Positions 1 through 32,000 of a stretch of DNA of 32,000 bases are shown in pieces (position 1 is the stretch's first letter; each line of letters starts with the position of its first letter). A program made the position numbers and the translations under genes. Under the pieces are notes generated by a model. It did no database searches and had not been told where the DNA came from. It saw only the letters and a list, made by a program, of their open reading frames with translations. Source of the DNA: an uncultured Chloroflexia bacterium (GTDB taxonomy: Bacteria; Chloroflexota; Ktedonobacteria; Ktedonobacterales; JADMIN01); the NCBI GenBank assembly GCA_963718915.1, contig CAVRAI010000003.1, positions 150,001 through 182,000 of the forward strand, given 5' to 3'.

Positions 1-1625
1 TTGTGATCTGGGTCGAGTGTCGCCCAGGAATAGTCGCCCCAGCGGGTCGCATTTGGATCATACGGCCCTGTGCCTCGCGCTGCCACATGCACGGCGCCGA
101 ACCACTGCTGATCGGCTTTCATCACCGTGTAGGCGGCGCTGGGGAACGTGCCCGCACCCGAAAGCGTGACGACCATCGCCGCGACGCCATTGCCGCTGGC
201 CTGAATCGCCGGATAGAGCAGATAGTTCCCGCGCGACGCGACATAGCCCTGGCTACGCACGGAGGCGCCGCCAATCACTTTGCCGCTGAGATGCGGCTTG
301 ACGGTGAACCAGGCGACGCCAGCCCGCGAAGTCGTATCACCTTTCGGCGTGAGAATCGTTCCGAGCGCGCCCCACAGATTGCCGTTGATGAACTGCGCCT
401 GCTGCATGCGATCATCGCCGGAGTCGAGGGTGCTGTCCGATCCTTTCTGAATCGCCGCTGGTGGTATCCCATACGCCTCGCTCTGAATCACAACACTGGA
501 AAGCGTCGGCATGCCGCCCTGGCTCACCTTCTGCCCGTTGGTGAGCGCCCAGACGCCGAGCCGATTGTCGCCAGTGCCGTTGGGATCGAGCGAATTGAGG
601 AAATATTCAGCGTCGGCAGGCCCGCTGGTGAGGGCAGGCTGCACCCCAAACGCGATATCACCACCAATGCTCAGATTGTCGAACTGAACGAAATGCACCG
701 TCTTCGCGTGATGGATGAGATTCGCCTTCGAGACGGCATAAATTTGCGTCCCGTTGAACTCAGGGCCATTGATCGAAAACTCGTCGGTGCTGATATAGAT
801 ATTCTGGCTATCAATACCCAGCCGTGGCTGATCGCCGAAGCACGGGCAGCCAGGATGACTGGGAGTGCCGTTTGTCCCGTCATCGGTGGCGTCAAGCTGG
901 TAGACAGTCCACGGCGTCGCCGGATTGCTGTTGGTGTTCACGGCGATGTCGGTATGCGCGGAGTTGCCGAAGTTGCCATCGGGCGTGGTGGCAATAAAGA
1001 GAATAGTAGCGAACCAGGTGTGCGTGGCTTTGTCGAAGGTGCATCGTGGGTCGCTGGTAAACTCCGTCAATCCCTCATTGAAGAGGACATTGACATTGAA
1101 CGGGCCAGCGACAAGCTTTCCGCTCGTGCGATAGACAGAGAACGCGGAGTTGACCGGCTCGACGACATAGCCATTACCGACGCATAGCCCCTGATCTGGC
1201 GGCTCGAATTTGGCCCCGAAGTTGGTGACCTCACTATCGAGGCTGCTGACCCCATTGAAATTCGTCAGCAATGCGCCGGGTTGTTGATCGTCCAGTGGCG
1301 AATCTGTGGCGGCGGGTCCGCGCGCGGCCTGCGCGGTCCGAAGCGCCTGGCCACCTTGCGCGTGTCGCACGCCTTTCGCCACAAATGGCGCGGTAGCATG
1401 CGCCACCGAAGCGGACGCGGACTGCGAGAAACTGCCGGAGACTCCTGCTGGAGTGAGCACTCCCGCTCTGGCATGACTCTGCGTCGGGGCGGATGCATGG
1501 GCGCTCCCAACAACCGCAAAGAAGCTACCCGCGAGAACGGCGCTCACGCCCGCGATGACGGCGATACAAGTAACGACGTGTCGTAGAGTGACTGTGCCAG
1601 GATTGCGTCTCGATGCGAAGAGCAT
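1..1625 (-). CDS. Secreted protein of unknown function, paralog A (C-terminus lies beyond the window start)
   Basis: Absent from the ORF track because it has no stop in the window. My reverse-strand translation from ATG at 1625 (AGGAGG at 1634-1639, 8-nt spacer) stays open for all 541 codons. It gives MLFASRRNPGTVTLRHVVTCIAVIAGVSAVLAGSFFAVVGSAHA (signal/anchor), then ...FEPPDQGLCVGNGYVVEPVN...YQLDATDDGTNGTPSHPGCPCFGDQPRLGID...GDDRMQQ...RWGDYSWATLDPDH. This is colinear with the 5080..6960 product. I checked the frame explicitly at 841-900. Confidence 0.85.
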   Translation of the reverse strand, partial: MLFASRRNPGTVTLRHVVTCIAVIAGVSAVLAGSFFAVVGSAHASAPTQSHARAGVLTPAGVSGSFSQSASASVAHATAPFVAKGVRHAQGGQALRTAQAARGPAATDSPLDDQQPGALLTNFNGVSSLDSEVTNFGAKFEPPDQGLCVGNGYVVEPVNSAFSVYRTSGKLVAGPFNVNVLFNEGLTEFTSDPRCTFDKATHTWFATILFIATTPDGNFGNSAHTDIAVNTNSNPATPWTVYQLDATDDGTNGTPSHPGCPCFGDQPRLGIDSQNIYISTDEFSINGPEFNGTQIYAVSKANLIHHAKTVHFVQFDNLSIGGDIAFGVQPALTSGPADAEYFLNSLDPNGTGDNRLGVWALTNGQKVSQGGMPTLSSVVIQSEAYGIPPAAIQKGSDSTLDSGDDRMQQAQFINGNLWGALGTILTPKGDTTSRAGVAWFTVKPHLSGKVIGGASVRSQGYVASRGNYLLYPAIQASGNGVAAMVVTLSGAGTFPSAAYTVMKADQQWFGAVHVAARGTGPYDPNATRWGDYSWATLDPDH

Positions 1626-1940
1626 GCTAACAACCTCCTGCCGACTCCTTGCCTTCTTGCCGCATTGTACCCCTGTTTTATCTGTTGATAAAGGGTATAC
1701 GCCGCGGCGATTCCACCTCACCACTGCCTTGCTGGTTGCAAGGCTCATCCTACATCCCCGCAAGAGCCACTGGTTGCTCCTCTGAACACTACGCACAGAT
1801 AGTACACTATTTACATGGTTCGCCCGCTGGAATGCGTCGCGTACCACTGCAATACGCACGGGCAGATGTTACACTAGGGAGCGCGGCAGGAGTATGGTTA
1901 ACAGGACAGCAGCCCAACAGCCCAGCACCAGGAGCATCCT

Positions 1941-2372
1941 ATGGCACTCGAACTCATCCCCCTTTGCAAGGTAACTGTCACTCCAGTATTAGCGGCCGAC
2001 CTCGGCATCACCCCGGCGGGGCGCCGTCTGATGGTCACGATTCGTGAGGTGGAGTGTGAAGGCGAGCGGCTCCACGCGCACCTCAAGGCAGGCGCGATCG
2101 CGGGGGACTGGATGATCGTCGGCCCCGACGGAACCGCGCTCATCGATATTCGCCTCACCCTCGAAACTGATGATGGCGCGCTCATCTATGTGGAATATCA
2201 GGGACGCCGCGACTTTTCGCAGGTCTACGAGGGCGTTGACGCCCCCGTCTACATCGCGCCGCGCTTTGAGACAAGCGACGAACGCTATAGCTGGCTCAAC
2301 AAGATTCAGGCCGTTGGCAAGGGTCTCGTCGATGGCGACTCGCGCATCTACGAAATCTATGAGGTGCGGTGA
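1941..2372 (+). CDS. DUF3237-family small beta-barrel protein
   Basis: 143-aa ORF with AGGAG 6 nt upstream of the ATG. The sequence pattern (IDIRLTLETDDGALIYVEYQGRR...YIAPRFETSDERYSWLN) matches my recollection of DUF3237/UPF0311 proteins. Confidence 0.75.
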   Translation: MALELIPLCKVTVTPVLAADLGITPAGRRLMVTIREVECEGERLHAHLKAGAIAGDWMIVGPDGTALIDIRLTLETDDGALIYVEYQGRRDFSQVYEGVDAPVYIAPRFETSDERYSWLNKIQAVGKGLVDGDSRIYEIYEVR

Positions 2373-2385
2373 GGTGCGGTGAGGT
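2361..2385. repeat. Perfect tandem 10-mer GAGGTGCGGT x2.5 spanning the DUF3237 stop codon
   Basis: Read directly: gaggtgcggt gaggtgcggt gaggt. The TGA stop (2370-2372) lies at the junction of copies 1 and 2. Confidence 0.9.
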
Positions 2386-2565
2386 ACGCTGACACCAACG
2401 GGCTAAGAAGCAGCCATAAAACGACCGATGGCGCCGATCCCCGCCAATCACGGAGAGCGACGCCATCAATATATGTCGAGAGAAGCAGTCGTAGAACCCG
2501 ATGGCGCTATTCCCTCATCATAAGAAAAAGCTCAACGGGTTCCTGCTCACGTAGACCCCGCGCCG

Positions 2566-3984
2566 TCAGGAGACGAGCGTGAAGACGCCCAGCAATGGCA
2601 GCAGCTTGGAAGCATTTGGCGAACCCAGGCCCGTCACCGGATCCCAGTTCGTCCCCGCGTTGTAGCCTGTGCCAATCTCGCTCACGTCGTTGTTGCCCAC
2701 AGTGACGTCGTGGAAGGCGTCAGCGTAGAGACCGTGCGCGCGACTGATGAGGTACAGCGCTGGGTTGATATCGCCAAAGCGATGATGCGCCAGCTGATCG
2801 CCAACCGCGGTCAGGCCTGCCCACTGGGGCGAACCAGCGCTCGTGCCACCGAAGAGGAAGAAGATCGTCGGATCGGTGGGGTCGAGGCCATTGAGCAGGT
2901 TGCAGATGCCGCAGTGCGTCAGCACACCACCATTGACACCCGCATTGTAGGAGACATCAGGCACACCACGTCCAGTTTTACTGGTGTTCGGTACGCCGAA
3001 CTGGAAGGCTGGCCGACCATAGATCGTGCTGAAGCCACCACCGCTGCAGTTGATGTCGTCGAGGGATACCGCTGGAGGATTGCAGCCAAGAAGCTGCTCG
3101 GTCCAGGCCGTCTCACCGATGTACGCGCCGGTCGCGCTGTCGGCATTGAGGGTCGTGCCACCAACGCCCGTCACCAGCGGATCAGAGGCGGGAGTGCTGG
3201 CGCTCAGGATCGCGGCGGTACCGTCGCAGTTGAACTGGGCCGCGCCACTATCGCCCGAGGAGGCGAAGACGGTGATTTGCTTCCGGGCAGCCTGCTCAAA
3301 CAACGTGTGCTGTTTCTGCAAGACCTTAGGATCCATACACGTCTCGGCCTCGCCGAAGCTCTGTGAGATCGTGTCGGCCAGGTTGTTATCGACGACATAC
3401 TTGGTCGCGTTGTAAAGCGCGGTGTCGTCGTTGCTGGTGGCAAGCACGAGCAAGATTTTCGCACCCGGCGCGGCGGCATGCGCCCACAGCACGTCGAGGG
3501 TGATCTCCTCGGCCCAGCCATCCATATTGCCGTCATTGGGATCGAACGGCGTCAGGCCCTGCGGGGCGATCTGCTGGAAATCAGCAGCGGGAAGGCCGAA
3601 GGTCGAGTCGAAGATGGAGAGGTCGGTCTGCACATACGGGCTTTGGAAAGCGTCGATGATCGCAATCGTCCGCCCTTTGCCGTTGATGCCCTTGTTGAGC
3701 AATGGAGTAAGGCCATATGCTGCCTGGATTTGTGAGGGCTGGTAGCACCGTAGCCCAGCGGAGCCATCAATCGGGCGGTCCTGGCAATTGAAATGGACGG
3801 CGCTCGTATCTTTGACGACCTTGCTGATGGCTGGATGCACCGTAATCTGGTGGGCTATGTCTGGCGCTGCGTCCGCGAAGGCTGCGGGGCCAGTCGCCAG
3901 GAATCCGCCCATGACGATCGCGGCAAGCCCAACCGTCACACTACTCATCTTCAGCGCGTGGGATATCTTCTGGGTAAAATGCAC
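2566..3984 (-). CDS. Secreted S53 (sedolisin/kumamolisin-type) serine-carboxyl peptidase
   Basis: 472-aa ORF with a GTG start at 3984 and GAGGGAG 7 nt upstream. N-terminal signal-like segment MSSVTVGLAAIVMGGFLATGPAAFADA. S53 hallmarks are present: Glu/Asp pair in WAEEITLDVLWAHAAAPGA, oxyanion Asp in FASSGDSGA, and the Ser nucleophile motif GGTSAGSPQWAG. Confidence 0.88.
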   Translation of the reverse strand: MHFTQKISHALKMSSVTVGLAAIVMGGFLATGPAAFADAAPDIAHQITVHPAISKVVKDTSAVHFNCQDRPIDGSAGLRCYQPSQIQAAYGLTPLLNKGINGKGRTIAIIDAFQSPYVQTDLSIFDSTFGLPAADFQQIAPQGLTPFDPNDGNMDGWAEEITLDVLWAHAAAPGAKILLVLATSNDDTALYNATKYVVDNNLADTISQSFGEAETCMDPKVLQKQHTLFEQAARKQITVFASSGDSGAAQFNCDGTAAILSASTPASDPLVTGVGGTTLNADSATGAYIGETAWTEQLLGCNPPAVSLDDINCSGGGFSTIYGRPAFQFGVPNTSKTGRGVPDVSYNAGVNGGVLTHCGICNLLNGLDPTDPTIFFLFGGTSAGSPQWAGLTAVGDQLAHHRFGDINPALYLISRAHGLYADAFHDVTVGNNDVSEIGTGYNAGTNWDPVTGLGSPNASKLLPLLGVFTLVS

Positions 3985-4082
3985 GTGCGCACTCCCTCAA
4001 GTGATTTTGCGACCCCGCGGGGTAGGTGTCCCCACCCGGCAAGGGCAGAAATCTTACCGTTTTTCAGATGAGACCTCACGGC

Positions 4083-4106
4083 TCGATGCTTCGATGCTTC
4101 GATGCT
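4083..4106. repeat. Tandem 8-mer (TCGATGCT) x3
   Basis: Read directly in the non-coding gap. Confidence 0.9.
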
Positions 4107-4228
4107 GTGAGTCCCAGGGTTGCTCACTGACATTGCAATCTACACACGCCCGCTGTTGCTATGAAGAGTCTGGAATATTGTGTGTAGTCCCGTGCGGATT
4201 ATCCGACGAGAAACGGGGATAACTGCTC

Positions 4229-4252
4229 GCCTCTCTGCCCGCCTCTCTGCCC
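4229..4252. repeat. Tandem 12-mer (GCCTCTCTGCCC) x2
   Basis: Read directly in the non-coding gap. Confidence 0.9.
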
Positions 4253-5079
4253 GGTTCCACCTCCTCACGATCACCGTTGATCGTCCCCACCGTGCCGCCC
4301 ACAACCGATCTTTGAGTACGCAAGACGCCGACCCTGCCTGGTGAGAGGTTCACATGGCGCCCGACAAGGCATTCCATTGTGATGAGTAGTCTGATCCAGA
4401 CAAAAGCAGGGAGCGTCCTCCAATCCTTTTTGACGACGATGGTTACATGAGCCCACTGCTCTGCTCTTGATAATAACAACGTGCGCTCATTGCGTGAAGT
4501 CACCCCTGACTTATCACACGTAAGCACGCGCAAGGCATATCGGTTCACCACATATTACGCATTGCGACCGACCTCTTGCCAGACGCCCGCTCATACTTTA
4601 TTATGGTAGGTAGTAGGTAGATGTTCTGCTACATCCTGCGGAAACGATGCTACAGGATAGCTTGTAACCTGCGTGCGTATCCTAACCTTGTAGCGCATCG
4701 CTCACCGGAGAAAGGAGGCGGAGCAGGAACAGCGACGTTCCTTAGATTTGAGCCGACTTTCGATGGGTGTGATGAGGTTGGGATCGGGTGGAGCGTTCTG
4801 TCGGCATTTCCTCTGGCGCGTATGTCGCGCGCCGCGCACAAGCCCCGTCTCCTGCTGTCCGCACTACAATCGCGGGCAGACAAACCCTCTCATCATGGTC
4901 AAGAAGAATTGGCATTGCCTCCACGCATCACCTTCGTGTCAGCGTCATTGGATTAACGCACGTACGCATGTAGATGCTGGTCTTCACTCTATTGCCATAA
5001 ATTCCCGCATGCGACGTGTTTGGACAGGGAGTGCCTGCGATGCTCGATCTTCCAGAGCATCGCGTACAGGAGGTATGGT

Positions 5080-6960
5080 TTGAAGAGCCACAAGACGCGA
5101 ACGATCCTCTTCAGCAGCTTTACCATCATTACGGCGCTGGTGCTTGCGGCTGGTTCCTTCTTCATGCAAGCGACACCAACCGCCCATGCTGATGGCAGCA
5201 ATCAGACGCTACAGAACCTCACCGAAACTGGCACCAGTGTCTTTGTCGCCGGTCCCACCGGCCTTACGGGCGATACCCTGAATCAGCAGGTGCCCGAGGA
5301 TGACGATCAAGATCAGCACACCAATGCGGTGTATGATCAGGCGCCGACGACCAATCCGAATCCAGGGGCCAGCGGCGTTGCCTCGAAAAACAAGGGCTTC
5401 TCTGGCTTCACGGGTCTCGATCACTTCGATACCCGCACGCGTGATGGCGGCAATGCCTTCAGCCTCGAACCGCCGGATCAGGGACTTTGTGTTGGCAATG
5501 GTAAAGTCCTTGAGACAGTCAACCAAGTGCTCGTTGTATTCGATAAGTCCGGCAATCGGCTGACCACGCCAGAGTCCATGAACACGTTCTTCGGGCTACC
5601 ATTTTCGATCAACCGCACCACTGGCGTTCGTGGAGACTTCCTCAGCGACCCCAAGTGCTACTATGATGTCGCCACCAACCGCTTCTTCCTGACCATGTTG
5701 CAGGAAGACCCGGCCCCTTCGGTGCGCGCTCACACGCTCATCGCGGTCTCACAGACGGGCGATCCGACTGGTGTGTGGACCGATTTCTCTATTGACGCCA
5801 CCGATGATGGCCTGAACGGCACCCCCAGCCATCCGAATTGCCCATGTTTCGGTGACCAGCCACTCATCGGCGCCGACGCCTTCGGCTTCTACATTTCTAC
5901 GAATGAGTTTCCGAGCTTCGTAGCGGGCTTCAATGGCTCACAGGTCTACGCGATCTCGAAGTTCCGCCTGGCGGCCGCGGCATCCGCGCACGGCAGCGGC
6001 ACACTGCCTCCAGTGGTGCATATCAACGCTGGCGCGATCCCCACACCGGATACTGGCGGTATCTGGTATTCGATTCAGCCCGCCACCACACCTGGCTCGA
6101 CCCTGCTCACGCTGGGCAACGGCGGCACTGAATTCTTCATGAGCGCGTTGCAGTTTGGCCCTGCCCCACTCGATAACCGCATCGCCGTCTGGGCAATGGT
6201 CAACACCAAGACCCTGGGGAACACCACCCCGACTGTCTCGCTGCTCAACACCGTCATCGGCTCAGAGACGTATGGCTTGCGGCCCGATGGCTCGCTCACA
6301 GCGACACAGAAGGCAGGCGACTATCCTCTGGGTCAGTTCTTTGGCGAGTCTGAAAACCAGCTCAACGCCAATGATGACCGTATGAATCAGGTCGTCTACG
6401 CTGCCGGACTGCTCTACTCTGGCGTCAACACCGTAATCGGTGATGGGTCGCGCACGGGCATCGCCTACTTCATCGTGCTCCCATTCGTCAGCAAGGATCA
6501 CGGCAATTTGAGCGTTCATGCGGCCATGGTCAAGCAGGGCTACGTGTCCGCGGCGAATGACAGCGTGCTCTTCCCCTCGATTGGCGTGAACGCGCTCGGT
6601 CAGGGTGTGATGACCTTTACGCTCTCCGGGCCTAACTACTACCCGACCGCGGCCTATGTGACCGTGAATGCGATCACTGGGGCTGGCAGTATTCACATCG
6701 GCGGCGCGGGCGTCGGCCCAGCCGATGGCTTTACTGGCTATGCGGCGGAAGGTGGCAACGGTGTCCAGCGCTGGGGCGACTACTCGGCGGCGGTAGCAGA
6801 CTCCGATGGCAGCATCTGGTTCGCTACTGAGTACATCGCTCAGACCTGCACGCTGGCACAGTGGACCGCTGACTCGACGTGCGGCGGCACACGCACCCAG
6901 CTTGCCAACTGGTCGACATTCGTTGGCCATGTCAGCGGTATTGGTCTCTTCGACCACTAA
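5080..6960 (+). CDS. Secreted protein of unknown function, paralog B
   Basis: The track ORF is 5020..6960. I prefer the TTG start at 5080 (AGGAGG at 5068-5073, 6-nt spacer), giving MKSHKTRTILFSSFTIITALVLAAGSFFMQATPTAHA/DGS, a signal peptide. It shares colinear motifs with paralog A: EPPDQGLCVGNG, DPKCYYD, IDATDDGLNGTPSHPNCPCFGDQP, NDDRMNQ, RWGDYS. The RWGDYS-type motif suggests a beta-propeller/sialidase-like fold, but that is inference only. Confidence 0.85.
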   Translation: MKSHKTRTILFSSFTIITALVLAAGSFFMQATPTAHADGSNQTLQNLTETGTSVFVAGPTGLTGDTLNQQVPEDDDQDQHTNAVYDQAPTTNPNPGASGVASKNKGFSGFTGLDHFDTRTRDGGNAFSLEPPDQGLCVGNGKVLETVNQVLVVFDKSGNRLTTPESMNTFFGLPFSINRTTGVRGDFLSDPKCYYDVATNRFFLTMLQEDPAPSVRAHTLIAVSQTGDPTGVWTDFSIDATDDGLNGTPSHPNCPCFGDQPLIGADAFGFYISTNEFPSFVAGFNGSQVYAISKFRLAAAASAHGSGTLPPVVHINAGAIPTPDTGGIWYSIQPATTPGSTLLTLGNGGTEFFMSALQFGPAPLDNRIAVWAMVNTKTLGNTTPTVSLLNTVIGSETYGLRPDGSLTATQKAGDYPLGQFFGESENQLNANDDRMNQVVYAAGLLYSGVNTVIGDGSRTGIAYFIVLPFVSKDHGNLSVHAAMVKQGYVSAANDSVLFPSIGVNALGQGVMTFTLSGPNYYPTAAYVTVNAITGAGSIHIGGAGVGPADGFTGYAAEGGNGVQRWGDYSAAVADSDGSIWFATEYIAQTCTLAQWTADSTCGGTRTQLANWSTFVGHVSGIGLFDH

Positions 6961-7000
6961 TATCGCAGACGCCACTATCGTGTTTGTCGTTCTCTCAACG

Positions 7001-7032
7001 AGAGCCGGACTCTGCATAAGGGTTCCGGCTCT
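7001..7032 (+). terminator. Hairpin 40 nt downstream of paralog B (candidate terminator, no clear U-tract)
   Basis: AGAGCCGGA (7001-7009) pairs with TCCGGCTCT (7024-7032). The loop is 14 nt. Confidence 0.35.
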
Positions 7033-7051
7033 CTGTCATTCAGCCGATAGC

Positions 7052-7079
7052 AATGGAGACGGAAATGGAGACGGAAATG
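7052..7079. repeat. Tandem 12-mer (AATGGAGACGGA) x2.3
   Basis: Read directly between the two hairpins of this convergent intergenic region. Confidence 0.9.
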
Positions 7080-7107
7080 CCCCGCTCCAGCAACGAGAGC
7101 GGGGCAT
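7077..7107 (-). terminator. 11-bp hairpin 30 nt downstream of the 7137..7376 gene (candidate terminator)
   Basis: ATGCCCCGCTC (7077-7087) pairs with GAGCGGGGCAT (7097-7107), with a 9-nt loop. On the minus strand it is followed by TTCCGTCTCCATTTCC, which is only a weak U-tract. Confidence 0.4.
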
Positions 7108-7136
7108 GAGCCGAAAAATCCCTGGTAGGGTCGTCC

Positions 7137-7376
7137 TCAGGCTGCGACCGCCGAGGCCCGCCGCCATTCGTAGCGCGCCGCCAGGCCCAGCGCAATCGCC
7201 ACCACCGCCAGCCCGCCAACCATAAACCACTCCAGCGAACCACTGCCCTGATCGGGGTCAACGCGGAAAACTGTCTCGATCCATTCCTGATTGATGAGCG
7301 TCACCACAAACATGACGCCAGCGATAAGTCCCAGGATGGCCTCAAGATAGAACCACAGTCGCAGGCCCTTCTTCAT
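7137..7376 (-). CDS. Small (79-aa) two-TM membrane protein, unknown function
   Basis: ATG at 7376 with GGAGG 8 nt upstream. It has two hydrophobic segments (LWFYLEAILGLIAGVMFVVTLI and WFMVGGLAVVAIALGLAA) and lies between a hairpin and a divergent promoter region. Confidence 0.65.
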   Translation of the reverse strand: MKKGLRLWFYLEAILGLIAGVMFVVTLINQEWIETVFRVDPDQGSGSLEWFMVGGLAVVAIALGLAARYEWRRASAVAA

Positions 7377-7471
7377 GTCGAGAACCTCCGTGAATCCATA
7401 TGCTGTTCATATGGCGTAGAGATGCTGAGCCGTTCAGCACACCTGTAAGCATCATACAGCATCCACCAAGA

Positions 7472-7489
7472 GAGGGCCATGAGGGCCAT
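7472..7489. repeat. Tandem 9-mer (GAGGGCCAT) x2 in the divergent promoter region
   Basis: Read directly. Confidence 0.85.
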
Positions 7490-7511
7490 GCAAATTCGCG
7501 GTTGCCCGGCC

Positions 7512-7542
7512 TTGACCTTCCAGTTACGGGAAGGTGTACGCT
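7512..7542 (+). promoter_or_regulatory. MerR-type promoter with CueR-box dyad
   Basis: TTGACC (7512-7517), then a 19-nt spacer, then TACGCT (7537-7542). The long spacer is the MerR-family hallmark. Within it is a perfect dyad ACCTTCC (7515-7521)-N7-GGAAGGT (7529-7535). As far as I recall this equals the CueR box of E. coli PcopA. It lies 42 nt upstream of the MerR gene ATG. Confidence 0.7.
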
Positions 7543-7583
7543 GTTGGCAGTAAGAGGCAAGGCGGACCGGACAGGGGGAAACC

Positions 7584-8114
7584 ATGCAAACGAACAGCAG
7601 CGGCGACCGACAGCGTGTCAATGCCAAGGGGCCAGGCGAGGCAACGCTCACCATCGGGCAGATTGCCCAGCGAACGGGCGTCGCGGCCAAGACCATCCGC
7701 TTCTACGAAGAGATTGGCCTCTTGCCACAGCCACCGCGCGGACCGAATAGCTACCGCCGTTATCGTCTTGCCGATCTCAATCGCCTGCTGTTGCTCCGGC
7801 GCATTCGCCTGCTCGGTTTGCCTCTTTCGTCGGCGAAACCCCTGCTCATTGGCGCGTCCGACGCACAATGCGGCGACGTCCAGCGGCAGTTGCTCTCGCT
7901 GGTTGAGCAGCGGCTGCGCGCGATTGACCAGGAGATTGCCGAACTGCACTCGCTACGGGAGACGGTCGCGGGCTATCAGCGCGCGCTCTCGGCCTGCCCA
8001 CCCGCCGACGATTCCACATTCAGCGATTGTTCCGATATGCGTTGCATCGCCCCATCCGACGATGCCGCACTCGAGGAGGCGTGCCATGATGAAACCGACT
8101 CTTGTTGCCCGTAA
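7584..8114 (+). CDS. MerR-family metal-sensing transcriptional regulator, CueR/HmrR-like
   Basis: 176-aa ORF. N-terminal MerR HTH (LTIGQIAQRTGVAAKTIRFYEEIGLLPQP...YRRY), a coiled-coil dimerisation helix, then a Cys loop ACPPADDSTFSDC resembling the CueR loop CPGDDSADC. The tail carries additional Cys residues (RC...ACHDETDSCCP). Confidence 0.9.
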   Translation: MQTNSSGDRQRVNAKGPGEATLTIGQIAQRTGVAAKTIRFYEEIGLLPQPPRGPNSYRRYRLADLNRLLLLRRIRLLGLPLSSAKPLLIGASDAQCGDVQRQLLSLVEQRLRAIDQEIAELHSLRETVAGYQRALSACPPADDSTFSDCSDMRCIAPSDDAALEEACHDETDSCCP

Positions 8115-8202
8115 CCTCAGCGCTGCCTGTGATGCCTGTGATTGTCCGCCGGGCGAGTGTCCCTGCGGCCCAGAGTGTTGCAGCGGAACGGGCTGCTGTT
8201 AG
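8086..8202 (+). CDS. 38-aa cysteine-rich micropeptide (metallothionein-like candidate)
   Basis: It is the last 38 codons of the shadow ORF 7534..8202. ATG at 8086 is preceded by GAGGAGG (8073-8079, 6-nt spacer). Product: MMKPTLVARNLSAACDACDCPPGECPCGPECCSGTGCC, with 9 Cys in the final 24 residues. It overlaps the MerR 3' end by 29 nt in another frame and is followed by a hairpin terminator. Confidence 0.55.
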   Translation: MMKPTLVARNLSAACDACDCPPGECPCGPECCSGTGCC

Positions 8203-8224
8203 GCGCATCCTTCCCCACAACACG

Positions 8225-8258
8225 ACGCCTCTTCCTCTAATGGGAAGGGGCGTTTCTC
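8225..8258 (+). terminator. Intrinsic-terminator-like hairpin after the micropeptide ORF
   Basis: ACGCCTCTTCC (8225-8235) pairs with GGAAGGGGCGT (8243-8253) with one G-T wobble and a 7-nt loop, followed by TTCTC. It could also serve the convergent HxlR gene. Confidence 0.55.
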
Positions 8259-8280
8259 ATGAGTGTTCAACAGACTTCGA

Positions 8281-8664
8281 TTATGCCGATGTCTCTTCCA
8301 GACGCGCCCGATCCGCGCGTTCGCGCCGCAGCGCCACCAGCTGCGCCATGTAGTCGTCGCCCCAGTCGCGCATGAGCAGCAGAATCGGTTCGAGCGACGC
8401 GCCAAATGTCGTCAGCGAATACTCCACCCTGGGCGGCACCTCACGATAGACCTCACGGTGAATGATGCCCGCCTCTTCCAGTTCGCGCAGTTGCAAGGTC
8501 AGCATGCGCTGGGTCACCTCCGGCAGCAGGCGCCGTAATTCCCCAAACCGCTTGACGCCATCCAGCAGATGAAACAGGATAACGCCCTTCCATTTTCCGC
8601 CGATCACGTCGAGCGTTGCTTCAACCGAGCAGCTATATTTGCCCTCGTAGTGACGTCGCTTCAT
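8281..8664 (-). CDS. HxlR-family winged-helix transcriptional regulator
   Basis: I prefer the ATG at 8664 (GGAGG with an 8-nt spacer) over the track GTG at 8679, which overlaps that RBS. The sequence is typical HxlR: [72 protein letters not shown]. Confidence 0.9.
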
Positions 8665-8861
8665 GACAAATACCTCCACAATAGTTTCATTTTCGATACT
8701 ATGTCACATTATTGTGTGTACTTGCGAAATTAATGATGAAAGAGCATAGTTGTTGAAGAGGATGCTGACGCCTGTTGGAGACTCGTAGCGCTGAACACCA
8801 GAGGATTATGCTTCGCCAAGAGGCCGTATGCGATAGAAAGCAGTGAAGAGGTCTTTTACCC

Positions 8862-9797
8862 ATGGCACAGATGCATGCTGTTCGCCTGCACCAGTATGGC
8901 GCGGCAGAGAATTTGATGTACGAAGAGACGCAACGTCCCGAGCCACAGGCTGGCGAAGTGCTGGTGCGCGTCCGCGCCGCTGGCGTCAACCCGGTTGACT
9001 GGAAGACACGCACCGGGCATGGTGTCGCTGGCCCGCTGGAGTCGCCGATCATCCTGGGCTGGGATATCGCTGGCGTGGTCGAGGAGGTAGGCAGCGGGGT
9101 TGACCAGTTTACCGCTGGCGATGAAGTCTTCGGGATGGTGCGCTTTCCAGAGTTCGGCAGCGCCTATGCCGACTATGTGGCCGCTCCCGCCAGCGATCTC
9201 GCGAGGAAGCCGACGAATAGCTCGTTTGCCGAAGCGGCCGCGGCGCCTCTGGTAGCTCTCACCGCCTGGCAGGCGCTCTTTAAGACGGCGCGACTCCAGG
9301 CTGGCCAGACGCTCCTTGTGCATGCCGCGGCGGGTGGCGTTGGCCATATCGCCGTCCAGCTCGCGAAGTGGAAGGGCGCGCAGGTCATTGGCACAGCCTC
9401 GGCGCAGAACGCGGATTTTCTGCGCAGTCTCGGCGCTGACCAGGTGATCGACTATACCCACGAGCGCTTCGAGGATGTTGCGCGCGAGGTCGATGTCGTG
9501 CTGGATACGCAAGGCGGCGCGACGCAGAAACGGTCGTTCGCCACGCTCAAGCCGGGTGGGGCGCTCGTCTCGATTGCGGAGACGCCCGACGAGGCGCTCG
9601 CACAGCGCTACGGCGTGCGCACGGCGCGTATTCGTGTCCGTCCCAGCGGCGAGCAGATGGCGGAGATCGCCCAACTCTTCGAGAGCGGAAATGTCCGTGT
9701 GGAGGTCGCGCGCACGTTTCCACTGGCTGAAGCAGCTGAGGCGCATCGTCTGAGCGAAACCGGCCACACGCGCGGCAAAATCCTGCTGATCCCGTAG
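8862..9797 (+). CDS. NADPH:quinone oxidoreductase-like medium-chain dehydrogenase/reductase
   Basis: 311-aa ORF divergent from the HxlR gene, which is a common pairing. It has the MDR pattern GEVLVRVRAAGVNPVDWKTRTG and the nucleotide-binding LVHAAAGGVGHIAVQLAK. Confidence 0.9.
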   Translation: MAQMHAVRLHQYGAAENLMYEETQRPEPQAGEVLVRVRAAGVNPVDWKTRTGHGVAGPLESPIILGWDIAGVVEEVGSGVDQFTAGDEVFGMVRFPEFGSAYADYVAAPASDLARKPTNSSFAEAAAAPLVALTAWQALFKTARLQAGQTLLVHAAAGGVGHIAVQLAKWKGAQVIGTASAQNADFLRSLGADQVIDYTHERFEDVAREVDVVLDTQGGATQKRSFATLKPGGALVSIAETPDEALAQRYGVRTARIRVRPSGEQMAEIAQLFESGNVRVEVARTFPLAEAAEAHRLSETGHTRGKILLIP

Positions 9798-9879
9798 CCT
9801 TCACAGTGCGACGACCCTCCAGTGGTGGAAGAGGCGCCTGCTGGCCGTGTGGCCGCGCACAAGGCCGCCACAGCTTCGC

Positions 9880-10566
9880 CTACTGGTCGGCTGGGTCAAT
9901 CGTCGCGGGCAATTGGAATGTGGCAATGATCTGCTTCACCGTCTGAACATCCGCGAGCGCCGCGGAACTCATAATCCCCTGTTTGTCGACCTGGTAATAC
10001 GAAAGGAACAGGTAGACATTGGTCGTGCCCGCGTCATTCGTGACGGCCATCACGATGCCCTCACTCGCCGCCTGCGCCCGTCCGCTATTGTGCGCCTGAA
10101 CCGTCGATGGGATATAGGGTTGGAAGACGTCGACCGCCGGATTATCCGCGACCTGTAGATGGCTGACTGTTAAGTGTTCCAGCGTGATATCCGCTGATGT
10201 CGGTATAGCCTTGGCAAGCGCAGCCGCTGGCGGTGATTGATCCAGCGACACAATCGGACTCATCGTCGTTCCATCAGGGTTGGCGAGGGTGATATGGCTG
10301 CCATTACTGCCGGGAAGCAGCATCCACGACGATGGATAACGCAAGCCTGAAACCATAGATTGGGTCGGTAAAAGTCTTCCAGCCGGGATGACCGTTTACC
10401 GTGGCCATCGTGGCGACAACAGTTGGCACCAGACAAGGAACAGTGCTGCGCTGGTGCTGGCGACGAACGGGTCGGGAATCTCGCACGCGCTCAGCGCCAG
10501 CGTCAGGAGCACCGCCAGACAAATGTGAGCGAGTGAACCAGACGAGCGCAAGTGGGACTTCCACAT
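9880..10566 (-). pseudogene. Lipoprotein gene interrupted by two compensating frameshifts (pseudogene or sequence error)
   Basis: ATG at 10566 (AAGGAG 9 nt upstream) encodes a lipoprotein signal, MWKSHLRSSGSLAHICLAVLLTLALSAC, with lipobox LSAC. That frame hits TAA at 10398-10396. A second frame (track ORF 10304..10564) carries ...ATMATVNGHPGWKTFTDPIYGFRL and stops at 10304. The original frame resumes as LRYPSSWMLLPGSNGSHITLANPDG... (track ORF 9880..10356). Positions 10566 and 10356 are in the same phase. Confidence 0.55.
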
Positions 10567-10815
10567 TCGAGCGGACTCCTTACCATTGCTTCCGAGTAGT
10601 GCCTGACCTCAATCGGTCGAATAGCAACTCCACTCAAACGATGCGCCTACAGGCACTGATACGCAATTTTGCGGGTCTCATTCTGTATGACAGGACGAGA
10701 AAATGCCTCTCCGCCGTTTCGACGGAAGGGCGTTCTCAACAAACTGTGAACTGCTACACAGATAGAAGCGGGCGGGCGGCGAACACGCTGGAAGCCGACT
10801 GAGCGCCCTACCTGC

Positions 10816-12465
10816 TCAGTTCGCGATGTCTTTGCGCATGAAGCGCGCCGACGCCAGCACCAGCGCCACCGCGGCAACGGCCAGCACGATCAGCATATCC
10901 CCTAGCGGCAAGCCATTGGACAGCGGCGTGCCATAGTAGTAGAACGCCGACAGCCGCAGCACCGCATCCGGTACTTTCAACTCTGGCCCGACGAAGCTGA
11001 TGACGAACCAGATCACCAGCAGGAAGCTCAAAAGGCCGGTGTCAATCGCCGTGCGCAGCCAGCCGGAGAACAGGTAGCCCAGCGCCGCGATCAGCAACCC
11101 CAGCGGAATGATGGAGAGCGAGGCGGCAGCCAGGTTGCCCCAGTCGAGCGCCAGGCCACTGATTGTCACAGCCAGCGTACTCAGCGCCAGGGTCGCCACG
11201 GCAATGATCACCGTCGCGGTGGCGAGCGCACCGAAACGCGCCAGGATCACCTTCAAGCGCGGCTGCGGCGTGGACAGCACAAGCTCCTGCAGGCCATCTT
11301 CTTCATCGGCGGCCCAGCGGCTCGCCTGGGTGACGGCAAAGGCCATCAGCAGCGCCGCGAAGATGACAAAGAAGAAGCCCAGCAGCGAGGCATTGAAGTT
11401 GGCATTGCTCCCGCCAAGGCTGCTAATCAAGCCTGTAAACAGTGGTGAACTGTCAGCGAGGGACTGGAGCTGTTTCTCCGTTTGCACGCCAATGAAGACC
11501 GCGAATGCGGCAAATCCGGCGATGACGACCGTCCACCAGATGGTGGGAACAGCCATCTTCGCCAGGCTGCGCGTGTAGATCGACTGCAAAGACCAGGCGT
11601 GCGCGGGCAGCGCGTCTTCAGGGCGCATCGCGCGCTTGGGCAGGGTGAGCCAGCGTGGCAGCGCCACCGCCGCGCCGATATCGCGCCGCACAAACAGCCA
11701 GATCGCCGCGCCACTCAACACGACGCTCAACACCACCATCACCAGCATCGCGACGGGATCAGTACCGTAGCTGGGAATCAGCGGCTTGCTCAGGTTGTAG
11801 TAGTAGACCGGAGAGAGACGCGAGATCCAGTCGGTATTGGGAACGATCCGGTGGATCATGTCCACCACGATAAACAACGCCAGCAGCCCACCTGTGATGC
11901 CCGCCGCGGAGCGATTCTCCTGCGTGAACTGCGAGATGAGCAGCGCGAGGCTGCCAAAGACGCCGCAGATCAGCGCGAGGTTCAGGCCAAACAGCAAGGC
12001 ATCGCCAAACGTAAAGTCGGCGTTCACATGTGCGCCGCCGGCATACGTCAACACCCCGATCAGGACCGCCATCAACAGCAGCGCCGTCCACATCGCCGCC
12101 AGTTTCTCCAGGGCCACCCGCCCGCGGCCACGTGGCAGCGAGAGCAGCGTATCCATCGAGCCGCGGGTCTCCTCGCCGCGCAGCATGCGGCTGCCCGCCA
12201 GGATCGGCCAGAGCGCCAGCACCAGGATGGTGAAACCATATTTCCAGGTGGCATAGCCGCCCGGAGTGTCAACCCGTATCGGCTCGGCAAGCCAGCCGAA
12301 CGAACTGGCCAGACTGACGAGCGTGGCGCGCGCTGCGGGGGTCGCAGTCACCGAGGAAATGGCATCCAACACCACATACATGAGTAGCCCGAGGCCTATG
12401 CCCCAGCCCAGGATGGCGATGCGGTAATCGCGCAGGGTTTTGAGAAAGATACTACGAAACAACAT
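10816..12465 (-). CDS. ABC-2-type transporter permease (large, about 12 TM)
   Basis: The product is about 549 aa and highly hydrophobic, with repeated TM segments. ATG at 12465 has GGGAGG 6 nt upstream; the track uses GTG at 12468. It overlaps the upstream ATPase stop by 14 nt, consistent with one operon. Confidence 0.85.
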   Translation of the reverse strand: MLFRSIFLKTLRDYRIAILGWGIGLGLLMYVVLDAISSVTATPAARATLVSLASSFGWLAEPIRVDTPGGYATWKYGFTILVLALWPILAGSRMLRGEETRGSMDTLLSLPRGRGRVALEKLAAMWTALLLMAVLIGVLTYAGGAHVNADFTFGDALLFGLNLALICGVFGSLALLISQFTQENRSAAGITGGLLALFIVVDMIHRIVPNTDWISRLSPVYYYNLSKPLIPSYGTDPVAMLVMVVLSVVLSGAAIWLFVRRDIGAAVALPRWLTLPKRAMRPEDALPAHAWSLQSIYTRSLAKMAVPTIWWTVVIAGFAAFAVFIGVQTEKQLQSLADSSPLFTGLISSLGGSNANFNASLLGFFFVIFAALLMAFAVTQASRWAADEEDGLQELVLSTPQPRLKVILARFGALATATVIIAVATLALSTLAVTISGLALDWGNLAAASLSIIPLGLLIAALGYLFSGWLRTAIDTGLLSFLLVIWFVISFVGPELKVPDAVLRLSAFYYYGTPLSNGLPLGDMLIVLAVAAVALVLASARFMRKDIAN

Positions 12466-13381
12466 CACTCGCCTCCCTGGCGGCGAGGCCGTCGCCCTCG
12501 TAATAGCGCAGGAAGATATCCTCCAGGCTGGGTTCCTGGCTGGTCAGGGTCACGATCTGATACTGCGCCGCCGCCTTGATGACGCCATCCAGCCCACCCG
12601 AGACCGTCAGACGCAGCGTGTGCCCATCCGGCAGCGCGTCTACCTGCTCGACGCCCTCCAGCGACTTGAAGGCATTAGCGGGCGCGGCATCGGCAAAGGT
12701 GATGGTGACTTCATGGCGCTTGAGGCCTTTGAGTTCGGTCACGCCGCCCACGCGCACCAGCCGCCCCTCGCGGATAATCGCCACGCGCGTGCAGGTCTGT
12801 TCCACCTCGGTCAGGATATGCGACGAGAGGAAGACGGTACGTCCATCCTCGCGCACTTCCTTCACCATGCGGTCAAACTCCTGCTGGTTGAGCGGATCGA
12901 GGCCATTGGTTGGCTCATCGAGGATGAGCAGGCGCGGGCGATGCATGAAGGCCTGCACGATGCCAATCTTCCGCTTATTGCCACTGGAATACTGCCGGAA
13001 CTTGCGCGTGGGGTCCAGGCCCATCCGCGCGATCAACTGTTTCAGGTAGGTCTGATCGACTCCGCCGCGCAGGTTTCCGAAGTATTCGAGAATCTGGCCA
13101 CCGGTCAGGTTCGGATCCAACGACAACTCGCCAGGCAGGTATCCCACCAGCCGCTTGACATCGGTGGACTGCTCCCAGCAATCCAGCCCGCCGATATGCG
13201 CGCCGCCAGCGGTGGGCCGTAGCAGCCCCATCAGGGTGCGAATGGTAGTTGTTTTGCCCGCGCCATTCGGCCCCAGAAAACCGAAGACTTCGCCCTCGTT
13301 GATCGTGAACGTCACGTCTTCGATGCCGCGGCTGGAGCCATAGCGTTTGGTCAGCCCCTGAGTTTCGACCAGTGTGGTCAT
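12452..13381 (-). CDS. ABC transporter ATP-binding protein
   Basis: Start MTTLVETQGLTKRYG at 13381, forming an ATGA overlap with the upstream regulator stop. Walker A GPNGAGKTT, signature-like YSSGNKRK, Walker B LLILDEPT. Confidence 0.92.
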   Translation of the reverse strand: MTTLVETQGLTKRYGSSRGIEDVTFTINEGEVFGFLGPNGAGKTTTIRTLMGLLRPTAGGAHIGGLDCWEQSTDVKRLVGYLPGELSLDPNLTGGQILEYFGNLRGGVDQTYLKQLIARMGLDPTRKFRQYSSGNKRKIGIVQAFMHRPRLLILDEPTNGLDPLNQQEFDRMVKEVREDGRTVFLSSHILTEVEQTCTRVAIIREGRLVRVGGVTELKGLKRHEVTITFADAAPANAFKSLEGVEQVDALPDGHTLRLTVSGGLDGVIKAAAQYQIVTLTSQEPSLEDIFLRYYEGDGLAAREASDVVS

Positions 13382-13911
13382 TTCCTGTTCTCTCTTTTTG
13401 CCTGCTGAAGCGCTCGCCAGCGCTCCAGGGTGGTTTGGCGCTCCTCGAGCACCATATCGCAAAACTCGATCAACGTATCCAGATGATCTCTGGCGGTATT
13501 CTCCGAGGATTCAATGACCCCGGCGCCGTGCTCGGCCATCTGGCGCAATGACTGAATACTCTCCATATCTATGAGAATTGAACGCTCCCAGGCGTCATGG
13601 GTGAACTGATAGTAATCCTTCCGGTCGCCACGTTGCGTCACCAGGTCGGCCCAACCGATGGCCAGAATCAGCCGCATATTGGTCGAGACCGAGGCGCGCG
13701 AGACGCTCAGGATGCTCGCGAGGTCATCCAGCGAGAGCGGTCGGTCGGCGACGAGTAACAAGCCCAGAAGGCGGCCACCAATGCGCGGCAGCGCAAAGCG
13801 CTCGAAGTACACCCCCATGCTCTCGACGAAGGCTTGCGCCTCGACGGATAATGGTTGCGGGCGCGCGTCTGGCGGTGGTTGGGACTGCGGCAGTTGCTGC
13901 GCTTGGGACAT
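13378..13911 (-). CDS. GbsR/MarR-like winged-helix transcriptional regulator
   Basis: I prefer the ATG at 13911 (GGAGGG with a 5-nt spacer). The pattern FVESMGVYFERFALPRIGGRLLGLLLVADRPLSLDDLASILSVSRASVSTNMRLI is typical of GbsR-type regulators heading ABC-2 operons. This assignment is from recollection. Confidence 0.75.
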   Translation of the reverse strand: MSQAQQLPQSQPPPDARPQPLSVEAQAFVESMGVYFERFALPRIGGRLLGLLLVADRPLSLDDLASILSVSRASVSTNMRLILAIGWADLVTQRGDRKDYYQFTHDAWERSILIDMESIQSLRQMAEHGAGVIESSENTARDHLDTLIEFCDMVLEERQTTLERWRALQQAKRENRK

Positions 13912-13965
13912 GTGGCCCTCCAGGCTCTGGTCAATGGTCAGCGGATACGTATCGCCTGAGCGCAA

Positions 13966-13994
13966 TAGTAGTTCATTTAGTTTGTTCAGTCAAG
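13966..13994 (-). promoter_or_regulatory. Sigma70-like promoter for the regulator/ABC operon
   Basis: On the minus strand: TTGACT (13994-13989), a 17-nt spacer, then TACTAT (13971-13966). It sits about 55 nt upstream of the ATG at 13911. The spacer contains a direct TGAAC...TGAAC. Confidence 0.45.
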
Positions 13995-14068
13995 ACTGAA
14001 ACATCAGACTTTCGACCTAGCTGCAATTGATACGCAATCCGTTTGGGGTGTTGTAGTAAGAAGGCGCG

Positions 14069-14545
14069 CCGTAGTGTGATGAACGTTCACGTATTCCTCC
14101 GAACACCGCGCGTTGTGGCGGGCGAGACAGGCCGGAGCGTGATGTCGTTTTCGCATTTGCGACGGAGACGGGCATTGCGGTGGGGCGAGCAAGCCGGAGC
14201 GTTCACGCTCCGGCGAATGGGCCTGGGAGGTGGAAAATTCGCCGGAGCATGATGTAGTTTTACTAATTACAACGGACCGCCACGGCGGCGGGCGACTGAA
14301 GTCGCGCCTGAAGGGCCTCGCCTGCTGCGCCTGCTGCGCCTGCTGCGCACGCTCCGCCACAAAACCCGCCTGCGCGGGGTGCCCAGAACCGCTCGCCAGC
14401 GGGTCGCTCGTCGGGACACGATCTGGGAAGTCCGCGACGGCGGACTTCGTGGCCGCAGGCCCTTCAGGCGCGGTTTGAACCGCCCGCGCTGCCCAGCGCG
14501 TGTCCCTGGTAAATTCTAAAACTACATTATGCTCCGGCGCGCGCC
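14069..14545. repeat. Intergenic nested-hairpin repeat element, copy A
   Basis: Repeated half-arms GCCG(G/T)AG(C/T)(G/A)T(G/A)ATG start at 14069, 14131 and 14241. Hairpin GCCGGAGCG-TTCA-CGCTCCGGC at 14193-14214. Hairpin GGCGAAT/ATTCGCC at 14212-14243. A 23-bp long-range inverted repeat joins 14240-14262 to 14517-14539 (one G-T). A 14-bp inverted repeat joins 14304-14317 to 14458-14471. A 9-bp hairpin lies at 14427-14448. (GCCTGCTGC) x3 lies at 14320-14346. Confidence 0.8.
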
Positions 14546-14599
14546 CCTCAGCAGACTGCTGGCGCTATCTGTATGCGCGACGCTAGGCTATCCCTTCTG

Positions 14600-15694
14600 T
14601 CATGCATCCGCTCCATCGAAGGGAACCACCTGGCTGCTGGCGGCGCTCTCGCGGGCCGCCTCGATCACGCGGATCGTCTTCAGCGCGTCGCGAGGGTCCA
14701 CGGGTAGTGGGCCGCCCGCCCGTATGGCATCGCGCACCATTTGATAGAACGTCTCATAGCTTCCTGGCAGCGACTGTGCCACCGCGGCGACCGAGACCGC
14801 GCCGATGTCGGTATAGAGGCGGCCCCAGATGCTTTCCGGCTCCTCCGCCCAGCCCTCGTCGCCAGGCCGACCACCCGTGCGCAACATATCCTCCTGGGTG
14901 TCCAGGCCAAATTTTTCATAGAAGCCACGGCTGCCAATGACGCGGTAGCGGGGACCAAGCTGGCGCACCAGCACGCTCATCCAGAGGTGAGCAACGCTGC
15001 CGTTGGCGAAGCGCAGCGCGACGAACGTATCGTCGTCTACCTGGGCGCCGGGACGCCGCGCATCCACCTCCGCATAGACCGAGACAGGGTCACCCAGCAG
15101 CACCAGCGCCTGGTCGACCAGGTGCGCGCCGAGATCGAAGAGCAGACCGCCCGCCTCCTGTGGCGCCGCGTGCTCGCGCCAGGCAGCCGCATTCACCGTC
15201 GGGCGATAACGCTCGTAGCGGCTCTCGAAGCGCACGATATCGCCCAACGCGCCCGCCGACTTCAACGCCTGAAGCGTGCGAAAATCGCTATCCCAGCGGC
15301 GATTCTGGAAGACCGTCAGCGGCGCATTCGCCGCCGTGGCCGCCGCGATCAACTGGCGCGCGTCGGCGCTGGTGGAGGTGAATGGCTTATCGACGACGAC
15401 GGGCAATCCCGCCTGGATGGCGGCCATGCCGAGCGCGAGATGGCTATCATTCGGCGTCGCCACCACCACCAGATCAACCGCCGTGGGATCGGCAAAGAGC
15501 GCATCCGCTGTGGGTAGCACGCGCGCCGTGGGATAGTCGCGCTGCGCCCGCGCCTGGCGCTCGGGGTTAGAGGTGACGATCACCGCAACCTCCATCCCAG
15601 CGACTGAGGCAATCAGTGGCGCGTGGAAGACAGAGCCGGCAAGCCCATAGCCCAGGACTGCCGCCCGGATCGGCGATTGTTGTGAGGATGACAC
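14600..15694 (-). CDS. Gfo/Idh/MocA-family NAD(P)-dependent oxidoreductase
   Basis: 364-aa ORF with a GTG start. N-terminal Rossmann segment IRAAVLGYGLAGSVFHAPL and a typical family length. It is the last gene of the sugar-transport operon. Confidence 0.9.
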   Translation of the reverse strand: MSSSQQSPIRAAVLGYGLAGSVFHAPLIASVAGMEVAVIVTSNPERQARAQRDYPTARVLPTADALFADPTAVDLVVVATPNDSHLALGMAAIQAGLPVVVDKPFTSTSADARQLIAAATAANAPLTVFQNRRWDSDFRTLQALKSAGALGDIVRFESRYERYRPTVNAAAWREHAAPQEAGGLLFDLGAHLVDQALVLLGDPVSVYAEVDARRPGAQVDDDTFVALRFANGSVAHLWMSVLVRQLGPRYRVIGSRGFYEKFGLDTQEDMLRTGGRPGDEGWAEEPESIWGRLYTDIGAVSVAAVAQSLPGSYETFYQMVRDAIRAGGPLPVDPRDALKTIRVIEAARESAASSQVVPFDGADA

Positions 15695-15780
15695 TGGAAG
15701 CCCACCATTCCTTGTTCATAAAAGAAGCACATAGAACGAAGCGCCAGGAGATCGTCCTGGCGCCCCTGAATCGACCGCTA

Positions 15781-17004
15781 TTAGCGACCACTGGCCGCGT
15801 TACGGCGTCGCACAACGGCATCGGCGGTCACCGCGATGAGCAGCACCAGACCCTCAACCATCAGTTTGACGTCTGTTCCCTGATTCAGCAGATCGAGGCC
15901 ATTTTCCAGGCTGCCGATAATGAGCGAGCCGAGCACGACCGCCCAGACCGAGCCGCGCCCGCCGAAGAGGCTGACACCGCCGATCACCGCTGCGGCAATC
16001 GCATCCAGCAGCAGGGTCGGATTAATCTGCGCCGAGGCCGAGATCGCGCGCGAGGAGGCCAGGACGCCGCCAATCGCCGCCAGCGTGGAGGCCAGGATAA
16101 AGATGGTCACCCGGATACCGACGACGCCGATACCCGCGCGCCGCGCCGCCTCAGCATTGCCACCGACGGCGTAGACATGGCGGCCAAAGCCGGTAAAGCG
16201 CATGATGAGCCAGAACACGATCAACGCCGTCAGCAGAATCAGCGCCGAGTACGGAATGCCGCGGTAGCTCTCGAAGACGATCAGCCCCACCACCGAGATG
16301 ATGACAACCGCGCCCGTGCGTAAGGCGACATCCCAGATGGGAGCCTGCGGCAGGCCCGCCCGCTGACGCCGGACACGTGTCCAGAGCTGGAGCAGCACAT
16401 AGACCGCAATGAGCGGAATCGGCAGCAGAACATCCCACGGGAAGGTGAGATAGTTGGTGGCGATGCCCGTCAGGAACGGGTCAATCAGGCGAATCGAGGC
16501 GTTGGGCAGCAGGTGAATCAGCACACCCGTATAGCCAATCAGCGCCGCCAGTGTCACGATAAACGACGGCACACGCAACACCGCGATAAAGAACCCATTG
16601 ACGAGGCCGATGACCACACCAACGACGATTGCGCTGATGATCGCAAAGGTCGCTGAGGCCGCGTGGTTCGCCGAAAGCACCACCAGCACCGCGCCACAGA
16701 GGCTGGCGACGGCGGCCAGCGAGAGGTCGATTTCCGCGATGAGCAGCACGAGCACCGAGCCCAGCCCCAGGAAGCCAATCGTGGCAATCTGCAGAATCAG
16801 GTTACTCAGGTTCTGTGGGGAGAAGAATATCCCACCACTGGTGATCTCGAAGAAGATGGCGATTAGTATGAGCGTCATCACAACGGGAAGCTGCCCAAGT
16901 TCGCCACGGCGGAAGCGGTCGCCCAGTGTCTGTAATGGGCCAGCTGAGCTTGGCTCAACTTTTGGCGTAGCAGGCGCCGATTCGGCAGAGGATGGGCTCG
17001 TCAT
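15781..17004 (-). CDS. Sugar ABC transporter permease (CUT2 family, XylH-like)
   Basis: 407-aa polytopic membrane protein. Its ATG overlaps the ATPase stop (ATGA at 17001-17004). The sequence is typical of ribose/xylose-type permeases. Confidence 0.9.
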   Translation of the reverse strand: MTSPSSAESAPATPKVEPSSAGPLQTLGDRFRRGELGQLPVVMTLILIAIFFEITSGGIFFSPQNLSNLILQIATIGFLGLGSVLVLLIAEIDLSLAAVASLCGAVLVVLSANHAASATFAIISAIVVGVVIGLVNGFFIAVLRVPSFIVTLAALIGYTGVLIHLLPNASIRLIDPFLTGIATNYLTFPWDVLLPIPLIAVYVLLQLWTRVRRQRAGLPQAPIWDVALRTGAVVIISVVGLIVFESYRGIPYSALILLTALIVFWLIMRFTGFGRHVYAVGGNAEAARRAGIGVVGIRVTIFILASTLAAIGGVLASSRAISASAQINPTLLLDAIAAAVIGGVSLFGGRGSVWAVVLGSLIIGSLENGLDLLNQGTDVKLMVEGLVLLIAVTADAVVRRRNAASGR

Positions 17005-17879
17005 TGGTCGTTCTCCTGACTGACGCTCGACCGAGCGGTATCGCCGTTGCTCAAGATCTCGCCAAACTCAGCGCCAGTGATTGCCGAGACAACCTGTTCG
17101 GGCGTGGTGTTACGGACATCGAACGTGGCGACGCGCTGGCCGAGGCGCAGCACAATCACGCGGTCCACCACCTCGAAGACATCGGCGAGGTTGTGGGAAA
17201 TGACGACGACCGCCAGCCCACGGTCCCGCAGGCGACGAATCAGGTGCAACACCTGACGTGTCTGTGCGACGCCGAGCGCTGCCGTTGGCTCATCCAGCAG
17301 AACCACCTGGGCATTGCGCAAAATCGTCTTGGCGACCGCGATCGACTGTCGCTGCCCACCAGAGAGCGACGCGACCGGGACGCGAATCGAAGGGATTTTG
17401 ACATCCAGCTGCTCAAGCACTTCGCGTGTGCGGCGCTCCATTTCGATTTCATTGAGCGGCCGAATGAGGTAAGGGATCACTGTCGTGCGATCTTCACGGC
17501 CGAGATAGAGGTTGGCGACGACATCGAGGTTATCACAGAGCGCGAGGTCCTGATACACCGTCTCGATGCCAAGGTCCGTAGCATCCGAAGGCTTGGTAAT
17601 GGTGGCGCGCTTGCCACCGACATAGATCGTCCCGGTATCGGGGACATTGACGCCTGAGATCGTTTTGATGAGGGTTGATTTGCCAGCGCCGTTATCGCCG
17701 ACCAGGCCAACGACCTCACCAGAATAGACCTCGAAATCTACATTGCGGAGCGCCTGTACAGCTCCGAATGCCTTGGATATGCCCGTAATACGCAACGCTG
17801 GCTCGCCGCGCTGGGGAGTCTGGCCCTGCGCGCCGGGAGCGCTGCCGCCACTGGGGTTGGGGGAAGCATACTCAGCCAT
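17001..17879 (-). CDS. Sugar ABC transporter ATP-binding protein (single NBD, XylG-like)
   Basis: I prefer the ATG at 17879 (GAGGAAGGGA upstream). Walker A GDNGAGKST, signature LSGGQRQ, Walker B VVLLDEPTAAL. Confidence 0.9.
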   Translation of the reverse strand: MAEYASPNPSGGSAPGAQGQTPQRGEPALRITGISKAFGAVQALRNVDFEVYSGEVVGLVGDNGAGKSTLIKTISGVNVPDTGTIYVGGKRATITKPSDATDLGIETVYQDLALCDNLDVVANLYLGREDRTTVIPYLIRPLNEIEMERRTREVLEQLDVKIPSIRVPVASLSGGQRQSIAVAKTILRNAQVVLLDEPTAALGVAQTRQVLHLIRRLRDRGLAVVVISHNLADVFEVVDRVIVLRLGQRVATFDVRNTTPEQVVSAITGAEFGEILSNGDTARSSVSQENDQ

Positions 17880-18200
17880 GTACGGTCCCTTCCTCGTCGA
17901 AGCTGACACACTGCTACGCTGATTCAAACCTCACTCGATGCGGGACGTGAAGGAGGCTCATGCCTACAAGTATACATGCAAGGCCGGAAGCATGACGATA
18001 GGGATTGTACACAGCGCGCGGTGTAAGAGAGGTGTACGAGAGATGAGAGAGGAGCAGCATCCATTCCTGGAGCCTGCCCCTCTCGATGAAGCTCAGCGCC
18101 TCGGCAATCGTCTACCCGAAAGCACGTCTCGCCGCGGCGCTAAATCAGCGGTGAAGAACCGTCCCCCATGACGAGGAACGATTCCCACCAGTACGCATGA

Positions 18201-19325
18201 CTAACAAATACCGCCAGCTCCAGCGGGGACGCCCTGGCAGATGTCAGACTTCGTGACATAGCCATCGGCGAGCACCGTCGAGGAGATGTTCGAGATGTCA
18301 ACCGCTACTGGCGTTTCGAGCGTGGCAGGAACCGACTTGCCGTCGGCCAGCTTGATCGAAGCGACAGCGAGCGAGGAGGTGTCTGTGCCCTTGCTGAGCG
18401 CGGCCACCAGGGCTGCGGTCGCATCGGCCTCTTTGCCGATGGCCTTGTAGATGGTCATCGCCTGGTTGCCTTCCAGAATGTTCTGGAAGCCGATAACGGT
18501 CGCGTCCTGTCCGGTGACAAGGACCTTACCCGCGAGATTCTGCGCCTTCAGCGCGGCGATAACCGTGCTGGCCATGCCGTCATTGGCGACATAGGCGACG
18601 GCAAGCTTGTTGCCAATCTTGCTCAGCGCGCCTTCCATCTCGGTCTGCGCTGTCTGGTTGTTCCAGGCAGGCGTGTAGGTCTCGAACTGGAGTTTCAGGC
18701 TGTTGGCGTTGATTAGCGGATCAAGCGCCTCATGGGCGCCATTGTGGAAGAGAATCGCGTTGTTGTCGTCTGGCGACCCATTGATCATGACCAGGTTGTT
18801 GTTGCCCTGGGCGGTAACGTACTTCTGATAGTGATCAACGATGTACTGACCCTGCAGCTTGCCAACCTGGGTATTGTCGAACGAGACATAGAAGGCAAGG
18901 TTGTCGTCCTGAATCAGGCGGTCATAGGCAATGACCGGGACGTTCTGAGCGTGGGCCTTGTCGACGATTGCCGCGGAAGCAGTCGCATCGACAGGAGCCA
19001 CCACCAGGATACAATCGCCCTTGGTCAGCGCGGTTTCTGCCTGATTGGTCTGCGTGTCTTTATTGTTGACCGCATTATAGAAGTCAGTAGTCGCGCCCGG
19101 CAGAGCCTTCTTGATGGCTGCGTCGAGCAGTGGGTGGTCTTTCTGCTCCCAGCGCGGCGAGGTATCGGTCTCTGGCAACAGAACGCCGACCTTCATGCAG
19201 CCCTTTGGGCCACTTGCGGTCGACGAAGTGCCGCTGCTACAACCGGCCAGCACGCTTGTCGCAAGCACGCCTCCCAGAATCAAGGTTGCCGCTACCCGCC
19301 AATGGGTATGTTTGCTGAGCTGCAT
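18201..19325 (-). CDS. Sugar-binding lipoprotein of a CUT2 ABC transporter (XylF-like)
   Basis: The track ORF starts at 19358. I prefer the ATG at 19325 (GGAG 9 nt upstream), giving MQLSKHTHWRVAATLILGGVLATSVLAGC with lipobox LAGC. The periplasmic-binding-protein pattern (KVGVLLPETDTSPRWE...VIAYDRL...VSFDN...VTGQDAT) resembles actinobacterial xylose-binding proteins. Confidence 0.88.
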   Translation of the reverse strand: MQLSKHTHWRVAATLILGGVLATSVLAGCSSGTSSTASGPKGCMKVGVLLPETDTSPRWEQKDHPLLDAAIKKALPGATTDFYNAVNNKDTQTNQAETALTKGDCILVVAPVDATASAAIVDKAHAQNVPVIAYDRLIQDDNLAFYVSFDNTQVGKLQGQYIVDHYQKYVTAQGNNNLVMINGSPDDNNAILFHNGAHEALDPLINANSLKLQFETYTPAWNNQTAQTEMEGALSKIGNKLAVAYVANDGMASTVIAALKAQNLAGKVLVTGQDATVIGFQNILEGNQAMTIYKAIGKEADATAALVAALSKGTDTSSLAVASIKLADGKSVPATLETPVAVDISNISSTVLADGYVTKSDICQGVPAGAGGIC

Positions 19326-19359
19326 CGCGCGTCGCTCCAATCTGAACGTGTTCAACATG

Positions 19360-19379
19360 GATGAAGCGATTGCTTCATC
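19360..19379. promoter_or_regulatory. 8-bp inverted repeat just upstream of the binding-protein gene (operator or mRNA hairpin candidate)
   Basis: GATGAAGC (19360-19367), then GATT, then GCTTCATC (19372-19379). Confidence 0.3.
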
Positions 19380-19437
19380 GCAATCCCCTCGTGGGTTCCC
19401 CTCACGAAATACATGATACTCATGTCATGATGCTCAT

Positions 19438-19454
19438 GATTCCACCGTGGAATC
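19438..19454. promoter_or_regulatory. Perfect 17-bp palindrome, candidate ROK-regulator operator
   Basis: GATTCCAC-C-GTGGAATC at 19438-19454. It is flanked by TCATGA-rich palindromic sequence (19420-19440) and lies about 115 nt upstream of the operon's first gene. Confidence 0.35.
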
Positions 19455-19598
19455 GGACAGGATCGCGTTCGCCTGAGGTCGTTCGCACCCTCCTTTCGCC
19501 CCAACAGTACAGGAACTATGCTTCAGAAAGGCGGCGCTTTTACCTTGTCACCATACGTAATAACACGTAGCGCAGGCCGCCGCCAGACGGGAAAGTCG

Positions 19599-20978
19599 TT
19601 AACTGATACCCTCCGCCGCAATAAGAAAGTCACCAGCGGAAAGCGCTGGCATAGTCGTCAGCGACGGCGGCCCAAAGGCAGCTTCGATTACTGTAGCCAC
19701 CGCGCCGAGCGCAATGGCGTTATCGCCCAGTTGCGCCATCTCGATGCTGGTGGCAGCCGATGACGCGGCGAGGCTGCGGCGGGCAATGCCCTGACGGATC
19801 GGCCCCAGGAGAAACTCTCCCGCGCGCGCCATACTACCATCGAGCAAGATCAGCGACGGGTTGAAGATGTTGACCAGGCCCGCAAGCGCAATGCCAATAT
19901 GGTATCCCGCGCGCTCGATGGCTTCCTGGGCAACTTTGTCGCCCGCCAGCGCCGCCTGTACCACGTCAGCCACATCAAGCGGATTAGCGCGTCGTGGCCC
20001 GACAGCCGCCGAACCGTCCGCGTTATGGTCATCACTCGCGTCACTGCTATCATGATATACGCCACGAGCGGCGGCCATTGTCACAGCAGCCGCTCCTGCC
20101 ACCACCTCCAGGCAGCCGCGATTGCCGCAGTCGCAGAGCGGGCCATTGTCGTCAATCGTGACATGTCCCAGTTCGCCCGCGGTGCCGCCAGCGCCGCGAT
20201 AGATATCGCCGTCCATAATCAGGCCGCAGCCGATGCCTGTGGCAACCTTGACATACGCCATGTATTCGACATTGCGGGCCGCCCCATACTGGCTCTCGCC
20301 GCGCGCGCCCATGTTGGCGTCGTTATCCAGGTAGATGGGCACCTTGCAGGCGCGCTCCATCACCGCGCGCATATCAAACTGATCCCACCCAGGCATGCGC
20401 GGCGGCCGCACCAGCATGCGCGAGGCGGCATCCATCGGGCCGGGGATTCCCAGGCCGACGCCGATAATCTGATGCCAGCCGATATGATGCTCGGTGGTGA
20501 AATCCATCAGACTGGCAATCACCTGCTGCAGACAGATTTCGGGGCCAAGCGAGGCATTGAACGGCCCGGAATGGCGCGCGATGATCTGGCCAGCAAGATT
20601 GGTCAGCAGCAGTGTGAGATGGCTGCGGCCCAGGTCCACTCCGATGACATACCCGGCGTCTGCGTTAAAGTGCAGGAGGGTCGCGCGCCGTCCACCCGTA
20701 GGCGCCGCTTCAACGGTCTTCCCCTCGAAAAGCAGGTTATCCGAGAGCAACTCATCGACGATGCTGCTGACGGTGGTTCGTGAGAGTCCGGTCCGATGAG
20801 CGACGGCGACACGGGTAATCGGGCCAGAGACACGCACACCATTGAGGATGAGGAGCCGATTCAATTCGCGCATCAGGCGCAAATCGGCCCCCCTGGACGT
20901 GGCAGGGCGGGTGGATTGACGCACATCGCGCGCCCGCATGGAGCGCACAATATGGCGGACTGTCTTCGTCACAACCAT
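19599..20978 (-). CDS. ROK-family transcriptional regulator (XylR/NagC-like)
   Basis: I prefer the ATG at 20978. N-terminal wHTH (LMRELNRLLILNGVRVSGPITRVAVAHRTGLSRTTVSSIVDELL) and the ROK zinc motif LCDCGNRGCLE. Confidence 0.9.
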   Translation of the reverse strand: MVVTKTVRHIVRSMRARDVRQSTRPATSRGADLRLMRELNRLLILNGVRVSGPITRVAVAHRTGLSRTTVSSIVDELLSDNLLFEGKTVEAAPTGGRRATLLHFNADAGYVIGVDLGRSHLTLLLTNLAGQIIARHSGPFNASLGPEICLQQVIASLMDFTTEHHIGWHQIIGVGLGIPGPMDAASRMLVRPPRMPGWDQFDMRAVMERACKVPIYLDNDANMGARGESQYGAARNVEYMAYVKVATGIGCGLIMDGDIYRGAGGTAGELGHVTIDDNGPLCDCGNRGCLEVVAGAAAVTMAAARGVYHDSSDASDDHNADGSAAVGPRRANPLDVADVVQAALAGDKVAQEAIERAGYHIGIALAGLVNIFNPSLILLDGSMARAGEFLLGPIRQGIARRSLAASSAATSIEMAQLGDNAIALGAVATVIEAAFGPPSLTTMPALSAGDFLIAAEGIS

Positions 20979-21206
20979 TCCCTTTCTTCCCGTGCGTGAG
21001 AACAAGAGTAGCATGTGTAACACAGTTCGTCAAGAGTCTTTACTAAATCCATGCAAACAGCCACGACGTGCGGAACGATGGTGAGTAGCGGTGCAGAGAG
21101 CGGGCAATACGGGGCGGTTGCAGGGCTATAGGGCCTGCGTGGCGGGCGCGTGTGGAGATGCTTCGGCCCGCCTCACAATCCCGTCACACTGTGAGAGAGC
21201 GGCGTA

Positions 21207-21470
21207 CCCGGAGCGTAATGAATGTTCACGTATTCCTCCGAACACCGCGCGTTGTGGCGGGCGAGGCTAGCCGTAGCATGATGAACTTTCACTGTTTACC
21301 CCGAACACCGCGCGTCGTGGTGAGGTGAGGCTGGCCGTAGCATGATGCTACGGCGAATGGGGCGGGGAAATTCGCCGCAGCCTTCAGGCTGCGGTCGGCC
21401 CACCCCAGAACCCTGTTCGGGGTAATTTGTTACAGTTCATCATGCTACAGCGGATTCCCCCGCCCCTCAG
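21207..21470. repeat. Intergenic nested-hairpin repeat element, copy B
   Basis: The 42-mer at 21224-21265 is identical to 14085-14126. Hairpin GCCGTAGCAT-G-ATGCTACGGC at 21334-21354. GGCGAAT/ATTCGCC at 21352-21376. CCGCAGCC-TTCA-GGCTGCGG at 21375-21394. A long-range stem joins 21273-21287 to 21434-21448 (15 bp), extended by TTACCCCGAACA/TGTTCGGGGTAA. Like copy A, it ends in CGCCCCTCAG. Confidence 0.8.
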
Positions 21471-21530
21471 TCTCCTGCGCGTTTGATCTACAACAAGTCA
21501 GCCGAACTTGGTGTGAGATACCCTGGAGCG

Positions 21531-21564
21531 CACGTGGAACGCTCAGGACAATACGTTCCACGTG
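21531..21564 (-). terminator. 11-bp perfect hairpin 36 nt downstream of hisS (candidate terminator, no U-tract)
   Basis: CACGTGGAACG (21531-21541) pairs with CGTTCCACGTG (21554-21564), with a 12-nt loop. Confidence 0.35.
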
Positions 21565-21599
21565 AAAGCGGCGACAAGGGGAAAAGGGGGAAGAGCGCG

Positions 21600-22883
21600 C
21601 TAGTGTCCTTCGAGCGTCTTGATCTCTGGCAGCGTCTCGCCCGCGCGATAGAGCGCCATCAGGGTGTAGCCCTGACCGGAGAGTTCATCGAGCTGGCGGC
21701 GCATCTTCTTCGCGCGCGGCTGCATATTGACGATGTAGCCCTGCTCGCGAAGCGCCGCGCTGGCCACCAGCACGCCTGCCAGGTCGTCGGCCTCGGCGTC
21801 GTAGAGGAGCGCCAGCTTCTGCCTGCTCGTCGTCAGCGCATAGCCGCGCTGTTCCAGAATCTGCATCAGCCGCTCGAAGCCAATCGAAAACCCACTAGCG
21901 GGCACATCGCGTCCCAGCAGCTTGCCAATGAGTTTGTCGTAGCGCCCGCCACCCGCGATGGAGCCACTATAGCCGGGCGCCTCAATCTCGAAGATATTCC
22001 CGGTATAGTAGCCCATACCACGCACGAGCGTCGGATCGAAGACCAGCGTGAAGCGCTCGCCCGCCTGGCTGCCGACCGTGCTGATGATACGCTCCAGCCG
22101 GTCCAGCGGCTCGTTGGGGATGCCAGCGGGCATTGCGGCGCGGGTGGAGGCGAAGTCGCCGCGATTCCCCGCGAAGCCCGCGAGCGCGGTCATGATCCGC
22201 TGGATTGGCTCGGCGGCGAAGTCTTTGGATTCCAACTCGGCGCGGACGCCATCCAGCCCGACCTTATCCAGCTTATCCAGCGTGATGAAGACGCTGCCGA
22301 AGTCCTCGGAGACGAACCCGCACGACTCGGCCAGCCCATAGAGAATCTGGCGGTCGTTGATACGCACGGTGAAGCCAGTGAAGCCAAGCGCGGTAATGGC
22401 GTCGGCGGTCGCGCTGACCAACTCGATCTCGGCCAGCTCCGACGCCTCGCCGATGATGTCGATGTCGCACTGGGTAAACTGACGGAAGCGCCCCGCCTGT
22501 GGCCGCTCGGCGCGCCAGACTGGGCCGACCTGAATCACCTTGAACGGCGAGGGCAGCTTCGCGGCGTTGTTGGCATAGTAGCGCGCTAGCGGCGCCGTGA
22601 GATCGTAGCGCAGGCCCAGATCAACCAGGTCATCCTCGCGCAGATTCGGCGCGGCAAGATCCAGTTTCTCGCCGCGCTTGAGCACTTTATAGATCATCTT
22701 CTCGTTCTCGCCGCCCTCGCCGCTGGTGAGCAGCTCGATGCGTTCGAGCGCGGGGGTCTCGATGCGGGTGAAGCCGTAGCGCTGGTAACAGTCGAGTATG
22801 GTGGCGGTGACGGCGTCGCGCAGCTCCACCTCACGCGGAAGCAGGTCGCGCATGCCACGCGCCGGTGTTGCGTTGGCGCCCAT
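21600..22883 (-). CDS. hisS: Histidine--tRNA ligase
   Basis: 427-aa ORF with GGGAGG upstream of the ATG. Class II motifs are present: RGMRDLLP, motif 2 VWRAERPQAGRFRQFTQCD, the His-specific AGGGRYD, motif 3 GFSIGFERL, and a C-terminal anticodon-binding-like domain. Confidence 0.93.
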   Translation of the reverse strand: MGANATPARGMRDLLPREVELRDAVTATILDCYQRYGFTRIETPALERIELLTSGEGGENEKMIYKVLKRGEKLDLAAPNLREDDLVDLGLRYDLTAPLARYYANNAAKLPSPFKVIQVGPVWRAERPQAGRFRQFTQCDIDIIGEASELAEIELVSATADAITALGFTGFTVRINDRQILYGLAESCGFVSEDFGSVFITLDKLDKVGLDGVRAELESKDFAAEPIQRIMTALAGFAGNRGDFASTRAAMPAGIPNEPLDRLERIISTVGSQAGERFTLVFDPTLVRGMGYYTGNIFEIEAPGYSGSIAGGGRYDKLIGKLLGRDVPASGFSIGFERLMQILEQRGYALTTSRQKLALLYDAEADDLAGVLVASAALREQGYIVNMQPRAKKMRRQLDELSGQGYTLMALYRAGETLPEIKTLEGH

Positions 22884-22921
22884 GATGATAGTCCTCCCTG
22901 ATGTTGCGATAATGGCGCTTC

Positions 22922-22930
22922 ATTGTAGCA
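22922..22930 (-). promoter_or_regulatory. Extended -10 element (TGCTACAAT) upstream of hisS
   Basis: The minus strand reads cctgTGCTACAATgaag about 39 nt upstream of the ATG. I found no convincing -35. Confidence 0.4.
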
Positions 22931-23380
22931 CAGGGGAGCAGGCTGGCGGCGGTTGTTGGCGCGTGAGCATCGCAACTCGCAAGTGGGGTAGCGCAAACAC
23001 ACGTTGTCTGGTATACTTGGCGCATAGCTTCTATGCGAATGCCGCCCCTGTTGGCGCAGGAACGGCACTCTGGCCCGCAACGCTACCATTACCTAGCGTG
23101 GGGTTGCCCGTATCTTACCCCACGCGCCTGTCTCGAAACGAGAGGCGCACGACATGATCTCCACCTTTTTCCTCTTTTTCCATCCGCATGCACATCTCTT
23201 CACTGTGCGCTCGCAGTTCGCAAACGCCGTGATCCGCCCATGTACGGGCAATCATGAACACCCCGTAGCGCGTCCAGCGTAGTGTGTTTGTATATCCGTC
23301 TAGCCAGCTTTCAGTCAATGGGTTTCCATTATGGAAGGCCCCCTTGGACATGCGATGAAATGAGGAATTGGAGAGGTTTC

Positions 23381-24238
23381 ATGAACAACGATGATACACA
23401 AGCGCAAGAAATGCAGGCCATAACACCAACACGGCAAGAAGTAGTTCCCCTTTTTGATCGCTTGATTGTCGCGGTATCCCTCCCCGACGGGCGTATTGCT
23501 GCGACATTGGCAAGTTTGTGTGACGCATTGGGACTTACTCAGCCCAGTCAATCGCGCCGCATTCGTGCTGATGAGGTGCTGGCTGATGAATTGCTCTCCG
23601 TGGCCATTGAAACGAGTAGTGGTGTTCAGACAATGGGCGCATTGACCGCCTGGGCGATTCCCTTGTGGCTGACTGGCGTCCATGTCACTCGTCTGGCAGA
23701 GTCAAAACGTGCGGCGATTCTGGCCTTCAAGAAACAGGCGGCGAATGTGCTCTATGAGCATTTCTCGCAGTTGACGCTCCCGCCACCACCACCGACGACG
23801 CTCGTTCCCGCTGAGCCGATAGAGAAGCCGAGCTATCCTGACGATTCGGCAACCATGGATGAGCGGCGGAAGTATCACCGCGACATGGTGACGTGGCTCG
23901 ACTGGCAGGCCGATGTTGCCGCATGGCAGCGCGACACGAACAATCGGCTCGATGGCCTGGAGAGCGAGGTGGAATCGCTGCATGAAGTGGTGCGGCTCGT
24001 GCCTGAGTTGTTGGAGCGGATGGGGCCAGCGACACTGAGTCCTGAGCATCAGCATAGTGTCCAGGCGCTAGCGAAGCGGCTGCACGAGGTGGGCGGCTTC
24101 GGCTTTGCCACCATCTACAGCGAACTTAATGCCGCATTCCACGTCGGCAAATACGACCAGATCAGCGATACATCATGGGAAGATGTTGCCCACTGGTTTG
24201 CCACGCGCATCAACGCGGCGGAGCGGCGACGTAGATAG
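23381..24238 (+). CDS. Phage antirepressor-like protein (P22_AR N-terminal domain plus ORF6C-like C-terminal domain)
   Basis: ATG at 23381 with GGAGAGG upstream. The N-terminus VVPLFDRLIVAVSLPDGRIAATLASLCDALGLTQPSQSRRIRADEVLADELL...AIPLWLTGVHVTRLAESKRAAILAFKKQAANVLYEHF fits my recollection of the P22_AR_N pattern. The C-terminus HSVQALAKRLHEVGGFGFATIYSELNAAFHVGKYDQISDTSWEDVAHWF resembles ORF6C. Local GC is about 53% by hand count. Confidence 0.75.
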   Translation: MNNDDTQAQEMQAITPTRQEVVPLFDRLIVAVSLPDGRIAATLASLCDALGLTQPSQSRRIRADEVLADELLSVAIETSSGVQTMGALTAWAIPLWLTGVHVTRLAESKRAAILAFKKQAANVLYEHFSQLTLPPPPPTTLVPAEPIEKPSYPDDSATMDERRKYHRDMVTWLDWQADVAAWQRDTNNRLDGLESEVESLHEVVRLVPELLERMGPATLSPEHQHSVQALAKRLHEVGGFGFATIYSELNAAFHVGKYDQISDTSWEDVAHWFATRINAAERRRR

Positions 24239-24288
24239 CGGAGATGATACATTGTTCGCAATAGGTACCCCGCGAAAGGAGGCAGGCC

Positions 24289-24777
24289 GTGACGCGCCCA
24301 CCACACCGTCCACTGCTGAGCGATTTGCTCCGCGTGATCGGCATTGGCCAGACCCAGGAGTACGAGGGGCTGAAGCTATCTCTCCTGGCGCTTGAAGTGT
24401 ACGCCGGTGGCTGTATCTTGACCATATTGCTCCAGCGCGATCAGCCTATACAGGAGCATGATGACGGGGATATTCATAGACGCATACCCATCCTGGGACA
24501 GGTCGCAGTGACGATAACCGATGATTGCGGCGGGGAGTACACAGGAACAATGGGTGAGCGTGGCAGTTCGTCCGGCCCAGGCTTCTGGAAGGGACGTGGT
24601 CAGTTCATATGTATGCCAACACTTGATCCCGCCGCACGCGAGTTGCACATCGAGATTCCAACCGTTACATGGCAATACATGGAAGAAACCGGACAGGAAG
24701 ACATACGCAAAGTACCAGGAGAAACCATCTATGGCCCCTGGAGCTTCACTGTTCAGCTTCCTGCCGCCAACACGTAG
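24289..24777 (+). CDS. Hypothetical 162-aa protein, no family recognised
   Basis: GTG start with AAGGAGG 6 nt upstream, 50 nt after the antirepressor-like gene. It has the same lowered GC (53% in the 24401-24500 hand count) and no TM segment or signal peptide. Confidence 0.6.
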   Translation: MTRPPHRPLLSDLLRVIGIGQTQEYEGLKLSLLALEVYAGGCILTILLQRDQPIQEHDDGDIHRRIPILGQVAVTITDDCGGEYTGTMGERGSSSGPGFWKGRGQFICMPTLDPAARELHIEIPTVTWQYMEETGQEDIRKVPGETIYGPWSFTVQLPAANT

Positions 24778-24819
24778 GCATACTTTACGCCGCGCAGGCG
24801 CATGTATGCCACGTTTCCA

Positions 24820-26223
24820 CTATTCTCCCGCAATCGAGAGCGCGCCGAAGCGGATGGACATCGGGCCGTAGTACGCGCCATCGCTGAAGATATCGGCGGA
24901 GAGGCGCGCATCCTGGAAGGCCGTGAAGACGTTGCCGGAGAGCGATCCGCCCTTGATGGGATGGACGCCGGACGCATCGTGACGATAGCCCAGCCGAATC
25001 TCGGCCACGAAATCGCCCGTTATCGGGTCGGGCAGCATCAGCGAGAACGAGACAATCTCATAGACCGGGCCATCCGCCACCGACCGCAGATCCGCCAGCC
25101 GCCAGCCGCCGGGCGCTATCGAAAGCCCCGCGAAGTCACCGGTCGGCGCCGCTTCGCCGAGCCAGGCCGCCGAACGCATATCCGTCCAGTAGCGACGCAG
25201 CACGCCCTCCTCGACCAGCGGCACGCTCGTCGCCGGAACGCCGTCTTTATCGAATGGCGCGGTGTTGTTGCCCCACGGTCGTAGCGCATCGGCCCGCACC
25301 GTCAGCCGGTCGCCACGCGGCTCTTCGCTGGTGATGAAGTCGCCGGGGGCGCAGCGCGCCAGCTTCTGGAAAGCGGCCTGCCCAGATGTCTGGAAGGCAA
25401 CAGGCGCGAAGAACCCCGCAAAGCCGCCAAGCGAGGGCGCCGACGAAGAACCCAGCGCATCACCACTGAGGATCACCGGACCACTATGCGTCGCCGGGGG
25501 AGTCGCGCGCAAGACATCGCGGGCATAGGTGGCATAGGCGGCAATCGTGCGGGCAAGCTGGAGGTCAGCCAGCCGTCGGCGCGAGAGCATTGCGTGAAAC
25601 TCCGCCTCCTGGTCACCGGCCCGCGCCAGCAACGCCAGATCAAGCGAAGCATGCGTGCCGCCATACGCGCCGGAGAGGCCGCGACTGTTGCGGAACGCAG
25701 TGGAGGAATGCGTCGCATAGAGTTCGGCGCTGCTCAGGCGCACATCGGGCTGCGCGGCAACCGCCTGCTCCAGCTCGGCGCGGATAGCTTCGAGCGCGCC
25801 AGGAAGGTCGCGCGCCAACTCGTCATCGTCGATGCGCGTCTCGGGGAAACCACCAGCGGGCATCGTCGGCAGCGCAAAGGGCGGATTATCGATCAGTCGC
25901 GCCATCGCCACGCCATCCGCCAGCCGGGAAGCCAGTCGCGCGGGATCGGCCAGCTCACCGCCAGAAAGCGTGACCGCCGTCGAGCCGCGCGCCGGGCTGG
26001 CATCCTCGCCGCTGGCCGGTGGATGATCGCTGTAGAGCACGGCCTGCGCCTGGGCGCTGTTCACCTGCCGCAGCGCCTCGAGGCGCGTCCCGATGAGGTA
26101 CATCTGCGCCTCGTCGTCGCGCCGCACCGCACACTGCCAGTCATCGGCCCCCGGTGTCGCCGCCAGCGCCTCAACCAGTTGCTCTGGAACCCCCGCCGCA
26201 TTCGTCACCGCCTGGGATGTCAT
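24820..26223 (-). CDS. pmbA: PmbA/TldE-family metalloprotease partner subunit
   Basis: The product is about 467 aa. The start (ATG 26223 or TTG 26226) overlaps the tldD stop within TTGATGA. Its length and position immediately downstream of tldD fit the family, and it lacks an HExxxH of its own, as expected for TldE. Confidence 0.8.
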   Translation of the reverse strand: MTSQAVTNAAGVPEQLVEALAATPGADDWQCAVRRDDEAQMYLIGTRLEALRQVNSAQAQAVLYSDHPPASGEDASPARGSTAVTLSGGELADPARLASRLADGVAMARLIDNPPFALPTMPAGGFPETRIDDDELARDLPGALEAIRAELEQAVAAQPDVRLSSAELYATHSSTAFRNSRGLSGAYGGTHASLDLALLARAGDQEAEFHAMLSRRRLADLQLARTIAAYATYARDVLRATPPATHSGPVILSGDALGSSSAPSLGGFAGFFAPVAFQTSGQAAFQKLARCAPGDFITSEEPRGDRLTVRADALRPWGNNTAPFDKDGVPATSVPLVEEGVLRRYWTDMRSAAWLGEAAPTGDFAGLSIAPGGWRLADLRSVADGPVYEIVSFSLMLPDPITGDFVAEIRLGYRHDASGVHPIKGGSLSGNVFTAFQDARLSADIFSDGAYYGPMSIRFGALSIAGE

Positions 26224-27614
26224 CAACCGAGCCTCGCTTTCATACGCAGATGTGGACCGCCAGACGCCACCGGCACCATCTCCTTATGTCCCTTGCCACA
26301 GGTGCCGGGAGATAACTCAAAATCGTTGCCAATGACCGAGATGCTCTGCAGCAGGTCAGGCACATAGCCAGTGATGCCGACGGGCGCGAAGAGCCGTCCG
26401 GTGAGCGCGCCGTTGACGATCTCCTCGCCGTAATGCGCCGTCACCTGAATGCCCCAGCCAGCCGGATCCTCCATCCCGCTCTCCGCCATCCGCAGGTAGA
26501 TGCCGCGCTCGACGCCCGCGATCATCTCCGCCGCGTCGCTCGCGCCCGGCGCGAAAAATGTGTTGCTCATGCGCGCATATGCCTTGCGTGTGTAGTCCTG
26601 GCGGCGGCCATTAGCCGTGTGGATGCCCGGCGCGAAGGTGGCCGAGGAGAAATCGCTGATGGGCCGCACGAGCACGCCATCGCGCAGAATCTGCGTCGGA
26701 CGCGCCAGCTCGCCCTCGTCGTCGAAGAAGTAGGAGCCGTAGCCGCCGACGACGCTCGGATCGTCGTACATCTGCACGCTGGGCGCGGCCACCTGGCGGT
26801 CGAGATACTGCGCCGCGAGCGCCCGGCCCTTGGGGAAGAGGTCAAGCTCGACGCCATGGCCGAAACATTCATGCGCGATGACGCCGGAGACGCTGGGATC
26901 GCTGACGACGTCGTACTCGCCTGGCGTGATCTTCTCGGCGTCCAGCAGCCGCAGGGCAATCTCCGCCGTCTGCGCCAGTTCATCTTGCGGGATGTCGGCC
27001 ACCTCATAGCCGCCCGTGCCGCCGCGGATCGCGAAGTGGTAGCGCATCTGCTGCCCATCGGAGACGGCAATCACCACCAACAGGCGCATCCGCGTCACAT
27101 GCTGTTCCAGCCGTCGTCCGCGCCCAATGTAGACGCGCTCCTCGTTGGTATCGGCGTATTGAACCTGCGCCTGCACCACCCGCTGATCCAGCGCCCGGCC
27201 ACGCGCGCCCAGATCGCGCACCAGCGCCAGCTTCTCGCTGAGGGGAACGGTCGCGGGATCGCGCGCGCTCTCGGTCTGGAAGCGCCGCCAGTCATTCCCA
27301 GCGATGGTCGAGTAGCCTGCGCCGCTCATCACCGGGCCGCCGGAACGCGGGCGCACTGTCGCCGCCCAGCCGCGCACCTCATGGGCAAGCGCGTCGGGGA
27401 TGAGCGTGCTGGTGGCGTACTCGACGAAGCCACGGCCATCATAGACGGTGAAGACGATACCCTGCGTCGGGGGAACTTCGTTGGCGCGCTGCTCCCTGCC
27501 CGTATCGGTAATTTGAACGCCAGACTGGCCACTCAGCAGGGCAGCCGCATAGGGGAATCGGGGTTCCAGGTCGGCAACCAGATCCTGCACAACCCGGTAG
27601 AGCGCATCGTCCAT
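26223..27614 (-). CDS. tldD: TldD-family zinc metalloprotease
   Basis: 463-aa ORF with GAGGAGG upstream. The HExxxH motif is present in VIAHECFGHGVELD, and the overall TldD length fits. Confidence 0.9.
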   Translation of the reverse strand: MDDALYRVVQDLVADLEPRFPYAAALLSGQSGVQITDTGREQRANEVPPTQGIVFTVYDGRGFVEYATSTLIPDALAHEVRGWAATVRPRSGGPVMSGAGYSTIAGNDWRRFQTESARDPATVPLSEKLALVRDLGARGRALDQRVVQAQVQYADTNEERVYIGRGRRLEQHVTRMRLLVVIAVSDGQQMRYHFAIRGGTGGYEVADIPQDELAQTAEIALRLLDAEKITPGEYDVVSDPSVSGVIAHECFGHGVELDLFPKGRALAAQYLDRQVAAPSVQMYDDPSVVGGYGSYFFDDEGELARPTQILRDGVLVRPISDFSSATFAPGIHTANGRRQDYTRKAYARMSNTFFAPGASDAAEMIAGVERGIYLRMAESGMEDPAGWGIQVTAHYGEEIVNGALTGRLFAPVGITGYVPDLLQSISVIGNDFELSPGTCGKGHKEMVPVASGGPHLRMKARLG

Positions 27615-27682
27615 TCGGCCTCCTCTGCCATGATCTTTTGGTACAAACTCGCTTGGTTATTGGCGCCTGCGCGGGTGGGTAA

Positions 27683-27724
27683 GCCGGAGCGTTAACGCTC
27701 CGGCGAATTTTTCACCCCATTCGC
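27683..27724. repeat. Minimal two-hairpin module of the intergenic repeat family, copy C
   Basis: A perfect 22-nt palindrome GCCGGAGCGTT/AACGCTCCGGC at 27683-27704 abuts GCGAAT-N10-ATTCGC at 27703-27724. The stretch AAGCCGGAGCGTTaACGCTCCGGCGAAT differs from 14191-14218 by one base. Confidence 0.8.
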
Positions 27725-28090
27725 TGGCAGGCTCCGACATGCCCTCCAAAGAAAAGCGACTGAAACGGAGGTGGCATAAGGCCTCCGCCTGTCCACAGCG
27801 TCGAGATCACACCGGGATGATGCCTGGCACAAGACGACATTCCTTATGAAGCATAGCAAATGGGAGTGTATCGTCCCAACATCGTGGCCGATTCTCCCGG
27901 CGCGCGGGAATGTTGAGCGGGCTGTGATACTGGCATGGCAATTGCTACGGAGCAGTGATGATTGGCAAGTGACATCTTGCCTGTCTCAGTGGGGCGGTGA
28001 CGGATGCTCCCGGCATGCCACACCACAGGTCGGTGAGTGTCGCCGCCTCCGCGCTCATCCGCAGGTTCCCTCCCGGCGGGTGAGCGTACG

Positions 28091-28180
28091 TTTCTCTCTG
28101 CTTCTCTCTCTGCTTCCGCTTTCCCCTCGCGTCCCAGCTTTCCCGCCGTACCATTTCCGCGCCATCTCCACACCATCACC
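28091..28180. repeat. Strand-asymmetric pyrimidine (CT)-rich tract
   Basis: The plus strand reads tttctctctgcttctctctctgcttccgctttcccctcgcgtcccagctttcccgcc..., with very few purines. It includes TTCTCTCTGC / TTCTCTCTCTGC repeats. Confidence 0.7.
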
Positions 28181-28398
28181 GATGATCTCCGCATAGGGGC
28201 GGGTATCCGCGAGCATGCATTGACCTCCGGCTTGCGAATTTCGGCGAAGTAATGGTAGGCTGAATGATAGACAAGACTATTGCATCCTGCGGACATCCTC
28301 TGAGTACATCACGCAAGATGACCCAAATGACGACCATGCGCGCGGGGCAATGTGGCCTTGCAGCGCATCTCTCAATGACGAAGGAGTGACTATTCTCT

Positions 28399-30168
28399 AT
28401 GCCAGTGCTAACGGCGCTTGAATCATGGGTTGAAGACGCGGCGCGACGCACCCGGCCAGACCGTATTGTCTGGTGTGATGGCTCTGATCGCGAATATGAA
28501 GAACTGGTCGCGCAGATGTTGCGTGATGGCTCGTTCATTGAGATGAATGAGAAAGCCTATCCCAACTCGTATCTGCATCGTAGCAATCCCAATGATGTGG
28601 CCCGCACCGAAGGGCTGACCTATATCTGCACGACACGCCGCGAGGACGCCGGGCCAAACAACAACTGGATGGATCCCACCGAGGCGAAAGAGCGCGTCGG
28701 CAAGCTCTTTGACGGCTGCATGCAGGGCCGGACGATGTATGTCATCCCCTACCTGATGGGCGTCCCTGGTTCGCCACACGCCAAGGTGGGCATCGAAGTG
28801 ACCGACAGCCCCTATGTCGTCGCCAATATGCGCATTATGACGCGCATGGGCGCCGTGGCGATGGAGACGCTCCAGACGAACGGCGGCGAATTCGTGCCTG
28901 GTCTGCACTCCATTGGCGACCTCGATCCCAAACGACGCTTTATTCTGCACTTCCCCGAAGAGCAATTGATCTGGAGCATCGGCTCTGGCTATGGCGGCAA
29001 CGCGCTGCTCGGCAAGAAGTGTCTCTCACTCCGGTTGGCAAGCTGGATGGGCTGGAAGGACGGCTGGCTGGCCGAACACATGCTCATCCTTGGTCTGCAA
29101 GATCCCGATGGCAACGTCACCTATATGGGCGGCGCATTCCCAAGCGCCTGCGGCAAGACCAATCTGGCGATGCTTGTCTCGCCCCTGGCCGATCAGGGCT
29201 GGAAGGTGTGGACCGTCGGCGACGACATCGCGTGGATGCGTATCGGCGAGGATGGCCGCCTCTGGGCCGTCAACCCTGAGAACGGCTTCTTCGGCGTCGC
29301 GCCCGGCACCAATGTCGCGACCAACCCCAACGCCATCGCCTCGCTCTCACACAACTCGATCTTCACCAATGTCGCGCGGACACCGGACGGCCTGCCCTGG
29401 TGGGAAGGCATCGACCCGAAGCAGAAGACGCCGCCCGCGGGCACAATTGACTGGCTCGGCAGGACCTATGAGCCGGGCAAAGGGCATGCCGCCCATCCGA
29501 ATTCGCGCTTCACCTCGCCCGCCAGCCAGTGTCCCTCGATCTCGCCACACCGCGAAGATCCCCAGGGCGTGCCGATTGACGCCTTCATCTTCGGCGGACG
29601 ACGCGCGCGGGTGGCGCCGCTGGTCTATCAGGCATTCAACTGGCAGCACGGTGTCTTTGTCGGCGCGGGCATGGGGTCGGAGACGACGGCCGCCGCGACC
29701 GGCGCGGTGGGCGTCACCCGGCGCGACCCGATGGCGATGCTGCCGTTCTGCGGCTATAACATGGGCGACTACTTCGGCCACTGGCTCGATATGGGCAAGA
29801 AGCTGACCAATCCGCCGGCGATCTTCCACGTCAACTGGTTCCGCAAAGACAACGACGGCCATTTCCTCTGGCCCGGCTTTGGCCAGAACATACGCGTGCT
29901 CATGTGGATGCTGGGACGGATTCGCGGTACCGCCGATGCCCGCGAGACGGCGATTGGCCATATTCCGACCGCCGACTCCATTGACCTGGATGGCCTCGAT
30001 CTCAAGCCGGAGACGGTCGAGCAGATGTTTGCCATCGAGAAGCATGACTGGGAGCACGAGTGGGCCAGCCAGGGCGAGTTCTTCCAGCAGTTTGGCGATC
30101 ACCTGCCCGCCGCGATGACCGAGGAGCACAACGCGCTCAAGGCGCGCCTCAGCGCGATGCAGGGCTAA
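28399..30168 (+). CDS. pckG: Phosphoenolpyruvate carboxykinase (GTP)
   Basis: 589-aa ORF with GAAGGAG upstream. It has the GTP-PEPCK kinase-1a motif GGAFPSACGKTNLAM, and the N-terminal pattern (IVWCDGSDREYEEL) and overall length fit. Confidence 0.95.
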   Translation: MPVLTALESWVEDAARRTRPDRIVWCDGSDREYEELVAQMLRDGSFIEMNEKAYPNSYLHRSNPNDVARTEGLTYICTTRREDAGPNNNWMDPTEAKERVGKLFDGCMQGRTMYVIPYLMGVPGSPHAKVGIEVTDSPYVVANMRIMTRMGAVAMETLQTNGGEFVPGLHSIGDLDPKRRFILHFPEEQLIWSIGSGYGGNALLGKKCLSLRLASWMGWKDGWLAEHMLILGLQDPDGNVTYMGGAFPSACGKTNLAMLVSPLADQGWKVWTVGDDIAWMRIGEDGRLWAVNPENGFFGVAPGTNVATNPNAIASLSHNSIFTNVARTPDGLPWWEGIDPKQKTPPAGTIDWLGRTYEPGKGHAAHPNSRFTSPASQCPSISPHREDPQGVPIDAFIFGGRRARVAPLVYQAFNWQHGVFVGAGMGSETTAAATGAVGVTRRDPMAMLPFCGYNMGDYFGHWLDMGKKLTNPPAIFHVNWFRKDNDGHFLWPGFGQNIRVLMWMLGRIRGTADARETAIGHIPTADSIDLDGLDLKPETVEQMFAIEKHDWEHEWASQGEFFQQFGDHLPAAMTEEHNALKARLSAMQG

Positions 30169-30390
30169 CAGGGCATTCCTCATCTATGCGCCCTTCTCCA
30201 GCAATGGGGAGGGGCGCATGTGTCTATGGGTCGCGCTTCATCACATTGCGCCGCGCACAATTCGCGTACACATGGCATACGCGCACTGCTGCTTTTTCCT
30301 GATGGCGCCACCGCCGGATTCTGGCTACACTTGCTCATAGTACGTACTACATTGTGGGCAAGCCATGCGGCTACGAGCGAAAGGCAGAAC

Positions 30391-30678
30391 ATGATGGTTA
30401 TCTTGCAGATCGAGCACGCCGTCGCCAACTTCGACGGGTGGAAGCAGGCATTCGACGCCGATCCGGTGGGGCGACAGCGCATGGGCGTGCGCCGCTACCG
30501 CATCATGCGACTCGTCAACGACCCGAACTTCGCAATCATCGAGTTGGAGTTCGATTCCGCGCCCGAGGCGGAGGCGTTGCTCGCGGCGATGCGTGAGGTC
30601 TGGGGGCGCGTGCAGGGAACGCTGATCGAATCCCCACAGGCGCGCATCACCGAGCTTGTCGAGCGCGTCGAGCTGTAA
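30391..30678 (+). CDS. Small (95-aa) protein, probable ferredoxin-like/dimeric alpha-beta barrel fold, unknown function
   Basis: I prefer the ATG at 30391, internal to track ORF 30220..30678, because the upstream 57 codons look non-coding. The pattern MMVILQIEHAVANFDGWKQAFDADPVGRQRMGVRRYRIMRLVNDPNFAIIELEFDSAPEAEA resembles small ABM-like proteins. The RBS is weak. Confidence 0.6.
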   Translation: MMVILQIEHAVANFDGWKQAFDADPVGRQRMGVRRYRIMRLVNDPNFAIIELEFDSAPEAEALLAAMREVWGRVQGTLIESPQARITELVERVEL

Positions 30679-30684
30679 GTCAGA

Positions 30685-30774
30685 GCTCTCCCGCCCGCGC
30701 GTGTGGTAGGCTCCCCCGCAAGCGCCCCAACTAGGCGCGACCAACCGCTCTCCCGCCCGCGCGTGTGGTAGGCT
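30685..30774. repeat. Two identical 28-bp direct repeats separated by 34 bp
   Basis: GCTCTCCCGCCCGCGCGTGTGGTAGGCT occurs at 30685-30712 and again at 30747-30774. The pair lies between the small protein gene and the amidohydrolase gene. Confidence 0.9.
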
Positions 30775-30824
30775 AGGCATAGCAGCGGCTGTGCGAGCAT
30801 ACGCGCCTATTCGGGAGAGACGAG

Positions 30825-32000
30825 ATGTCGGCGACGAGCATTCTGCGCGGGGCGACCCTGATTGACGGAACCGGACGACCGCCGGTCGAGCATGCGGTGG
30901 TAGCCTTCCGCGATGGCCGCATCCTCTACGCCGGAGGGGCTGACGGCTGGCAGGCGGAGACACTGCGTCTGGCGGATTCCGGCGAGACGGTCGTCCTCGA
31001 TCTCGCGGGGCAGTATGTGCTGCCAGGGCTGATTGACCTGCATGTGCATCTGGCAATGGGTGGCGAGGCCGACAGCCGCCTGCAAGGCGAACACGCCTGG
31101 ACAACGCTGGTGATGCTGGCGCACGCGCGCAACAGTCTGGCAGCGGGCATCACGACGATCCGTGATGTCGGCGGGCGTTTCGGGCTGGAGTTCGCGGTAC
31201 GTCGCGCCGTCGAGGCGGGCCTCTATGTCGGGCCGCGCATGGTGCTCTCGGGCAAACTTCTCTCGATCACCTCGGCGGGAACCGAGTACTACGACGGCAT
31301 GTACCGCGAGGCCGACGGCCCAGATGAAGTGCGCCGGGCGACCCGCGAGCAGATCAAAGCGGGCGCCGACTGGATCAAAGTGATGGCGACCGGCGCGGTG
31401 CTGACGCCGGGAGAATCGCCGGGCGCGGTACAGTTTGGGCCGGATGAGCTGGCGATGGCGGTCACAGAGGCGGCCAAGGCCGGGCGACCCGTCGCCGCGC
31501 ACGCGCATGGCATCGAGGGCATCCGCAACGCGGTGGCGGCGGGAGTGCGCACCATCGAACACGGCACCTATCTGCACCGCGACCCCCAGGTGATGGAGAC
31601 GATGGCCGAGCGCGGCATCTATCTCGTGCCAACGCTCAAGGCAGGGTTCGACGTCATCAATAGCGACGCCGCCAGCATGCCCGCATGGATCGTCGAGAAG
31701 ATGAAGGAAGTGCAGGAGGATGCGCTGCTGAGCGTGCGGCGCGCGCTGGAGATGGGCGTGCCCATCGCGATGGGGACCGATGCGGCGACGCCCTACAACT
31801 TCCACGGCGAGAACGCGATGGAGCTTGTCTGGATGGCCGAGGCGGGTCTCTCGCCGATGCAGTGCATCACTGCGGCGACCGCCAGCGCGGCGCGCGCCCT
31901 CGGCTGGGAAAGCTGGCTGGGGACGCTAGAGGCTGGCAAGGTGGCTGATCTCGTCGTCTGCGCCGCGAATCCGCTGGAAGACCTGCGCTACCTGGCCAAC
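30825..32000 (+). CDS. Metal-dependent amidohydrolase-family protein (3' end beyond the window)
   Basis: Absent from the ORF track because it has no stop in the window. ATG at 30825 (GGGAGAG upstream) stays open for 392 codons. Product: MSATSILRGATLIDGTGRPPVEHAVVAFRDGRILYAG...VLPGLIDLHVHL (HxH metal site)...AAHAHG...IEHGTYL...GTDA.... Confidence 0.9.
   Translation, partial: MSATSILRGATLIDGTGRPPVEHAVVAFRDGRILYAGGADGWQAETLRLADSGETVVLDLAGQYVLPGLIDLHVHLAMGGEADSRLQGEHAWTTLVMLAHARNSLAAGITTIRDVGGRFGLEFAVRRAVEAGLYVGPRMVLSGKLLSITSAGTEYYDGMYREADGPDEVRRATREQIKAGADWIKVMATGAVLTPGESPGAVQFGPDELAMAVTEAAKAGRPVAAHAHGIEGIRNAVAAGVRTIEHGTYLHRDPQVMETMAERGIYLVPTLKAGFDVINSDAASMPAWIVEKMKEVQEDALLSVRRALEMGVPIAMGTDAATPYNFHGENAMELVWMAEAGLSPMQCITAATASAARALGWESWLGTLEAGKVADLVVCAANPLEDLRYLAN

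Follow-up and report, generated by a model that had tools for sequence, protein, structure and literature searches.

What is switched on by a MerR-type promoter whose only visible cargo is the gene for its own regulator and a small open reading frame (sORF)? This question is raised by a locus in a 32-kb stretch of DNA from a soil member of the Chloroflexota (Ktedonobacterales; the whole stretch that was analysed, referred to here as the window), in which a promoter resembling those of copper sensors is followed by a merR gene, a Cys-rich sORF and a hairpin. To answer it, the elements of the locus were located by reading the sequence, compared with characterized metal sensors and metallothioneins, and followed through related loci.

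Organization of the locus

The features of the unit are listed in Table 1. A preliminary description of this DNA had placed a promoter with an internal dyad, a merR gene and an sORF with a GAGGAGG ribosome-binding site and a 29-nt overlap with merR at these coordinates; all were found exactly there, and the merR product was assigned to the MerR family by Pfam. The sORF is read in the +1 frame relative to merR, ends with TAG at 8200-8202 and encodes the peptide MMKPTLVARNLSAACDACDCPPGECPCGPECCSGTGCC, which would be 37 aa long if the ATG at 8089 were used. All nine Cys residues (24% of the peptide) lie within residues 15-38, behind a 14-residue N-terminal part, and are arranged in CxxC, CxC and CC motifs; aromatic residues are absent. 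Low mass, a very high Cys content, CxC, CC and CxxC motifs and a core free of aromatic residues agree with the operational definition of a metallothionein.

Table 1. Features of the merR-sORF unit, with positions in the window
Feature	Position	Strand	Details	Basis
MerR-type promoter and operator	7512-7542	+	sole such site in the window	sequence reading
Promoter parts	-35 7512-7517; -10 7537-7542	+	-35 TTGACC; 19-nt spacer; -10 TACGCT	
Dyad within the spacer	7515-7521; 7529-7535	+	ACCTTCC, N7, GGAAGGT	
MerR-family metal-sensor gene	7584-8114	+	176 aa	Pfam matches; NCBIfam matches below cut-off
Shine-Dalgarno sequence of the sORF	8073-8079	+	GAGGAGG, within Glu-Glu codons of merR; 6 nt before ATG	
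sORF, metallothionein-like	8086-8202	+	38 aa, 9 Cys	ORF reading and comparative data
Probable intrinsic terminator	8224-8262	+	13-bp hairpin 8224-8254, then TTTCTCAT	RNA fold

The hairpin (minimum free energy -21.6 kcal/mol, z = -2.1) lies between the operon and a convergent HxlR-type gene, and was recovered only as a weak 5-bp match by a generic terminator scan. Nearly all related loci also have a GC-rich hairpin (-16 to -36 kcal/mol) beyond the stop codon of the sORF, several of them with T7 tracts. The hairpin that had been proposed is present, and with its T-rich tract it is probably an intrinsic terminator.

The promoter carries a CueR-type operator

The dyad was unique across the 32-kb window when up to two mismatches were allowed, with 0.04 matches expected from shuffled sequences. 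The copA promoter of E. coli K-12 (TTGACCTTCCccttgctGGAAGGTttaacct) has the same -35 element (TTGACC), identical operator arms, a 7-nt centre and a 19-nt spacer, and its operator takes the same position relative to the -35 element, which bears out the assignment of the dyad and promoter to the CueR type. The consensus TTGACCTTCC-N7-GGAA(G/C)GT-(G/C)-TAnnnT was found at 26 of the 27 sORF loci for which upstream sequence was available. All positions of the -35 element and the arms were invariant save one base of an arm (G in 24 loci, C in two), while the central 7 nt varied; conserved arms around a variable centre in 26 relatives constitute a phylogenetic footprint. A palindromic operator inside an over-long 19-nt spacer, conserved in this way, identifies the promoter as MerR-type. 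At one locus (L012) the peptide is present and the box was not found within 300 nt upstream; this locus may be rearranged.

The regulator is related to CueR but differs at ligand positions

The regulator has a MerR-type N-terminal winged helix-turn-helix (Pfam MerR, E = 1e-16; MerR_1, E = 2e-14; MerR-DNA-bind, E = 1e-6). Its NCBIfam scores were nearly equal for CueR (73 bits), MerR (70 bits), CadR/PbrR (67 bits) and ZntR (66 bits), the cut-offs for these models being 143-151 bits, and it fell below the trusted cut-off of every characterized metal-sensor equivalog in NCBIfam. For the CueR models TIGR02044 and PRK10227 the scores were 73.1 bits (cut-off 147.4) and 62.9 bits (cut-off 244), respectively, which is short of the equivalog level. 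The best match by sequence was E. coli CueR (37% identity), followed by CadR, PbrR and MerR, and the best match by fold was again E. coli CueR (PDB 1q05, 1q06), followed by CadR.

Candidate ligand residues are Cys96, Cys138, Cys149, Cys154 and a C-terminal Cys-Cys pair. Among 20 regulator homologues C96 and C149 were invariant, and C138 and C154 were present in at least 90%. The HMMER alignment placed C96 on S77 of CueR and C79 of Bacillus MerR, and C138 and C149 on C112 and C120 of CueR, so that all three canonical ligand positions hold conserved cysteines. In an AF2 model of the monomer, a helix spanning residues 96-136 is flanked by C96 and C138; with the alignments, this puts the putative ligand cysteines at the N-terminal end of the dimerization helix and in the loop that follows its C-terminal end. 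A Cys-Cys pair near the C-terminus is likewise found in CueR, whose tail reads CCHHRAG (PMC9542689).

The loop of the regulator (ACPPADDSTFSDC, residues 137-149) had been likened to the Cu(I)-binding loop of CueR. Both loop cysteines do align with those of CueR, but the spacing is C-x10-C rather than the C-x7-C of C112-C120, three residues longer, and the resemblance is therefore only partial. The distance between ligand positions along the helix is 42 residues as against 35 in CueR, making the dimerization helix about one heptad longer. A Cys at the position of MerR Cys79 typifies sensors of Hg, Zn, Cd and Pb, while CueR has Ser77 there; the residue was Cys in the regulator (Cys96) and in 20 of 20 homologues. 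With the substitution S77C, the response of CueR and GolS extends to +2 ions (PMC9733647).

These data partly support the earlier label of a copper-type sensor: the regulator appears CueR-like in its fold, DNA-binding region and operator, but the near-equal scores below the cut-offs and Cys96 at the Ser77 position do not bear out the choice of metal in full. The operator and the closest structure suggest Cu(I), Ag or Au as inducer, and the Cys at the Ser77 position suggests a wider range of metals or divalent ions (Cd, Zn, Hg, Pb). An invariant Cys at this position, together with the longer helix and loop, speaks against a sensor confined to Cu(I); given these three differences the inducer could be other than copper, conceivably an oxidant or electrophile.

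The sORF is a conserved gene under purifying selection

Caution over the sORF was reasonable because its frame, an off-frame of merR, runs without a stop for 222 codons; long ORFs arise spuriously in GC-rich genomes, and gene callers do not call this one. To establish if it is a gene, related loci were compared. A Cys-rich sORF of 17-43 aa was found in the same place in 29 of 32 assessable loci with a MerR at least 50% identical (range 50-88%), and in two further loci (L012 and L022) at 46-47% identity; it was absent from ~125 loci with more distant MerR/CueR homologues. One locus (L093) has the regulator and the box and is missing the sORF, and another (L095) has a shorter version with five Cys.

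In nearly all loci a Shine-Dalgarno sequence of the AGGAG(G) type precedes the start codon, which is ATG or GTG. AGGAG(G) or AAGGAG lies a few nucleotides before the chosen start in nearly all of 28 loci, a few having weaker matches of 4-5 nt, and the site persists although the MerR residues encoded across it vary (EE, KE or QE). The position of the sORF relative to the merR stop codon ranges from 46 nt downstream to an overlap of 95 nt, which indicates an independent cistron and not a frameshifted tail. A programmed frameshift yielding MerR with a Cys-rich tail was rejected on further grounds: some loci have the sORF 14-46 nt beyond the merR stop codon, its own Shine-Dalgarno sequence and start are present in nearly all, and no in-frame merR-sORF fusions were seen.

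The peptides share the core motif C(D/E)CP(C/P)G(E/Q)CPC, extended to (E/D)xC(D/E)CP(C/P)G(E/Q)CPC(G/D)C..., and an overall composition of 31% Cys, 14% Gly and 11% Pro; one relative is the 25-mer MNTAQHEPCDCPCGTCPCGCGCCGC. In the family alignment aromatic residues are confined to the short N-terminal parts, and none is found in the Cys-rich core. Most members have 2-9 residues ahead of the first Cys, as in MTECPCPC and MQQYEPCDC (full range 2-14), and in every case the Cys cluster is followed at once by the stop codon.

Median pS was 0.88 and median pN 0.23, with pN below pS in 274 of 276 pairs; these values come from protein-guided alignments of short, low-complexity sequences in non-independent pairs, of which the comparisons between close relatives are the reliable ones, and for the window against L001-L003 pS was 0.38-0.51 and pN 0.07-0.09. 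Counted by codon position (1/2/3), the differences within three groups of relatives came to 8/10/37, 0/2/23 and 63/53/325. Invariant Cys columns use TGC and TGT alike, indicating synonymous turnover, and a 6-nt indel among the relatives was in frame. In a six-frame translation of 127.6 kb from 15 loci, segments with at least seven Cys per 25 aa occurred at the merR 3' end in 15 of 15 loci and at only four other places, making comparable Cys-rich frames ~100 times rarer elsewhere in the same loci.

The sORF is a real gene, conserved in ~30 related genomes and under purifying selection at the protein level. The preliminary description had judged nine Cys improbable for a chance frame and had proposed conservation of frame and cysteines as a test; the comparative data settle the matter, as the frame is kept, indels are in frame and the cysteines are conserved.

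The peptide family is almost absent from databases

An exact-sequence look-up of the peptide gave no match, and neither did a word-index search with a 46-aa version from an upstream ATG. A phmmer search against 1.84 billion representatives gave three matches: a genuine called homologue (P0125), a mis-called alternative-frame ORF (P0123) and an unrelated protein. Only two properly called members were found among 5.8 billion public proteins. The description of the peptide as untracked is thus accurate, annotation almost never including the sORF; gene callers miss members of the family because they are so short.

None of 23 family members matched Pfam (the models for SmtA and for eukaryotic metallothioneins included) or NCBIfam at E <= 10, and the family profile matched no PDB chain at E <= 10, although the composition filters of HMMER may lower sensitivity for peptides so rich in Cys. 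The peptide had been described as unrelated in sequence to MymT, and these searches of Pfam, NCBIfam and PDB likewise detected no relationship to known metallothionein families. With no detectable homology to known families or structures, the assignment as a metallothionein rests on composition, motifs and genetic context. In the literature searched, no description was found of a bacterial metallothionein linked to MerR or CueR in Chloroflexota or Ktedonobacteria.

The conserved module consists of two genes

No copA, copZ or multicopper oxidase gene was found in the 32-kb window, in agreement with the preliminary description, and none adjoins the module in relatives. A search of the flanks for conserved cargo (ATPase, CDF transporter, oxidase or chaperone) found none, and neighbouring genes are unrelated between lineages; since the flanking genes differ between loci, the module comprises merR and the sORF only. 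Two candidates for further members were rejected, namely a divergent gene for a 79-aa membrane protein (7137-7376, minus strand) and a pair encoding an HxlR-type regulator and a quinone oxidoreductase, as each is kept in the three closest loci only.

The locus has the anatomy given in Table 1, and its promoter, regulator, Shine-Dalgarno sequence, start, peptide and hairpin are conserved with no conserved partner gene. The autoregulated sensor plus thiolate-rich micropeptide, without a linked transporter, that had been proposed is the very two-gene arrangement that relatives retain.

A sensor and sink operon as the favoured explanation

The unit is probably an auto-activated operon of a sensor and a sink, the peptide being metallothionein-like with a single metal cluster. 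As judged from its sequence and context, the peptide is most likely a new and very short bacterial metallothionein. We infer that the unit is induced by metal, as its MerR-type promoter suggests, that the sORF is translated and that its product binds metal, and infer likewise which metals may be concerned. A dimer of the MerR-family regulator would sit on ACCTTCC-N7-GGAAGGT in the over-long spacer of its own promoter, and a thiophilic metal would bind Cys138 and Cys149 of one subunit and probably Cys96 of the other. The regulator would then untwist and shorten the spacer DNA, which is the established mechanism of MerR activators, and switch on a bicistronic mRNA. The second cistron would be translated independently from its own strong ribosome-binding site, and the nine cysteines of the 37-38-residue product would fold round a single metal-thiolate cluster, giving a minimal metallothionein with a Cys count like that of one domain of an animal metallothionein. 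Such a peptide would buffer the inducing metal in the cytosol, and the lowered free metal would feed back on the sensor.

Parts of this arrangement have counterparts in known systems. One of the closest is E. coli CueR, an activator that answers to Cu(I), Ag(I) and Au(I) and governs genes of copper efflux or oxidation (copA, cueO, copZ), but here the regulator gene is driven by its own activatable promoter, and the cargo is a micropeptide and not a P-type ATPase or oxidase. In TipAL/TipAS of Streptomyces, the regulator gene is switched on from its own MerR-type promoter, and a small product made in abundance from the same transcript binds and titrates the inducer. This is similarly a minimal sensor and sink with positive autoregulation, but its ligand is a thiopeptide antibiotic, and the sink TipAS has no cistron of its own, being an in-frame C-terminal isoform of the regulator. 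Neurospora Cu-metallothionein and the beta-domain of mammalian metallothionein have 7-9 Cys per 25-30 residues, with CxC, CC and CxxC motifs, Gly-rich spacers and no aromatic residues, and a single cluster of the M(II)3S9 or Cu(I)6 kind can be built from this number of Cys. The peptide matches such single-domain eukaryotic proteins in length and Cys count, without homology; specific to the new family are its Pro-rich CPCG and CDCP repeats, bacterial origin and control by MerR.

Among bacteria, MymT, the mycobacterial Cu(I) metallothionein, is presumably ~53 aa long, controlled by RicR (a CsoR-type copper repressor) rather than by a MerR activator, and not co-transcribed with its sensor. It is a small cytosolic Cys-rich peptide that annotation at first overlooked; its up-regulation serves metal resistance, and a single thiolate core binding several Cu(I) ions has been proposed for it (PMC7558416, PMC11672702). 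The peptide described here would likewise be cytosolic, and is small, Cys-rich and missed at annotation, but at 17-43 aa the family differs from the 4.9-kDa MymT. In the case of SmtA/BmtA with SmtB, known from cyanobacteria and pseudomonads, a Zn/Cd metallothionein gene stands beside its own sensor gene and the output is sequestration (PMC7558416, PMC7387436). A metallothionein-type gene adjoining a dedicated sensor, with sequestration rather than efflux as output, would be common to both; SmtA, however, has ~55 aa, a zinc-finger fold and His ligands, and is divergently transcribed from the gene of an ArsR-family repressor. Pseudomonas aeruginosa CadR activates the Cys-rich protein Zrd, which has been proposed to sequester Zn and Cd in the manner of a metallothionein (PMC12301328). 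This again pairs a metal-sensing MerR activator with a small Cys-rich protein, but Zrd is a zinc ribbon with two mononuclear Cys4 sites, is not co-transcribed with the regulator and is governed by another type of operator.

Alternative explanations

The peptide could instead be mainly a regulatory or metal-exchange partner that resets or tunes the sensor by taking metal from it or handing metal to it, not a bulk sink, which we consider unlikely. There is precedent for such roles, as CopZ exchanges metal with CopY and TipAS titrates the inducer of TipAL. The peptide has no conserved partner except the regulator. Their two genes vary together from clade to clade and are translationally adjacent or overlapping in most loci; positive autoregulation needs a brake, and no exporter is linked. 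The additional conserved C154 and the C-terminal CC could take part in exchange of thiolate ligands. Against this, natural fusions of regulator and peptide were not found, as noted above, and the strong Shine-Dalgarno sequence suggests a higher output of peptide than of regulator, as fits a sink. The two explanations also overlap, since sequestration would itself reset the sensor.

A module responding to thiol-reactive stress (oxidants, electrophiles or quinones), in which the regulator cysteines would be oxidized or alkylated and the peptide would act as a sacrificial thiol buffer, appears quite unlikely. Some MerR-family members do sense redox or electrophile stress, and NmlR and SoxR are among the weaker matches of the regulator. 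Another clade of MerR genes with a CueR box precedes an ORF with an AHPDD motif, which we take to be typical of the LmbE/PIG-L deacetylases of low-molecular-weight-thiol biosynthesis. The HxlR-type regulator and quinone oxidoreductase, next to the unit in the window and its closest relatives, would fit this explanation, but are kept no further. Against it, the three conserved cysteines coincide exactly with the positions of the metal ligands in CueR, MerR and CadR, the operator is the same as the CueR box, metal sensors give the best matches by sequence and by fold, and CxC and CC motifs combined with Gly and Pro typify metal-thiolate clusters.

It is very improbable that the peptide is the precursor of a ribosomally synthesized and post-translationally modified peptide (RiPP), for instance a metallophore of the thio(amide/ether) type derived from Cys, with its maturation enzymes encoded at another place. 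RiPP clusters abound in Ktedonobacteria, a peptidase pair resembling TldD/PmbA is encoded 17 kb away, and the peptide is small and Cys-rich with an N-terminal part of 14 residues in the window member. Most members, however, have N-terminal parts too short for a recognition leader, a hairpin closes the unit, a signal peptide or export signal is absent, and no modifying enzyme, transporter or protease is conserved beside the module. This alternative, raised in the preliminary description, is accordingly disfavoured.

The idea that the sORF is merely an untranslated chance frame in GC-rich DNA is already contradicted and can be given practically no weight, as the frame is retained in ~30 loci, including some whose regulator is no more than 46% identical, has a Shine-Dalgarno sequence and start of its own in each, and shows an excess of third-position changes, pN well below pS and in-frame indels.

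Significance

Returning to the sensor and sink operon, it can be carried one speculative step further, to a reading that we think possible if on balance doubtful. Ktedonobacterales might carry the shortest known bacterial metallothioneins (17-43 aa, single cluster), each tied to a hybrid sensor that combines a CueR operator with the Cys of +2 sensors. Such a unit would be a transporter-free two-component homeostat, its peptide serving both as sink and as the exchange partner that resets the sensor.

The combination of a CueR operator, a Cys in place of Ser77 and a helix longer by one heptad offers a natural experiment on metal selectivity in the MerR family. The bicistron is compact and portable (~700 bp) and could serve in metal biosensing or sequestration; the peptides are easily made by chemical synthesis, so that the hypothesis is directly testable.

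Few bacterial metallothionein families are established, namely SmtA/BmtA and MymT (PMC7558416, PMC11672702). Their scarcity is a long-standing puzzle, and the present peptide family, if it is what it appears to be, would be a new and sequence-unrelated addition. Annotation all but misses the family, and the two properly called members among billions of public proteins suggest that metallothionein-like micropeptides may be systematically overlooked.

Layout of the operon in the window

The promoter, dyad, MerR-family ORF, SD sequence, small ORF and hairpin named in the preliminary description were all found in the sequence where it had placed them, within a window of 61% GC from an uncultured member of the Ktedonobacterales (Chloroflexota). 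The claimed absence of copA, copZ and a multicopper oxidase also held, as Pfam scans of the larger ORFs of the window detected none of these, nor any transporter, chaperone or oxidase for copper or another metal.

Features of the merR-small ORF operon
Feature	Position	Strand	Remark
-35 element	7512-7517	+	TTGACC; sequence reading
-10 element	7537-7542	+	TACGCT; 19-nt spacer after -35
Dyad	7515-7521 and 7529-7535	+	ACCTTCC-N7-GGAAGGT; perfect, in spacer
MerR-family ORF	7584-8114	+	176 aa
SD sequence	8073-8079	+	GAGGAGG; precedes small ORF
38-codon ORF	8086-8202	+	9 Cys in final 24 residues; 29-nt merR overlap
13-bp hairpin	8224-8254	+	-21.6 kcal/mol, z = -2.1; then TTTCTCAT

Distribution and signals of the small ORF

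Loci with relatives of the MerR protein (n = 166) were gathered from genome and metagenome collections and the area around the regulator stop codon was scanned; 32 were assessable, having a regulator at least 50% identical to that of the window and sequence extending beyond its stop. The preliminary description had suggested seeking the same pairing of merR and small ORF in relatives, and a short ORF with 7-10 Cys was present at the merR stop in 29 of the 32. One locus (L095) has a shorter version with 5 Cys, another (L093) has no small ORF and in L100 the regulator gene is degenerate. Two more distant loci, L012 and L022 (regulators 46% and 47% identical), also carry the small ORF, and it was absent from ∼125 loci whose MerR/CueR homologues are more distant, mostly of the alphaproteobacterial CueR/HmrR type. 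Segments with at least 7 Cys per 25 residues were found at the 3' end of merR in 15 of 15 related loci; as a background control, the 127.6 kb of these loci translated in all six frames held only four others.

The start codon is ATG in nearly all copies and GTG in the L006-L008 subclade, and AGGAGG, AGGAG or AAGGAG lies a few nucleotides 5' of it in nearly all, the remainder including a few weaker matches of 4-5 nt. The SD sequence sits within the last codons of the regulator, and its nucleotides are kept though the encoded residues differ (EE, KE or QE). At one extreme, in L005, the small ORF starts 46 nt beyond the merR stop, and at the other, in L009, 95 nt within merR; this indicates that the peptide has a cistron of its own, and a frameshift product, in which MerR would bear a Cys-rich tail, was ruled out. 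No in-frame fusion of regulator and peptide was seen among longer homologues. The stop codon directly follows the last Cys cluster in every copy, and in nearly all loci the small ORF is succeeded by a GC-rich hairpin of -16 to -36 kcal/mol, in many cases accompanied by a T tract.

Composition of the peptide and selection at the protein level

The peptides are 17-43 aa long and contain 31% Cys, 14% Gly and 11% Pro, with aromatic residues confined to short N-terminal parts and none in the Cys-rich core. They have in common the core (E/D)-x-C-(D/E)-C-P-(C/P)-G-(E/Q)-C-P-C-(G/D)-C-G-C-C, which therefore indicates homology beyond mere composition. Outside the merR overlap, median pS was 0.88 and median pN 0.23 (Nei-Gojobori), with pN below pS in 274 of 276 pairs, the alignments being protein-guided, the sequences short and the pairs non-independent; the unambiguous close comparisons, of the window with L001-L003, gave pS of 0.38-0.51 and pN of 0.07-0.09. 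Differences at codon positions 1/2/3 numbered 8/10/37, 0/2/23 and 63/53/325 in three groups. The reading frame, the conservation of which the preliminary description had proposed checking, is preserved: an in-frame 6-nt indel separates the window from its closest relatives and there are invariant Cys columns, at which both TGC and TGT are used. Both the anatomy of the module and selection on the peptide at the protein level are evident, and the reading of the peptide as a genuine thiolate-rich product is largely right.

A chance open frame might be suspected from the 222 codons over which this frame is open as the off-frame of merR, and from the peptide of the window having been reported by no gene caller. 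However, the preliminary description had held chance to be very unlikely, and conservation, SD and start, selection and the background control all agree; locus conservation, anatomy and protein-level selection, taken together, exclude such a frame for practical purposes.

When the window peptide was compared with 1.84 billion representative proteins, one genuine called homologue was found, P0125 (41 aa, a JGI 'hypothetical protein'), the gene of which shares 29 nt with a merR fragment, the overlap seen in the window too; the same search also matched a mis-called off-frame ORF. A family-profile search of 5.8 billion proteins added only the peptide of L010 and one mis-extended call. The off-frame at 7534-8202 (+) ends in the peptide, and a relative's version of it is called as a 261-aa 'protein' (P0123) in a public collection; this and the 70-aa mis-extended call P0127 are artefacts of annotation, behind which the true micropeptide is concealed. 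The sole other strongly Cys-rich frame in the window (14143-14475, +) is intergenic (13965 to 14600) and arises from three to four copies of a 9-nt tandem repeat, GCCTGCTGC, at ∼14320-14350; the same intergenic region has two similar segments of ∼40 nt, beginning GCCGGAGCGTGATGTCGTTTT and GCCGGAGCATGATGTAGTTTT. This frame looks like a non-coding repeat rather than a gene.

The promoter and operator

The dyad was matched once in 32 kb at up to 2 mismatches (expected 0.04). The pattern TTGACCTTCC-N7-GGAA(G/C)GT-(G/C)-TAnnnT was present in 26 of the 27 small-ORF-bearing loci with upstream sequence, L012 being the exception. The -35 and the arms are invariant save for a single arm position, which is G in 24 loci and C in 2, and the central 7 nt vary freely, as would be expected where a dimer binds its operator. 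The promoter of copA in E. coli K-12, taken from the RefSeq record, is TTGACCTTCCccttgctGGAAGGTttaacct; it agrees with the window in the -35, in each arm, in the 7-nt centre and in the 19-nt spacer, and the preliminary description was therefore correct in naming the dyad a CueR box.

The same box also lies upstream of other MerR clades without the small ORF. L150 (1448-2200), and likewise L125, L129, L131, L151 and L154, has a different MerR clade behind an exact box, TTGACCTTCC-N7-GGAAGGT, with 46-49% identity over the N-terminal half and no Cys at the Cys96 position; in L150 the MerR gene is followed by an ORF bearing a AHPDDAEFGAGG motif, which we take to be typical of LmbE/PIG-L deacetylases (low-molecular-weight-thiol biosynthesis). 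L012 (4700-5580), with a 28/29-aa peptide, MMLYPTLDEALEPCPCGCGCPCGCGCCDC, lacks any recognisable box of the CueR type in the 300 nt upstream, and its downstream hairpin is also weak. L022, from an uncultured Chloroflexi, encodes the shortest family member (17 aa, MTECPCPCGTCPCECCG) and has two boxes; that at 4955-4978 precedes merR, and that at 4217-4240, ∼740 nt upstream, may mark an additional regulon member.

The regulator

Scores against MerR-family models were 73 bits for CueR, 70 for MerR, 67 for CadR/PbrR and 66 for ZntR, with cut-offs of 143-151, placing the regulator among metal-type MerR proteins outside every characterised equivalog. E. coli CueR was the best PDB match in sequence and fold (37% identity), followed by CadR, PbrR and MerR. 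In HMMER alignments Cys138 and Cys149 correspond to CueR Cys112 and Cys120, and Cys96 to CueR Ser77 and Bacillus MerR Cys79; among 20 homologues Cys96 and Cys149 never vary, and Cys138 and Cys154 are almost invariant. The AlphaFold model (mean pLDDT 77) has a single long helix (96-136), which starts at Cys96 and ends just before Cys138. Cys96 and Cys138 are 42 residues apart, whereas S77 and C112 of CueR are 35 apart, as are the corresponding positions of MerR, ZntR and CadR. This makes the helix longer by one heptad, an extension that would keep both ends of the antiparallel coiled coil side by side. The loop is C-x10-C and that of CueR C-x7-C.

Ser77 of CueR and GolS excludes +2 ions, and S77C confers a response to them, according to work by Ibanez (2015) and Cerminati (2015) as cited in PMC9733647. 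Cys96 at this position, together with the CueR-box operator, argues for a sensor of CueR-type DNA specificity with a ligand set resembling that of Hg/Zn/Cd/Pb sensors. The proposal of a copper-type sensor is consistent with the box and the closest structure, but is partly contradicted by the regulator's own residues. Monovalent (Cu/Ag/Au) and broader or divalent specificity seem about evenly balanced.

Genes around the module

Only the three closest loci have in common with the window an upstream 646-aa protein, a divergent 79-aa membrane protein, an HxlR-type regulator and a quinone oxidoreductase; more distant loci have unrelated neighbours (MraZ, DinB, RtcB, luciferase-like, M3 peptidase, Band 7, HD and others). 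Conservation is thus limited to the promoter, merR, the small ORF and the hairpin. In the window the HxlR-type gene (8281-8679, -), which comes immediately downstream, is convergent with the operon and forms a divergent pair (within 8281-9797) with the PIG3/quinone-oxidoreductase-family gene (8862-9797, +). The window also encodes a protein whose N-terminal domain is of the P22 antirepressor type (23282-24235, +), possibly a prophage remnant, and a tandem TldD/PmbA-like metallopeptidase gene pair (24823-27614, -); in view of their distance and lack of conservation, neither is related to the module.

Proposed function and known systems

The preliminary description was largely right in its interpretation of the architecture, and an auto-activated sensor with a metal-buffering metallothionein-like peptide is, we consider, the probable reading. 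By the established MerR mechanism, a metal-loaded dimer would remodel the 19-nt spacer and activate transcription; the transcript would encode the sensor itself (positive autoregulation) and the peptide, translated from its own strong SD. With 8-10 Cys in ∼22 residues the peptide would match one metal-thiolate cluster domain, for example M(II)3S9 or Cu(I)4-6, comparable with Neurospora Cu-MT and the mammalian beta-domain, and would buffer the inducing metal, thereby turning the switch down. Induction, translation, metal binding and the identity of the metal we infer.

The peptide might instead serve the sensor mainly in ligand exchange or as its regulatory partner, a role that overlaps metal buffering, is inseparable from it in silico and is given a small chance. 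A thiol-stress buffer is somewhat less probable still, being a weaker fit with the ligand-position cysteines and the CueR box. A RiPP precursor is improbable, as conserved maturation genes are absent and the leaders are down to two residues.

No Pfam or NCBIfam match at E <= 10 was found for the family (23 members scanned), and no PDB chain matched its profile. Reviews list SmtA/BmtA and MymT as the bacterial metallothioneins, and name Csp, CopZ and CutC as further sinks for copper in the cytosol (PMC7558416, PMC11672702). Full-text literature searches yielded no account of a metallothionein linked to MerR or CueR in Chloroflexota. The nearest functional precedents are MymT, likewise first overlooked by annotation, SmtA/SmtB and the CadR-activated Zrd (PMC12301328), and TipAL/TipAS is a precedent for the circuit logic. 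The system combines a new metallothionein-like family with a CueR-like sensor of unusual type, in a bicistron that is probably auto-activated.

L135 (1495-2207), L017 and L136, from another Chloroflexota lineage, have a MerR homologue (36-42% identity) overlapped and followed by an ORF of ∼80-104 aa with three CGCGC-type clusters (...DCGCGCGCSS...DCGCGCGGDSCGS...DCGCGCCSSAE), which might be related or analogous to the micropeptide, in a larger form. That would point to MerR with a Cys-cluster protein as a wider theme in the phylum. The case for an overlooked micropeptide family in this understudied phylum is solid and testable, and it is relevant both to the question of why bacterial metallothioneins are scarce and to the metal selectivity of MerR proteins.
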